Positions 1-52,937 of a stretch of 52,937 nt of DNA are shown here, one piece after another. A model generated the notes under the pieces. The model searched no databases. It saw only the letters and a list, made by a program, of their open reading frames with translations, and was not told the DNA's origin. The DNA comes from Planctomycetota bacterium. GTDB lineage: Bacteria > Planctomycetota > UBA1135 > UBA2386. Both the position numbers and the translations under genes were made by a program. The DNA is taken from positions 1 through 52,937 of the forward strand of contig VGXW01000003.1 in NCBI GenBank assembly GCA_016873195.1, written 5' to 3'. The first letter of the stretch is position 1; each line of letters opens with the position of its first letter.

Positions 1-340
1 CGCTGGTCGAACGGTGGCCGAGCGGATGGTTGTGCGTGATCGTGCGCGCGGTCTCGGCGATCGAGCAGTAGCGTCCGACGGTCGTGCCGGCGTCGAGGTG
101 GAACGGCCAGATCCAGCCGCCGTGCGTGTAGAGCCCGACCTCGACGTCGAACTGCTCGCGGAAGATGCGCCGCAAGGTCAGCGAGCAGACGCTGCCGCCC
201 TCGAGCTTGTGCAGGAGCCAGCGCAGCAGGCGCTTCCACTGCCACGACGGCAACCAGTAGAGCCGGTAGAGCAGCGCGCTGAGCACCGGCACGGCGCGCG
301 GCCGCAGCTTCGCCAGCGCCTTCGGGGTCGGCGCGGTCAT
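1..340 (-). CDS. CatB/Vat-like O-acetyltransferase (hexapeptide-repeat family), runs off the window edge
   Basis: Manual translation from ATG at 340, overlapping the nadE stop (ATGA): MTAPTPKALAKL...EVGLYTHGG...TTVGRYCSIAETARTITHNHPLGHRSTS. The VGRYCSIA...NHP...ST pattern is typical of this family. Not in the ORF track. Confidence 0.75.
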   Translation of the reverse strand, partial: MTAPTPKALAKLRPRAVPVLSALLYRLYWLPSWQWKRLLRWLLHKLEGGSVCSLTLRRIFREQFDVEVGLYTHGGWIWPFHLDAGTTVGRYCSIAETARTITHNHPLGHRSTS

Positions 341-1341
341 GCCACGTCCTCGACGAGCAGGGCGGCGCGGTGCAGCCGGGCGGCCACGTGGCGCTTGCGC
401 TCGATGTCGGCGAAGCCGCGCTCGACCTGGTCCGCGCGCAGGCCCATGGCCGCGGCGACCTCGGCCGGCGGCACCGCGTGCCGGTGCGCCCACAGCAGCA
501 GGTCCAGTTCCTGGTAGGGCAGCGCGAAGTAGAACTCCTGCTGCGTCTGCGGCAGGCTGTAGGTCTCGGTGCTCGGCGTCGCCTCGCGGATCGCGCGCGG
601 CACGCCGAGGTGCTCCGCCAGCGCGAAGACCTGCGTCTTGTACAGGTGCGCGATCGGCTTCAGGTCGGCGAGCCCGTCGCCGCCGCGCACGAAGAAGCCC
701 AGCTCGTACTCGAGCCGGTTCGGCGTGCCGATCACCGCGTAGTTGCGGCGTTCGGCCGCGTGGTACTCGAGCAGCTTGCGGGCGCGCTGCTTCATGTTCG
801 TCGCGGCGACGAGCTGCAGGTAGGCGTCGAGCGGCAGCCGCGCGCGCTGCTCGGCGCCGTCCGGCCGTTCGACGACGAGGTCGAACACGTTGGCGCGGTC
901 GCGGTCGAGCACGCCGCCGGCGATCGCGATCTTGTAGCGGTCGCCGGGCCGGTAGGCGGGGAACACCGAGGCGATCGCGGCGTCGCGGTGGCGGTAGCAG
1001 CCGAGCGGCTCGAGCGCGGCGGCGATGTCGACCTCCTCGAGGGCCACGCCGAGGCCGGCGCAGAGCTCCTGCGCGCGCTCGCGGCTGGACGGCGTCGAGT
1101 TGCGGCCGGGCAGGAACAGCGCGTGCACGCGTTCGCTGCCGAGCGCTCGCTGGCACAGCGCTGCGCAGACGGCGGAATCGACGCCGCCGCTGGTGGCGAC
1201 GACCGCGCCGCGCCGCTGCAGGTCGCGCGCGATGGTCGTGCGCAGCCACTCCTGGATGCGCGCGGCGGCCGCGGCGGGGTCGAGCGCGAGCACCTCGCGC
1301 GAGAACGGCGGTCGCCCGCCGGACACGGGATGGGGGGTCAT
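337..1341 (-). CDS. nadE: NH3-dependent NAD+ synthetase-like protein (glycan-cluster-associated NadE subfamily)
   Basis: SGGVDSAV PP-loop, ATNMKQRAR, GTPNRLEYELGFFVRGGDG, KPIAHLYKTQV. Start MTPHPVS at 1341 overlaps the asnB stop (ATGA). Confidence 0.85.
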   Translation of the reverse strand: MTPHPVSGGRPPFSREVLALDPAAAAARIQEWLRTTIARDLQRRGAVVATSGGVDSAVCAALCQRALGSERVHALFLPGRNSTPSSRERAQELCAGLGVALEEVDIAAALEPLGCYRHRDAAIASVFPAYRPGDRYKIAIAGGVLDRDRANVFDLVVERPDGAEQRARLPLDAYLQLVAATNMKQRARKLLEYHAAERRNYAVIGTPNRLEYELGFFVRGGDGLADLKPIAHLYKTQVFALAEHLGVPRAIREATPSTETYSLPQTQQEFYFALPYQELDLLLWAHRHAVPPAEVAAAMGLRADQVERGFADIERKRHVAARLHRAALLVEDVA

Positions 1342-3353
1342 GGGGTCTGCCTCACGGGAGCGTCGGGGGCGGCGGCGTCGATGCACACGGTCGGGGCGGG
1401 CGCGAGCCGCCGCAGCGCGGCGGCGGCCCGGGCGGCGAAACCGCCGGCGAACTGGTCGGCGAGCAGCTGCAGCGTCGCGATGCCGGTGACGGCCATCGCC
1501 TCGCGTTCGGTGACCAGCCGGCCGCCGCTGGCGCGCGCCTTGGCGAGCAGTGCCGCGGCGGCCGTGCCGTCGAGCAGGGGGTTCCGGCGCAGGCGCTCGG
1601 GGCGCAGCAGTTCGGCGAGACCATCGGCCGGTCCTTCGGCGAGCAGCGCCGAAGCGGTCGGCGCGCGGTAGGGCTGCTTCTTGCGCCGCCAGACGTCCGC
1701 GGGCAGGAGCCGTGCGCCGAGGGCGCGCAGCACCAGCTTGTTGCGCAGGCCGCGCAGTTTGCGCGCGTCGGGCAGCGCGGCGCACAGGTCGACGACGGCC
1801 GGGTCGAGGAACGGGTAGCGCGCCTCGACGCCGTGGCCCAGTGCCACGCGGTCGCCCTGCGCGCCGAGCAGGTAGGGCGACAGGAACGACGCGATCTCGA
1901 GCGCCTGGGCGCGGCACAGCGGGCTACCGCGCGCGAAGTCCGCGGGCAGCAGCGCCTCGACCGCCGCACCGGGATCGCTGCCGGCCGCCGCGCGCAGGTC
2001 CGGGGCCAGGAAGCGCGCCGTCCACGCGTTGTTGCGCCAGCGGATCGCGTGCGAGTAGTGCGGGTGGCCCACGTCCTGCAGGCCCGCGGCGTAGAACGCC
2101 TGCCACATGGCACCGCTGCGCTGGTCGCTGCTGCCGACGAACTCGTGCACGCGCTGGAACAGCGCTGGCCGCACCGTCGAGCCGGGCGCGCGCGCCCAGA
2201 ACCGCCGCACGCGGTCCTCCTGGAAGATGCTGTAGCCGCCGAGCAGTTCGTCGGCGCCTTCGCCGGTCAGCACCGCCTTGATCCCGGTGCGCGCGACCAG
2301 CCCCGACAGCAGGAACATCGGCACCGGCGCCGTGCGCAGCAGCGGCGTCTCGCAGTGCCAGACGACCTCGGCGAGATTGGCGCGCACGTCCGCCTCGCTG
2401 CAGAGCACCTCGTGGTGCTGCGTGCCGAGCCACGCGGCGACGCGGCGTTGGGCCGCGGTCTCGTCGTAGGCCGGATCGGTGAAACGCAGCGAGAACGTGT
2501 GCAGCGCGCTCGCGCGGGGCGCCGCGAGCGCCGTGATCACCGACGAGTCGAGGCCGCCGCTCAGGTAGGTCGCGACGGGCACGTCGGCGACGAGCCGCGT
2601 CGCGACGGCGCGGTCGAGCTCCGCCGCGAGCGCGTCCACGTCGGCGGCGAACGAACCGGCGCCGGCCCCCGGGCGCAGTTCCGGCCGCCACCACGTGGTG
2701 CGCCGGGCCGCGAGGTCGCGGTCGAACCGGACCGCCTCGCCGGGGCGCACGCTCTGCACGCCGGCGAACACGGTGCGCGGCGCCGGCGCCGCCCACAGCG
2801 TGAACGCCGCCACGAGGCCGGCGGCGTCGAAGGTCACCGGCACGTGCCCGCTGGCGAGCAGCGCCTTGACCTCGGAGCCGAACACCACGCCTTCGGGTCG
2901 CTCGGCGTAGAACAGCGGCAGGATGCCGAGCCGGTCCCGCACGAGCCACAGCTGCCCGGTCCGCGCGTCGTAGAGCGCGAACGCGAACTGCCCGTCGAGC
3001 CGGGGCCAGGCGCCCTCGCCCCACTGCTCGTAGGCGTGCACGATCACCTCGATGTCGCAGCGGGTGCGGAACACGTGGCCGGCCCGCCGCAGTTCGTCGC
3101 GCAGCGCGAGGTGGCCGAAGATCTCGCCGTTGCCGACCACGAGCACGCTGCCGTCCTCGTTCGCCAGCGGCTGGTGGCCGCCCTGCAGGTCGAGCAGCGA
3201 CAGCCGCGCGTGCGCGAGGCCGACGCGGCCGTCGCGGTAGAGCCCGTGGCCGTCGGGGCCGCGGTGCGCCAGCACGGAGACCATGCGCCGGAGCACGTCG
3301 AACTGCGGTGGGCCGTTGCCCGGGGCAAGGCCCATGCCTGCGATGCCACACAT
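1338..3353 (-). CDS. asnB: Asparagine synthase (glutamine-hydrolysing)-like amidotransferase
   Basis: N-terminal MCGIAG (Ntn Cys), HRGPDG, RDRLGILPL, YLSGGLDSS, LTGEGADELLGGY, EARYPFLD. Confidence 0.93.
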   Translation of the reverse strand: MCGIAGMGLAPGNGPPQFDVLRRMVSVLAHRGPDGHGLYRDGRVGLAHARLSLLDLQGGHQPLANEDGSVLVVGNGEIFGHLALRDELRRAGHVFRTRCDIEVIVHAYEQWGEGAWPRLDGQFAFALYDARTGQLWLVRDRLGILPLFYAERPEGVVFGSEVKALLASGHVPVTFDAAGLVAAFTLWAAPAPRTVFAGVQSVRPGEAVRFDRDLAARRTTWWRPELRPGAGAGSFAADVDALAAELDRAVATRLVADVPVATYLSGGLDSSVITALAAPRASALHTFSLRFTDPAYDETAAQRRVAAWLGTQHHEVLCSEADVRANLAEVVWHCETPLLRTAPVPMFLLSGLVARTGIKAVLTGEGADELLGGYSIFQEDRVRRFWARAPGSTVRPALFQRVHEFVGSSDQRSGAMWQAFYAAGLQDVGHPHYSHAIRWRNNAWTARFLAPDLRAAAGSDPGAAVEALLPADFARGSPLCRAQALEIASFLSPYLLGAQGDRVALGHGVEARYPFLDPAVVDLCAALPDARKLRGLRNKLVLRALGARLLPADVWRRKKQPYRAPTASALLAEGPADGLAELLRPERLRRNPLLDGTAAAALLAKARASGGRLVTEREAMAVTGIATLQLLADQFAGGFAARAAAALRRLAPAPTVCIDAAAPDAPVRQTP

Positions 3354-3476
3354 CGGTCGGTCTGCAGGGGGCGGGAGTCAGGACGACAGCTCGAGCCATC
3401 GTCGATCGAGGCGACCGCACTGTAACCGCGGCAGCGCTCGTTGCGGCATGGGCATCCGCGGCGGCAAGGGGGCGCT

Positions 3477-4775
3477 TCAGCCGGCCTCGCCGGGCCGGCG
3501 CGCGCCGCCGAGGCGGCGCAGGAACGCGGCGAGTTCACCCGCGAGGTGGCTGCGTTCGAAGCGCGCGAGGTCCGGCGACCACGCGGGCTCGCGGAACCCG
3601 CCGCGCCGCCACGCCGCGTGCAGCGCTTCGATCCGGCCGGCGAGGCCCGCCTCGTCGCACGGCTCGGCGACGAAGCCGCGCGGCGAGGCGGCGACGAAGT
3701 CGCGCGCGTCGCCTTGCGGCAGGCCGGCGAGCACCGGCCGGCCCGAGGCCAGGTACTCGTAGGTCTTGCCGGGCACGATGCGCGACCGGTGGCCCGGCGG
3801 CAGCCCGTGCAGCGTCAGGAACAGCGCGTCGGCACCGCGCACCGCGGCGATCAGTTCCCGGTGCGGGCGGTAGGGCACGAGGTCCACCGCGTCGGCGACG
3901 CCCGACTCGCGCACGCAGCGCTCGAGCGGCGGGTCGATCGAGCCGATGCAGCGGAACCGCACCTCGCGCCCGGCCGCGGTCCCGCGCGCGCGCAGCGCGC
4001 GCAGCGCCGCGAGCAGGTGCCGCGGCGTCCGGCCGCTCGGCACGATCGGCTCGGCGCGGTGGCGCACGAACCCGAGCCAGCGCCGCAGCGGGCGCTCGTG
4101 CGCGTAGAGTTCCTCGCACAGGAACGAGCCCGCGTGCAGCAGCACGAGCTGCTCGCCCGGCTCGACGCGCGGTGCCGGCGGCGCGAACTCGGACGCGTCC
4201 CAGCCGTTCGTGATCGCGACGACGGCTTCGGGATGCAGCGAGGGTTCGGTGCGCAGGAACAGTTCGCGGCACTCGGGCGTGTTGGCGACCACGCCGTCGA
4301 CGCTGCGCAGCATCGTGCGCATCGCCGCGAGGGCGCGCCGCCAGTGCCAGTACGTGCGGTAGTCCAGCACGCCGTCGAGCGCCCACGGATCGCGCAGGTC
4401 GACGGCGACGGGGATCCCGTGCCGTGCGCCGAGCGCGTGCGCCGCCTGCCACAGCGGCCACGGCGAGACCGTCGCGAGGATCGCGTCGGGGCGGTCCGCC
4501 ACGATCGCCTGCGAGCCGGCCGGCCCCATCGCCGCGGCGACCGCGTCGATGCCGGCCGCGCCGGCCGGCGTGCGCACGATCGTGCAGTGCCGTTCGACCT
4601 CGGCGAGGGCCGCCGCGTCCTCGGGGTCGTAGCGGCTGCGCTGCGGCGGCGGCGAGCGCGTCAGCACCGTGCAGCGCACGCCGTGCGCCGGCAGGTGCCG
4701 CGCGAACGAGATCGGCCGCTGGGCGCCGGGGCCGCCGTCGGGCGGGAAGTAGTAGGCGAGCAGCAGCAGGTGCAT
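3477..4775 (-). CDS. Glycosyltransferase family 4 (GT-B)
   Basis: MHLLLLAYYFPPDGGPGAQR, DLRDPW, ITNGWD, PGKTYEYLASGRPVLA. Start could be 4799. Confidence 0.88.
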   Translation of the reverse strand: MHLLLLAYYFPPDGGPGAQRPISFARHLPAHGVRCTVLTRSPPPQRSRYDPEDAAALAEVERHCTIVRTPAGAAGIDAVAAAMGPAGSQAIVADRPDAILATVSPWPLWQAAHALGARHGIPVAVDLRDPWALDGVLDYRTYWHWRRALAAMRTMLRSVDGVVANTPECRELFLRTEPSLHPEAVVAITNGWDASEFAPPAPRVEPGEQLVLLHAGSFLCEELYAHERPLRRWLGFVRHRAEPIVPSGRTPRHLLAALRALRARGTAAGREVRFRCIGSIDPPLERCVRESGVADAVDLVPYRPHRELIAAVRGADALFLTLHGLPPGHRSRIVPGKTYEYLASGRPVLAGLPQGDARDFVAASPRGFVAEPCDEAGLAGRIEALHAAWRRGGFREPAWSPDLARFERSHLAGELAAFLRRLGGARRPGEAG

Positions 4776-4869
4776 GGTCGGTGCGGGGAACTCTGGCACA
4801 GGATCGCCGCCCGGGGCCGCCGGGCGAAGCGGAGTGCCCGCAAAACCGCGGCGGCCGGGCCGCCGGCGG

Positions 4870-6459
4870 TCACAGGTCGCCGACGCGCAGCTCGAGCCCG
4901 TTCGACGCGATCGCGCCGAGCGGCGTCAGGTTCGCCTGCGGGGCGAAGACGGCCGCCTGCGCCAGCAGCGTGACGCCGATCAGGACCGGCACCTGCAGCG
5001 GCAGCGAATGGCTCGTCGCGGGGGCCACGAACAACAGCGTCGCCAGGCCGTCGGTGTAGCGCGTGCAGCCCGGCATGCCGATGCCGGCGAGGCCGAGGGC
5101 GGGGTTGCCGAGGCCGAGCAGCACGGCGCCGAACGGCGTGCCGGCCGGGATCTCGCCGGCCAGCAGCTGGATCGTCGTGCCGGCGACCGGCCGCGCGGAG
5201 GCGGCCAGCGCCAGCGGCCGCAGGTCGGCGCCCGGCACGGTGAAGCTGCCCGGCACGGCCGCGGAGAGGTCGATGCCGCCCGGATCGAGCGTCGCGCTGC
5301 CCGGCGACCAGCCGACCAGGTGCGCGTCGCCGTAGGCGCTGCCGCCGAGGGGGTCGATGCCGCGGAACACGAAGTGCACGGCGCCGGTCGCCAGCACGAA
5401 CTGCAGCTGGAACGTGCTCGGCGCGGTGCCGGCCCCGGTCCCGGAGTAGCCGAAGACGCCGTCCCAGGTCACGACCGCCCTGCCCGCGGCCTCCTCGGTC
5501 TTCACCTGGCCGCTGCCGGGGAACGTCGGGTTGTAGTCGTGCCAGCACGCGTAGACCGTCTGCGCCATCGCGAGCAGTCCCGCCGCCGTGGGCTGATACC
5601 CCGATCCGTTGCCGTTCGCCATCGAGACGAAGCCGTTCGAGCACACGACCAGCGACGAGGTGCTGCCGCCGGGATACGGGAACGGCGCCGACAGCGTGAC
5701 CGAGGTCTGTCCGTCGTCGCCGAGCGGCAGCACCGCCGCACCCGCCGACGGCGGCAGGTAGGCCGCCTGCAGCGGGCCGACCGCGTAGCCGCCGTTCTGC
5801 GGCTGCAGCGTGAAGCCGCCCATCGACAGGTCGAACGAGGCTGCGGTCGGGAACAGCTCGTAGAAGGTCGCCGGCGCGGCGACGCACCCGGCACCGTAGG
5901 TCGCGCTCGACGCGATCGTGCCCGGCGTCGCGATCGTGTAGTGCAGGCTGCCGTTCCACACGCGCGGGTTGTTCACCGCGCCCGTGAAGATGCCTCCCGA
6001 GGCCCCGCACTGCAGCGTCAGTTCCGTGCGCGCGTAGACCTGGTTGCCGCCGTTGCCGTTCGTGTAGCAGGGGCCCAGCGTGCCGCGGTAGACGATCGCG
6101 ACGCCGAGGCTGCCGGCCGGCAGCACGAACGGCGTCACCATCGGTGCCGGGGCCGGCGTGCCCTCGGGCTGCGCGTTCACGAGCGCCGAACTGCCGCGCA
6201 GGGTCCAGGCCGCGGGGTTCGTGTCCTTGCCGACCCAGGTTGCCGGCGCGGTCCAGAACTCCACCGCGCTGGCGCCGAGACCCTGGAAGCAGTTGACGTC
6301 GACCTGGTGGATCGTGATCGGCACCGCGACGGCGACGTCGAAGTAGACCGCGCTGTCGCCGGGCAGGCCGTTGCCGCCCAGGTACGTCGTCGTCAGCGGG
6401 GACTGCGCCGGGGCGGCGGCGGCCACCGCCAGGAGGACCAGGACGGACAGGGAACGCAT
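4870..6459 (-). CDS. Secreted hypothetical protein with shared C-terminal domain
   Basis: Signal peptide MRSLSVLVLLAVAAAAPA-Q. Internal LGDD...LSAPFPYPGGSTSSLVVCSNGFV (nidogen-like) segment. C-terminus GMPGC...LLAQ...SNGLELRVG. Confidence 0.8.
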   Translation of the reverse strand: MRSLSVLVLLAVAAAAPAQSPLTTTYLGGNGLPGDSAVYFDVAVAVPITIHQVDVNCFQGLGASAVEFWTAPATWVGKDTNPAAWTLRGSSALVNAQPEGTPAPAPMVTPFVLPAGSLGVAIVYRGTLGPCYTNGNGGNQVYARTELTLQCGASGGIFTGAVNNPRVWNGSLHYTIATPGTIASSATYGAGCVAAPATFYELFPTAASFDLSMGGFTLQPQNGGYAVGPLQAAYLPPSAGAAVLPLGDDGQTSVTLSAPFPYPGGSTSSLVVCSNGFVSMANGNGSGYQPTAAGLLAMAQTVYACWHDYNPTFPGSGQVKTEEAAGRAVVTWDGVFGYSGTGAGTAPSTFQLQFVLATGAVHFVFRGIDPLGGSAYGDAHLVGWSPGSATLDPGGIDLSAAVPGSFTVPGADLRPLALAASARPVAGTTIQLLAGEIPAGTPFGAVLLGLGNPALGLAGIGMPGCTRYTDGLATLLFVAPATSHSLPLQVPVLIGVTLLAQAAVFAPQANLTPLGAIASNGLELRVGDL

Positions 6460-6495
6460 GGGGCCGGACAGCCTACCACCCGCGCGCGCTGGCCG

Positions 6496-7233
6496 TCAGC
6501 CGGACCGGGACCGCGCCGCGGCGGCCGCGCGCGACGCGGTGCCGGCCGCCGTTGCCGTGGGCAGTTCGAGCAGCCGGCCGTCCGCGCCGACCGGCCCGAC
6601 GGCGACGAGCGTCTCGGGCCAGAACGTCACGCGCGGATTCACCACCAGCGAATCGGGGAACAGCCGCCGCAGCTGGCGCGCACCCAGCAGGTGCACGTCC
6701 GAGTAGTCGTTGCCCGGCTGGTAGCGCCGGTGCACGTGGTTGTAGGCCCACAGCCGCGCGACCCGGTGCATCCAGCGCGGCGGCAGCCAGGAGATCAGCG
6801 GCACGCGGGCGTGGAACTCGAACGGATACCAGCGGTTCGGCGTGGTCAGGAACCAGCGCTTGCCGACGCGGCGCACCTCGGCGGCCATGCGCGCCTGCGC
6901 GGCGAAGTCGCCGACGTGCTCGATCACCGCGTTGCTGTAGACGAGGTCGAACGACCGGTCGGCGAACGGCAGCTCGCGCGCGTCGGCGACCTGCGTGCGC
7001 ACGCCGGGGAACGCCGCGCGGATCGCCTGCAGATGCTGCGGCAGGATGTTGACCGCGGTGATGCGGCCCTGGTCCGGGAACCGTTCGAGGAGCTGGCGCG
7101 ACTGCGCGTCGACCTGGCTGCCGATGTCGAGGACCAGCTCGTCGCCGGTCAGCGGCAGGTGGCGCTGCAGCAGCTCCATCTTGATGCGGCGCGAGCGCTG
7201 CGACAGCCGTTCGAACAACGCGGTGACGGGCAT
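6496..7233 (-). CDS. Class I SAM-dependent methyltransferase
   Basis: VLDIGS motif I, ADARELPFADRSFDLVYSNAVIEHV, TTPNRWYPFEFH. Confidence 0.88.
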   Translation of the reverse strand: MPVTALFERLSQRSRRIKMELLQRHLPLTGDELVLDIGSQVDAQSRQLLERFPDQGRITAVNILPQHLQAIRAAFPGVRTQVADARELPFADRSFDLVYSNAVIEHVGDFAAQARMAAEVRRVGKRWFLTTPNRWYPFEFHARVPLISWLPPRWMHRVARLWAYNHVHRRYQPGNDYSDVHLLGARQLRRLFPDSLVVNPRVTFWPETLVAVGPVGADGRLLELPTATAAGTASRAAAAARSRSG

Positions 7234-7325
7234 GGGGCCGCGCAGCATAGCGCGGGCCGCGCGGTCGCGGGCGGCGGCGCGCGCTGCTGCGGACCCGGGC
7301 GCGGTGAACGGGTATCGTCCCGCGC

Positions 7326-8126
7326 ATGCTCGTCCGGACGCTGCTGTCGTCGTTCGCCTGCGGATTGCTGTGCCTGGCCGGCCCCGCGGCCCTGCCCGCG
7401 CAGGGCAAGCCGAAGGTGGCCGAGCCCAAGGTCGAGAAGCCGAAGGCCGGCAAGCCCGCTGGTCCGGTGAAGGAGGATCCGCTGACGGCGAAGGACCCGG
7501 TCGTCGTGGCGCTCGACAAGTTCCGCAAGGACAAGGTCTCGACGAAACGCGCCGACTGGAAGACGGCGCTGCCCGCTCCGCCGCTGCAGACCTTCGACGG
7601 CAAGCGCGACTACCGCTGGCACGTCGAGACGGACAAGGGCACGTTGACCGTGCTGCTGCTGCCCGAGGCGGCGCCGATGCACGTGACCTCGGTGATCTAC
7701 CTCGCGCGCTGCGGCTTCTACGACGGGCTCGGGTTCCCGCGCATCCTGAAGGGGTTCATGGCGCAGGGCGGCAGTCCGACGAACACGACGTCGGGCAACG
7801 CGGGCTACACCATGGACGGCGAGTTCCTCACCGGCGCGAAGCACGACCGCGAAGGCACGCTGAGCGCGGCGAACTCGGGCCAGCCGAACACCGACGGCTC
7901 GCAGTTCTTCCTGACCTTCGTGCCGACGCCGCACCTCGACGGCAAGCACACGGTGCACGGCTACGTGACCGAAGGACTCGAGGTGCTGCGCGCGATCGAG
8001 GCCTGCGGGACCGACCAGGACGGGCAGGCGCCGCGCGAGTCCGTGACGATCGTGCGCACGTGGATCACCGTGGCGCCGAAACCGCCGGCGGCGCCGGGCG
8101 TGGGCGACGGGCAGACCGGCCGCTGA
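7326..8126 (+). CDS. Secreted cyclophilin-type peptidyl-prolyl cis-trans isomerase
   Basis: GFYDGLGFPRILKGFMAQGG, LSAANSGQPNTDGSQFF, HLDGKHTVHG. N-terminal signal peptide. Confidence 0.93.
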   Translation: MLVRTLLSSFACGLLCLAGPAALPAQGKPKVAEPKVEKPKAGKPAGPVKEDPLTAKDPVVVALDKFRKDKVSTKRADWKTALPAPPLQTFDGKRDYRWHVETDKGTLTVLLLPEAAPMHVTSVIYLARCGFYDGLGFPRILKGFMAQGGSPTNTTSGNAGYTMDGEFLTGAKHDREGTLSAANSGQPNTDGSQFFLTFVPTPHLDGKHTVHGYVTEGLEVLRAIEACGTDQDGQAPRESVTIVRTWITVAPKPPAAPGVGDGQTGR

Positions 8127-8153
8127 ACCAGGCGCTCTCTGCGGGCCCGCGGC

Positions 8154-9731
8154 CTATCGCGCCGGCGCGACGCGGAACACCACGTGCTGCTCCTGCCCGT
8201 CGACCGCGGCGCGCGGCGCGTTCGCCTGCAGGTGCAGGAAGCGCCGGCCGGCAAAGCGCTCGAGCACCGCGTGCGCCATCGCGAACGGCAACACCTCGCC
8301 GCCGGCCCCGGTCGCCGCGGCCTCGGCGCGCACGGCCGTGCAGCCGGCGGGCAGCAGCCCGTCGACGGCAACGCGCACCGGCACGCAGGCGCCGCGCTCG
8401 CGGTCGGTGCCGTACATGTCCCACGCGCGCGCGTGGAAACCCTGCGCCCAGTCGACGCGCACCGTGAACGCGCCGCCCCCGGTCCGCTCGACCGCGACCT
8501 GCTCGCGCGGATCCCGCGTCGCCGCGAACGGCCGTAGCGTCGGATCGCCGAGCAGCACGCGGTTGGCGCCGCCGCCCTGCATCACGTGTTCGCCGCGGTC
8601 GACGAACTTCCCGCCCTCGACGAGGTCGAGGCGCAGCGGGCCCCGCGCGGCGAGCAGCACGTCGTCCCACGACGACTTCACGGCCTCGCCGAGACTCGCA
8701 CCCTCGCGCAGCGCGAACTCCGATTCGCGCATCGCCGACATGCCGTGGTTGGGCCCGACCGGCGCCAGCAGCGCCACGGCGCCGGCGTCGAGGAACGACA
8801 GGCCGAGGCTCTGGTCCAGCGGCAGCAGGTGCACGGTGCCGCGCTCGGCGCGGCCGAACGTGGAGACGATGTCGCCCTCGAGCACCACGCGGTGCGTCGC
8901 CGCGGCATGGCACGTGCCGCTCCAGACGATGGTGCCGGGCAGCTGCATCGTGCGCACGTCGGCCGCGAGCAGGCGCGGCATCGCGCCGCCCGGATCCTGG
9001 CCGACCTTGCCGGGCTCGTAGTCCCAGTGCTTCTCGCGCTGGAGGTTGCGGTCGCCGTCGAACAGCCAGATGCCCTGCGGGTCGCCGTTGCCGCTCCACT
9101 CGAGCACGTTCGCCTGCGCGAGCTGCGGCAGCGCCCGGCGCACGAACGCGCGCACATCGGGATCCTGCTCGACGATGCCGAAGTAGTACGAGTCGCCCGC
9201 GAAGCCGGCCGCGCGCTCGAGCTCGGAGCGGTGGCCGCGGTAGATCGTCGACTGCATGCCCGAGGCGACGCCAGCACTGTGCCAGATCCGCCCGCGCAGG
9301 CCCTGCCGGTGCAGCTCCTCGGTGCGCGCCCAGAGGGCCGCGAGCGCCTTGCCGTCGCGCGCGGTCAGGTAGCCGAACGCGGCGTCGGCGCACGGGTCGT
9401 CGTCGAGGCCGGCGAGCGCGAGCAGGATGCGGCGGTGCAGCGTCACGTCGAAGCGCTCGGGACGCACGAAGAACAGCACCGCGGGCGGGCTGCCGTGCCC
9501 GAGCAGGCGGGTGCGCAGCGCGGCGTCGTCCGTGCCGTCCCAGGCGAGCTGCGGGGCGCCGTGGAACTTCGCTGCGGCCTTCGCGACGGCGAGGAAGTCG
9601 CGGTCCCCGGCGTCGGCGGCATCGAGCGCGATGGTCACGACCGCGGCGCGCGGCGCGGCGGGCGGCGGGGGAGTTGCCGGCGGCACCTGCGGCAGGGGTG
9701 CTTGCAGCAACGCGGCGAACTGGAGGAGCAT
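8154..9731 (-). CDS. Hypothetical protein with a gingipain/C25 (caspase-fold)-like domain
   Basis: FGYLTARD, WSGNGDP, WSGTCH, SLGLSFLDAGAVALLA, GASLGEA, LLGDP pattern resembles C25/CHAT-type domains. Confidence 0.55.
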   Translation of the reverse strand: MLLQFAALLQAPLPQVPPATPPPPAAPRAAVVTIALDAADAGDRDFLAVAKAAAKFHGAPQLAWDGTDDAALRTRLLGHGSPPAVLFFVRPERFDVTLHRRILLALAGLDDDPCADAAFGYLTARDGKALAALWARTEELHRQGLRGRIWHSAGVASGMQSTIYRGHRSELERAAGFAGDSYYFGIVEQDPDVRAFVRRALPQLAQANVLEWSGNGDPQGIWLFDGDRNLQREKHWDYEPGKVGQDPGGAMPRLLAADVRTMQLPGTIVWSGTCHAAATHRVVLEGDIVSTFGRAERGTVHLLPLDQSLGLSFLDAGAVALLAPVGPNHGMSAMRESEFALREGASLGEAVKSSWDDVLLAARGPLRLDLVEGGKFVDRGEHVMQGGGANRVLLGDPTLRPFAATRDPREQVAVERTGGGAFTVRVDWAQGFHARAWDMYGTDRERGACVPVRVAVDGLLPAGCTAVRAEAAATGAGGEVLPFAMAHAVLERFAGRRFLHLQANAPRAAVDGQEQHVVFRVAPAR

Positions 9732-9879
9732 GGTGGGAAGAGGGCAGGGTCCGCGGGGCCTTCCGGACCAGAGAGGCGGTCCCCGGCCATGGTCCACGCG
9801 CGCGGACGCGGGTCAACCGGCGCTTCCTGGCTCGGCGAGCGCGAACTCGGGAGGAAGCGGCGCGGCGGGGGGGAGAACC

Positions 9880-11211
9880 TCAGTACGGCGAGTCCGGCAG
9901 CCGGATCGGCGCGTGCCGGCCCCGCAGCCAGTCGTCGAGATCGAACAGCCAGGTGCCGATGCCGGCGGCGCCCTGCATGTAGCCGGTCTGGGTCGCGACT
10001 TCCGCGGGACTCACGCGGTTCTCGGCGTGGCGCCAGCACAGGCCGCCGGCATCGTGCTCGGCGCGCGCCAGCAGCACGTCGGTCGCCCGCAGCGCGAAGT
10101 CCAGGTAGCACCGTTCCCCGGTCAGGCGATGCACCTCGAACGCGAACGCGGCGACGCCGGCCGTGCCGCAGCACAGACTCTCGTTGTTCCAGAAGCCGGG
10201 CGAACGGTGCTCGGGGCAGCCGCTCGCGAGCAGCGCGGCGGCGATCTGGCCCACGCGTTCGCGCCAGGCTCGGTCGCCCGTGACCAACCAGAGCCGGTGG
10301 TAGAGCGCCGCGATCCCGGCCGGACCGTGGCACCAGCCGAGGTAGAACAGTTGCTCGCCGCCCGGCAGGTGGTGCGGCAGGAAGCCGGTCGCCGGTTCGG
10401 CCCTGGCGACGACCTCGGCGGCGCCCGCCAGCGCGGCCGCGCGGAACTCGGCGCGGCCGGTGCGCTCGGCGAGCTCGAGCAGGAAGCGGGCGACCCCGGC
10501 CGTGCCGTGCGAGAAGTTCGGTTGGTAGGTCGGGTAGCCGCGGCGGCGTTCCCAGCCGAGGCCCGCGGCGGTCGGCAAGGCGGTCGCGAGCAGGCGCCGG
10601 CCGGCGGCCTCGGCGAGCGGCAGCGCGCGATCGTCGGCGAGGTGCTCGGCGGCGTAGAGCAGGAACAGGCCGATGCCGGCGGCGCCGCGGATCACGTCGT
10701 CGCTGTCGTTCCACTCGACGCCGTCGCCGACCGGCCGCGCCGTCGCCGCGAGCGCGGTCACACAGCGGCGCGCCGCCGCTCCGTAGGCCGCTTCGCCCGT
10801 GGCGAGCTGCGCGCGATGCAGCACGAAGCCGATCCCGGCCATCCCCGAGTAGAGCCCGACCTCGTCCTCGCCCGGCGCGGCTCTCAGCATGGCGACCAGC
10901 GCGTCCGCGCCGCTGCGGGCCCGCGCGAGGAAACGCGCTTCGCCGGTGCTCGCGTGTGCGCGCAGGAAGAACAGCAAGGTGCCGGCGGTGCCGCTGTAGA
11001 GGTTCGTGCTCACCTCGTCCGGGTGGTCCGGCTGCACGGGCCAGACCGTGCCGTCGGCCGTGGTCCGGGCGTTCGCCTCGAGCCAGGTCGCGACCGCGAG
11101 CGCGGCGCGGCGGTAGCGCCCGTCCGCGGCCGGCTCCGGTGCGTGGGCGACCGCACAGGCGCAGAGGGCCGCGAGAGCGCAGCGCGCGATCCGGAGCGGC
11201 GACTGGAGCAT
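9880..11211 (-). CDS. LanC-like (lanthionine synthetase C family) protein with a signal/lipoprotein leader
   Basis: Repeated GxxG barrel motifs: LYSGTAG, LYSGMAG, FSHGTAG, WCHGPAG, LCCGTAG, YMQGAAG. Confidence 0.88.
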   Translation of the reverse strand: MLQSPLRIARCALAALCACAVAHAPEPAADGRYRRAALAVATWLEANARTTADGTVWPVQPDHPDEVSTNLYSGTAGTLLFFLRAHASTGEARFLARARSGADALVAMLRAAPGEDEVGLYSGMAGIGFVLHRAQLATGEAAYGAAARRCVTALAATARPVGDGVEWNDSDDVIRGAAGIGLFLLYAAEHLADDRALPLAEAAGRRLLATALPTAAGLGWERRRGYPTYQPNFSHGTAGVARFLLELAERTGRAEFRAAALAGAAEVVARAEPATGFLPHHLPGGEQLFYLGWCHGPAGIAALYHRLWLVTGDRAWRERVGQIAAALLASGCPEHRSPGFWNNESLCCGTAGVAAFAFEVHRLTGERCYLDFALRATDVLLARAEHDAGGLCWRHAENRVSPAEVATQTGYMQGAAGIGTWLFDLDDWLRGRHAPIRLPDSPY

Positions 11212-11323
11212 GTTCCTCGGCAGTCAGTATCGCGGGCGGCCGGCCGCGCCACCACGCCGGAGTCGCTGCGGGCTGCCCCGGCAGGGGCTTGCGTGGTCCT
11301 GCCCTCGCGGTAGGGTCGGTCTC

Positions 11324-11896
11324 GTGACCGGGCGCAAGCACGCCGACTACCCCGAGCCTGCCTACCTTGCCGACGAAGTCCGCTCGCCGGCGCGGCGCGA
11401 GTACGTCGGCGGGTTCGCCTACGCGATGGCCGGCGCGTCGAACGCGCACAACCAGATCGCGACGAACGTGCTCGTGGCGCTCGGGCTGCAACTGCGCGGC
11501 CGGCCCTGCCGTCCCTTCAACTCGGACACCAAGGTGCGGGTCCGCCTGCCGTTCCAGGTGCGCTTCTACTACCCGGACGCGATGGTGACCTGCCGGCCCA
11601 ATCCGCCCGGAGACACGTTCCAGGACGAGCCGGTCGTGCTCGTCGAAGTCGTGTCGCCCGAGTCGCGCCGCATCGACGAGGGGGAGAAGTTGCTCGCCTA
11701 CACCGCGATCCCGTCGCTCGCGGTCTACCTGCTCGTCGACCAGTTCGCGGCCGGGGTCGTGGCCTTGCGGCGGACGTCCGGCGGGTTCGTGCGCGAGGTG
11801 CACGAGGGGCTCGACGCCAGGGTGCCGCTGCCCGAGATCGGCTGCGAACTGCCGCTCGGCGAGGTCTACGAGGGCGTTGCCCTGGGCTCGGGCTGA
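11324..11896 (+). CDS. Uma2 family (PD-(D/E)xK) endonuclease-like protein
   Basis: RREYVGGFAYAMAGASNAHNQIATN, YYPDAMVTC, VEVVSPES, EKLLAYTAIPSL. GTG start inferred. Confidence 0.88.
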   Translation: MTGRKHADYPEPAYLADEVRSPARREYVGGFAYAMAGASNAHNQIATNVLVALGLQLRGRPCRPFNSDTKVRVRLPFQVRFYYPDAMVTCRPNPPGDTFQDEPVVLVEVVSPESRRIDEGEKLLAYTAIPSLAVYLLVDQFAAGVVALRRTSGGFVREVHEGLDARVPLPEIGCELPLGEVYEGVALGSG

Positions 11897-11906
11897 CGCG
11901 TGCGGT

Positions 11907-12122
11907 TCAGGTGTCGCCGCGGGCTTCGATGGCCCGCAGGGCTTCGTCCAGGGTGAGTCCAGCGAACAGGCGCTTGCGCTCCTCGACGTAGTCGGAGCGG
12001 CCGGGGTCGTATTGGCTGAGGAACCGCATGGCTCCGGAGACGCCGAGGCGCTCGGTGAGCGCCAGCCAGCCTTCGCGGCGGACGTCGTAGTCGGACAGGT
12101 GCGCTGAGGTTGGTTCGGTCAT
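11907..12122 (-). CDS. Small hypothetical protein resembling putative antitoxin partners of PIN toxins
   Basis: MTEPTSAHLSDYDVRREGWLALTERLGVSGAMRFLSQYDPGRSDYVEERKRLF; pattern G..AL...LG..GA.RF......G.GDY..ER. Confidence 0.6.
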   Translation of the reverse strand: MTEPTSAHLSDYDVRREGWLALTERLGVSGAMRFLSQYDPGRSDYVEERKRLFAGLTLDEALRAIEARGDT

Positions 12123-12355
12123 GTCCGTTCCCTGGGCCGGCGGCTGCACAGGTCGAGGTAGATCCGATCGAAGCAGGGCGGAGCATACCGCTGCCGCGAC
12201 ATCTGCGTCCCCGCAGCAGCACCGGCCCCTGCCATCGCCGTGCGCGCGGTCGGGTGACTCCGTACCTCCGCTGCGGTGACACCGCACCCCGCTCCCGGAA
12301 CGTGCGGCCGGTTTCTGCTACAACCTCGCCCCCCGTCTTCCCGCCGTTCCCGCGC

Positions 12356-12904
12356 ATGCCATCCACTGCCACGAACGGGGCCGCCCCGGCCAGCCCCGCG
12401 ACCCCGACCCAGTTCGCGATCGTCGACGCGTCGATCGCGCGCCTCGGCGACCTGCCGGGCGCCCTGCTGCCGATCCTGCACGACGTGCAGGACCAGCTCG
12501 GCTTCGTGCCCGAAGCCGCCGACGCCCGCATCGCCGCCGCGCTGAACCTGTCGCTGGCCGAGGTGCACGGCGTCGTCACCTTCTACCACGACTTCCGGCG
12601 CGCACCGCCCGGCGACCACGTGCTGCGGATCTGCCGCGCCGAAGCCTGCCAGGCCGTCGGCGGCGAACGGCTCGAGCAGCACCTCGCGGCCCACGGTCTC
12701 GGTGCCGGCGCGACCTCGGCCGACGGCAGGCTCACGGTCGAGGCCGTCTACTGCCTCGGCAACTGCGCGCTCGGCCCGTCGGTGCAGTTCGACGGCGAAC
12801 TGCACGGCCGCGTCGACGAACGGCGGCTCGATCAGCTGCTCGGCGCGGCCGGGATCCTGCCCCGGGGCGGCTGCGGCTGCGGCCGGCAGGGGGGCTGCCG
12901 GTGA
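12356..12904 (+). CDS. fdsG: NAD-dependent formate dehydrogenase gamma subunit (NuoE-like, 2Fe-2S)
   Basis: GALLPILHDVQ, NLSLAEVHGVVTFYHDF, CRAEACQ, CLGNCALGP. Confidence 0.92.
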   Translation: MPSTATNGAAPASPATPTQFAIVDASIARLGDLPGALLPILHDVQDQLGFVPEAADARIAAALNLSLAEVHGVVTFYHDFRRAPPGDHVLRICRAEACQAVGGERLEQHLAAHGLGAGATSADGRLTVEAVYCLGNCALGPSVQFDGELHGRVDERRLDQLLGAAGILPRGGCGCGRQGGCR

Positions 12905-14436
12905 CCGCGACGGTCTACGTGCCGCGCGACAGTGCCGCGGTCTCGGTGGGGGCGCACGCCGTGGCCGCGGCGATCGCGGCGGCGGCCGCCGGCCGCGGGG
13001 AACGGGTGCGCCTGGTGCGCAACGGCTCGCGCGGGCTCCTGTGGCTCGAACCGCTCATCGAGGTCGCGACCGCCTCCGGCCGCATCGCCTACGGCCCCGT
13101 GCAGGCTCACGACGTCGAGGGGCTGTTCGCCGCGGACGTCCTGCGCGGCGGCGCGCACCCGCTGCGGCTCGGCCCGACCGCGGAGATCGGCTGGCTCGCG
13201 CGGCAGCAGCGGCTGTCGTTCGCGCGCACGGGCGTGGTGGATCCGCTGTCGGCCGACGACTACGAGGCGCACGGGGGACTCGTGGCGCTGCGCGCGGCGC
13301 TGGCGATGGCAGGAGACGCGCTCGTCGAGCAGGTCGCTTCGTCGGGCCTGCGCGGGCGCGGCGGTGCTGGCTTCCCGGCCGGCATCAAGTGGCGCACCGT
13401 GCGGCAGGCGCAGGCCGACCAGAAGTACGTCGCGTGCAACGCGGACGAGGGCGACTCGGGCACCTTCAGCGACCGCATGCTGCTCGAGGGCGACCCGTTC
13501 ACCTTGCTCGAGGGCATGGCGATCGCGGGCCTCGCGGTGGGGGCCACCGTGGGCTACGTCTACCTGCGCTCGGAGTACCCCGACGCGAGAGCCGTGCTGC
13601 GCGCGGCGATCGAGACCGCGCGCGCGCGCGGCTGGCTCGGCGACTCGGTGCTCGGCAGTTCCCGCGCGTTCGACGTGCACCTGCGGATCGGGGCCGGCGC
13701 CTACATCTGCGGCGAGGAGACCGCGATGCTCGAGAGCCTCGAGGGCAAACGCGGCATCGTGCGCGCCAAACCGCCGCTGCCGGCGATCGCGGGGCTGTGG
13801 GGCAAGCCGACGCTCGTGCACAACGTGATGACGCTCGCGGCGGTGCCGTGGATCGTGCAGCACGGCGGCGCTGCCTACGCGGCGATCGGGTCCGGGCGCA
13901 GCAGGGGCACGCTGCCGGTCCAGCTCGCGGGCAACGTCGCGCGCGGCGGCCTCGTCGAGGTGCCGTTCGGCACCACGCTGCGCGAACTGCTCGTCGACTA
14001 CGGCGGCGGCACACGCTCGGGCCGGCCGATCCGCGCCGTGCAGGTCGGCGGGCCGCTCGGCGCCTACGTGCCGAGCAGCGCGTTCGACCTGCCGCTCGAC
14101 TACGAAGCGTTCGCGGCGGCGGGTTTCCTGGTCGGCCACGGCGGCGTCGTGGTGTTCGACGACACGGTCGACCTGGGCCGCATGGCGCGCTTCGCGATGG
14201 CGTTCTGCGCCGCCGAGTCGTGCGGCAAGTGCACGCCGTGCCGCATCGGCAGCACGCGCGGCGTCGAGGTGCTCGACAAGATCCTGGCCGGCGAGCAGCG
14301 CGAAGCGAACACGGCGCTGTTGCGCGACCTGTGCGACACGATGACCCACGGCTCGCTGTGCGCGATGGGCGGGCTGCTGCCGATGCCGGTGCTGAGCGCG
14401 CTCGACCACTTCCCCGAGGACTTCGGCAAGGGCTGA
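12901..14436 (+). CDS. fdsB: NAD-dependent formate dehydrogenase beta subunit (NuoF-like, FMN/4Fe-4S)
   Basis: GLRGRGGAGFP, NADEGDSGTF, GAGAYICGEET, ESCGKCTPCRIG, SLCAMG. Confidence 0.94.
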   Translation: MTATVYVPRDSAAVSVGAHAVAAAIAAAAAGRGERVRLVRNGSRGLLWLEPLIEVATASGRIAYGPVQAHDVEGLFAADVLRGGAHPLRLGPTAEIGWLARQQRLSFARTGVVDPLSADDYEAHGGLVALRAALAMAGDALVEQVASSGLRGRGGAGFPAGIKWRTVRQAQADQKYVACNADEGDSGTFSDRMLLEGDPFTLLEGMAIAGLAVGATVGYVYLRSEYPDARAVLRAAIETARARGWLGDSVLGSSRAFDVHLRIGAGAYICGEETAMLESLEGKRGIVRAKPPLPAIAGLWGKPTLVHNVMTLAAVPWIVQHGGAAYAAIGSGRSRGTLPVQLAGNVARGGLVEVPFGTTLRELLVDYGGGTRSGRPIRAVQVGGPLGAYVPSSAFDLPLDYEAFAAAGFLVGHGGVVVFDDTVDLGRMARFAMAFCAAESCGKCTPCRIGSTRGVEVLDKILAGEQREANTALLRDLCDTMTHGSLCAMGGLLPMPVLSALDHFPEDFGKG

Positions 14437-14440
14437 CCCG

Positions 14441-17281
14441 ATGTACAGCAACAAGATCACCGACCACGGCACGCCGGCGCGGCCGTCGACGCAGCAGGTG
14501 ACGCTGCAGATCGACGGCCTCGCCGTCACGGTGCCCGCGGGCACCTCGGTGCTGCGCGCGGCGGCCGAGGCCGGCATCCGCATCCCGAAGCTCTGCGCGA
14601 CCGAGAGCCTGGAGGCGTTCGGCAGCTGCCGCCTCTGCCTCGTCGAGATCGAGGGCAGGAAGGGCTACCCGGCGTCGTGCACGACGCCGTGCGAGCAGGG
14701 CATGCAGGTGCGCACGCAGACGCCGAAGCTCGCATCCCTGCGGCGCAACACGATGGAGCTCTACATCAGCGACCATCCGCTCGACTGCCTCACGTGCCCC
14801 GCGAACGGCAACTGCGAACTGCAGGACATGGCCGGTGCGGTCGGCCTGCGCGAGGTGCGCTACGGCTTCGCCGGCAAGAACCACCTCGCCGAGCCGGCCG
14901 ACGCGAGCAACCCCTACTTCAGCTACGACCCGAGCAAGTGCATCGTCTGCTCGCGCTGCGTGCGGGCCTGCGACGAGGTGCAGGGCACGTTCGCGCTGAC
15001 CGTCGCGGGCCGCGGCTTCCAGAGCCGCATCGCGCCGGGTCCGACGGACTTCCTGCACAGCGAGTGCGTGTCGTGCGGGGCCTGCGTGAAGGCCTGCCCG
15101 ACCGCGACGCTGATGGAGAAGACGGTCGCTGCCCACGGCCAGCCCGACCGCGCGGTGGTGACGACCTGCGCCTACTGCGGGGTGGGCTGCAGCTTCCGCG
15201 CCGAGGTCAAGGGGTCGCAGGTCGTGCGCATGGTGCCGCACCACGACGGCAAGGCGAACCACGGCCATTCCTGCGTCAAGGGGCGCTTTGCGTGGGGCTA
15301 CGCGACGCATCCGGATCGGCTGCAGAAGCCGCGGATCCGGCAGCGGATCACCGACCCGTGGCGCGAGGTGTCGTGGGAGCAGGCGATCGCCTACGCGGCG
15401 GGCGAACTGCGGCGCATCCAGCAACAGCACGGCCGCGGCGCCGTCGGCGCGATCACGAGCTCGCGCTGCACCAACGAGGAGACCTACCTGGTGCAGAAGC
15501 TCGTGCGCGGGGCGTTCGGCAACAACAACGTCGACACCTGCGCGCGCGTCTGCCACTCGCCGACCGGCTACGGGCTGCGGCAGACGCTCGGCGAGTCGGC
15601 CGGCACGCAGGACTTCGACAGCGTGGCGCACACCGACTGCGTCATCGTGATCGGCGCCAACCCGACCGCGGGCCACCCGGTGTTCGCCGCGCGGCTCAAG
15701 CAGCGGCTGCGGCAGGGCGCGCACCTGATCGTGATCGACCCGCGCCGCATCGAACTCGTGCGCACGCCGCACGTCGCGGCCGACTTCCACCTGCAGCTCA
15801 GGCCGGGCACCAACGTCGCCGTGCTCGATGCACTGGCGCACACGATCGTCACCGAGGGCCTGCAGCGCGAGGACTACGTGCGCGCGCGCTGCGACGTCGC
15901 GGAGTACGAGAAGTGGCTCGCGTTCATCCGGCAGCCGCGCAACTCGCCCGAGGCCCTGCAGGCGGTGACCGGCGTGCCGGCCGAACTCGTGCGCGGGGCC
16001 GCGCGGCTGTTCGCCGGGGTGAGGAACGGCGCCATCTACTACGGCCTCGGCGTCACCGAACACAGCCAGGGCAGCACGACGGTGATGGCGATCGCCAACC
16101 TCGCGATGCTGACCGGCAACCTGGGCCGGCCCGGCGTCGGCGTGAACCCGCTGCGCGGCCAGAACAACGTGCAGGGTTCCTGCGACATGGGCTCGTTCCC
16201 GCACGAGTTCCCTGGCTACCGCCACGTCTCCGACCCCGCGGTGCGCGGGCTGTTCGAGCGCCACTGGGGTGTTCGCCTCGACCACGAACCGGGCCTGCGG
16301 CTGCCGAACATGTTCGACGCCGCGCTCGGCGGCTCGTTCAAGGGGCTCTACGTGCAGGGCGAGGACGTGGTGCAGTCCGATCCGGACACGCAGCACGTGC
16401 AGCAGGCGATGGAGTCGCTCGAGTGCCTGATCGTGCAGGACCTTTTCATGAACGAGACCGCGAAGTACGCGCACGTCGTGCTGCCGGGCAGCTCGTTCCT
16501 CGAGAAGGACGGCACGTTCACCAACGCCGAACGGCGCATCAGCCGCGTGACGCGGGTGATGCCGCCGCTCGCGGGCAAGGCGGACTGGGAGGTCACGGTG
16601 GCGCTGGCGAAGGCGCTCGGCTACCCGATGGACTACCAGCACCCCGAGCAGATCATGGCGGAGATCGCGCTGCTGACGCCGACGTTCCGCGGCGTCACCT
16701 ACGAGAAGCTCGAGCGGCTCGGCAGCGTGCAGTGGCCGTGCAACGAAGAGGCGCCCGACGGCACGCCGGTCCTGCACGAGCGGCAGTTCGTGCGCGGCAA
16801 GGGGCGGTTCGTGGTCACCGAGTACGTGCCGACGGACGCGCACACGAACGCGTCCTACCCGCTGATCCTGACGACCGGCCGCATCCTGTCGCAGTACAAC
16901 GTCGGCACGCAGACGCGCCGCACGGCGAACAACGTCTGGTACGCGGAGGACCTGCTCGAGATCCACCCGGCCGACGCCGAGCCGCGCGGCGTGCGCGACG
17001 GCGAGTTCGTGGTGCTGAAGAGCCGGAAGGGCGAGACGACGCTGCGCGCGGTCGTCACCGAGCGCATCCAGCCCGGGGTCGTCTACACGACGTTCCACCA
17101 CCCGGAGTCGGGCGCGAACGTGGTGATCACCGAGAACTCGGACTGGGCGACGAACTGCCCGGAGTACAAGGTGACGGCGGTCGAGGTCACGAAGGCGGCC
17201 GCGCCGGCCTCGTCCTGGCAGCAGCGCTTCGGCGAGTTCGGCAAGGCGCAGGAGTCGCTGCGGCCCGGGAGTGAGGGATGA
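14441..17281 (+). CDS. fdsA: NAD-dependent formate dehydrogenase alpha subunit (Mo-bis-PGD, Cys ligand)
   Basis: Multiple Fe-S motifs (GSCRLC, CIVCSRC, CVSCGAC, CAYCGVGC), NNVDTCARVCH, PLRGQNNVQG, CPEYKVTAV. Confidence 0.95.
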   Translation: MYSNKITDHGTPARPSTQQVTLQIDGLAVTVPAGTSVLRAAAEAGIRIPKLCATESLEAFGSCRLCLVEIEGRKGYPASCTTPCEQGMQVRTQTPKLASLRRNTMELYISDHPLDCLTCPANGNCELQDMAGAVGLREVRYGFAGKNHLAEPADASNPYFSYDPSKCIVCSRCVRACDEVQGTFALTVAGRGFQSRIAPGPTDFLHSECVSCGACVKACPTATLMEKTVAAHGQPDRAVVTTCAYCGVGCSFRAEVKGSQVVRMVPHHDGKANHGHSCVKGRFAWGYATHPDRLQKPRIRQRITDPWREVSWEQAIAYAAGELRRIQQQHGRGAVGAITSSRCTNEETYLVQKLVRGAFGNNNVDTCARVCHSPTGYGLRQTLGESAGTQDFDSVAHTDCVIVIGANPTAGHPVFAARLKQRLRQGAHLIVIDPRRIELVRTPHVAADFHLQLRPGTNVAVLDALAHTIVTEGLQREDYVRARCDVAEYEKWLAFIRQPRNSPEALQAVTGVPAELVRGAARLFAGVRNGAIYYGLGVTEHSQGSTTVMAIANLAMLTGNLGRPGVGVNPLRGQNNVQGSCDMGSFPHEFPGYRHVSDPAVRGLFERHWGVRLDHEPGLRLPNMFDAALGGSFKGLYVQGEDVVQSDPDTQHVQQAMESLECLIVQDLFMNETAKYAHVVLPGSSFLEKDGTFTNAERRISRVTRVMPPLAGKADWEVTVALAKALGYPMDYQHPEQIMAEIALLTPTFRGVTYEKLERLGSVQWPCNEEAPDGTPVLHERQFVRGKGRFVVTEYVPTDAHTNASYPLILTTGRILSQYNVGTQTRRTANNVWYAEDLLEIHPADAEPRGVRDGEFVVLKSRKGETTLRAVVTERIQPGVVYTTFHHPESGANVVITENSDWATNCPEYKVTAVEVTKAAAPASSWQQRFGEFGKAQESLRPGSEG

Positions 17282-17514
17282 ACCGCAAGAAGCTCGTGAC
17301 GATGGCGAACCAGATCGCCGCGTTCTTCGCGGCGGAGCCGGACCACTCGGTGGCAGTCGCGGGCGTGGCGGGGCACCTGCAGCGCTACTGGGAGCCGCGC
17401 ATGCGGCGCGAGGTCTACGCGGTGCTCGACGGCGGCGGCGAGCACGGGCTGTCGCCGCTCGTGGTCGAGGCGCTGGTGGCGCACCGGGCGTCGCTGGAGC
17501 CGGCCCGGCCGTGA
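17278..17514 (+). CDS. fdsD: Formate dehydrogenase delta subunit
   Basis: KLVTMANQIAAFF...VAGHLQRYWEPRMR; ATGA overlap with fdsA. Confidence 0.92.
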   Translation: MNRKKLVTMANQIAAFFAAEPDHSVAVAGVAGHLQRYWEPRMRREVYAVLDGGGEHGLSPLVVEALVAHRASLEPARP

Positions 17515-17578
17515 TCTGGCTCGAGGTCGGATGCGCCGCGCGTCGGTCCACCGCAGCGCCACGTTATGCTCGCACCAC

Positions 17579-19975
17579 GTGCGCTCCGTCCTCCTCTGGT
17601 CGTGCCTTGCCGCCGCCGCAACGGCGCAGCAGTTCCTCGGCTACCCGGTGTTGCCCGACGGCTTCGTGCACGGCACCGCGGACGTCGACGCCGACGGCTT
17701 CCCCGACCTGCTCGCGGTGCGCAACAACTCGTTCGTCTGGCATCGCAACGACGGCCAGGTGCGGTTCGGCGCCGCGGCGACGCTGATCGCCAATCCCGAC
17801 ATCTATCTCGCGAGTGCTGCGGCCGACTTCGACGGCGATGCCATCGCTGACCTCGCCGTGGCGTGTGCTGCAGGGACAGCGATGGCGGTGCACATCGTGC
17901 ATCGGAGCGGCGGCGCGATCGCGGTCACGCCCGTCGCCACGATCGCCACCAGCCCGTACCCCGCAGCCGTCGTCGCACTCGATCTCGACGGCGACGGCGA
18001 TCGCGACCTGGTCATCACGACGCAGGGCCAGCCCGGCAACAACCTCTACGCGCTGCGCAACGACGGCGCGCTGTCGTTCACCGACGTGAGCAGTGTCTGG
18101 TTCGGCGGCCTGTCGCTTTCGCAGATGAGCGACGCCGACGCGGTGGACGTCGACCACGACGGGCGCCCGGACCTGCTGGTGTCCGCGTTCACATTGCGCC
18201 TGCTGCGCAACCAGGGTGCGACGTTCGCCGACGAGACGGCGACGCGCCTGCCCGCGAACCCGGCGCTGAATCCGGCCGTCGGCGATCTCGACGGCGACGG
18301 CGATGACGACCTGCTGGTGACGTACTTCTTCGGCGGCGTGGGCCTGCACTTGTGGCGCAACCAGAACGGCGTGTACGTGGACGACTCGGCGGCGTCGTTG
18401 CCGCCGGCACTGTGGACTGCGCCCGGCGCCGGCTTCCAGCAACTGCTCGACGCCGACCTCGACGGCGATCTCGATGCCGTGCTGTTCCTCGCCGCCGTAC
18501 CGGGGAACTACACGGTCGCACTGCTCGCCAACGACGGCGCCGGCCACCTGCTGCAGCAGACGACGCCCGACCTCGGCGGCAGCCTGCCGCACGGGGTGCT
18601 GCTGCCGCCCACCGACCTCGACGGCGACGGCGATCGCGACGTCGTCGCGACGGGCAACATGACCGGCGTGCCGTGGACCCTGCTCGGCGACGGCCATGGC
18701 TCGCTGCGCTTGCCGCTCGGCCACCTGCCGCTCGCCGCCAGCGTCTCGCTCGGTGTGCCGGTCGACATCGACGGCGACGGCGACCTGGATCTCGTCGGGC
18801 CGAACGGCGTGCTGCGGTTCTCGCCGGGGCCGCGGTGGACGCGCGTCGGTTCGTTCACCGCCGAGGTGACGAGCCCTCGCCAGTTCGGCGACGTCGACGG
18901 CGATGGCGACCTCGACGTCGTGACGGGGACCGTCGCGCTCAACGACGGGCAGGGCAACTTCACGGTCGCCGCGGGCTCGGGCTACAGCCCGCCACCGCCG
19001 GTGGTCACGGCACTCGTCGATGTCGACCTCGACGGGGACCTCGATATCGTCGCGTCGCAGGGCTGGTTTCCGAACGACACGCTGAAGCTGCACCAGAACC
19101 TCGGCAACGGCACGTTCGCACCGGGCACGGTGCTGATGACGTTCGGCCGCAACACGCTCGACGTAGGTGACTTCGACGGCAACGGCTGGCCCGACATCGC
19201 CTGCGGCGAAAGCTACTCGTACGTGCTGATGGGCACGGGTGGCGGCGCGTTCACGACCAGCAGTCTGTTCGGGCTCGGCGTGTTCGGGGGGCGGCTGCGC
19301 GCGCTGCAACTCGGTGGCGCGGGTCCGCCCGATCTGCTCGTCGACGGCTTCCCGGTGTTGCCGCTGCGCGTCCTGCGGTGGCAGGCCGGTGGGTTCGCGG
19401 ACGTGACGGCGAGCGTGCTGCCGCCGAACGTCGCGCCCGGCGCGCTCGCGATCGGCGACGTCGATGGCGACGGCGACATCGACCTCGTCGGGCGCGAACT
19501 GCTGCGCAACGACGGGACCGGCGCGCTCACCGTCGAGCCACTGCCGTTCGCGGCGCCACCCGGCGGCCTGCTGGCGGACATCGACGGCGATCGCGACGCC
19601 GAGCTGGTGCTGGCGCGCGACGTGCTGTGGAACGGCGAGCGCCACCTGACTCTGCCGCTCCAGGCGCGGATCGGCGCCGGCCTGCGCATCGAGCTGTCGG
19701 CGCTGCCCGGCCGCGCGCAGCCGGGCGACTTCGCGGTGCTCGGGCTCGGCCTGCAGCGCCTCGTGCCGCCGCTGCCGGGCCCGCTCGGGCAGCTGCATCT
19801 GGGCCGCCTCGACGCGACGATCGGCCTCGCGCTCGCTGCCAGCACCGGCAGGGCGGTGCCCGTGCTGCCGGTGCCGACCGTACCGGCGATCGTCGGTGTC
19901 GACGTACATCTGCAGGCGCTGTTCGGGCCGGCGATCCTGGCGCTGAGCAACAGCGTCACGACGCGCATCGAGTGA
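17579..19975 (+). CDS. Secreted FG-GAP/VCBS repeat protein with shared C-terminal domain
   Basis: More than a dozen D(L/V/I/F)DGDGD.DL repeats; signal peptide ...CLAAAATA-Q. GTG start at 17579 inferred (ORF opens at 17531). Confidence 0.9.
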   Translation: MRSVLLWSCLAAAATAQQFLGYPVLPDGFVHGTADVDADGFPDLLAVRNNSFVWHRNDGQVRFGAAATLIANPDIYLASAAADFDGDAIADLAVACAAGTAMAVHIVHRSGGAIAVTPVATIATSPYPAAVVALDLDGDGDRDLVITTQGQPGNNLYALRNDGALSFTDVSSVWFGGLSLSQMSDADAVDVDHDGRPDLLVSAFTLRLLRNQGATFADETATRLPANPALNPAVGDLDGDGDDDLLVTYFFGGVGLHLWRNQNGVYVDDSAASLPPALWTAPGAGFQQLLDADLDGDLDAVLFLAAVPGNYTVALLANDGAGHLLQQTTPDLGGSLPHGVLLPPTDLDGDGDRDVVATGNMTGVPWTLLGDGHGSLRLPLGHLPLAASVSLGVPVDIDGDGDLDLVGPNGVLRFSPGPRWTRVGSFTAEVTSPRQFGDVDGDGDLDVVTGTVALNDGQGNFTVAAGSGYSPPPPVVTALVDVDLDGDLDIVASQGWFPNDTLKLHQNLGNGTFAPGTVLMTFGRNTLDVGDFDGNGWPDIACGESYSYVLMGTGGGAFTTSSLFGLGVFGGRLRALQLGGAGPPDLLVDGFPVLPLRVLRWQAGGFADVTASVLPPNVAPGALAIGDVDGDGDIDLVGRELLRNDGTGALTVEPLPFAAPPGGLLADIDGDRDAELVLARDVLWNGERHLTLPLQARIGAGLRIELSALPGRAQPGDFAVLGLGLQRLVPPLPGPLGQLHLGRLDATIGLALAASTGRAVPVLPVPTVPAIVGVDVHLQALFGPAILALSNSVTTRIE

Positions 19976-20369
19976 GGGTTGCCGGCAGCGAGAACATGTT
20001 CCGCGGATCGGCTCGGGCGCGCAGAAGGGGGAGGGAGCGGTGCGTCAGGCCGGACGCCAGCACGACAGCCGCGGCCGCGCGTGATTCGTCTGGCCGAGCG
20101 CCAGCATCGCCGCACGATGCAGGTCTCGCTTTTGCGTCATCGACCTCCGCTGCCGTTCCGCCATTTCGTCGAGGACTCCGTCATGCGGCACCGACTGCAT
20201 CTCGTCCGGCTCGCCGCGATCGCGGGCGTGTTCCGCGGCCGCCACTTTCCTGACCAGGACGACGTCGGCGCGCTCGCCCGCCAGCGGCCGGAATGCCGAG
20301 CAGCAGATCGGGCGGGGGCACCCAGCCCGCATGCTCGTCGCGCCCTTCGGGGCGCTACACTCGCTGCCC

Positions 20370-20675
20370 GTGGTCAGGCTCTACCCGACACCCCCCGAAC
20401 GGCTCGTCGATCAGGCCGGGCGTCCGTACTTCCTGTGGGACTCCGACCTGACCCTCGCCGACTTCGTGCGCCGGCTCGCTGAGTCGCCGCCGGACGGGCG
20501 GGCCTACCTCGTCGGCAAGCTCATGCGGCAGGCCCGGCCCGACGACGTGTTCACCTTCGTCGGCGTCGACGAGATCGTCGCGCTCTGGCCGCGGCTCCTG
20601 CGCTACCTCGGCAAGCAGCGGCCGTTCTGGTCCTGGTTGCTCCGCTACTGGGGGTATCCGGTCGATGCTGCTTAG
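20370..20675 (+). CDS. Small putative antitoxin partner of AbiEii
   Basis: RPYFLWDSD...YLVGKLMRQARPDDVF; overlaps the start of the downstream AbiEii gene. Start could be 20331. Confidence 0.65.
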   Translation: MVRLYPTPPERLVDQAGRPYFLWDSDLTLADFVRRLAESPPDGRAYLVGKLMRQARPDDVFTFVGVDEIVALWPRLLRYLGKQRPFWSWLLRYWGYPVDAA

Positions 20676-21309
20676 CGACTTGCAGGCGCGCGTGCTCGAA
20701 CTGCTCGCCGGGATCGAGCCGCCCTGGACGTTGACGGGAGGCGCCGCGCTGGCCGGATTCCATCTCGCGCATCGGACGACCCGCGATCTCGACCTGTTCT
20801 GGCATGGGCGCGATGCGATCACCGATGTGTGGCGGGAGGTCGCCGCGCGCCTGCGCGCCGCCGGACTCGAGGTCAGGGAGCTGCGTTCGTCCCCCGCCTT
20901 CTGCTCGTTGCAGGTGGTGCATGGCGGCGAGACGGTGGTCGTCGACCTCGTGGCCGAGCCCGTCCCCTGCATCGAGCCGCCGCTGGCCATGCCGCACCGC
21001 GGCGTCCACATCCTCGTCGACACGGCCCACGAGGTCCTGGTCAACAAGCTCTGCGCGCTGCTGCACCGTTCCGAACTGCGCGATCTGATCGACATCGCGG
21101 CCCTGGTCGCCAACGGCGGCGATCTGGAGCGGGCACTCGCCGATGCTCCGCGCAAGGACGGCGGCTTCTCGGCGCTGACCCTCGGCTTCTGCCTGCAGGG
21201 GTGGGCGCTGCGCGATGCCGCGCGCGCGTCCGGGCTGGCGGAGCGGGCCGCGGAACTCGAGCGGTTCCGGGACGAACTCCTGCAGCGCGTGGCGGGCGGG
21301 CAGCCCTGA
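20665..21309 (+). CDS. AbiEii/AbiGii family nucleotidyltransferase toxin
   Basis: LTGGAALAGFHLAHRTTRDLDLF, NKLCALLHRSELRDLIDI. Confidence 0.85.
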   Translation: MLLSDLQARVLELLAGIEPPWTLTGGAALAGFHLAHRTTRDLDLFWHGRDAITDVWREVAARLRAAGLEVRELRSSPAFCSLQVVHGGETVVVDLVAEPVPCIEPPLAMPHRGVHILVDTAHEVLVNKLCALLHRSELRDLIDIAALVANGGDLERALADAPRKDGGFSALTLGFCLQGWALRDAARASGLAERAAELERFRDELLQRVAGGQP

Positions 21310-21314
21310 GCCTG

Positions 21315-21372
21315 CGTACGCCGCAACGCGGCGACACGTCCAGGGCGAAACACGCACTCGGCGCCGCTGCGG
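21315..21372 (+). repeat. REP-like dispersed repeat, copy 1
   Basis: CGTACGCCGCAACGCGGCGACACGTCC...GGCGCCGCTGCGG; 55/58 identical to the reverse complement of 48488-48545; hairpin CGCCGC-AAC-GCGGCG. Confidence 0.85.
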
Positions 21373-21537
21373 GAGCCCCCGACCGGGAACGGCGCGGGAC
21401 CTCCGCCTACGCAGCAGGGCCACCCCTGTGACAAGGGCCGTCCGCGCTCGCTCGACCAGTCAGAACGCTGCCGCAGTCCGCGCGGGTGGCCGCCGGGTGC
21501 GCGCAGCCGATCCCTGATCTCCCGAGCGGAGGACCCC

Positions 21538-23811
21538 ATGCAGCGACTGTTCTTCCCGGCCGCCCTGTTCGCGGCCGTCTCGCTGGGCCTTGCCCAGGCA
21601 CCCATCGGCTCGTCCCGGCCCGCGGTCGGAACTGGCACGGAGCCGACCGTGTTCGCCGTCCAGGGCGTGCCGACCTCGAAAGCCGGCGTGCCGCTCGCGG
21701 CCGCCCAGCCGCGGCTCGACGAACTCACGTTCGCAGAGGAGCCGGGCGCCATCTGGGCGGCCGCCCGCACCTTCAAGGCCAGGTTCGATGCCGCTGGCGC
21801 GACCTTCGTCCCGTTCCTCGGCGCCGTGGCCGAACGCAACTACCCGATCACCTTCACCCTCGCGCAGGTCCGCGCCGGCACGATGGTGCTCCCGTTCGCC
21901 GGCAACGCCGCGCCCGCTCGCGATGGCGACACGATCCGTCTGCCGCGCGGCACCGTCTGCGAACTCTACGAACTGACGACCCTGGGCATGGAGCAGCGGT
22001 TCACCTTCGACCGGCTGCCCGTTCGCGGCGAACTGCACCTGCGGATCGCGGTCGGCACCGAACTCGCCTGCACGGCGACCGAAACGGGGCTCGCGTTCGG
22101 CAATCAGCTCGGCGGCGCGCGCTACGGCAAGGCGGTCGCCATCGACGCGCGCGGCGCGCGGATCGCCGTGGCCACGGAATGGCGCGAGGGCGGCATCGAA
22201 CTCACCGTGCCGGCGGCCTTCGTCGCGCGGGCGGAACTGCCGCTGCTGATCGACCCGCTGGTGACGGTGTTCGTCGCCGAGGCCACGACCGAGGCCGTGT
22301 CGTCGCCCGACGTTGCCTACGACGTGACCAACGATCGCTTCCTGCTGGTCTGGGAGCGCGCCTACAGCAGCACCGACCACGACGTCTGGTCCGAACTGCG
22401 CACGCGCAACGGCAACTACGTGGCCGGCGCCTGGATCGACGTCAGCGGCGACTACTGGGCCCGGCCGCGCGTCGCCAACAACAACCTGAACGACTGCTTC
22501 CTGGTCGTCGCCGAGAAGGGCCTGCCGTGGTTCGCCACCGACGTGGTCGGCAAGATCTGCACGGCCAGCTCGCCGCCGATGGTCGGCAACGAGATCTGGA
22601 TCAGCCCGAACGACGCCTACGACCACAGCGAGCCGGACGTCGGCGGCGACCCGGTCCTGCTGCCGCCGACCCACTTCTGCGTGGTCTGGCAGCGCCAGCA
22701 GGACGAGTTCGACTGGGACATCCTCTACCAGCTGGTCACTGCCCAGGGCCAGGTGCTGCTGGCGCCGAACCTGTTCCTGGCCAACGACGCCGGCATCGAG
22801 ACCCATCCCTCGATCTCGAAGTCGAACGGCACGGAGGCGACGCCGCAGCACTGGACCGTGGTCTGGGAGAAACTCGGCGCCTCCACCAGCTACGATATCC
22901 GCGGCGCGCAGGTGAACTGGAACGGCGCCATCACCGCGCCGGAGTTCGCGATCGACACCAGCAACGCCACCGACCGCAGGCCGTCCGTGTCGACGCGCAT
23001 GGACCTGGCCAACGGCAATCAGTGGCTCGTGGTCTACGAACGCACGATGACGCCCACCGACCGCGATCTCTTCGGCCAGCTGTGGACGGGCACGACACGG
23101 CTGAGCCCGGCGACCGGGGTCAACCTCAGCGCCCTGGTCGGCGGCGGCTTTCAGGGCCAGGACCAGAGCATGGCGGCGGTCGACAGCGACGGCTGCCGGT
23201 TCGCCGTGACCTGGTCGGAGCTCTTCCAGACCAGCACCACCGATCTCGACGTGTTCGCGGCGACGTTCCACGTGCGCCTCGGGCAGACGCTGGCGCTGTC
23301 CGAAGGCCACGTCCCCATCGCGACGTCCGGCCGCCCCGAGGACGGCGTGCAGGTCACCTCGCTGCGCAGCGGCGGTGGACCGCCGGTCGGCTACGGCCTC
23401 GTGCTGCAGGACGCCGGCAACAACGGCGACATCCTCGGCGCCTTCTACGACGGCATGGGCAGCACCGCGCCGAGCCGGCTCGTGATCGGCTGCGGCGGGC
23501 TCGGCATCGACTTCGCCGGCCCGGGGGCGCTCGGCACGGTGATGGACTTCCAGCTGCAGGGCGTCACCGGGGTGCCGTTCCTGGCCTTCGGCTTCCCGGT
23601 CTCGCCGCTGCCGCTCTGTCCGCAGTGCCGGATCGGCCTGGACCAGGGCACGATGTCGCTGATGTACGGCGCCCAGCGCTCGCTGACGATCCCGGCGCGC
23701 GGCGAGTTCTTCGGGCTCGTGCTGGGGGCACAGGGCGCCGACCTGCTGTCGGCTGGCGGGTGCCCGCAGCAGTACCGCACCAGCGACCGCATCGACTTCA
23801 CGATCCGGTGA
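21538..23811 (+). CDS. Large secreted hypothetical protein with shared C-terminal domain
   Basis: GGAGG RBS; signal peptide ...SLGLA-Q; PLLIDP motif followed by repeated P.V...F.VVW units; C-terminus LGAQG...TSDRIDFTIR. Confidence 0.82.
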   Translation: MQRLFFPAALFAAVSLGLAQAPIGSSRPAVGTGTEPTVFAVQGVPTSKAGVPLAAAQPRLDELTFAEEPGAIWAAARTFKARFDAAGATFVPFLGAVAERNYPITFTLAQVRAGTMVLPFAGNAAPARDGDTIRLPRGTVCELYELTTLGMEQRFTFDRLPVRGELHLRIAVGTELACTATETGLAFGNQLGGARYGKAVAIDARGARIAVATEWREGGIELTVPAAFVARAELPLLIDPLVTVFVAEATTEAVSSPDVAYDVTNDRFLLVWERAYSSTDHDVWSELRTRNGNYVAGAWIDVSGDYWARPRVANNNLNDCFLVVAEKGLPWFATDVVGKICTASSPPMVGNEIWISPNDAYDHSEPDVGGDPVLLPPTHFCVVWQRQQDEFDWDILYQLVTAQGQVLLAPNLFLANDAGIETHPSISKSNGTEATPQHWTVVWEKLGASTSYDIRGAQVNWNGAITAPEFAIDTSNATDRRPSVSTRMDLANGNQWLVVYERTMTPTDRDLFGQLWTGTTRLSPATGVNLSALVGGGFQGQDQSMAAVDSDGCRFAVTWSELFQTSTTDLDVFAATFHVRLGQTLALSEGHVPIATSGRPEDGVQVTSLRSGGGPPVGYGLVLQDAGNNGDILGAFYDGMGSTAPSRLVIGCGGLGIDFAGPGALGTVMDFQLQGVTGVPFLAFGFPVSPLPLCPQCRIGLDQGTMSLMYGAQRSLTIPARGEFFGLVLGAQGADLLSAGGCPQQYRTSDRIDFTIR

Positions 23812-23828
23812 GGTGCGGGGTGCGCGGT

Positions 23829-24416
23829 TCAGCCCCGATCCGCTGCGCCACCGTCCGGCCGCAGCAGCAGGCTGAGCCGCGCCAGCCCGCGGTAGACGAG
23901 GTTGCGCACCGCGCCCTCGCTGCGGCCCATGGCGCTGGCGACCTCCGGGTAGGGCAGCTCGACCAGCCGGTGCAGCAGGATGGCGTCGCGGTGGTCGGTC
24001 GGCAGCTGCTCCAGGGCCTGCTGGATCTCGAGCACGCGTTCGCGCGAGACCAGCTCGCGGCTCGGTGTCAACCACGTGACGAATGCCGACTCGTCGTCGT
24101 CGGCCGGCGTCTCGCGCGCCGCGTCCCGGGCGCCCGCCTGCCAGTAGCGCGCGCGGTCGATCAGCTTGTGCTCGGCGCGCTGGAACAGCCAGTGGCGGAA
24201 CTGCGCCTCGCTCGCGAAGTGCTGGTCGCCGAGATCCTGCAGGACCTCGCGGCAGACCGTCTGCACCAGGTCCGAGCACGATTCCTTGCCGCGCAGCATG
24301 GCGCCGCAGCGGGCGCGCAGGAACGCGCGCAGGCGGCCGAGGTGCTGCTGCAGCAGTGTCTCGATCGCGGCGCGGTCACCGCGGCTGGCGGCGCGTGCGA
24401 GCGTGGGCGAGTCCAT
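23829..24416 (-). CDS. ECF-type sigma-70 factor (planctomycete kinase-associated type)
   Basis: GDRAAIETLL...SDLVQTV...FRHWL (region 2), TPS linker, LEQLPTDHRDAILL...YPEVASAMGRSEGAVRNLVYRGL (region 4). Start uncertain. Confidence 0.9.
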   Translation of the reverse strand: MDSPTLARAASRGDRAAIETLLQQHLGRLRAFLRARCGAMLRGKESCSDLVQTVCREVLQDLGDQHFASEAQFRHWLFQRAEHKLIDRARYWQAGARDAARETPADDDESAFVTWLTPSRELVSRERVLEIQQALEQLPTDHRDAILLHRLVELPYPEVASAMGRSEGAVRNLVYRGLARLSLLLRPDGGAADRG

Positions 24417-24522
24417 GGCCGTGTCCGGCAATGGGCGCCGAGTATAGACTGGCTTCCCCGTCGCGGGGTGGCCGCCGCGCAGGGCGTGCCGGCCGCCAGA
24501 TCCTGCTGCCAGTGAGGTTGCC

Positions 24523-27500
24523 ATGGGCGAACGGAAAGTCGTGTCCGGAGCCGGACTCGAGGACCTGCTGGCGCAGTGCATGGAGCGGTTCGAGACCGAG
24601 GGCGAGGCGGGGCTGCTGGCGGCCCTGCAGCAGCACCCGCAGCATGCCGAAGCCGTGCGCGCCCGGCTCGACGAACTGCGCGCCGCCGGGCTGCTGCAGC
24701 AGGCGCCGGCACCGCACGCGCCGTTGCCACGGCGCCTCGGCGACTACGAACTCGGCGCCGTGATCGGCGGCGGCGGCATGGGCACGGTGTTCCGCGCGCG
24801 CCAGCGGAGCCTCGGCCGCGACGTCGCCGTCAAGGTGATCCGCGCCGACCGCCTGCACCTGGTCTCGGCGCGCGCGCGCTTCCAGCGCGAACTGCAGGCG
24901 CTGGCGCAGCTGCGGCATCCGGGCATCGTGCCGGTCCACGGCGGCGGCGAGGACCAGGGCATCCCGTATTTCGCCATGGAGCTGGTCGAGGGTTGCACGC
25001 TCGAGCGCGCGCTCGCGGGGCTGTCCGGCCAGAAGCCTGCGTCGTTGCGCGGAGCCGACCTCGCCGAACAGGTGGCGCTGTCGAGCGGCGGGCCCGCTGC
25101 GCCGGGCGCCGAGCTGTTCGCCGGCAGCTGGGTCGAGACCGCCTGCCGCATCGTGCGGCAGGTGGCGGCGGCGCTGCAGCACGCGCACGCGCACGGCGTC
25201 GTGCACCGCGACGTCAAACCGTCCAACATCATGCTGCAGTCCGACGGCCGCGTGCTGCTGTTCGACTTCGGCCTCGTCTGGCAGGCCGGCGCCGAACGCA
25301 TGACGCGCGACGGCGCCGTGGGCTCGCCGGCCTACATGGCGCCCGAGCAGCTGCGCGAGGCGGCGCTCGACGCGCGCACCGACGTCTACGGGCTCGGCGT
25401 GACGCTCTACGAGCTGCTGGCCCTGGAGCATCCGTTCCTGGCCAGCAGCGAGCACGAACTGCGGCAGCGCATCCTCGTCGGCGACCGCGTGCCGGTGCGC
25501 CACCGCAACCGCAGCGTGCCGTGGGAAGTGGAGACCATCTGCCAGGTGGCGATGGACCAGGATCCGGGCCGCCGCTATGCGACGGCCGAAGCGTTCGAGC
25601 ACGACCTCGCGGCCGTGCTGCAGCACCGTCCGATCCACGCCCGGCGGCCGGGTGCCCTGCTGCGCGCGCGGCGCTGGGCAGAGCGGCATCCGACCCTGGC
25701 CACGGCGCTCCTGCTGCTGCTGCTGCTCGGCGTCGGGCTGCCGACCCTGCTGTGGCGCACCGAAGCCCAGGCCAGCCGGCGCATCGAACAGCAGCGCAAT
25801 CGCGCCCAGGCGAACGAACGCCTCGCGCTGCAGGCCGTCAACCGTTTCCTGCGCGACATGGGCGGCGACGACCTGCAGTTCGTGCCGCGCATGCAGGAGA
25901 AGGGCCGGGCACTGCTCGAGGACTCGCTCGCGTTCTACGAACAGCTGTTGCGCGCGGGCGCCGACGACGCGCTGCTGCGCCTCGACCACGGCGCGGCCCT
26001 GCGCGACCTCGCCTGGGTGCAGATGCAGTTCGGCCAGGCGGAGGCGGCGCTCGCCAACTCGCTGCGGGCGATCGAGCGCCTGCTGCCGGCGCTGCAGGAC
26101 CCCGCACAGCGGGCCGCGGCCCTGTCGCTCTGCGGCTACGCCCGCTGCGAGCAGGGCACCATGCGCCGCAGCCTCGGCCACTGGGCCGAGGCCGAGGCCG
26201 CGTTCCGCATGGCGCTCGACGACTTCGCGGCCCTGGCCGCACTCGGCACGCACGGGCGCAGCGCGCGCGCGGGCGAAGCGGACGTCCAGCAGCGGCTCGC
26301 GAGCCTGCTGCGCGAACTGGGCCGGATCGAGGAGGCCGTTCCCGGCTACCAGCGAGCCCACGAACTGCTGTCGGCGCTGGTCCCCGAGTTGCCCGAGGAC
26401 GAGCACCTGCCCCTGCGGCTGGCGCAGGTGCACCACAGCCTCGCGCTGGTCCGTCTCGGCAACGGCGATCGCGCCGCTGCCGAGGCGCACGGCAAGGCCG
26501 AACTCGATCTGCTGGAGCGCCTGCGGCAGCGCCCCGGACGGTTCGGCGGCGTCGACCTGCAGTACGGCAACGCGCTCGTGCTGCTGGCAGGGTTCCACGA
26601 CGACCGCGGGGACCTCGACACGGCGCGGCAGCACTTCGCGACGGCGGTCGCCGCCATCGAGCAGGCCCTGGCGGACTTCCCCGGCGCGGTGGGCCTGAGC
26701 CAGGGGCTGGGCAAGGCGCTGGCGGCGCAAGGCGAGTTCCTGTGGCGGGCCAACCAGCGCGACGCGGCGTGGACGGCGTTCGAGCGGGCCACGGGGCTCC
26801 TGGCACCGCTGCCGGACCCGGCCGGCGCCGAGGAGGCTCCGAGCTTCGATCGCGTGCGGCTGCTGCGGCGCATGGCCACCGCGCGCCGCGAGGCCGGGAA
26901 CGGCGAGGCGGCCGAGACGCTGCTGCGGCAGGCCGTCGCCGAGGCCGCCGGCGCGTCGGCCGTGCACCGGCAGGTGGTCGCCTACCGGATCGAACTGGCG
27001 CGCTGCCGCAACGACCTCGGCATCCTGCTGTCGCGCCGCGCACAGCTCGAGGAGGCCGAGCGGGAGCACGAAGCGGCGCTCGCGTTGAAGCAGGAACTGG
27101 TGCAGCAGTTCCCGGCGCGCCCCGCCTACCGCCAGAGCCTGGCCGCGAGCTGGAACAACCTCGCGCGGATGCGGCAGCAGCGCGGCGACCCGGACGGCGC
27201 GCGGCAGGCCTACGAGCAGGCGGTGGCCGAGAAGGACGCGGTGCTGCGCGTCGACCCCGCGGTGGCCGAGTCGCACCACAGCCTCGCCAGCAGCTTGCAC
27301 AACCTCGCCGGCCTGTGGCTCGAGCAGAAGCAGCCGGCGGCAGCGCAACCGCTGCTGCAGCGCGCGGCGGCCTGCGCGCGCGACGCGGTGCGCCTGAACC
27401 CGTCCGACCGCGGCTTCCGGCGCCAGTTGGTGAACACGTGCGAGGCGCTGTCCTGGGCGCACCTGGCTCTCGGCACGCTCGATGCCGTGTTGCCGCTTGC

Positions 27501-27756
27501 CGCGGAGATCGTGGCCGCCGACGCCGGCGATGCGGTCGTGCCCGTGCGCGCGGCGATGCTGGCGGGACGCGTGCTCGGTCATGCCGCGGTCACCGCGGAA
27601 CTGCGGGCGCGGTGCGAACAGGACGGCGTCGGCTGGCTGCGCGAGGGAATCCGCCGCGGCTACGCCGACAAGGCCACGCTGCAGCAGAGTGACTACCTGG
27701 AGCCGTTGCGGCGGCTGCCCGCGTTCGCGGCGCTGGTCGAGGCGATCGGGAAGTAG
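24523..27756 (+). CDS. Hanks-type Ser/Thr protein kinase with TM segment and TPR repeats
   Basis: IGGGGMGTVF, VAVK, HRDVKPSN, DFGL, GSPAYMAPE, DVYGLG; hydrophobic LLLLLLLGVGLP; C-terminal TPR-like repeats. Confidence 0.93.
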   Translation: MGERKVVSGAGLEDLLAQCMERFETEGEAGLLAALQQHPQHAEAVRARLDELRAAGLLQQAPAPHAPLPRRLGDYELGAVIGGGGMGTVFRARQRSLGRDVAVKVIRADRLHLVSARARFQRELQALAQLRHPGIVPVHGGGEDQGIPYFAMELVEGCTLERALAGLSGQKPASLRGADLAEQVALSSGGPAAPGAELFAGSWVETACRIVRQVAAALQHAHAHGVVHRDVKPSNIMLQSDGRVLLFDFGLVWQAGAERMTRDGAVGSPAYMAPEQLREAALDARTDVYGLGVTLYELLALEHPFLASSEHELRQRILVGDRVPVRHRNRSVPWEVETICQVAMDQDPGRRYATAEAFEHDLAAVLQHRPIHARRPGALLRARRWAERHPTLATALLLLLLLGVGLPTLLWRTEAQASRRIEQQRNRAQANERLALQAVNRFLRDMGGDDLQFVPRMQEKGRALLEDSLAFYEQLLRAGADDALLRLDHGAALRDLAWVQMQFGQAEAALANSLRAIERLLPALQDPAQRAAALSLCGYARCEQGTMRRSLGHWAEAEAAFRMALDDFAALAALGTHGRSARAGEADVQQRLASLLRELGRIEEAVPGYQRAHELLSALVPELPEDEHLPLRLAQVHHSLALVRLGNGDRAAAEAHGKAELDLLERLRQRPGRFGGVDLQYGNALVLLAGFHDDRGDLDTARQHFATAVAAIEQALADFPGAVGLSQGLGKALAAQGEFLWRANQRDAAWTAFERATGLLAPLPDPAGAEEAPSFDRVRLLRRMATARREAGNGEAAETLLRQAVAEAAGASAVHRQVVAYRIELARCRNDLGILLSRRAQLEEAEREHEAALALKQELVQQFPARPAYRQSLAASWNNLARMRQQRGDPDGARQAYEQAVAEKDAVLRVDPAVAESHHSLASSLHNLAGLWLEQKQPAAAQPLLQRAAACARDAVRLNPSDRGFRRQLVNTCEALSWAHLALGTLDAVLPLAAEIVAADAGDAVVPVRAAMLAGRVLGHAAVTAELRARCEQDGVGWLREGIRRGYADKATLQQSDYLEPLRRLPAFAALVEAIGK

Positions 27757-27965
27757 GGCGCCGGACCGGCGCCATGCGGCCGTCCCACCGGGGGGATCCT
27801 CGCCGCCAGCCGCGCCACGGACCGCACGGCCTGGGCCTGCCGCACCGCGGCGCGGCAGAGCACGAGAACAGGTCGTAGCCGCACGCGGCTCCCGACCGGG
27901 ACGCCTGGTGCGAGCGAGGCTGCTCCCGGCACCGAGCCCGCGGTCTCCGCTGCCCGAGGGCTCCC

Positions 27966-28120
27966 ATGCGCACCCTGCTCACCTGCACCTTGCTCGCCTT
28001 CCTGTCCGCACCGCTCTCTTGCCAGGTCACCGGCCGCACGATGCACCTGCTCGCGCCGGCCGTGCTCGGCCAGACCGCGCTGTTCGGCATGTCGCACCCG
28101 CCGGCAGCCGCGGGCTCTGC
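27966..28120 (+). pseudogene. 5' fragment of a secreted protein gene
   Basis: [50 protein letters not shown] looks like a real signal peptide plus domain start, then degrades into Arg/Ser-rich non-coding-like sequence. Confidence 0.45.
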
Positions 28121-28322
28121 GCGATGGGCGGGCTCCTGCTGTGCGCGTTCGGGCACCTCGGCACGCTCGAGGTGCTCGGGCTCGACGGCACGCGGCTCTG
28201 CGCGCAGGTCGCAGTCGCGCAGATCGCTCAAGTCGATTCCGGATTCTGCCGATGACGCGGAAGCTCGACGCGTCTGCGCCCGAAGGCCCCGGCCGAGCCT
28301 GATCCCCCACGAAGGTGCTGCC

Positions 28323-30512
28323 TTGACCATCCGCGCGCGGCTGCTCGTCGTTCTGATCCTCTGCGGCGTCCTGCCAATGGTCGGCATCGGCCTGTTCGCC
28401 TGGCAACGCACCGCCACCGGCACGGCAGAGCTGGCCGCCAGCGCCAAGGACGCCTTGCGCAAGCGCGCCGAGGGCGGGCTGACCAGCGTCGCCGCGGCGC
28501 GCAGCGGCTACATCCAGCACTACCTCCAGAACGTCGCCGCGCACGTGCAGAGCCTGACGGACGACCCGCACTGCGCAGAGGCAATTGCCGCGCTCCAAAA
28601 GGCGATGTCGGAGTTGGTGCCGAAGCAGGCTGACGGCGCGGTCGACGAGGGCACCGTCGCTGGCCTGCGCCAGCAGCTCGGCACCTTCGTGCAGCGCGAG
28701 TTCGGCGGCGAGTTCGCTCGGCGCAACGGTGGCCAGACGGCCGACCACGGCGCCATCCTGGGCGCCATGGACGCGACCACTGTCGCCGCGCAGACGGTGA
28801 TGGGGGCCCGCAACCCGAACCCGCTCGGCAAGAAGGACGAGTTCCTGCCAGCGGCGCACGTGGACGGGTACGCGGCGGCGCACTGGCAGGCGCATCCGAA
28901 GTACCTGCAGGTACAGCGCGGACGCGGCTATTACGACCTGTTCCTGATCGACACCGATGGCCGGGTCGTCTACACGGTGTTCAAGGAGATGGACTTCGCC
29001 TCGTCACTTCGCGACGGGCCATGGGCGAAGTCGAACCTGAGCGAGCTGTTTCGGCGTCTGGCCGCGTCGCAGGGCAAGCAGGTGCTGCTGGCGGACTACA
29101 AGCCGTACGTGCCGTCGTACGGCGACCCGGCGAGCTTCGTCGGTGCGACGGTAGAACGCGACGGCAAGCGGGTCGGCTACCTCGCGGTCCAACTGCCGCT
29201 GGACAGGATCGCAGCGGTGATGGGGGACACCGAGGGGCTGGGCGAGACCGGGGAGTGCCTGCTGGTCGGACCCGACGAGCTGTTGCGCTCGAACTCGCCG
29301 CGCAATCCACAGCAGACGGTCGTGGCGTCGTTCCGCGACCCGCAGCGCGCCAGGATCGATCTGGAGCCGGTGCGACAGGCGCTGGCCGGCAAGGCGGGGG
29401 TCGAGGTGGTGAGGGACGGCCGCACCGGACGCGAGGATCTGGTGGCGTGGCGGCCGTTCGAATTCCTGGGGGTGCGCTGGTGCCTGCTGTCGCGCATGGC
29501 GACCGACGAACTGTTCGCGCCGATCAGGGCGATGGACGCGCAGGCCACCGACGTGGTGCACCGGTTCCTGTGGGGCAGCCTCTGGGCGACGCTGGCAGCC
29601 GCGGCAGCAGTGGCGGTCATCGCCCACCTGCTGGCGCGCCGCATCGCCGGGCCGCTGTCCAGGTTCATCACCAGGCTGACGGAGGCGGCCGAGCAGGTCG
29701 CCAGCGCCAGCACGCAGGTGTCGTCAGCCAGTCAGAACCTGGCAAGCGGTGCCAGCGAACAAGCGGCGAGCATACAGGAGACCTCGGCGACGCTGCAGGT
29801 GATGGCCGACAACAGCAAGGCCAACGCCCAACGGGCCCGCCAGGCCGAGGCGCTGGCGAGAGCGGCGACCGAGCAGGCCACCGGCGGCGAGGCGGAGGCG
29901 CGCCAGGTCTCGCAGCGAGTCGGCGAGAGGATGGCCAACCTGGGCCAGAGCATCGATGCGATCAGGCGCAGTACCGAAGCCACGGCCAAGATCGTCGACA
30001 CGATCGACGAGATCGCATTCCAGACCAACCTGCTGGCGCTGAACGCGGCCGTCGAAGCGGCACGGGCCGGCGATGCTGGCAGGGGCTTCGCGGTGGTGGC
30101 GGAGGAGGTGCGCAATCTGGCCCACCGCAGCGCCGAGGAGGTCAAGCACACGTCGCAGCTGATGCAGGAGGCGCGCGACAACACCGAACGGATCCAGTCC
30201 GTAGCCAAGGAGGTCGAACAGTTCCTGCAGCGGTCGGTATCGACCATGATCGTCGACACGTTCCAGCAGACGGTGCAGAAAACGCAGCAGGTGGCGGCGC
30301 TGATGGGCGAAGTGTGCATGGACAGCGACAAGCAGGCCGGCAACGTCGAGCAGATCAGCTTCGCCGTCACCCAGATGCAGCAGGTCACGCAGACCAATGC
30401 CGCTGGCGCCGAAGAGTCGGCGGCGGCCAGCGAGGAACTGTGCGCGCAATCGGTCGAGACCCGGAAGGTGGTTGCCGACCTGCAGGGCCTGGTGCACGGC
30501 ACGGGCGCTTGA
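28323..30512 (+). CDS. Methyl-accepting chemotaxis protein with Cache-type periplasmic domain
   Basis: Two TM helices; [23 protein letters not shown]; signalling hairpin [43 protein letters not shown] start at 28323 inferred, with GAAGG upstream. Confidence 0.92.
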
Positions 30513-30526
30513 GCGGGCGCCTGTAG

Positions 30527-30790
30527 ACGGACCCGAAGTCGCGGCACCTGTCCTCCTTCTGCAGCCGCGACCGCAACCGCATGAAGGTGCTCGTCGCCGA
30601 CGAGTCCGGCATGTGGGTGCTGAGCAAGCGCCTCGACCGCGGCACGTTCGCCTGGCCGGCGTTCGCTGCGGACGTGGTGAAGATCGAGTATCGGCCGCAG
30701 CAGCTGCCGCGCCCACCGAGAACAAGGACGACGACGAGAAGGACGAGCCACTGGCGCCCTCGGCACGGCCGCAGCCGCCGCAGGGGGGCT
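30527..30790 (+). mobile_element. IS66-family remnant (TnpB/Orf2 fragment)
   Basis: DPKSRHLSSFCSRDRNRMKVLVADESGMWVLSKRLDRGTFAWP matches the IS66 Orf2 core; the N-terminus, TnpC and terminal IRs are not seen. Confidence 0.75.
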
Positions 30791-30843
30791 GGCTTTTCCG
30801 GGATTTCCGTTAGTTTCTGCATCGCGGCAAACCACCAGGAGGC

Positions 30844-31524
30844 ATGAGTCACCTGATGACGACATCTCCCAGAGTCCCGGTCCTTCGCGCGGGCGACACG
30901 CTGACGCGCGACGAGTTCGAACGGCGCTACGCGGCGATGCCGGACCAGAAGAAGGCCGAACTCATCGCGGGAGTGGTCTACATGCCGTCGCCCGTCCGCT
31001 TCACGCAGCATGGCCTGCCGCATCGGTTGCTCGCAGCCTGGCTCACCGACTACGTGCGCGGGACCCCGGGCACGCAGTGCTGCATCGATGCGTCGGTGCG
31101 CCTCGCCCCGCGCGACGAGCCGCAGCCGGACCTCGCGCTGTTCCTGCTGCCGCCGCACGGCGCCGTGCGCGTCGGCGCCGACGGTTTCCTCGTGGGGCCG
31201 CCCGAACTCGCCGTCGAGGTCGCCGCGAGTTCCGTGAGCTACGACCTGCACCAGAAGCTGGCCGCCTACGAAGCGGCCGGCGTGCGCGAGTACCACGTGC
31301 TGCGCGCCGAGGACGCGGAGGTCGACTGGTTCGTGCTGCGCGGCGGCGCCTACGCACGGCTCGCGCCGGACGGCGAGGGCGTGCTGCGCAGCGAGGCGTT
31401 CCCCGGACTGTGGCTCGACGTGCCCGCCTTGCTGCGCAACGAGGACCCGGGCCTCGCGGCGGCGGCCCGGGCCGGCCTGCAGTCGCCCGGGCACGCTGCG
31501 TTCCGCGCGCGGCTCGGCGGCTGA
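30844..31524 (+). CDS. Uma2 family endonuclease-like protein
   Basis: LTRDEFERRYAAMP..KKAELIAGVVYMPSP, EPQPD, PELAVEVAASS, FPGLWLD. Confidence 0.9.
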   Translation: MSHLMTTSPRVPVLRAGDTLTRDEFERRYAAMPDQKKAELIAGVVYMPSPVRFTQHGLPHRLLAAWLTDYVRGTPGTQCCIDASVRLAPRDEPQPDLALFLLPPHGAVRVGADGFLVGPPELAVEVAASSVSYDLHQKLAAYEAAGVREYHVLRAEDAEVDWFVLRGGAYARLAPDGEGVLRSEAFPGLWLDVPALLRNEDPGLAAAARAGLQSPGHAAFRARLGG

Positions 31525-31537
31525 CCCCGCGCGCAGG

Positions 31538-32317
31538 TCACCGCGCGGGGAGCGGCCCGCACCGCCACGGGGCCGAGGCGTCAGCGCGCTCGGCGACTTC
31601 GCCGGGCTGCAGCCGCGCGCCGAGTTCGCGCAGCGACGGGTCGACTTCGACGAGGCGCCCGATGCCGACCACGCGCAGGTCGGAGCGGTGCGAGCGCCCA
31701 CAGAGGAACGACCATTCGCCGCGCTCGTCGTGCACGACACAGAGCACCGGATGCGTGCCCCCGAGCACGTGCGAGCACACGAAACCGCGCCCGTGCGCCT
31801 GCTCGGTGAACGGATCGTGCGCACCCTGCAATCCGAGCCAGCCCGCGGCGCGGTGCCGATCGACGCCCGCGCGGCACTCGTGCACGAACGGATGGTCCGG
31901 CGCGCCCTCGAAGCGGACCTCGGGCCTTGTCTCGGGTCCGGTGAGCCGCACGGCGAGCGGCAGGCCCTGGGTCTCGGGGTAGCCGGGGATCGAGTTCGCG
32001 AGCCGGCCCGCGAACGGGGCCTCGCGACCCTGCTCCGCCGCGTCCCAGAGTTCGCGGATGCGCGCGAAGACGGCCGCATCGACCTCGGCCCAGACGCCCC
32101 AGTGCAGGCCGCCCGGTTGCCCGCCGACGGCGACCGGCAAGGTGCAGCGCACGAACCAGCGCGGCTCCTCGTCCGGCAGCGCGATGCGGCACAGGTCGTC
32201 GGTCGCCTGCGCGAACGCCTTCTGCCGTGCTGGCCCGAGCCTGACGAACGGGTCCGGCCGCGCGAACGTGGGGTCGAGCAGTTCGTGCTGGGCCCCACAG
32301 CGTGGGCAGTTCGCCAT
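31538..32317 (-). CDS. DUF2199-like protein with extra C-terminal domain
   Basis: CPRCGAQH, DDLCRI, WFVRCTL, WGVWAEV, GRLANSIPGY; C-terminal VCSHV...VVHDERGEWSFLCG. Confidence 0.75.
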   Translation of the reverse strand: MANCPRCGAQHELLDPTFARPDPFVRLGPARQKAFAQATDDLCRIALPDEEPRWFVRCTLPVAVGGQPGGLHWGVWAEVDAAVFARIRELWDAAEQGREAPFAGRLANSIPGYPETQGLPLAVRLTGPETRPEVRFEGAPDHPFVHECRAGVDRHRAAGWLGLQGAHDPFTEQAHGRGFVCSHVLGGTHPVLCVVHDERGEWSFLCGRSHRSDLRVVGIGRLVEVDPSLRELGARLQPGEVAERADASAPWRCGPLPAR

Positions 32318-32470
32318 GCCCGGCATCGTGCCACTTCGTTGCCTTCCCTGCTGCGTCCAGGCCAAGGAACGGCCACGCTACGTAGAACTCCGCATCCAGA
32401 GGAGCCATCGGCTGGCCGATTCGACGGCCGGCCCCGTCCCTGTCACGGGGCCGGAACCCCGGAGGTGCGG

Positions 32471-32992
32471 ATGGTGGTGGTGATGCAGGAACTCGACCTC
32501 GCGCGCGCGTGCGAAGTGCTGACCGAAGCGCTGCGCGCCTACGTGCGGGCCACGCCGGGCACGCTGCTCAGCATCGACCGCCTCGATCCGCAGTTGGCCG
32601 CGCAGGCCGCAGTCGAGATCCCAGACCTGCTGCTGCACGTCGTGGGTCCGTCGCGCGACAGCGAAACGCCGCTGCAGTTCGTCGCCGAGGTCGCCGCGAT
32701 GCCGCTCGGGCGCGCGACCGAGGCGACGCTGCGCCACTACGCGCACCTCGGCGTCGGCGAGTTCCTGCACCTCGGCGGTGGGCCGGCGGGCGCCGAGTGG
32801 TTCGTGCTGCGACACCACCGCGACGGGCGCCGCGAACTGCCGGCCGATGGGGTCCTGCACAGCGAGGAGTTCCCGGGCCTCTGGATCGACGTGCCAGCGC
32901 TGCTGCGCGCGGACGGTGTGGCGCTGCAGGCGGCCGTGCACGCGGGCGTCGCCACGGCCGACCACGCAGCGTTCTGCCGTCGCCTCCACTGA
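32471..32992 (+). CDS. Degenerate Uma2 paralog, possibly a pseudogene
   Basis: YVRATPGT, IPDL, FVAEVAA, EWFVLR, DGVLHSEEFPGLWIDVPALL, HAAF are collinear with 30844-31524; N-terminal motif is missing. Confidence 0.65.
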   Translation: MVVVMQELDLARACEVLTEALRAYVRATPGTLLSIDRLDPQLAAQAAVEIPDLLLHVVGPSRDSETPLQFVAEVAAMPLGRATEATLRHYAHLGVGEFLHLGGGPAGAEWFVLRHHRDGRRELPADGVLHSEEFPGLWIDVPALLRADGVALQAAVHAGVATADHAAFCRRLH

Positions 32993-33013
32993 CCTGCCCC
33001 GAGGTGCGCGCGC

Positions 33014-34696
33014 TCAGCGCAGCCGGCCGAGCAGTTCCTGCGCCTGCAGGTTGCCGGGATCGCACCGCAGCGCCTGTTGCAGGCTCGCACGCGCGGCGGG
33101 GCCCTGACCGGTCGCGGCCTGCAGGCGGCCGAGGTTGAACCACGCCTCGGCGTGGTCCGGATCGAGCTCGAGCGCCCGGCGGAACGCGCGCTCGGCGGCC
33201 GCGGTGCGCTGTGCCACGGCGTTGCCGACGCCGAGTCCGGTCCACGCGGCCGGGCGCGAGGGGTCGGCGTCGACCGCGGCCTGGAACGCGTCGACCAGCG
33301 CCTGCACGCCGCGCGCCTGCAGTTCGGACGGGTCGAGCATGAGGCACCAGGCCGTGCCCAGCTTCGCTGCCGGCAGCGCCGCGTGGCCGGCGCCCAGCCG
33401 TTCGGCGAAGGTCGCCGCGAGGCCGTAGGCGCGCTTCGCTTCGTCGAGCGCCTGGCGGCCCTGGACCTGGGCGCGCGCCAGCGCGAGGTCGCCGGCCATC
33501 ACGTAGAGCCGCGGTTCCTCGGGCGCCCAGCGCAGGCCGTGGTCGACGAGGTGCTGCTGGTCGCGCCAGACGGAGGTCTGCACGAAGGCGAGCGCCGCGG
33601 TGACCGCGGCGAGCAGCGGCAGGAGCCAGCGCCGGCCCGGCCGTTCGCTCCAGTGCGCGACGAAGAGCGCGAGGCCGAAGGCGGACAGGTAGAGGTAGCG
33701 GTCGCCGACCGGGTGCGCGCCGGCCGTGCGGAACCCGACGAGCGTCGGCAGCAGCGGCGCGAGCACCAGCAGCACGGCGAGCCGCACGACCGGCCCGGAA
33801 CGCCGCGGTGCCAGCGCGCTGGCCGCGGCGAGCCCGACGGCGAGCGCGATCACGAGCAGGGCCGGCCCGACGCCCTGGTGGTCGTCGAAGCTGCGGAACG
33901 GCGTCAGCGGGAACGGCACGGCGAGCAGCTGCAGGTGCCGCAGCAGCAGCTCCGGGGGCGCGCTCGCGAGCCGCAGCGCATCGAGCGGCTGCGCCGGCGT
34001 GCGCAGGAACCCGGCCGTGAGCTCGCCGAACACGAGCGCGCGCAGCAGCCACCACGAGAGCAGCGCGAGCGACAGCGAGAGCAGCGCGCGCCGCAGCGAC
34101 GGGCGCGGCGGCCGATCGCCGGGGACGCAGGCGAACGCACCGAGCGCGAGCAGCACCGCGACGGCGCCGTTCTCCTTGGCGAGCATCGCGAACAGGCACC
34201 ACGCGGCCGCAGCCCACGGCGCGCCGCGGGCGGTTCGATCGCGCCACCGCACGATCGCGCGCATCGCCTGCAGCGCGCCCATCGCCCACAGCGGGTCGTT
34301 GATCGCGGCGCACCACGCGAGGCTCTCGACCTGCACGGGATGCACCGCGAACAAGAGCGCCGCCCAGAACGCCGTGCGTTCGCTGCCGGTCGCCGTGCGG
34401 GCGAGGCCGAGCACGGCGAGCGTGTTCGCGCCGTGCAGCAGCAGCGCCAGCGCGTGGATGCCGGCAGCGCCGCCCAGGTGGTGGCCCAGTGCCAGCGCGA
34501 GCGAGGTCAGCGGCCGCCAGTAGGGAAGGTCGTCGCCGAACAGCGGGGCGCCGAGCAGGGCCGGCAGGTCGAAGTGCAGCACCGCGGGCGAGCGCAGCAC
34601 GAGTTGCTGGTCGTCGTAGACGTAGGCGCCGCCGAGCACCGGCCAGAACACGGCCACGATCGCGAGCAGCAGCAGCGGGGCCGGGCGCCGTGGCAT
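33014..34696 (-). CDS. Multi-pass membrane protein with TPR repeats (TMTC-like GT-C glycosyltransferase)
   Basis: YVYDD, YWRPLT, LFAVHPVQVESLAW, LAKE, DRYLYL, C-terminal TPRs. Confidence 0.82.
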   Translation of the reverse strand: MPRRPAPLLLLAIVAVFWPVLGGAYVYDDQQLVLRSPAVLHFDLPALLGAPLFGDDLPYWRPLTSLALALGHHLGGAAGIHALALLLHGANTLAVLGLARTATGSERTAFWAALLFAVHPVQVESLAWCAAINDPLWAMGALQAMRAIVRWRDRTARGAPWAAAAWCLFAMLAKENGAVAVLLALGAFACVPGDRPPRPSLRRALLSLSLALLSWWLLRALVFGELTAGFLRTPAQPLDALRLASAPPELLLRHLQLLAVPFPLTPFRSFDDHQGVGPALLVIALAVGLAAASALAPRRSGPVVRLAVLLVLAPLLPTLVGFRTAGAHPVGDRYLYLSAFGLALFVAHWSERPGRRWLLPLLAAVTAALAFVQTSVWRDQQHLVDHGLRWAPEEPRLYVMAGDLALARAQVQGRQALDEAKRAYGLAATFAERLGAGHAALPAAKLGTAWCLMLDPSELQARGVQALVDAFQAAVDADPSRPAAWTGLGVGNAVAQRTAAAERAFRRALELDPDHAEAWFNLGRLQAATGQGPAARASLQQALRCDPGNLQAQELLGRLR

Positions 34697-34756
34697 GCGC
34701 GGAACGGTAGCGCGGGTCCGTGCCGCGCGCCGCTGCGCCAGCACCCGAGGCACGCG

Positions 34757-36037
34757 TCAGAGTCCGATCCGGTGCGCCACTGCGTCCGAGACCGACACGC
34801 CGGCCGCACCGAAGTGCGTCCACTGGCAGTGCAGCACGGTGCCGAGGAACCCCGGCCCCGGCGGCACGGCGACGGCCTGGCTCGCGAAGCCGGTGGCGCC
34901 CAGCAGGCGCAGCACGGTCGCGCCGGGGAACACCGACAGCGCGCAGCCGCCCGGCAGCGGGTACGGCAGCATGCCCGCGGCGAAGTCCGTGAGACCGACC
35001 ACGAGCACGGCGTGGTCGTTGGCCGGTCCTTGCACGGTGATCACGAACGTGCTGCCCGGCTGCTGCAGGCCGCTCCAACCCTGGCGCAGCGCCGGCGCCC
35101 CGCACGCGGGCGCGTGCCGCAGGCCCACTGCGGCCCGTTCGAGTCCGGTCGCGAAGTCGACGGGGTCGCCGGGCAGCGCCGCCGACAGCAGGGTCACCGA
35201 GCCCGACCACGCTTCGAGCGTGTAGAGGAACGGGAACGAAACACCGCCGAGCACCACCGGGGTGAAGCCGTAGGCGCCGAGCGGGTGCATCGCGGTGGCG
35301 CCGCCCGCGGGGATCGGCTGGCTCGGGGTCACGGGCACCGGCGGTCCGATCATGCCCGCGAAGGTGACGAACGTGCCGTCGGCGAAGCTCAGCAACTGCC
35401 GCGGCACGCCGGTCGGCAGGTCGATCGCGCCCGTCAGGAGCAGCCCGCCCGGGTTCGGAAAGGTGTTCGGGCCGAGGTGGGCCGTGCCGGTCGCCACGTC
35501 GACGAGCACGGTGCCGGAGTCGGGTGCCGCGCTGCCCGGACGGCCGGTCCACGCGAGCAACGCGTAGCTGTCGCCGGGGCCGAAGCCGTGCAGCGCGGTG
35601 AGGTTCGGCTGGGCCACGGCCAGCGCCGGCACGCCGCCGCGGCGCGGCACGCGGTAGAGCCCGAGGCCCGGCGCGTCGACGGCCGCGAGCAGGTCGTCCT
35701 GCTGCACGCACAGCGACTTGACCGGCCCGGGCAGGTCCGCGACGAGGAACTCCGCGAAGCCGGCACCCGCGGATTCGAGGCGTACGATGCGCGACAGGGC
35801 CGGGCCGAGATCGAGTGCGACGATCGGCGCGCCGTCGTAGGGGTCGATCGCGACGGCCCGCGGCGGCAGCGTGTCCGACGGGAACCGGCCGAGCGCCGTC
35901 GGCACGCCGGTCGCTGCGTCGACTGCGACGAGCTGTGCTGCGGGCGAGCCGGGCAGCTGCGTGAGCACGAGGTGCGGGTAGGTCGGGACCTGGGCGCCGA
36001 GCGAAGCGCCCAGCACGGCGATGGCGAGCCGCTTCAT
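34757..36037 (-). CDS. Secreted hypothetical protein with shared C-terminal domain
   Basis: Signal peptide MKRLAIAVLGASLGA-Q; C-terminus LPGGC...VPPGPGFLGTVLHCQW...SDAVAHRIG. Confidence 0.78.
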   Translation of the reverse strand: MKRLAIAVLGASLGAQVPTYPHLVLTQLPGSPAAQLVAVDAATGVPTALGRFPSDTLPPRAVAIDPYDGAPIVALDLGPALSRIVRLESAGAGFAEFLVADLPGPVKSLCVQQDDLLAAVDAPGLGLYRVPRRGGVPALAVAQPNLTALHGFGPGDSYALLAWTGRPGSAAPDSGTVLVDVATGTAHLGPNTFPNPGGLLLTGAIDLPTGVPRQLLSFADGTFVTFAGMIGPPVPVTPSQPIPAGGATAMHPLGAYGFTPVVLGGVSFPFLYTLEAWSGSVTLLSAALPGDPVDFATGLERAAVGLRHAPACGAPALRQGWSGLQQPGSTFVITVQGPANDHAVLVVGLTDFAAGMLPYPLPGGCALSVFPGATVLRLLGATGFASQAVAVPPGPGFLGTVLHCQWTHFGAAGVSVSDAVAHRIGL

Positions 36038-36202
36038 GCCGAGAGCATACAGGCGGGGGCCACGGGCGAACGGCGTGGGCCAGGTGTGGCGGCTCGTTCG
36101 GGGTAGCGCGCGGCGCAGCTGCCCACGGCCCCGAGGCAGACGGAATTCCGCGTCCGTCATCCCCCCCTTCCGCCACTCCGCAGGCGAGGCCAAGATGCTG
36201 CG

Positions 36203-36817
36203 GTGTCCACGTCGGATCCCGAGTTCCTGGCCAGATGGGAACAGCTCGGGAGGTTCTTCATGGGCACTTCGGACGTGCACGTGGCGCTCGATCGCGTCAC
36301 GCGGAAGTTGGACGAACTCGGCATCGCCTACGCGATCTGCGGTGGGCTTGCCGTCAACGCGCACGGGCATCCGCGGGCGACGACGGACGTCGACGTGCTG
36401 CTCACGGCGGAGGGGTTGGCGAAGTTCAAGGCGAACGCGCTCGGGCTCGGTTGGCTCGAGAAGTTCCCGGGCAGCCGCGGGGTCAGGGACGCGGAGCGCA
36501 GGGTGCCGATCGACATCCTGCTCTGCGGCGGGATCCCGGGCGATGGCACGCCGCACGGCGTGGTCTTCCCCGATCCGACGGCGGTCGCGATCGAGAAGGA
36601 AGGCAAGCGCTACCTCGCGCTCGGCACGCTGATCGAACTGAAGCTCGCCAGCGGCCTGTCGTCGCCGGCGCGGTTGCAGGATCACGCGGACGTCCTGGCG
36701 CTGATCCGCGTCAACCGGCTCGGGGAGCAGTTCGCCGAGGGATTGCACCCGTACGTGCGCGCCAGGTACCGGGAGCTCTGGGCGCACGCGCAGGAGCCCG
36801 ACGGACTGCCGGAGTGA
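36203..36817 (+). CDS. Nucleotidyltransferase family protein
   Basis: YAICGGLAVNAHGHPRATTDVDVLL, LIELKLASG...RLQDHADV. Confidence 0.82.
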   Translation: MSTSDPEFLARWEQLGRFFMGTSDVHVALDRVTRKLDELGIAYAICGGLAVNAHGHPRATTDVDVLLTAEGLAKFKANALGLGWLEKFPGSRGVRDAERRVPIDILLCGGIPGDGTPHGVVFPDPTAVAIEKEGKRYLALGTLIELKLASGLSSPARLQDHADVLALIRVNRLGEQFAEGLHPYVRARYRELWAHAQEPDGLPE

Positions 36818-36879
36818 CGGCGCCGCGGACGGGGCGCCGCGACGCGGCCCGCGTCGCGGCCTTGCCGTAGCATGCCGCG

Positions 36880-39405
36880 ATGATCGAGCCGGTCGTGGCG
36901 GCGCGTCGTGCGGGTCGGCTGTTCGCGTGCGGCTGCGTGCTCGCTGCCGCCCCGGCGCAGGAACCGCCCGCGGCCCGCGCCGCAGACGGCATCACGGTGC
37001 ACCTCGACCGGGTCACGCACTCGCTGAGCCCGCACCTCTACGGCATCTTCTTCGAGGAGATCAACCACGGTGGCGAGGGCGGGCTGCTGGCGCAGTTGCT
37101 GCGCAACCCGACGTTCGAGGAGCCGGGCAGCGAGCAGGATCCGCTGCCGGGGTGGACCTTGACGACGGTCGATCGCGAAGCGCGCGACCCCGGCCGCCCG
37201 CGGCCCGCGCCGCGCGAGTCCCCGAACGCGGTACTGACGGCGACCTCGGACGCGCCGGCGAACCTCGCGACGCCGCGGCACGCCTGCGTCGAGGCCGCGG
37301 GATCCGCCTGGCTCACCAACCGCGGCCACTTCGGCGTGCCGATCCGCGCGGGCGAAGAGTACGTGCTGTCGGCCAGCGTGCGGCAGACCAGGGGGGAACC
37401 GCTCCTGGTGGACTTCGGGTTCGACGTGCTCGATCGCGACGGCGTATCCGTGCTGCGGGCCGGCGAACTGTGGGCAGCGATGCAACTCGACACGAAGTGG
37501 CGCGAAGTGACGCTGGCCGCGGTCGCCACCGGCACGGTCGCCGACGGCGAACTGCGCATCGCGCTGCGGGGCCCCGCGACGTTCCACATCGACACCGTGA
37601 CCCTGCGCCCCGCGAAGACCTGGAAGGGCCACGGCCTGCGTCCCGACCTGTGCGAACTGTTCGCGGCGCTGAAGCCCGCGTTCGTGCGCTTCCCCGGCGG
37701 TTGTTACGTCGAGGGCGGTGACCGGCTCGCGGACGCGTTCCGCTGGCCGCGCACGCTCGGCCCGCTCGCCGATCGCCCCGGCCACCAGAACGCGAACTGG
37801 GGCTACCCCACGACGACGGGGCTCGGCTTCCACGAGTACCTGCAGCTCTGCGAGGACCTCGGCGCGCTGCCGATGTACGTCGCGAACTGCGGCCTGTCCC
37901 ACCGGGAGATCGTGCCGATGGCCGAGCTGCAGCCGTGGATCGACGAGGCGCTCGCGGCGATCGAGTATGCGAACGGCGACGCGCAGACCACGAAGTGGGG
38001 TGCCCTGCGCGCGGCGGCCGGGCACCCCGAGCCGTTCGGCCTGCGCTACCTCGAGATCGGCAACGAGAACGGCATGTTCGGCGACTTCGGCGGCAGCAAG
38101 TTGGCCTACACGGAACGCTACGAGGCGTTCCGCCGGGCGATCGCCGCGAAGTACCCGGACGTGATCACGATCGCGAACGTGCGCGTCGACGCGCCGATGC
38201 AGGTCGTCGACGACCACTTCTACCAGTCGAGCGGCTGGTTCTGGGAGAACGCCGACCGCTACGCGCGCCCGGCTCCGGGCGATCCGCAGATCTATGTCGG
38301 CGAGTACGCGGTGACGTGGAACCCCGGCAAGACCGGCAACCTGCGCGGAGCACTCGGCGAGGCCGCGTTCCTGCTCGGGCTGCAGCGAGCGGGGGCGCAC
38401 GTGGTGATGGCGTCCTACGCGCCGCTGTTCGTGCACGTGCGCGACCGCAAGTGGAACCCGGACCTGATCCAGTTCGACGGCCTCCGCGCGTGCGGCACGC
38501 CGAGCTACCACGTGCAGGCGGTGCTGGCGCAGAACCGGCCGCTGCAGAACCTCGCGTGCGAGTGGCCGCGCCTGGGCGCGGGTCCGGGGCGGGGTTCGGT
38601 CGGGCTCGGCACGTGGAACACGCAGGCGGAGTTCCAGGATGTCGAGGTCGAGGTCGACGGAAGGGTCGTCTACCGGTCCGACTTCGGCAAGGGCAGCGAA
38701 GGCTGGAAGGTCGAAGCGGGGACCTGGGCCGCGATCGACGGTGCGTGGCGGCAGAGCGAAGGCGGCGACGGGCGCTTCTGCTGGCTCGACCTGCCGGACC
38801 TGCGCGGGGTCACCGACTGCGTGGTGCGCTGCAAGGCGAAGAAGCTCGGCGGCGCGGAGGGGTTCCTGGTGATGTTCCACACGGCGGGCGCCGCCGACTG
38901 GACGTGGTGGAACGTCGGCGGATGGGGCAACCGAGAGAACGCGATCGAGCGGAGCCACGAAGGCAGCAAGTTCGGCATCGGGCCGCACGCGCCGGGCAGC
39001 GTCGAGACGGGGCGGTGGTACGACCTGCGCATCGAGTGCCGCGCGGGGCGCGTGCGCACGTTCCTGGACGGCGTGCCGGTGCACGACGTCCTGGACCAGG
39101 GGCCGCCGGACCTGGCGGCGGCGGCGGGGTTCGGCGACCAGGGCGCGATCGTGATCGAGGTCGTCAACGGCAGCGACGCGGCGCGCACGCTGCCTTTGCG
39201 GTTCGTCGGCGGCGCCGATGGCATCACGCGCGCGGTGACGATCACCGAGCTCACGGGGCCGAGCCTCGACGCCGAGAACACGCTCGACGCGCCGGCGGTG
39301 GTGGCGCCGAAGGTCGCGCGGCGCGAGGTGCACGGCAACCTGTTCGAGCACACGTTCGCGGGGAGGTCGCTGACGGTGCTGCGGCTCTTGCCGGTGTTGA
39401 AGTAG
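36880..39405 (+). CDS. Secreted GH51 alpha-L-arabinofuranosidase with an inserted beta-sandwich domain
   Basis: YGIFFEEINHGGEGGL, RFPGGC, GLGFHEY, EIGNEN (acid/base), VGEYA (nucleophile), MASYAPLF, WNPDLI. Confidence 0.92.
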   Translation: MIEPVVAARRAGRLFACGCVLAAAPAQEPPAARAADGITVHLDRVTHSLSPHLYGIFFEEINHGGEGGLLAQLLRNPTFEEPGSEQDPLPGWTLTTVDREARDPGRPRPAPRESPNAVLTATSDAPANLATPRHACVEAAGSAWLTNRGHFGVPIRAGEEYVLSASVRQTRGEPLLVDFGFDVLDRDGVSVLRAGELWAAMQLDTKWREVTLAAVATGTVADGELRIALRGPATFHIDTVTLRPAKTWKGHGLRPDLCELFAALKPAFVRFPGGCYVEGGDRLADAFRWPRTLGPLADRPGHQNANWGYPTTTGLGFHEYLQLCEDLGALPMYVANCGLSHREIVPMAELQPWIDEALAAIEYANGDAQTTKWGALRAAAGHPEPFGLRYLEIGNENGMFGDFGGSKLAYTERYEAFRRAIAAKYPDVITIANVRVDAPMQVVDDHFYQSSGWFWENADRYARPAPGDPQIYVGEYAVTWNPGKTGNLRGALGEAAFLLGLQRAGAHVVMASYAPLFVHVRDRKWNPDLIQFDGLRACGTPSYHVQAVLAQNRPLQNLACEWPRLGAGPGRGSVGLGTWNTQAEFQDVEVEVDGRVVYRSDFGKGSEGWKVEAGTWAAIDGAWRQSEGGDGRFCWLDLPDLRGVTDCVVRCKAKKLGGAEGFLVMFHTAGAADWTWWNVGGWGNRENAIERSHEGSKFGIGPHAPGSVETGRWYDLRIECRAGRVRTFLDGVPVHDVLDQGPPDLAAAAGFGDQGAIVIEVVNGSDAARTLPLRFVGGADGITRAVTITELTGPSLDAENTLDAPAVVAPKVARREVHGNLFEHTFAGRSLTVLRLLPVLK

Positions 39406-39490
39406 TGCTGGCGGCAGCCGTGGCAGGTCCTGCGCGGTGCAGCCGGCGCAGCCGGCTCGCCCCGTTCCCGTCGTTGCTTGCGTGGCCTCG

Positions 39491-40840
39491 CTACTCGCGC
39501 CGGAAGAACCACTCGCGGGCCGGCACGATGCGGATCGGGCCGGCGTCCACCGCGAGCTGCCCTTCCTCGGCCAGCGTGACGATCGTGCCCGAACTGGCGC
39601 CGACCTCCGCCATCGCCTCGCCCAGCGCCGCGACCTCGCGCTGCCGCGTCGCCGGATCGTCGAGACGAGCGCAGGCCTGGACGAGTTCGGGCGGCCCGCC
39701 GCGCACGGGGTCGTCGACCGCGAAGTCGACCTCGCTGCCCGACGCGGTCTTGAACCACGTGATCACGGATTCGGACAGGCGGCCGTAGCGCCGCCGCAGT
39801 TCGAGGTAGACGGCGTTCTCGAGTTGGGCCCCGAGGTTCACCGCCCCGGCGCGGTACATCGCCGCCGCCAGCCCCGGATCGACGGCGTAGACCTTGCGCG
39901 GATTCACGGCGCGCTGGCGTGCCGATCGCGTGCGCAGCGGAACGAGGAAGAACAGGTAGGCATCGACGAGGTGCGACAGGTAGGCCAGCAGCGTCGCCTT
40001 GCTCGACGGCAGGCCCTGGCTCTGCAGGGCTCCCTGCAGCCGGCTCACGCTGAAGCCGTTGGCATTGGCGGCGAACAGGGCCGCGACCAGATGGCGCAGC
40101 GCCGGCAGGTTCGTCGCCGAGTGCCGCTCCGCGACGTCGCGCAGCACGACCAGGTCCACGTATTCCTGGAGCATCTGGACACGGTCGTAGGGATTCGCCG
40201 CGCGCACGGCGGGGAACCCACCCTGCCGCAGGTAGTCGAGCACGAAAGCGTCGAGCCGCGAGCGCCGCACGGCGCCGGGAGGCCACGGACCAGACGCCCA
40301 GTCGAGGCCGTCCGCGCGCGCCGCCTCGCGGGGGCCGTAGGGGAGCACTTCGACGGTCACGCTGCGGCCGCGGAAGGCGGTCGCCACCTCGGTCGAGAGT
40401 TGCCGGGCCGAGGAGCCCGTGACGAAGAGCCGCGCGCGTTCGGTGTCGAGGATCCGCCGCGCGAAGCGTTCCCACCCGGAGACCGCCTGGACCTCGTCGA
40501 GGAACACCCACGCCGTGTCCGACCGGGCATCCGGGTCGCGGCGGTAGAACGTCTCGAGCGCGCGATCGAGCGTGCCGAGGTCGGCGCCGTCCAGGCGGTC
40601 GTCCTCGAGGTTCAGGTAGAGGATTCGCGACCGGGGCACGCCGCGCGCGAGCAGGGCGCGGATCTCGGCATACAGGCAGTAGGTCTTCCCGCTGCGGCGC
40701 ATTCCGACCAGAGCGTTGGCGCTGCCGGGCACCTCGGGCAGGCGGACCTCGCGCGGGACGACCTCCGGGAGGGGGCGTTCGTGCTGGTCGGCGATCACCC
40801 GCTCGATCAGGGCGGTGTCCGGTGCTCTGGGTGGATCCAT
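39491..40840 (-). CDS. AAA_14 ATPase with C-terminal DUF4143 domain
   Basis: GMRRSGKT, FLDEVQ, VTGSS, GGFP, KVYAVDPGL, ENAVY, EVDF. Confidence 0.9.
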   Translation of the reverse strand: MDPPRAPDTALIERVIADQHERPLPEVVPREVRLPEVPGSANALVGMRRSGKTYCLYAEIRALLARGVPRSRILYLNLEDDRLDGADLGTLDRALETFYRRDPDARSDTAWVFLDEVQAVSGWERFARRILDTERARLFVTGSSARQLSTEVATAFRGRSVTVEVLPYGPREAARADGLDWASGPWPPGAVRRSRLDAFVLDYLRQGGFPAVRAANPYDRVQMLQEYVDLVVLRDVAERHSATNLPALRHLVAALFAANANGFSVSRLQGALQSQGLPSSKATLLAYLSHLVDAYLFFLVPLRTRSARQRAVNPRKVYAVDPGLAAAMYRAGAVNLGAQLENAVYLELRRRYGRLSESVITWFKTASGSEVDFAVDDPVRGGPPELVQACARLDDPATRQREVAALGEAMAEVGASSGTIVTLAEEGQLAVDAGPIRIVPAREWFFRRE

Positions 40841-40860
40841 ACAACCCATTATCGTCATAT

Positions 40861-40882
40861 TTGGTATTCCTGGTAATACCAA
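40861..40882. promoter_or_regulatory. Palindromic operator-like site in an AT-rich patch upstream of the AAA_14 gene
   Basis: TTGGTATT-cctggt-AATACCAA, a perfect 8-6-8 inverted repeat about 20 bp upstream of the inferred start. Confidence 0.55.
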
Positions 40883-41146
40883 TTTGCTCGACAGAGGATC
40901 GGCGCCTCGGTCGGGAGGCGCGGCGGACCGAGCACGGTGCCGGGAGGACCCCGTCCGAGTCGTGCGGGCCGGTGCTCGTGCCCGGGTCGAGGTGGCGGGT
41001 CCGTCGAACTGCGTCTCGAGGGGTTCGCGGATCCCGTGCGCCGTTCGGGCTGCTGCCTCGTGCACGTTCCGGTCCGCTGGGGCAGCGAGCTCGCGAGTGC
41101 GCTCGCGTTCCACTGCACGGGCTGGCCGGCCGCACCTCGCGACGCA

Positions 41147-41824
41147 TCATGGAGCGGTCGCAGTTGTGGCCAGGACCAGGCAGCAGGCAGCGGCGAGGCT
41201 CGTGCGCAGCAACGGGGCCGCCGTCGCGTCTTGCACTTCGAGGTGCGCGTGCACGTCGTCGGAGTAGGGCCAGCCGCGCACGACCCACGTGCCGTCGGCG
41301 CCGGCACGGATGGATTGCAACGGTGGCGGCAGCGGCACCGGTAGCCCGCCGTGGGTCGCCGTGACCAGGAGGCGCCCGGCCGCGATCTGGTCCGGGGTGC
41401 CGTCGCGCAGCACGTAGACGTGTTCCTGCCCCGCGTCGCGCTCGACGGTCGCATCGAGTTCCGCGTCGTCGCGCACGGTGACCGCGACCTTGCGGGCGGG
41501 CAGCGTCGTGAGGCGCAGGAAGTTCCGCTCGGTGCCGAGCAGGTCGACCCAGTTGCCGCCGACCTCGGTGGCCGCCGCCGCGCGCACGACGACGATGGTC
41601 TGCGGCAGCCTGCCGAACACGAACTCGCCCGAACCATCGGTCAGGGTCGTGGCCAGCACGCGCCCGTCGGCCTCGGCCGTGACCTTCGCGGCTGGCACCG
41701 GCCGCTGCATCGCGTCGACGACGCGGCCCTCGAGGCGGGCGATGGCGTTGGCCGGGAGTCCGGGCTCCTGTGCCGGCAGCGACAGCAGCAGCAGCAGAAC
41801 GGCAGAGGGGGACCGTTCGCGCAT
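41147..41824 (-). CDS. Shortened paralog of the adjacent carboxypeptidase-regulatory-like domain protein, possibly a pseudogene
   Basis: MRERSPSAVLLL...ARLEGRVVD...TDGSGEF...RLPQ...LPPPL...WVVRGWP is collinear with 41899-43593 but internally deleted and C-terminally short. Confidence 0.6.
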   Translation of the reverse strand: MRERSPSAVLLLLLSLPAQEPGLPANAIARLEGRVVDAMQRPVPAAKVTAEADGRVLATTLTDGSGEFVFGRLPQTIVVVRAAAATEVGGNWVDLLGTERNFLRLTTLPARKVAVTVRDDAELDATVERDAGQEHVYVLRDGTPDQIAAGRLLVTATHGGLPVPLPPPLQSIRAGADGTWVVRGWPYSDDVHAHLEVQDATAAPLLRTSLAAACCLVLATTATAP

Positions 41825-41898
41825 CGCAGCAGTCTGCCAGGGCGTGCGTGCGCCCGTGGGCATGGCGGCAAGGGCCTCGTGCTCGCGTGCCGCGTGGC

Positions 41899-43593
41899 CT
41901 ACCGGGCGACGAGTGCCACCGCGGTTGCCTCTCCTGCCTCGACGACGGCCCGCGTCGTGCCGCCGTCCGGCAGCTGCAACCCGACGGCGCCGGGCACGAG
42001 CCCGTCGCAGCAGAAGCGCCCGTGGCGGCCGGCCACCAGCAGCCTCCGTCGCGGTCGATCGCCCGGGGCGTCGGCCGCCTGCAGCCAGAACCGCGCGCCC
42101 GGGGCCGGCGTGCCGTCCTCGGCCTGCACGGTGCCGGATACGGCGCCGCAGGGCTGCAGGGTCAACGGGCCGGCGTCCGTGACGCCCGCGCTGCCCGGTT
42201 CCACGTCCTGGACGAGCCAGCCGTCGCGGCCCACCAGGCGCAGCTGGAACAGCGCGTCCGCGGGCAGTCCGAGGCAAGCGATCTCGACGTTGCCGTCGAG
42301 GTCGCTCGAACCGATGCCGATCGGCAGCCAGCCGCCGTGCTGCGGGGCGGCGAGGCCCCCCCGGAAGCACACGTCGCAGCCGCGCGCAGGCGCGCCGGCG
42401 GGGGTGCGCAGGCGCATGCGCACCCCGTGGGCGCGCTGCAGCTGCAGCACGAGTTCGCTGCCCGGTTCGTGCCTGGCGACCCACCAGACCGGGTTGGGGT
42501 TGTTGCCCTGCAGCACCGCCACGGGCGACAGGGTGCGCAGCGCGTACTCGCCACGCGGGTCCACTGGCGACGGCAGCTCGAACGAACCGTCGGCGCGAAC
42601 GACCGCCGTGCGGCGCTGGCCATTGCCGGGCATGTCGGAGGTGGCTTGCACCATGAGCGGCAGGCCGGCTGCGAGCAGACCGGGTGCGTCGGCGATGCGG
42701 CCGCGCAGGCGGTGCGCGGCCGAGCCGAGCTGGAACGTGCAGGACGTGGTGCGGTCGCCGCCGAGGTGCCCGTTCTCGGGCGGATCGATGCAGGCGCCCG
42801 GCATGTCGAAACGCGCGCGCAGCAGGTCGGCTCTGGGCCAGCCGCGCAGCACCCACCGGCCCGGTGCTTCTGCAGCAGGGCGCGCGAGCGGCGGCGGCAG
42901 GGGGAAGCGCCGCGGTCCCTGCCAGGATTCGACGATCAGCACCGCCCGCTCGACTTCCGCCGCGGCGCCGCCCGCGAGCTCGATCGTGCGCGAGGTCCAC
43001 GCCTCGCGCGACAGTTCGCAGTCGAGCGCGACGTCCGCGGTGCCGTCGACGTCTTCGTCGGCCGCGTCGAAACCCTCCGCCCAGGCGACCACACGCGCCG
43101 GCCCCATCAACACGTGGCCGAGTTCGTAGCGGCCGTCCGCGCCGCTCCGCGCCGTGCAACTGGCGAGCGCCAGCTGCGGCAAGTCGGTCGGCGCCGCGGC
43201 GACCCAGGCGCCCGCCACCGGCTTGCCGTCCTCGTCCTTGACGAGGCCCGCCACCCTGCGCGCGGGCAGCAGCACGATCTCGGCGAAGCCGCACTGCTCG
43301 CCGAGCAGGTCGATCTGCAGCGCGCCGACGTCGGGGCCGGCGGAGGTCGCGCGCACGACGACGAAGGCCTGCGGCAGGCGCGGCAGCAGGAACGTGCCCG
43401 AGCCGTCGCTGCGCGTGCGCGCGACCTCGAGGCCGTCGAGTTCAGCGACGACGAGTGCGTTGGGGACCGGTGCACGCAGCGGATCGAGCACGAGTCCTTC
43501 GAGCCGCGCGCGGCCGCCGCCCGGCTGCGGCAGGATCTGCGCGGACAGCGACGCCGCGAGCCACAGGACGGCAGAGGGGATCCGTTCCTGCAT
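41899..43593 (-). CDS. Secreted protein with carboxypeptidase-regulatory-like (prealbumin-fold) repeats
   Basis: Signal peptide; repeats GLVLDPLRAPVPNALV, GLVKDEDGKPVAGAWV, GTVQAEDGTPAPGA. Confidence 0.8.
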   Translation of the reverse strand: MQERIPSAVLWLAASLSAQILPQPGGGRARLEGLVLDPLRAPVPNALVVAELDGLEVARTRSDGSGTFLLPRLPQAFVVVRATSAGPDVGALQIDLLGEQCGFAEIVLLPARRVAGLVKDEDGKPVAGAWVAAAPTDLPQLALASCTARSGADGRYELGHVLMGPARVVAWAEGFDAADEDVDGTADVALDCELSREAWTSRTIELAGGAAAEVERAVLIVESWQGPRRFPLPPPLARPAAEAPGRWVLRGWPRADLLRARFDMPGACIDPPENGHLGGDRTTSCTFQLGSAAHRLRGRIADAPGLLAAGLPLMVQATSDMPGNGQRRTAVVRADGSFELPSPVDPRGEYALRTLSPVAVLQGNNPNPVWWVARHEPGSELVLQLQRAHGVRMRLRTPAGAPARGCDVCFRGGLAAPQHGGWLPIGIGSSDLDGNVEIACLGLPADALFQLRLVGRDGWLVQDVEPGSAGVTDAGPLTLQPCGAVSGTVQAEDGTPAPGARFWLQAADAPGDRPRRRLLVAGRHGRFCCDGLVPGAVGLQLPDGGTTRAVVEAGEATAVALVAR

Positions 43594-43693
43594 GGCGGCA
43601 GTCTACTGGCAACGCATGCGCCGGTGGGCGCATGGGCCCCTGGGCCGCAGTCCACCTGGCCCCGCGCCCGGGCCTCTGGCAGAATTCGCGCCC

Positions 43694-44809
43694 ATGCGCC
43701 ACGGACTGCTCGCCGCCGTTCCGTTCGTCCTGCACCTGACCGCGCTGCTGCCTGCCCAGGAGATCACCTGGTGGCAGAAGACCTTCGAGGAAGCGCTCGC
43801 CGCCAGCAAGGACAGCAAGGCCGCGATGCTGCTGCTCTACTGCTGGCAGGACAACAGCGACCCGTGCACGTCGATGTTCAGCGGCACGATGAAGGAGAAG
43901 GAGGTGGCGACGGCGCTCGGCGACTTCGTCTGCATGGGCGCGAAGCTCGAGGATCCGGCGCAGAAGGCCGTGCTCGACAAGTACGGCATCGAGAAGCTGC
44001 CGACCGTGCTGTTCCTGACGCCCGAGGGCACCGTCGTCGACGCCGTGCCCGGCTACGTGCCGGTCGTGGACTTCCTCGCCGAGGTCACGCGCATCCGTGC
44101 TGGCACCAAGACGCTCGCGGCGCTGCGGCAGGCGGCGGCCGAGAAGCCCGGCGACCTCGCGCTGCAACTCGAACTCGTGCACAAGCTGCGCGCGACCGGC
44201 GACAAGAAGGGCTCGCTCGCGGTGATCGACGCGATCGTCGCCAAGGATCCGAAGGCGACGAGCGAGCAGGCCGCCGAGGCGATGCTGCTGAAGCTCAGCG
44301 ACCAGATCTTCAAGCCCGAAGCCGACCCGAAGAACTACGACCTGAAGCCGCTGCGCGAGTTCCTGAACAAGCAGAAGAACAAGCGCGTGCTGTTCCTCGG
44401 TTGGGACCGCGTCTTCGCGGCGGAGTGGAAGCGCGACAACCTCAAGGTCGCGTGCGATGCCGCGGAGAAGGCCTGGAAGAACATCCCGCCGGACCAGGTG
44501 CGGGTCTGGGGCCAGGATTACGCGAGCAAGGCCCTCGAGGCCTGGAAGGAGCTCGAGAAGATCGACAAGGGCATCCTGAAGCAGGCGCTCGAGGTCAGCA
44601 AGAAGGCGCTCGACGAGGTCGAGAAGAAGCACAAGGCGGCACCCGATCCGGCCTTCTTCGCGAACGCGATGTACCTGCACGCGGCGCTGCTCAACGTGAG
44701 CAACCTGCGCAAGGAAGCGTTCGCGCTGATGGACAAGGCGATCGCGCTGGACCCGCAGAACGAGAACCTGAAGAAGGCCAAGGCCGCGTGGATGGACGGC
44801 AGCAAGTGA
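43694..44809 (+). CDS. Secreted thioredoxin-fold protein with helical/TPR C-terminus
   Basis: Signal peptide ...LLPA-Q; WWQKTFEEALA...LYCWQDNSDPC...YGIEKLPTVLFLTPEG. Confidence 0.78.
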   Translation: MRHGLLAAVPFVLHLTALLPAQEITWWQKTFEEALAASKDSKAAMLLLYCWQDNSDPCTSMFSGTMKEKEVATALGDFVCMGAKLEDPAQKAVLDKYGIEKLPTVLFLTPEGTVVDAVPGYVPVVDFLAEVTRIRAGTKTLAALRQAAAEKPGDLALQLELVHKLRATGDKKGSLAVIDAIVAKDPKATSEQAAEAMLLKLSDQIFKPEADPKNYDLKPLREFLNKQKNKRVLFLGWDRVFAAEWKRDNLKVACDAAEKAWKNIPPDQVRVWGQDYASKALEAWKELEKIDKGILKQALEVSKKALDEVEKKHKAAPDPAFFANAMYLHAALLNVSNLRKEAFALMDKAIALDPQNENLKKAKAAWMDGSK

Positions 44810-44854
44810 CGGCCGCGCCGGCCCCGCGTGTCCCGGCACTGCGTCGCCAGCAGA

Positions 44855-45016
44855 CCGCCGAAGGGCCACGACGAAGCTGTGGCGGTTCCGACCGGCCGGC
44901 GCGACCTCGCGGGACGCACGAACGAGACGGGGTTCCGCCGCCGACTCGACGTGCTGCGCGCCGACCATGCTCGGAAGACCAGGCTGATCGAACGGCTGCG
45001 CGACGCGGGGCGGTGA
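44855..45016 (+). pseudogene. C-terminal fragment resembling the tail of SWIM-finger-associated helical proteins
   Basis: PKGHDEAVAV...RDLA...FRRRLDVLRADHARKTRLIERL resembles the YDEAV..L..LRDLA...F...L..LR..H.RK..L tail. Confidence 0.4.
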
Positions 45017-45136
45017 CGCCGCTCGGCTGCCCAGGGTGACGGCTGCCGGCCACGGCGTCCGGGCCGGACTCCGTCGTGCGCTCGCTGCCGAGCAGGCGAA
45101 CGCCTGGCGGGAGTCGGGGGGGCGGCCTTCACGAGC

Positions 45137-46576
45137 TCACTCCGTGTTGCGCATTCGCTCGCGGAGGCGACGGGAGAGCGTCTGCCGGGCCAGCAGCAGG
45201 CTCTTGATCACCCGGCTGGCGAGGGGCGGTCCTCCCGCCCTGACGAGCAGCTCGACGAGGCGATCCGGACCGACCACTTCGCCGCTCTGCAGGCACCGGT
45301 CGAGTTCGGCGCAGAACCGCGACCAGGCGGAACTCGTGAGCCCCAGATCGCGGTCGGCAAGGCCCACCCGGCCGTCGGCGAGCTGGGCCACGGGATAGCG
45401 CGGCTGCCAGTTCGCTCCCAGTCGCCGGTACTCGCGCGCCCGTTGCAGCAACTCGGCAAGCGGCATGGGGGCGCCGTGCGCACGCAATTCCGCGACCACG
45501 AGGTCGAGAATTCGCCGCCGCTCCTTGTGCACGGCGGCAAGGCCCCAGACGGACCGTCCGAGATCGGCGAGCTCGGGGACTTCGTGCAGCAGCGACTCGA
45601 ACGCTGCCACGGACAGTCCGGGAGCCCATTCGGCACCGGCTTCGGCCGCCGCCGCCAGGAGGTCGGCGGTTCGCCACTGCAGGTCGGGCTCGCACTCGCA
45701 GAGCGCGACGATGTCGGCGCGCACGGCCGGCAGCAGATGCAGCCTGTCGGCGACGGCTTCGCGAGCCAGGTAGACGCCCTGCGCCGCGCGGACGACCCGC
45801 GCCTTGGCGAGCGCCGCGCTCAGGGCAGGCGGCTGCAGCGGCGACAGTTCGCGCAGCAGCTCGGCGAATGACATCGGTCGTCCGGCAGCGCGCAGCACCT
45901 CCTCGATGCGCTCGGCCACGGTCGGCGCCCGCCGTGCCGGCCCGGCGCCGCGATCGAGTCGAGCGACCACCACGGACTGGAGATCCGGCACCATGAAGTC
46001 GCGCAGGATCTCGCCGAGCAGCCTGCGCTCGAGCCCGGGATCACGACCGCCCGGATCCCGACGTTCGAGTTCTTGCCGACACCGTTCGACGAGGGCGGCG
46101 CAGTCCGCGCCGCGGAGGTCGGTGACGTAGGGGCCTTCCGCGCCGTCGACCAGCCGGTGCCGGCACCGGAGCGTCCGCAGGGCCCCCTGGATCCAGCCGA
46201 CGTGCTCGTCGATGCCCACGAACCAGGGGTCGAGGCCCGGGAGATCCGCGACGCGCAGCGGCGTGGTACGCCCGATGCGCAGGCGCAGCAGCGGGGCATC
46301 GATGCGGTCGGGATCGAGCGAATGCAAGCGCCGCAGCACCCGCGCCTCGAGCTGACCGACACGCGAGCGCGACACCCCCAGTCGCCGGCCCACTTCCTCG
46401 AGCGTGGCCGGCGAGCGGGCGAACGTGCGCAGGTCGGCGACCAGGCGCTGTCGCGGGTCGAGCTTCGCGAGGGCACGGTCCAGACAACCGACGAGCGTTG
46501 GCACGGCAGCTGCGAGGCGTGGGGAGGCGCCCATCCCGTGATTCTGTGCGTCGGGGACGCGCCCGCAAGGGTTCAT
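45137..46576 (-). CDS. Sigma-70 region 4 HTH protein with winged-helix-like repeats
   Basis: LDPRQRLV...TLEEVGRRLGVSRSRVGQLEARVLRRL; IEEVLRAAGRPMSFAEL; VVAELRAHGAPMPLAEL. Start uncertain. Confidence 0.7.
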   Translation of the reverse strand: MNPCGRVPDAQNHGMGASPRLAAAVPTLVGCLDRALAKLDPRQRLVADLRTFARSPATLEEVGRRLGVSRSRVGQLEARVLRRLHSLDPDRIDAPLLRLRIGRTTPLRVADLPGLDPWFVGIDEHVGWIQGALRTLRCRHRLVDGAEGPYVTDLRGADCAALVERCRQELERRDPGGRDPGLERRLLGEILRDFMVPDLQSVVVARLDRGAGPARRAPTVAERIEEVLRAAGRPMSFAELLRELSPLQPPALSAALAKARVVRAAQGVYLAREAVADRLHLLPAVRADIVALCECEPDLQWRTADLLAAAAEAGAEWAPGLSVAAFESLLHEVPELADLGRSVWGLAAVHKERRRILDLVVAELRAHGAPMPLAELLQRAREYRRLGANWQPRYPVAQLADGRVGLADRDLGLTSSAWSRFCAELDRCLQSGEVVGPDRLVELLVRAGGPPLASRVIKSLLLARQTLSRRLRERMRNTE

Positions 46577-46736
46577 GCGGTGGCGCCTCCACTGGTGGGT
46601 GTCAAGGTAGTTGTCGCCTGAATGTGGAGAAGGGTGGTCACGCGACGGCCTCGCAGCCGGCGATGCCGCCGGCTCGACGTTCGACTCGGAGCCCGTCGTT
46701 CCGTAGAAGACCCCGGTGCACGACGCTGCCCGACGC

Positions 46737-47204
46737 ATGGACGAAGCCGAGGTCACGAAGCTGCTGGCCCGCCTGCGGCCGCTGCTCGACCACCTCGCCG
46801 CCGAGTCCGGGCTTTCGATCTCGGTCGGCAAGGCGAGCTACACCAGGCACAACGCCGTGTTCGCGATCGAGGCCGCGGTCCGCGGCGCCGGCGGCGTCGC
46901 GATGGGCCGCGAGGCCGAGGCGTTCCTGCGGGAGGCGATCCGGTTCGGCCTGCAACCCGACGACCTCGGCCGGGACTTCCAGCACTTCGACACGTGGTAT
47001 CGGATCCTCGGCATGAAGCCGCGGTCGAAGTGCCCGGTGGTCTGCGCGCAGATCGCGTCGCCGGCGGAGGCCCTGCACCTGTTCCCGGCGCACCTCGTCC
47101 GGCACTACCTGGAGGCCCACGGCATGCGGACGAAGGTGTCGCCGCACGCGCGGGTCGATCTCGGCGGCGACGAGCCCGGCGAACCGCCGGCGGTGTCGCC
47201 GTGA
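46737..47204 (+). CDS. Hypothetical protein (phage-like)
   Basis: Coding-like composition; FGLQPDDLGRDF...YRILGMKPRSKCPV; GTGA overlap with the next gene. Confidence 0.6.
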   Translation: MDEAEVTKLLARLRPLLDHLAAESGLSISVGKASYTRHNAVFAIEAAVRGAGGVAMGREAEAFLREAIRFGLQPDDLGRDFQHFDTWYRILGMKPRSKCPVVCAQIASPAEALHLFPAHLVRHYLEAHGMRTKVSPHARVDLGGDEPGEPPAVSP

Positions 47205-47866
47205 CCATCGGCTGCCGCACCAACGCGATCTTCCAGGAGGCCGTGGCCGCCGGTCTCGACCTCGAGATCGACCTGCTGGAGCACGAAGGGCAGAAGTTCG
47301 GCGATCGCAAGCTGGCCAGGATCTTCGGCGGCGAGATCGGCGTGGTTCGCGAACTCCGCCGGCTGCGCGACCTCAACGCCGCCGTCGGGCACTACGAACT
47401 CGGCGCCTACCACAACGCGCTGCTGTTCTCGTTCCTGGTCGGGTTCATCGAGAGCATGCACGAGGTGCACGACGGCGGGCTCGTGTTCGGCGATGGGCGC
47501 TACCTGGTCCGGGCGATCGACGCCGGCGCGTTCGAGGCCACGTTCTTCGCCGACACCGACTTCGCGCTGCCGGCGAACGTCGTCAACGACCTCGGCGCCG
47601 GCAAGGCGCTGCTCGGTTTCGACGCCGGGGTGTTCGGCGTCGTGAACGAACTGGCGCCGCATGCCGAGGAACTGCAGGTGCGATCGGCCCCGCGGGACGC
47701 CGTCGAGCCGATCGTCGAGGTGACGGCCGAGCGCGAGGCCGAGCTTCGTCGCCGGCACCGGACCGCCCCGGCGGCCGTGGCGCGCGAGATCGCGGCGCCG
47801 GGCGTGCGCACCCGGCGCGGCGAGCTGTTCCCGTGGTGGCCCGCGTGGCTCGATCCGCAGGCCTGA
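47201..47866 (+). CDS. Hypothetical protein
   Basis: GTG start overlapping the upstream stop; globular composition with high GC3. Confidence 0.6.
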   Translation: MTIGCRTNAIFQEAVAAGLDLEIDLLEHEGQKFGDRKLARIFGGEIGVVRELRRLRDLNAAVGHYELGAYHNALLFSFLVGFIESMHEVHDGGLVFGDGRYLVRAIDAGAFEATFFADTDFALPANVVNDLGAGKALLGFDAGVFGVVNELAPHAEELQVRSAPRDAVEPIVEVTAEREAELRRRHRTAPAAVAREIAAPGVRTRRGELFPWWPAWLDPQA

Positions 47867-48173
47867 ACGGCCACGACGTCGGGCTGCCGCCAGCAGGGTC
47901 GGTTGCGCTGGCGCAGCAGGGCTTCGCTCCACGCAGCCGGGTTCTGTCGAACAAGCGCTCCTCTCCGCCCGTCCGCGGAGAGCACCCGGGCCGGTGGCGG
48001 TTCTTCGATCCCGAATCACCGTGGAGGCCGCACAGCACCCGCCGACGCGAACTCCAGGCACCGTTTCGCCGCCGCAACCCCGCGCCGCATCGGCCTTCAC
48101 GGCCGCCCTGCGTACACGACACCGCCCCGCGGTTGCACACCGCGAGGCGGGGTTCCACTGCTGCGAGCGGAGG

Positions 48174-48249
48174 TGGCTCCTCGAGTAGGACTTGAACCTA
48201 CGACCCGGTGATTAACAGTCACCTGCTCTACCGACTGAGCTATCGAGGA
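48174..48249 (-). tRNA. tRNA-Asn (GTT)
   Basis: TCCTCGATAGCTCAGTCGGTAGAGCAGGTGACTGTTAATCACCGGGTCGTAGGTTCAAGTCCTACTCGAGGAGCCA; full cloverleaf with CCA. Confidence 0.97.
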
Positions 48250-48487
48250 TCGCGACCGGGCTTTCGGCCCGGTGGGGGCAGAGACCTTAGCGGCCTGCGC
48301 GGACGGGTCAAGACTCCGCTGGCAGCGACGGCAGAGCCCAGTGCGCCACCGTGGCGAGAACAGGAGCCCCGAACAGGGGCGCGCCCGCCGGCACACCACG
48401 CGGGAACCGGCGGGACCGCCCGTCTCCGCGGCGGCACGGCCCCGAGGAGCAGGCCACTGCAGGCAGGCCAGCGCTGCCAAGGCAACG

Positions 48488-48545
48488 CCGCAGCGGCGCC
48501 GAGTGCGCGCTTCGCCCCGGACGTGTCGCCGCGTTGCGGCGTACG
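48488..48545 (-). repeat. REP-like dispersed repeat, copy 2
   Basis: Reverse complement is 55/58 identical to 21315-21372; begins 7 nt after the TGA at 48553. Confidence 0.85.
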
Positions 48546-48552
48546 GGGGGGC

Positions 48553-49134
48553 TCAGTGCTTCGCGACTTCCATCTTGCGCAGGCGCAGCTTCTCGGTGCC
48601 GGCCAGCGCGTTCTTGACCATCTCGTCGGTGAAGGCCTTCTTGTCCTTCACGAAGAGGAGGGCCTTGCCGTTGAGGCCGTTCGGGTGGACCCGGATGACT
48701 CCTTCGAGCTTGCTCAAGACGTCACGCGTCTCGATGGCCGTGCTCATTCAACCAAGTCCGGCGACTTGTGCCTCGTAGACCACCTCGGCCTTCGGCAGTT
48801 CGACCTCGTTGATGCTCTTGACCCGCACCTTCTTGATCCGCTCGTCGGCCAGCGCCTTGTTGAGCGCCTCGACCTCCGGGGGGTGCTTGCCGACGTCGCA
48901 GTAGCCGATGCCGGTGGTGTCGAAGATCAGGTTCTTGATGCCTTTCTGTTTGATCAGGATCGCACGGACCCTGGCGGCCTCGGAGGCCGCCCCTCAACCT
49001 CCCAGTCCGGTCGTTTCGATCTTGAAGAGCTTCTCGGTGCCGTCCTTGGCGGGGGCTGCTGGCGCCTGGGTCTGGGCCAGGGCCGGAAGGGCCAGGGTCA
49101 GGGCAGCGAGCAGCATGCGCGCTGGCGTTCTCAT
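48553..49134 (-). CDS. Candidate secreted double-HMA-domain selenoprotein (in-frame UGA at codons 47 and 129)
   Basis: Manual translation: MRTPARMLLAALTLALPALAQ...KLFKIETTGLGG-U-GAASEAARVRAILIKQKGIKNL...VVYEAQVAGLG-U-MSTAIETRDVLSKLEGVIRV...EVAKH*. AAGGA RBS upstream and a SECIS-like hairpin after each UGA. Confidence 0.8.
48714..48734 (-). promoter_or_regulatory. SECIS-like hairpin for the UGA at 48750-48748
   Basis: UCGAGACG-CGUGA-CGUCUUGA; 8-bp stem (one G-U), loop G 23 nt after the UGA. Confidence 0.7.
48955..48973 (-). promoter_or_regulatory. SECIS-like hairpin for the UGA at 48996-48994
   Basis: CAGGGUC-CGUGC-GAUCCUG; 7-bp stem (one G-U), loop G 29 nt after the UGA. Confidence 0.65.
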
Positions 49135-49251
49135 GTGTGCGTGGTTCCTTGGTGGCCACCGGGAATCGGCTGGCCCATCGAGCGCGGAGTATCGGCCGCA
49201 ACCGGCCCGACACGCAAGCCCCGGTATGGGCTGGTGCAGGTTCGTTGCGAG

Positions 49252-50940
49252 TCAGCCGTCGGCGAAGCGCCAGCCGGAGAGGTCCTTGCCCGGGGGAGCG
49301 TCGGCCAGCGCGGCCCGCACGGCGGCGATCGGGATCGAGTTCTGGTGCAGCACCGCGTCGTGGAAGCGCTTTTCGGTCCACGGGGAACCCGGCCGGACGA
49401 GTTCCCGGTGCAGGGCGCGCAGCTGCAGGCCGCCGAGCATGTAGGCCGCCTGGTAGAGGGGGCCGTAGCCGCCGCCGAGGGAGCGGCGCACCTCGCCCTC
49501 GGCCGCCGCGCGCTCGTGGCCGACGCGCTCGACCAGGTAATCGACGCAGCGTGGGCCGGACCAGGCGCCGAGGTGGAAGTTCAGCGAGAAGACGATGCGC
49601 GCGCAGCGGTGCTTGCGCCAGTAGAGCATGCCGATGCGGTCCTCGGGGCCGTGGGCCAGGCCCAGGTCGTAGAGCCGCATCTCCCAGTAGAGCGCCCAGC
49701 CCTCGGTCCAGAACGGCGTCGCGAACAGCCGGCGCCAGGGCCGGTGCCGCGGTTCGGCGAACTCCTGCAGCCAGTGGCCCGGGATCAGCTCGTGGTGGAC
49801 CGTGGCGCGACAGAAGTGCTCGTTGTTGCTGCGCAGCGACTGCAGCTTCTCGTCATGGCCCATCGCCGCGGTCGGGAACGACAGCCGGATCGTCTCGCCG
49901 CCGAGGAAGAACGGGTTCACCTTCTGCGCCTCGGGGCCCAGCATCGCCATGCGCCAGCACTCCTTGGCCAGCGGCGGGATCGTCAGCAGGTCGCGCTGCT
50001 CCAGGAAGTCGATCGCCTCGCGCGCGAGGTCGGCGACGAGTTGCGGCTGCTCGCCCGGCGCCCGGTGGCGCTGCTTCACGAGTTCGAGGGCCCGGCGCCA
50101 GTCGTCGCCGCAGCCCTGCTCGCGCGCGGCCGCCGCCAGCTCCGCGTCGCACCACGCGAACTCGCGTTCGGCGACGGCGACGAGCTCGGCGGGGGAGTAG
50201 GGGATCCACTCCGCGGCGAGTTCCTGCCGCAGCGCCGCCTCGCCGATCGGGTCGCCGACGAGGCTGCCGTCGCCGCCGCCGGCCGAGGCCTTGCGGCGCA
50301 GGGCTTCCTGCAACTCGCCGAGCGCCTGGTCGGCCGCCGCCCAGGGCGCCGCGACCCACCACGAGAACAGCGGGTCGTAGCCGTCGCGGAACTCGAACCA
50401 GCCGCGCAGCGCCCCGCGCAGGTCGCGGACGCGCTGGGCGGCGCGGGCCGGCAGTGCCGGCGGCAGGGCATCGAACTTCCCCTGCTGCAGACCCGCGCGC
50501 ACCTCGGCGGCGCGCCCGGCGATGCCGGCGCAGGCCGCCGCCGCGCCCTCCGGGTCGACGGGCTCGAGGCGGCGCCGCGCTTCGCCGAGGGACACGATCG
50601 TGTCCGCGAACGGCAGCAGCCCGTGCAGTGCGGCATCGCGGGCCGCCTCCGCGTCGAGCCGCCGCATGGCCGACCGCACATGGTTGTCGAGCAGCAGCCA
50701 GTCGACGCGCCGTTCGCGGTCGAGCGCCGTGAAGTCGAGCGCCTGCAGGTCGCGCTGCTCCTGCCGCAGGCGGTCGCCGAGCCGCGCGCGCCGTTCGCCC
50801 GACATCGGCTGGTCGTAGCGCCGGCCGAGGTCGGCGAGGTCGGCCGCGAACCACTCGGCGCGCTGGCGCAGGTCGGCCGGCGCCTGGGCCGGCAGCGGGG
50901 CGAGCAGGAGCAGGGGGAGCGCGCACGCGAGAGGTCGCAT
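49252..50940 (-). CDS. DUF885 family secreted protein (metallopeptidase-like)
   Basis: HHELIPGHWLQ, FWTEGWALYWE, PLYQAAYMLG, FHDAVL; signal peptide. Confidence 0.88.
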   Translation of the reverse strand: MRPLACALPLLLLAPLPAQAPADLRQRAEWFAADLADLGRRYDQPMSGERRARLGDRLRQEQRDLQALDFTALDRERRVDWLLLDNHVRSAMRRLDAEAARDAALHGLLPFADTIVSLGEARRRLEPVDPEGAAAACAGIAGRAAEVRAGLQQGKFDALPPALPARAAQRVRDLRGALRGWFEFRDGYDPLFSWWVAAPWAAADQALGELQEALRRKASAGGGDGSLVGDPIGEAALRQELAAEWIPYSPAELVAVAEREFAWCDAELAAAAREQGCGDDWRRALELVKQRHRAPGEQPQLVADLAREAIDFLEQRDLLTIPPLAKECWRMAMLGPEAQKVNPFFLGGETIRLSFPTAAMGHDEKLQSLRSNNEHFCRATVHHELIPGHWLQEFAEPRHRPWRRLFATPFWTEGWALYWEMRLYDLGLAHGPEDRIGMLYWRKHRCARIVFSLNFHLGAWSGPRCVDYLVERVGHERAAAEGEVRRSLGGGYGPLYQAAYMLGGLQLRALHRELVRPGSPWTEKRFHDAVLHQNSIPIAAVRAALADAPPGKDLSGWRFADG

Positions 50941-50976
50941 GCGCGCATGCTACGCGGCGCGGCGCGATCGAAACCG

Positions 50977-51036
50977 CCGCAGCGGCGCCCGCGCGCGTGA
51001 TTCCGTCCGGTGCAGGTCGCCGCGTTGCGGCGTCCG
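50977..51036 (-). repeat. REP-like dispersed repeat, copy 3 (diverged centre)
   Basis: CGGACGCCGCAACGCGGCGAC...GGCGCCGCTGCGG; begins 5 nt after the pckA stop. Confidence 0.75.
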
Positions 51037-51041
51037 GTAGC

Positions 51042-52622
<1,581 letters not shown>

Positions 52623-52761
52623 GGTCGGGTGAAGCGGGAACGCGGGAACGCGGCGGTGGCGTGACGGTACTGACGGAGCGCGAGTCGATCCAGCGCGGGC
52701 GCCGCAGGAAACCGCTTGCGTGGGTCTCGGGCCCCCGCTAGCGTGCCGCGCCCAAAACCGC

Positions 52762-52838
52762 GCGCCCGTAGCTCAATTGGATAGAGCACCAGACTACGGA
52801 TCTGGGGGTTGGAGGTTCAAGTCCTCCCGGGCGTGCCA
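52762..52838 (+). tRNA. tRNA-Arg (ACG)
   Basis: GCGCCCGTAGCTCAATTGGATAGAGCACCAGACTACGGATCTGGGGGTTGGAGGTTCAAGTCCTCCCGGGCGTGCCA. Confidence 0.97.
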
Positions 52839-52937
52839 GTCCGTGCCGCGGAGGCGCACGCCGGGCCGGCCGGAACGCGGCCGCTACTGCCAGCGCACGG
52901 CGTCCCACTCGGCGAGGCGGTCGAGGCCACCGCGGGG

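Follow-up and report, generated by a model that had tools for sequence, protein, structure and literature searches.

The gene and its protein

The window (the whole stretch of DNA that was analysed, 52,937 nucleotides) carries on its minus strand a reading frame with two internal TGA codons, codons 47 and 129 of the 49134..48553 coding sequence when TGA is translated as selenocysteine (Sec, U). The features of this double selenoprotein gene are collected in Table 1. The neighbouring genes in the window encode a DUF885 protein and PEP carboxykinase (PEPCK), and in the 77 related loci DUF885 was found in 39 and PEPCK, upstream, in 31. No mer or cop genes adjoin the gene, and the neighbourhood, tried as a clue to function, was conserved but uninformative on metals. 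The source genome is a fragmented metagenome-assembled genome (809 contigs, 89% complete, 3.3% contamination). The gene is present in 14 of the 61 related genomes, a count that includes G000, with two TGA codons in all 14, and both codons are kept at the same alignment columns down to 24% identity.

Table 1. Features of the double selenoprotein gene in window coordinates; GU positions are numbered with the U of UGA as 1.
Feature	Position	Strand	Details
Double selenoprotein coding sequence	48553..49134	minus	193 codons and TGA stop at 48555-48553
Signal peptide (predicted), codons 1-20	49075..49134	minus	MRTPARMLLAALTLALPALA then QT...; hydrophobic N-terminus
HMA-like domain 1, residues 33-114	48793..49038	minus	beta-alpha-beta-beta-alpha-beta; AF2 model, Foldseek, hhalign
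GGU codon before UGA1	48997..48999	minus	GGT in 36/38 Gly codons at this column
UGA1 (Sec47)	48994..48996	minus	TGA in 63/63 distinct homologues covering the column
Extra 5' hairpin directly after UGA1	48974..48990	minus	loop CCG; 7 bp tested; in minimum-free-energy fold
SECIS element 1	48955..48973	minus	7-bp stem CAGGGUC/GAUCCUG; loop CGUGC at 48966-48962; GU at +32/+33
HMA-like domain 2, residues 118-190	48565..48783	minus	family profile, AF2 model, Foldseek
GGU codon before UGA2	48751..48753	minus	GGT in 35/35 Gly codons at this column
UGA2 (Sec129)	48748..48750	minus	TGA in 63/64 distinct homologues; TGC (Cys) in L074
SECIS element 2	48714..48734	minus	8-bp stem UCGAGACG/CGUCUUGA; loop CGUGA at 48726-48722; GU at +26/+27

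The putative cleavage site of the signal peptide was placed from the hydrophobic N-terminus and from the conservation of A20 (nearly invariant) and Q21 (invariant) in 39 homologues; residues 1-29 have a pLDDT below 50 in the AlphaFold2 (AF2) model. The model as a whole (mean pLDDT 87.3) consists of two beta-alpha-beta-beta-alpha-beta units and its fold spans both TGA codons, with Sec47 in the beta1-alpha1 loop (motif GLGG-U-GAAS) and Sec129 in the motif GLG-U-MST. In Foldseek the top-ranking structures were the tandem HMA domains of CopA from B. subtilis (E = 1.1e-5) and of ATP7B, and CopZ (6ff2) superimposes on the model with a TM score of 0.88 and an rmsd of 1.3 A. A profile of the family, searched against the PDB sequences, detected ATP7B (E = 1.9e-5), HMA4, CopZ and MerP, with E-values ranging from 1.9e-5 to 3e-3, and in the profile alignment Sec129 falls on the first Cys (Cys1) of the GMxCxxC motif and Thr132 on the second (Cys2).

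When the two halves of the protein were aligned with hhalign (probability 89.6%, E = 1.9e-6), Sec47 fell on Sec129 and R57 on R137. The protein reads from its sequence as an internal duplication of one Sec-bearing HMA module, and the two hairpins described below match each other because the duplicated module puts a UGA and a loop Arg codon CGU at homologous positions.

Searches of family libraries with the protein gave no Pfam family at E <= 1 (the gathering score of PF00403 was not reached) and no match above cut-off in NCBIfam release 20. Model NF041115 scored 14.6 bits (E = 0.027) against P0001, with a cut-off of 95 bits, and the MerTP_fusion model only 12.3 bits against the protein. In public databases the family is mostly split into three fragments (1-46, 53-129 and 131-193), or has W in place of Sec.

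Hairpins downstream of the two UGA codons

Two matching hairpins with the loops CGUGC and CGUGA had been reported after the in-frame UGA codons in the preliminary description, and both are present on the minus strand as described. Within the one open reading frame each hairpin starts 13-20 nt past its TGA, with 27 nt (site 1) or 21 nt (site 2) between the TGA and the loop; from the A of UGA to the loop G the distance is 29 and 23 nt, as given earlier. The additional hairpin that had been noticed directly after UGA1 is also there, in an 8-bp version (GGCGGCCU-CCG-AGGCCGCC, 48991-48973) that has C48973 in common with SECIS element 1.

Folding with RNAfold, which had been proposed as a check, gave a mixed outcome. 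In local stretches of 61-62 nt both hairpins are part of the minimum-free-energy structure, and the isolated hairpins have energies of -8.2 kcal/mol (SECIS 1) and -9.1 kcal/mol (SECIS 2). In 111 nt around site 1, the minimum-free-energy structure contains the extra 5' hairpin and lacks the SECIS hairpin, and single-sequence folding is not significant (z = -1.1 to -1.5, with 16-29 of 200 shuffles folding at least as well). The chance level in the genome, for a stem at the same distance from the TGA capped by a 4-6-nt loop that opens with GU, is 741 of 65,436 TGA triplets (1.13%) with a stem of at least 7 bp and 321 (0.49%) with a stem of at least 8 bp. An Rfam scan of the whole window at gathering thresholds returned nothing but two tRNAs, with no family matching at the hairpins. 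The case for the hairpins is one of conservation and covariation across homologous sequences and not of the single sequence.

That comparison, which had likewise been suggested beforehand, was carried out on genome-derived alignments of 39 sequences for site 1 and 40 for site 2. In SECIS helix 1, 99.3% of the cells are paired and 5 of the 7 pairs show a compensatory change, against 30-48% paired in slid controls; for SECIS helix 2 the corresponding figures are 97.2%, 7 of 8 pairs and 24-43%. Fully paired stems were found in 59 of 62 homologues for SECIS 1 and in 53 of 62 for SECIS 2. In both alignments the covariation score of the whole tested structure (the SECIS helix together with a flanking helix) was reached by none of 500 shuffles, a statistic that overstates independence, the homologues being related. 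For the extra 5' hairpin, conservation is only partial (pairing in 72.2% of cells, with 3 of 7 pairs changing on both sides), and the hairpin is shortened where Ala-Ala is replaced by Ala-Lys. An extended lower helix that pairs columns 13-22 with 50-60 around SECIS 2 was rejected as part of the element: it is paired in only 78.8% of the cells and absent from the window's own sequence. The arms of the two hairpins code for a protein helix that is itself conserved (R-V-R-A-I-L and E-T-R-D-V-L), so that part of the nucleotide conservation is protein constraint, and several of the compensatory changes coincide with amino-acid changes.

The hairpins can be compared with the consensus model of bacterial SECIS elements (bSECIS), which, in the available text of PMC13188914, describes a hairpin in the ORF that directly follows an in-frame UGA, with 3-9 nt in its apical loop, 4-16 bp in its upper stem, a G in the first two loop positions that is usually followed by G or U, a gap of 16-37 nt between UGA and apical loop, and a minimum free energy of at most -7.5 kcal/mol. 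Both hairpins agree with the model in every one of these aspects of sequence and structure (position, loop, stem, gap and energy), their upper stems being 7-8 bp long, their loops lying 21-27 nt from the UGA and their energies being below -7.5 kcal/mol; on this ground they are identified as canonical, predicted bacterial SECIS elements following UGAs that code for Sec. The homologues have CGUGN, AGUUC, GGUUC or CGGGA as loops, with a G at loop position 2 in all 124 loops that were scored. What the elements share with the fdhF-type SECIS of E. coli is a stem-loop within the ORF just 3' of the in-frame UGA and a small apical loop with G and then U at loop positions 2-3. They differ from known bacterial elements in that their stems are without a bulged U, and at site 1 in that the GU lies as far away as +32/+33, the spacer being filled by the separate, partly conserved hairpin. 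FdhA of the source genome has its GU at +23/+24, which we take to be the position in E. coli fdhF.

The genome also encodes the machinery for Sec incorporation, namely a tRNA-Sec with anticodon UCA, SelA, the wing domain of a SelB on contig C49 and a SelD that itself has an in-frame TGA. With TGA codons and stems conserved through compensatory changes, the machinery present and Sec129 on Cys1 of the HMA motif, the earlier proposal that the hairpins are SECIS elements behind Sec codons is borne out, and very probably the product of the gene is secreted and consists of two HMA-fold (CopZ/MerP-like) domains in tandem, each with Sec in place of Cys1, the UGAs being recoded by canonical SECIS elements. 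Each UGA would then be recoded by its own element, whose 7-8-bp stem carries a 5-nt loop with G-U as its second and third nucleotides. On the E. coli model, the apical loop would be recognised by SelB-GTP-Sec-tRNASec, which would hand over Sec as the UGA enters the A site. Site 1 is longer by 6 nt and has the additional 5' hairpin, a facultative structure that would have to open on arrival of the ribosome at UGA1, as the lower stem of the fdhF SECIS does in E. coli.

Recoding signals in the genome and other readings of the hairpins

The codons before UGA1 are GGA GGT and those before UGA2 are CTT GGT. The GGT shared by both sites had been pointed out before and proved to be part of a more general signal. 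At the nucleotide directly before the UGA (position -1), 60 of 62 distinct homologues have U at site 1 and 62 of 63 at site 2, in a genome in which only 6.6% of the Gly codons end in U, and genome-wide a U precedes the Sec-UGA at 11 of the 12 sites where a choice exists. This U(-1) is a stronger genome-wide signal than the CGUG loop. It has no counterpart in the bSECIS model as set out in the available text of PMC13188914. If functional, the NNU-UGA bias would add a context rule to bacterial Sec decoding. A broader reading, which we consider rather doubtful, would make NNU-UGA followed by a G(U/G) pentaloop hairpin the Sec signal of this lineage, with a functional U at -1, and the tandem HMA protein a new class of periplasmic selenolate binder of soft metals (Cu or Hg). 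The U might, for instance, make termination by RF2 less efficient or help the accommodation of Sec-tRNASec, and the two Sec residues might together supply a two-coordinate site, as CxxC does in ordinary HMA domains. A literature search, mostly at keyword level, returned no published description of the U(-1) rule or of a tandem Sec-HMA family.

The CGUG(C/A) loop had also been put forward as a lineage-specific signature with which the selenoproteome could be mined, and in neither respect was this supported. Of 18 candidate Sec sites in the genome, 5 have a CGUG-type loop, 6 an AGUU-type loop and 3 GGUC, the others being GUU (2, FdhA included), GUC (1) and CGGGC (1, SelD), and the homologues of the gene itself use AGUUC, GGUUC and CGGGA as well. 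A genome-wide scan for TGA with a CGUG-loop hairpin gave 54 matches among 66,014 TGA triplets, with only 3 credible Sec sites among them, and was rejected as a mining tool. The 18 candidates were recovered by the GC3 of the coding frame on either side of the TGA in combination with a generic GU-loop hairpin and U at -1; the lesson for mining is that the loop sequence is a poor handle and that these three features work together. For SelD, RNAfold showed no GU/GG hairpin, a result that was overturned by a comparison of 28 Sec-SelD genes: SelD of the source genome has a 9-bp stem with loop CGGGC, and other clades have CCU-CGUGA-AGG, their loops being CGUGA or CGUGC. Another match of the CGUG scan lies on contig C129, where a Leu/Glu-dehydrogenase-like ORF ends in ...GGGG-TGA-GGC-TGA followed by a GC-rich hairpin; either a Sec at the C-terminus or an ordinary stop followed by a terminator would account for this.

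One could still argue that the hairpins are real SECIS elements of a specialised class, with a CGUG pentaloop preferred by the SelB of this lineage. C-G-K-G-N pentaloops at both sites of the gene, and also in a thioredoxin-like gene (C321), in C736, in SelD (CGGGC) and in the SelD of other clades (CGUGA, CGUGC), speak for such a class. We nevertheless regard it as improbable, in view of the AGUU, GGUC, GUU or GUC loops at 12 of the 18 candidate Sec sites, FdhA included, of the AGUUC loop at site 1 in 19 of 62 homologues and of the 3 credible sites among the 54 matches of the scan. Moreover, the CGU in the loop is the codon of a helix Arg, and the general N-G-[G/U]-N-N model given in the available text of PMC13188914 covers this loop.

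A reading that we judge very improbable takes the hairpins as by-products of the conserved codons of an amphipathic helix (R-x-R-x-I-L), with an idle RNA structure and with recoding, if any, brought about by another signal. The hairpins do coincide exactly with the stretch that encodes helix alpha1 in each HMA domain, amino-acid conservation is high there, and the single-sequence z-scores are not significant. The six-fold and four-fold degenerate codons in the hairpins are nevertheless frozen to the rare CGU, AGG, UUG and ACG in a genome with 3% U at third positions. R137 is CGT in 39 of 39 sequences, R57 is CGT in 25 of 25, R55 is AGG in 35 of 35 and L140 is TTG in 33 of 37, the loop Arg codon always being CGU; CGT and TTG are among the unusual codons remarked upon in the preliminary description. 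Beyond the hairpins the same residues vary freely, as is seen for R148 (CGC 21, CGG 10, CGA 2). Where amino acids change, both arms are altered and pairing is kept (GAGACG:CGUCUU is replaced by GAACAUC:GAUGUUC, GAGCAUC:GAUGCUC or GAGGCC:GGCCUU). Finally, the hairpin has decayed in the sole homologue in which Sec is replaced by Cys: in L074, which has TGC at site 2, the 3' arm GUCUUG is changed to CUGCUG and 3 of the 8 pairs are broken, with TGA and hairpin both intact at site 1. This Sec-to-Cys comparison is a single locus; the proteins P0004 and P0006 also show Cys at site 2.

That the TGAs are real stops (in three small ORFs or a pseudogene), or are read by near-cognate read-through or in an alternative code (TGA as Trp or Gly) and not as Sec, is the least plausible reading of all: public gene callers do mostly break the family into three fragments or put W at both sites, but in each HMA domain the TGA falls between the first strand and the first helix, the whole folds with a pLDDT of about 96, the TGAs persist at the same columns in homologues as distant as 24% identity, Cys is found at site 2 in L074 and is canonical there in HMA relatives, the full Sec machinery is in the genome, and TGA is the usual stop, ending 1875 of 2370 confident ORFs, which excludes a code with TGA as Trp.

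Possible function and relation to known families

For the function of the protein we think of a role in the periplasm, where a soft metal, e.g. Cu(I) or Hg(II), would be bound or passed on by one selenolate per domain, a proposal to which we give roughly even odds. It is the fold that suggests this role, since Cys2 is missing and mer or cop neighbours are lacking. The protein resembles the HMA domains of CopZ, MerP and CopA/ATP7B (PF00403) in the beta-alpha-beta-beta-alpha-beta fold and in a reactive residue in the beta1-alpha1 loop after G-[LM]-x, and it shares tandem domains with CopA of B. subtilis and a signal peptide with MerP. It differs from them in having Sec for the first Cys and no second Cys of CxxC (U-x-x-T and U-G-A-A-S), as well as in the missing Pfam match and mer or cop operon context. 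The two-Cys motif GMxCxxC is replaced by G-L-G-U-M-S-T in domain 2 and by G-L-G-G-U-G-A-A-S in domain 1, both without the Cys2 thiol. MerP is a single HMA domain in the mer operon (merR/T/P/A), whereas the family described here has two domains and other neighbours.

The RNA elements themselves are textbook; their value lies in a clean, covariation-supported pair of SECIS elements with a natural Sec-to-Cys control. The host gene belongs to an apparently undescribed protein family that is missing from current catalogues. To our knowledge, almost no selenoproteins have been characterised in the planctomycete phylum. The family extends the use of Sec in metal-binding HMA domains to a secreted, tandem form with one Sec per domain. 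In the available text of the 2026 review PMC13188914 the terms 'HMA' and 'PF00403' were not found.

The nearest known selenoproteins appear to be those of NF041115 ('UxxU_metal_bind') and the 'MerP' selenoprotein of the GOS data set (PMC2398784), which are likewise small, HMA-like and have Sec for a metal-binding Cys, the GOS protein being compared here by its entry in a table of the available text. NF041115 has one domain with a UxxU motif, in contrast to the two domains with one Sec each found here. A secreted tandem HMA protein of 194 residues, P0106, is detected by the family profile at E = 1.4e-5 and has the same length and the same arrangement of a signal peptide and two HMA domains; unlike the double selenoprotein it carries GMSCGAC, with Cys-x-x-Cys in both domains, and so needs neither UGA nor SECIS.

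Gene, in-frame UGAs and their conservation

The minus-strand gene contains two in-frame UGAs, each preceded by GGT and followed by a hairpin with a CGUG(C/A) loop (see table). The preliminary description of these hairpins, their loops and coordinates, of both GGT codons and of unusual codons near the UGAs (GGA, CTT, CGT, TTG, AAA) was found to be correct on reading the minus strand. TGA is the usual stop in this Planctomycetota MAG (G000), where it ends 1875 of 2370 confident ORFs; the genome also encodes tRNA-Sec (anticodon UCA), SelB, SelA and SelD, of which SelD is a selenoprotein too.

Features of the window and of other contigs (C-numbers) of G000
Feature	Position	Strand	Remarks
PEP carboxykinase gene	51045-52772	minus	upstream of the selenoprotein gene in 31/77 loci
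DUF885 gene	49252-50940	minus	directly upstream of the selenoprotein gene in 39/77 loci
Double-selenoprotein ORF	ATG 49134 to TGA stop 48555-48553	minus	193 codons if both TGAs are read through
GGT before UGA1	48997-48999	minus
UGA1	48996-48994	minus	codon 47, context G-L-G-G-U-G-A-A-S
Extra 5' hairpin GGCGGCCU-CCG-AGGCCGCC	+7 to +23	minus	between UGA1 and SECIS 1
SECIS hairpin 1 CAGGGUC-CGUGC-GAUCCUG	48973-48955	minus	behind UGA1, 3' of the extra hairpin
GGT before UGA2	48751-48753	minus
UGA2	48750-48748	minus	codon 129, context A-G-L-G-U-M-S-T
SECIS hairpin 2 UCGAGACG-CGUGA-CGUCUUGA	48734-48714	minus	behind UGA2
tRNA gene	48177-48249	minus	just downstream of the selenoprotein gene
FG-GAP paralogues	C24:6833-8491, C204:7783-8859, C497:1542-2745, C574:800-1903
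Dehydrogenase-like ORF	C129:7292-8551	minus	plus-strand coordinates

When 61 genomes (G000 and 60 relatives) were searched in six frames, the gene was recovered in 14, always with exactly two in-frame TGAs and with identities down to 24%. Scanning species-representative genomes gave 32 loci, nearly all labelled Planctomycetota, and metagenomes added 31; after removal of duplicates 64 distinct homologues were kept. All 63 homologues that cover site 1 have TGA there; at site 2, 63 of the 64 have TGA and the remaining one (locus L074) has TGC (Cys). In public protein collections the family is present as fragments bounded by TGAs or as full-length proteins with W at both sites; two such W entries (P0002 and P0003) match in sequence the loci L049 and L099, which carry TGA at these sites.

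Selection on the hairpins and their class

The nucleotide alignments took the TGAs as anchors and were essentially gapless, so no structural fitting entered into them. In the TGA-containing homologues, the comparison that the preliminary description had proposed as a check, the SECIS helix is paired in 99.3% of the cells at site 1 and 97.2% at site 2, with compensatory changes on both sides in 5 of 7 and 7 of 8 pairs, respectively (e.g. at site 2 GAGACG:CGUCUU became GAACAUC:GAUGUUC, GAGCAUC:GAUGCUC, GAGGCC:GGCCUU and UGACC:GGUCU). When the 3' partner was moved by 1-3 columns, pairing of the whole tested structure was 24-48%, and none of 500 shuffles reached the observed covariation score, computed per whole tested structure (SECIS helix plus flanking helix). 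Synonymous sites within the hairpins are fixed on codons that are rare in G000 (CGT for R137 in 39/39 and for R57 in 25/25, AGG for R55 in 35/35, TTG for L140 in 33/37), and R148, just outside the hairpin, varies (CGC 21, CGG 10, CGA 2). The SECIS hairpins are thus under selection at the RNA level. In L074 the 3' arm at the Cys site reads CUGCUG instead of GUCUUG, by which 3 of 8 pairs are lost, and site 1 keeps its TGA and an intact hairpin; this is the outcome expected of a SECIS, seen in one locus.

Both hairpins satisfy every sequence and structure criterion of the bacterial SECIS model as given in PMC13188914 (loop of 3-9 nt with a G within its first two nucleotides, usually followed by G or U, stem of 4-16 bp, UGA-to-loop distance of 16-37 nt, energy of -7.5 kcal/mol or lower), and they are therefore canonical members of this known class. 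The hairpin at site 1 has a 5-nt loop (CGUGC), a stem of 7 bp, a distance of 27 nt and an energy, alone, of -8.2 kcal/mol; for site 2 these are 5 nt (CGUGA), 8 bp, 21 nt and -9.1 kcal/mol. We infer that SelB binds both. The SECIS biology is, in this sense, ordinary.

The case for the extra hairpin behind UGA1 is less strong than that for the SECIS helices: 72.2% of its cells are paired, 3 of 7 pairs covary, and it shortens where Ala-Ala is replaced by Ala-Lys. PMC4513850 notes that, with the UGA in the ribosome, a SECIS has to be open in its lower part; the extra hairpin would likewise be melted when UGA1 is decoded and so would not belong to the structure that exists at that moment. A long lower helix around SECIS 2 was rejected, with only 78.8% pairing and no formation in the window sequence.

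Both SECIS hairpins belong to the minimum-free-energy structure of local 61-62-nt stretches (RNAfold), and in a 111-nt fold around site 1 the extra hairpin appears and SECIS hairpin 1 is absent. Folding energies are ordinary for this composition (z = -1.1 to -1.5; the GC content of G000 is 72.9%), and a stem of at least 7 bp with a GU loop at the right distance lies behind 1.13% of all TGA triplets of the genome. A single sequence therefore proves nothing.

The duplicated module and its protein family

The likeness of the two hairpins is explained by the protein. An AlphaFold2 model built from 39 homologues (mean pLDDT 87.3, about 96 outside the signal peptide) consists of two beta-alpha-beta-beta-alpha-beta units, for which the best Foldseek matches are CopA of B. 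subtilis and human ATP7B, through their tandem HMA domains, and the single-domain CopZ (TM 0.88, rmsd 1.3 A). The family profile matches ATP7B, HMA4, CopZ and MerP, and in GMxCxxC the first Cys is aligned with Sec129 and the second with Thr132. Alignment of the N-terminal with the C-terminal half (hhalign, E = 1.9e-6) places Sec47 on Sec129 and Arg57 on Arg137, the two Arg codons being the CGUs that form the loops, with two inserted codons at site 1. Both SECIS elements are therefore paralogues that came with the duplication of a Sec-HMA module, and the common CGUG is the common Arg codon plus the following G.

Although HMA-like in fold, the protein lacks the CxxC motif and has no match to the Pfam HMA model, and it falls outside NF041115, the UxxU metal-binding selenoprotein already known, for which it scores 14.6 bits (cut-off 95). 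It has a predicted signal peptide and no transmembrane segment. The likeliest role, to which we would give an even chance, is periplasmic binding or transfer of soft metals by selenolates; since the second CxxC ligand is missing, cooperation between the two domains may be needed. The flanks examined contain no mer or cop genes, and the order PEP carboxykinase, DUF885, selenoprotein on one strand is kept in many homologous loci.

The family appears uncatalogued. 'HMA', 'PF00403' and 'FG-GAP' are absent from the main text of the 2026 review PMC13188914, and the GOS study (PMC2398784) lists a 'MerP' selenoprotein of two sequences, known here from its table entry. Distant relatives in the protein library are of three kinds. 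Secreted tandem HMA proteins with canonical GMSCGAC in both domains are represented by P0106; P0029 has three domains, each GMT-W-G..C motif bearing a W that presumably stands for TGA; and P0008, with neither Cys nor W, has lost both Sec and Cys.

Loop sequence and the nucleotide before the UGA

The preliminary description proposed the CGUG loop as a lineage signature for mining the selenoproteome, which the data do not support. Among homologues the loop at site 1 (n=62) is CGTGC in 23, AGTTC in 19, CGTGA in 17 and CGTGG, GGTTC and CGTGT in one each; at site 2 (n=62) it is CGTGA in 57, CGTGC and CGGGA in two each and CGTGG in one. The proposed scan (TGA, stem of at least 6 bp, CGTGN) gave 54 matches among 66,014 TGA triplets, three of them credible. 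In a screen of G000, 337 of 35,016 TGAs had coding-like GC3 on both sides, 55 of these with a GU-loop hairpin. With SelD added, there are 18 candidate Sec sites, among them the two of the gene under study, a deiodinase-like protein, FdhA, SelD, six thioredoxin/AhpC-fold sites, four FG-GAP paralogues that have a U-C dipeptide, and two small proteins (KR-U-KTC and HC-U-GIL) that match no Pfam family. Pfam families matched 12 of 14 read-through proteins tested, a domain spanning the TGA at the nine deiodinase-like, thioredoxin/AhpC-fold and FdhA sites. CGUG-type loops occur at only 5 of the 18 sites, the others being AGUU-type (6), GGUC (3), GUU (2, including FdhA, with GU at +23/+24), GUC (1) and CGGGC (1, SelD).

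A U-ending codon before the Sec-UGA is a better signature than the CGUG loop. At 6 of the 18 sites the preceding codon is Trp (UGG, no choice); at 11 of the 12 sites with a choice it ends in U (GGU six times, CUU, AGU, CGU, UAU and UGU once each), the exception being ACC. In G000 the third codon position is U in 3.0% of all codons, in 6.6% of Gly codons and in 5.8% of the codons that precede genuine TGA stops. In the gene under study the -1 nucleotide is U in 60/62 homologues at site 1 and 62/63 at site 2. Of 28 Sec-containing SelD genes of the same order, 22 have GGT as the Gly codon before the UGA, five have GGC and one has GGG, counts that are not independent as the genes are related. No description of this bias was found in the excerpts of the literature searched, and we regard the NNU-UGA context as a candidate for testing.

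The selenoproteome of G000 is large for one MAG. Contigs C10, C27, C596, C110, C262, C321, C354, C426, C736 and C405, together with C87, which has two in a single ORF, bear candidate sites that include the deiodinase-like, thioredoxin/AhpC-fold, FdhA and SelD sites and the two proteins that match no Pfam family. The four FG-GAP/VCBS-repeat paralogues (L058, L063-L065) have the TGA within a U-C dipeptide, e.g. NW-U-CIGMSPQF, and behind each TGA, at +23, is the AGUUC or AGUUG loop of a 7-8-bp hairpin. The Leu/Glu-dehydrogenase-like ORF of C129 ends ...KGKGGGG-TGA-GGC-TGA, with GGT before the TGA and, after it, a GC hairpin of 8 bp whose loop is CGUGC; one reading is a C-terminal Sec in penultimate position, the other an ordinary stop followed by a hairpin resembling a terminator. 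The SelD SECIS of G000 (C405, L071) has a 9-bp stem and a CGGGC loop at +30 to +34 and was missed by single-sequence RNAfold; SelD loci of other clades of the order (L105-L133) have CCU-CGUGA-AGG at the same place.

Follow-up and report, generated by a model that had tools for sequence, protein, structure and literature searches.

A probable two-selenocysteine, exported protein with tandem HMA-like domains in a freshwater Planctomycetota bacterium

Reading frame and assembly

Does a gene that is broken twice by TGA encode a single protein, and if so, what stands at the two breaks? This question is raised by a locus in a 52,937-nucleotide stretch of Planctomycetota DNA (contig VGXW01000003.1; the window), for which a mechanical list of open reading frames gives only a 46-aa head (48994-49134) and a 64-aa tail (48553-48747). 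The initial annotation had read the locus as a hidden two-selenocysteine, tandem HMA-type exported protein. Conservation, selenocysteine (Sec) genes, fold and profile searches, and a signal peptide all support that proposal, and we conclude that the locus very probably encodes a real exported protein with two Sec residues and tandem HMA-like domains (Table 1).

The minus-strand frame was verified on the sequence, running from 49134 to 48553 and interrupted only by TGA at 48996-48994 and 48750-48748, and the two peptides originally proposed around these codons, FKIETTGLGG-U-GAASEAARVRAILIKQKGI and YEAQVAGLG-U-MSTAIETRDVLSKLEGV, were exact. The AAGGA ribosome-binding site described ahead of the ATG was likewise seen, at 49150-49146, while a scan for promoter and terminator consensus sequences returned zero sites. 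An independent metagenome contig covering 48709-49250 spanned both TGAs with zero differences to the window, which excludes the assembly error that had been named as a possible source of these codons. Among the aligned metagenome contigs, absence of variants at the TGAs is claimed for those with zero differences, parts of the stretch being covered only by diverged contigs. RNA-library contigs also spanned both TGAs of one relative, although their source may be carried-over DNA.

Table 1. Features of the predicted selenoprotein locus and its neighbours, in window coordinates.
Feature	Position	Strand	Remarks
Predicted selenoprotein precursor CDS	48553..49134	(-)	193 codons + TGA stop; orthologues aligned full length
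Start codon ATG	49134-49132	(-)
Ribosome-binding site AAGGA	49146..49150	(-)	11 nt 5' of ATG; read from sequence
UGA codon 47, predicted selenocysteine 1 (Sec47)	48994..48996	(-)	conserved TGA column
UGA codon 129, predicted selenocysteine 2 (Sec129)	48748..48750	(-)	conserved TGA column
True stop, likewise TGA	48553..48555	(-)	orthologue stops are TGA, TAG or TAA
Predicted Sec-type signal peptide (codons 1-20, MRTPARMLLAALTLALPALA followed by Q)	49075..49134	(-)	A20 and Q21 invariant in 14 orthologues
Domain 1 (residues 33-114)	48793..49038	(-)	diverged HMA-like βαββαβ; Sec47 in β1-α1 loop; motif G-[IL]-G-G-U-G-A-A
Domain 2 (residues 118-190)	48565..48783	(-)	HMA-fold βαββαβ; Sec129 at first-Cys position; motif G-L-G-U-M-S-T
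SECIS-like hairpin 1	48955..48973	(-)	7-bp stem, CGUGC loop starting 27 nt after UGA
SECIS-like hairpin 2	48714..48734	(-)	8-bp stem, CGUGA loop starting 21 nt after UGA
Exported DUF885 protein, upstream neighbour	49252..50940	(-)	syntenic only within host family
tRNA-Asn (GTT), downstream neighbour	48174..48249	(-)	also downstream in 3/14 homologue loci scanned

Conservation of both TGA codons

TGA occupied both aligned columns in 68/68 homologous loci from Planctomycetota genomes and from freshwater and marine metagenomes (20-80% identity), which correspond to 59 distinct sequences at site 1 and 57 at site 2. Coding conservation extended to both sides of each UGA, as expected of one continuous protein in the initial annotation, and the divergence among the orthologues excludes that they represent one contaminating sequence. 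The Sec column was the sole invariant column of domain 1 (40 sequences); in domain 2 it was invariant along with two others. It had been argued from the single sequence that two random nonsense mutations were unlikely to land on homologous Cys positions; with TGA kept at both positions in these loci, the coincidence is far beyond chance.

Genome surveys gave the same picture. A homologue was present in 15 of 61 related genomes, each with exactly two in-frame TGAs at identities from 72% down to 24%, and 36 of the 401 genomes sampled across the phylum had a match, with two TGAs in every match that covered both sites. Within the host family, matches occurred in 49/91 genomes; all 51 that were full length contained two TGAs, and one further match, cut by a contig end, contained one. 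Relatives with three Sec exist, and three database proteins have Cys at site 2 (protein records only). No full-length Cys/Cys orthologue was found in the 91 host-family and 401 phylum genomes, nor among the best 150 of the 201 profile matches. The Sec-less homologue P0003 has Lys and Asp at the two sites, without Cys, which would be odd for a simple metal ligand.

Selenocysteine machinery and decoding of the UGA codons

The genome has all four Sec genes whose presence the initial annotation had proposed to check: selC (tRNA-Sec, 78.9 bits; SeC(tca) according to ARAGORN), selA (459 bits), selB (334 bits), and selD (349 bits), which is itself Sec-containing and has a single in-frame TGA. All four scored above curated cut-offs and lie on other contigs of this MAG, which is 89% complete with 3.3% contamination. 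Among relatives, selA was present in 60/61.

Each UGA is followed by a SECIS-like hairpin. Hairpin 1 was 98% paired across homologues, with compensatory changes in 5 of its 7 pairs, and hairpin 2 was 95% paired, with compensatory changes in 7 of 8; a covariation score as high as that observed arose in 0/500 shuffles, and slid controls were 31-50% paired. The loop started exactly 27 nt after the UGA in 47/59 distinct sequences at site 1 and exactly 21 nt after it in 53/57 at site 2, and its sequence was CGUGN in 40/59 and 50/57, respectively. In the GC-rich sequence of the window, hairpin stability was not better than in shuffles (z -1.05 and -0.70), and since single-sequence energy is not significant, the case for SECIS elements rests on covariation and fixed spacing. 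A competing GGCGGCCU/AGGCCGCC hairpin directly after the first UGA, which is the minimum-energy fold, was rejected because it was not conserved and the consensus fold lacked covariation there. No conserved hairpin was found 3' of the true stop codon.

Like bacterial SECIS elements of the fdhF/selD type, these hairpins lie inside the coding sequence just 3' of the UGA and have a small apical loop with G and U. Their geometry resembles that of the hairpin at the Sec codon of the genome's own selD (9-bp stem, 5-nt CGGGC loop, 27 nt after the UGA). Unlike that type, two of them occur in one short mRNA, very probably copied along with the domain; their loops have the consensus CGUGN, with the CGU of hairpin 2 doubling as the codon of the invariant Arg137; and an Rfam search over 48100-49400 matched no family except tRNA-Asn.

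An alternative is that read-through of the UGAs inserts Trp, Cys or Gly, by suppression or by local code reassignment, and not selenocysteine. Database homologues do show W at both sites, on its face the kind of non-Cys residue that the initial annotation had listed as speaking against Sec. However, the DNA at these positions is TGA in 6/6 loci and genuine Trp is encoded by TGG, which rules out a true Trp: the W is a TGA misread under code 4. Full-length W forms are found only on contigs of at most 1.3 kb, the same protein being called as fragments on long contigs. TGA is also the ordinary stop of the selenoprotein gene and of three neighbouring genes. Together with the complete Sec machinery, the covarying hairpins at a fixed distance from both UGAs, and the alignment of Sec with a metal-binding Cys, these observations make read-through by another amino acid highly improbable. 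The remaining alternative, that the locus is not one gene and represents a pseudogene hit by two nonsense mutations, a group of three short ORFs, or an artefact of sequencing, would be in line with the splitting of the frame by mechanical ORF calling and public gene callers and with most of the 201 profile matches being fragments (positions 1-46, about 53-129, and 131-192), but is refuted by the comparative data to the point of negligible probability, as the two TGAs are kept in the 68 loci while the rest of the protein has diverged to ~20% identity, each break falls inside a compact domain between β1 and α1 of the AlphaFold model, the middle piece between both TGAs lacks its own start codon in the window, and the independent contig is identical.

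Fold and relationship to HMA domains

The AlphaFold model of the full protein (pLDDT 86.5, pTM 0.77) contains two βαββαβ units. When the domain 2 model was searched against all PDB structures, the top 30 hits were all HMA domains (Z 8.2-11.2), with ZntA 1mwz aligned over 73/73 residues (Z 11.2, rmsd 1.7). For the domain 1 model, HMA domains took the top seven places with Z at most 7.2, not separated from other ferredoxin-like folds. At the profile level, domain 1 matched CopA (E 6.4e-6), where Sec47 aligned with the first Cys of GMTCAAC. The family profile retrieved almost only HMA proteins among PDB sequences, and in these Sec129 fell on the first Cys of GMTCxSC; the column aligned with Sec is Cys in classical HMA domains. 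The Pfam HMA model (PF00403) was matched by 14/14 members at E≤10 (best 1.6e-7), while the window protein stayed under its gathering threshold (13 bits versus 24.8, E 0.14) and gave no match in a separate search. The HMA pattern with UGA at the first Cys, as initially described, therefore stood with regard to fold and to the position of Sec on the first Cys of the CxxC, but not with regard to formal Pfam assignment, and since domain 1 is also a weak structural match, the protein is accurately described as HMA-like.

The protein lacks the GMxCxxC loop and its pair of metal-binding Cys. Each domain has one Sec, and in place of the second Cys stands Ala in domain 1 (G-L-G-G-U-G-A-A in the window protein) and Thr in domain 2, in agreement with the loss of this residue reported at the outset. 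Comparison of the two domains by hhalign (probability 98.3%, E 1.6e-14), in which the Sec columns aligned, indicates that they are homologous to each other. The whole model reached a global TM of only ~0.3 against tandem HMA proteins in Foldseek, because the relative orientation of the domains differs. Foldseek matches to BMC-T and designed-cage structures (TM ~0.25) were treated as generic.

The locus is very probably a single intact gene through which a freshwater Planctomycetota bacterium makes a secreted selenoprotein. SelB would insert selenocysteine at both internal UGAs, guided in each case by a separate SECIS hairpin that lies within the coding region, a few codons further 3'. Removal of the signal peptide would yield a mature protein of 173 aa (~18.7 kDa, computed) with two homologous ferredoxin-fold (βαββαβ) domains. 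Both domains very probably descend from an HMA/CopZ/MerP metal-binding domain that was duplicated together with its Sec codon and SECIS, and one ligand would be left in each, a selenolate at the first-Cys position of the GMTCxxC loop.

Export signal and genomic neighbourhood

The signal peptide claimed for this protein is conserved, and some relatives, the distant ones, have a lipobox in its place; AlphaFold pLDDT was below 50 for residues 1-25. The gene order PckA (PEPCK), DUF885, selenoprotein gene, and tRNA-Asn was found only inside the host family. No neighbours were shared across clades within 6 kb, and none were conserved outside the host family in 1.5-kb flanks or in 20 regions with 6-8 kb flanks. 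Within the flanks scanned, no metal-resistance or metal-enzyme gene was a conserved neighbour.

Comparison with known metal-binding proteins and selenoproteins

The protein shares with HMA/CopZ/MerP/Atx1 domains (PF00403) the βαββαβ fold and a ligand in the β1-α1 loop after G-[ML]-x, with the N-terminal HMA domains of CopA/ATP7B a tandem arrangement (CopA 2rml/1p6t was the top Foldseek and profile match), and with MerP a predicted periplasmic location. It differs from the HMA/CopZ/MerP/Atx1 group in having one Sec for the Cys pair, without the second Cys, a score under the Pfam cut-off, insertions in domain 1 of one residue in the loop and two in the helix, and a gene outside any mer or cop operon. 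Membership in MerP (TIGR02052) was not supported, as 11/14 members matched the model only at E≥1.3e-4 and the locus, with DUF885, PEPCK and tRNA-Asn, is not a mer operon.

The best NCBIfam match of all 14 members was NF041115 "UxxU_metal_bind" (best E 6.4e-5), which a 2026 review lists as a metal-binding HMA-type selenoprotein (PMC13188914). Both are HMA-like with two Sec, but NF041115 places both in the same UxxU loop, within one domain of 74 positions, whereas here two domains carry one Sec each. The window protein lacks the UxxU motif and, at 14.6 bits (E 0.027) against a cut-off of 95, falls outside that family. Metal-related selenoproteins listed elsewhere include the MerT/CopZ fusion-like NF045683, a cation-transporting ATPase (UxxC), and a putative mercuric transport protein (PMC2398784; PMC13188914, Table 1), and the GOS survey gives a "MerP" selenoprotein with two sequences (PMC2398784). 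As in the present family, Sec replaces a metal-binding Cys in these mercury- or copper-handling proteins (PMC2398784; PMC13188914). In contrast to it, those described there retain a partner Cys, as UxxC or CxxU, and are membrane or transporter proteins, the GOS MerP being compared by description only. NF045683 was matched by 1/14 members (E 0.016). The UGSC-containing selenoprotein, an idea arising from relatives with GMTUGSC, was rejected, since that family is described as Trx-like (NF041046) and was absent from the NCBIfam scan. None of the listed selenoprotein families and NCBIfam models covers this protein, and this widespread Planctomycetota family is apparently undescribed.

Metal binding or redox chemistry

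Outside the cytoplasm, the selenolates would bind a thiophilic ion, e.g., Cu(I), Hg(II), or Ag(I). Such soft-metal binding by lone selenolates is our leading guess, and a tentative one. Given one ligand per domain, a two-coordinate site would need two domains, two molecules, or a partner protein. Genomic context favouring either soft-metal binding or redox chemistry was not found in the flanks scanned.

The same two-Sec exported protein could instead carry redox or chalcogen-transfer selenols and not hold metals, for example as a selenol of peroxidase or reductase type, a switch based on a selenenylsulfide or diselenide, or a periplasmic carrier of selenium or sulfur species. We consider this putative role somewhat unlikely. 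Both the fold and the place of Sec in the loop correspond to metal-binding HMA domains, and all strong matches by structure or profile were metal chaperone or ATPase domains; oxidoreductases with the HMA fold are not known. In domain 2, however, most of 40 sequences have Thr or Ser three residues after Sec (UxxT/S), and UxxT is a motif listed for GPX-like and OsmC-like selenoproteins (PMC13188914). Many clades also have a Cys four residues after this Sec (UxxTC), with which a selenenylsulfide could form, but the clade of the window protein has no resolving Cys in either domain. Further points in favour of redox chemistry are that no metal-related gene context was found in the flanks scanned, that Sec use is near-universal in the host order, as judged from selA, and that a redox role is assumed for the majority of prokaryotic selenoproteins, according to the same review (PMC13188914).

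Returning to soft-metal binding, a more specific proposal, which we regard as unlikely though worth stating, is that in the tandem domains the lone selenolates come together in an inter-domain site built entirely of selenium ligands (Se-M-Se in two-domain proteins, or Se3 in three-Sec relatives). The family would then depend strictly on Sec and act outside the cytoplasm as a scavenger or chaperone for a very thiophilic species (Hg, Cu, Ag, or selenium itself), for which Cys would be no substitute. If Cys cannot substitute, this would account both for the lack of full Cys/Cys orthologues in the sets searched and for the loss of both ligands in the Sec-less relative.

Implications

In public gene calls this gene is either split into two or three pieces or mistranslated with Trp, and for this reason the family, though common, is invisible in protein databases. 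Its recognition adds a two-Sec family, with three Sec in relatives, to the prokaryotic selenoproteome, of which multi-Sec proteins are described as a small minority in the 2026 review (PMC13188914). The locus also very probably represents a coding-region SECIS duplicated with its domain, and the SECIS loop tied to an invariant Arg codon is a clear case of overlapping RNA and protein constraints. Finally, a natural HMA-type site that appears reduced to a single selenolate outside the cytoplasm would offer a clean system for the question of Sec versus Cys in metal handling.

Reading frame and genomic context

The selenoprotein gene occupies a single 193-codon frame that is interrupted by exactly two stops, both TGA (site 1 and site 2, corresponding to Sec47 and Sec129), and is represented in the mechanical ORF list only by its first 46 aa and last 64 aa. 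The peptides cited in the initial annotation around these two codons match the sequence exactly. TGA also terminates this gene and three neighbouring genes, so the genetic code is not reassigned.

Features of the selenoprotein gene and its neighbourhood (forward-strand positions)
Feature	Position	Strand	Basis or remark
ATP-dependent PEP carboxykinase (PckA)	51042-52622	-	
Exported DUF885 protein	49252-50940	-	
AAGGA before ATG	49150-49146	-	sequence
Selenoprotein gene	48553-49134	-	
ATG start of selenoprotein gene	49134	-	sequence
In-frame TGA, codon 47 (site 1)	48996-48994	-	
In-frame TGA, codon 129 (site 2)	48750-48748	-	
Terminal stop TGA	48555-48553	-	closes frame of 193 sense codons
tRNA-Asn	48174-48249	-	

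This gene order is common to the host family only, with the DUF885 gene upstream in 13 loci and PckA in 5, and the tRNA-Asn neighbour, likewise confined to the host family, occurs in 3 of 14 homologue loci. Across clades, neither the 1.5-kb flanks nor the 6-8 kb flanks of 20 regions revealed a conserved neighbour. The gene resembles a monocistronic, housekeeping-like unit, and it is outside any metal-resistance island. An exported thioredoxin-like (Thioredoxin_7/Thioredoxin_2) and TPR protein is encoded 4 kb away (43700-44809, plus strand); no tie between it and the selenoprotein was found. Directly past the stop codon, at 48477-48557, summed contig depth was very high (up to 475) and two metagenome runs had 'goes back 58' joints, a pattern suggestive of a short GC-rich repeat that occurs widely in these communities.

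Conservation of the two in-frame TGA codons

The initial annotation asked whether homologues carry TGA or Cys at both sites and whether conservation crosses the TGAs; homologues kept TGA, and conservation continued across both codons. Of 61 related genomes searched in six frames, 15 had a homologue (72% down to 24% identity), each with exactly two in-frame TGAs. Profile searching of 401 genomes sampled phylum-wide gave matches in 36, with two TGAs in every match spanning both sites; stop-free rows matched a single domain or were weak and partial. The gene was present in 49 of the 91 host-family genomes, where all 51 full-length rows had two TGAs and one row clipped by a contig end had one. Both TGA columns were invariant in a 14-sequence alignment. 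Across 40 diverse sequences, the Sec column was the sole invariant column of domain 1 (residues 33-114); domain 2 (residues 118-190) had three, namely Sec, Gly126, and Arg137. Because the TGAs are kept across such diverged homologues, a pseudogene or three small ORFs can be excluded on sequence evidence, as can an assembly error, given that an independent lake-water metagenome contig was identical over 48709-49250 (0 differences).

Trp in homologues had been named as an observation that would speak against selenocysteine. Searching 1.84 billion representative proteins by profile returned 201 matches, most of them fragments at profile positions 1-46, about 53-129, or 131-192, because gene callers cut the gene at its two TGAs. 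A few full-length matches had W at both sites. In the cluster of the best match, 183-aa W forms were confined to contigs of at most 1.3 kb, and the same protein was present as 38-, 66-, and 81-aa fragments on contigs up to 16 kb. Although the proteins read W, the codons were TGA in all six site-spanning loci in metagenome DNA of the best match's relatives; in these loci, a genuine Trp ten residues upstream was TGG and the true stops were TAA or TAG. True Trp at sites 1 and 2 is ruled out, and the W forms are code-4 mistranslations of TGA. The loci of these forms show that the family reaches low-GC marine organisms. This marine clade (loci L064-L067, metagenome contigs) adjoins genes for a GroES-like protein and an exported, HEAT-repeat-like protein of 641 aa, and may be on or beside a viral or prophage region, since the terminal ORF of L067 resembles a phage terminase large subunit.

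SECIS-like hairpins and selenocysteine machinery

Each site is followed by a SECIS-like hairpin, with a 7-bp stem and a loop starting 27 nt after the UGA in hairpin 1 (98% of cells paired), and an 8-bp stem and a loop starting 21 nt after the UGA in hairpin 2 (95%). Orthologues had compensatory changes in 5 of 7 pairs of hairpin 1 and 7 of 8 pairs of hairpin 2; the observed covariation score was attained by 0 of 500 shuffles at either site, and pairing fell to 31-50% in a control with 3' partners slid by 1-3 columns. In a wider set of 59 distinct sequences at site 1 and 57 at site 2, at least five consecutive pairs were found in 53/59 and 55/57, the canonical loop distance in 47/59 and 53/57, and the loop CGUGN in 40/59 (AGUUC in 11) and 50/57, respectively. 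RNA and protein constraints overlap in hairpin 2, as the CGU within its loop is the codon of the invariant Arg137. Folding energy of the window's own GC-rich sequence was not better than that of shuffles (z -1.05 and -0.70), and an Rfam scan matched no family to the hairpins.

The search for selA, selB, selC, and selD proposed in the initial annotation recovered all four in the host MAG (89% complete, 809 contigs), each exceeding its curated cut-off: tRNA-Sec (78.9 bits; ARAGORN: SeC, anticodon tca), selA (459 bits), selB (334 bits), and selD (349 bits). Among the 61 relatives, selA was present in 60, the exception being a 73%-complete genome that still has the selenoprotein family. Host selD (G000:C405:1104-2021, locus L018) adjoins selA and itself encodes a selenoprotein (GSGUAAK), with one in-frame TGA of its own; the hairpin after its Sec codon (9-bp stem, 5-nt loop CGGGC, 27 nt after the UGA, GGU before the hairpin) resembles hairpins 1 and 2.

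Signal peptide, fold, and probable domain duplication

Residues 1-20 constitute a signal peptide, with A20-Q21 invariant in 14 orthologues and lipoboxes in its place in some distant relatives; the mature chain has 173 aa (18.7 kDa). An AlphaFold2 model from the family alignment (pLDDT 86.5, pTM 0.77) folds into two βαββαβ units, in each of which the β1-α1 loop ends at the Sec. Its best Foldseek matches in the PDB were tandem HMA domains, those of B. subtilis CopA and of ATP7B; the global TM-score was low (about 0.32), so the relative orientation of the two modelled domains differs from that in CopA and ATP7B. In a structural search against representatives with domain 2 (residues 115-193 matched), the top 30 rows were all HMA (Z 8.2-11.2; ZntA 1mwz at Z 11.2, rmsd 1.7, 73/73 residues), and unrelated ferredoxin-like folds began at Z 7.6. 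For domain 1, modelled on its own at pLDDT 93.5, the first seven rows were HMA but at Z 6.8-7.2, unseparated from other folds.

Profile searches agree with the HMA-like pattern, with UGA at the first-Cys position, first read from the sequence. Almost all of 31 matches of the whole-family profile to PDB sequences were HMA proteins, with Sec129 aligned to the first Cys of GMTCxSC; the domain 1 profile alone matched CopA (E 6.4e-6; 13 of 17 matches were HMA proteins), with Sec47 aligned to the first Cys of GMTCAAC. Pfam HMA was matched by 14/14 members at E<=10 (best 1.6e-7), and its cut-off was not reached by the window's protein (13 bits vs 24.8). The two domains aligned with each other in hhalign (98.3%, E 1.6e-14), Sec columns included. 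Domain 1 has one more loop residue and two more helix residues, the latter explaining why the two SECIS spacings differ by 6 nt. In the simplest history, an HMA-like domain already containing Sec would have been duplicated along with its SECIS.

Variants in the family

U+3 of domain 2 is Thr or Ser in most sequences, and U+4 is Cys in many clades and Ala in the window's clade. At loci L053 and L059 the loops read GMTUxxC and UxxxC, near the canonical HMA form. Three-domain forms with one in-frame TGA per HMA-like domain (e.g., GLAU..., GGGU..., GVGU...) at loci L044 (G177:C124) and L052 (G407:C18) would belong to the rare class of triple selenoproteins; extra Sec-less domains are found in L043 and L035, and L057 is a one-Sec form. 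Two complete genomes have a second, diverged two-TGA paralogue beside the main copy (G011:C1:2991707-2992264 and G482:C1:583199-583756; E about 7e-15 vs the family profile). The Sec-less 187-aa database protein P0003 has Lys and Asp at sites 1 and 2, with Glu replacing the SECIS-loop Arg of domain 1, and may represent a lineage that lost selenolate function. Protein records P0176-P0178 have Cys at site 2 in ORFs starting past site 1. The 91 host-family genomes, the 401 phylum-wide genomes, and the best 150 of the 201 profile matches yielded no full-length orthologue with Cys at both sites.

Relation to known selenoproteins and proposed function

A 2026 review of the prokaryotic selenoproteome counts 119 families, and the metal-related entries in its table include the HMA-type UxxU_metal_bind selenoprotein (NF041115), a MerT/CopZ fusion-like protein (NF045683), a cation ATPase with UxxC, MbdU, and a putative mercuric transport protein, none of which has lone Sec residues in tandem HMA-like domains (PMC13188914). 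Two selenoprotein sequences named 'MerP' appear in the GOS survey (PMC2398784), known to us from that listing alone. The best NCBIfam models for the family were UxxU_metal_bind, MerTP, MerP, and CopZ, all far under their cut-offs, and no model of release 20 reached its cut-off on any of 14 members. Full-text literature searching returned no paper joining selenoprotein or selenocysteine with the HMA domain, and nothing relevant on heavy-metal-associated proteins in Planctomycetes or on double selenoproteins. Judged from the review's table and NCBIfam, the family is apparently undescribed, with listing under another name possible.

The conserved UGAs, covarying hairpins, and Sec machinery make Sec insertion at the UGA codons very likely; the protein, with its signal peptide, is probably extracytoplasmic, and the selenolates, set at the first-Cys position of an HMA-type fold, would be the functional groups. 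Given that each domain offers a single soft ligand, whereas HMA domains use two, we tentatively favour a candidate role in which a thiophilic ion would be held between two selenolates, in an inter-domain or intermolecular arrangement or with a partner. The main rival, redox or chalcogen-transfer chemistry by the selenols, seems less likely to us; in its favour are the UxxT/S signature, the Cys at U+4 in many clades, and the general redox bias among selenoproteins noted in the 2026 review (PMC13188914). The double-selenoprotein family itself is genuine and widespread, and is a variant of known HMA-type selenoproteins.
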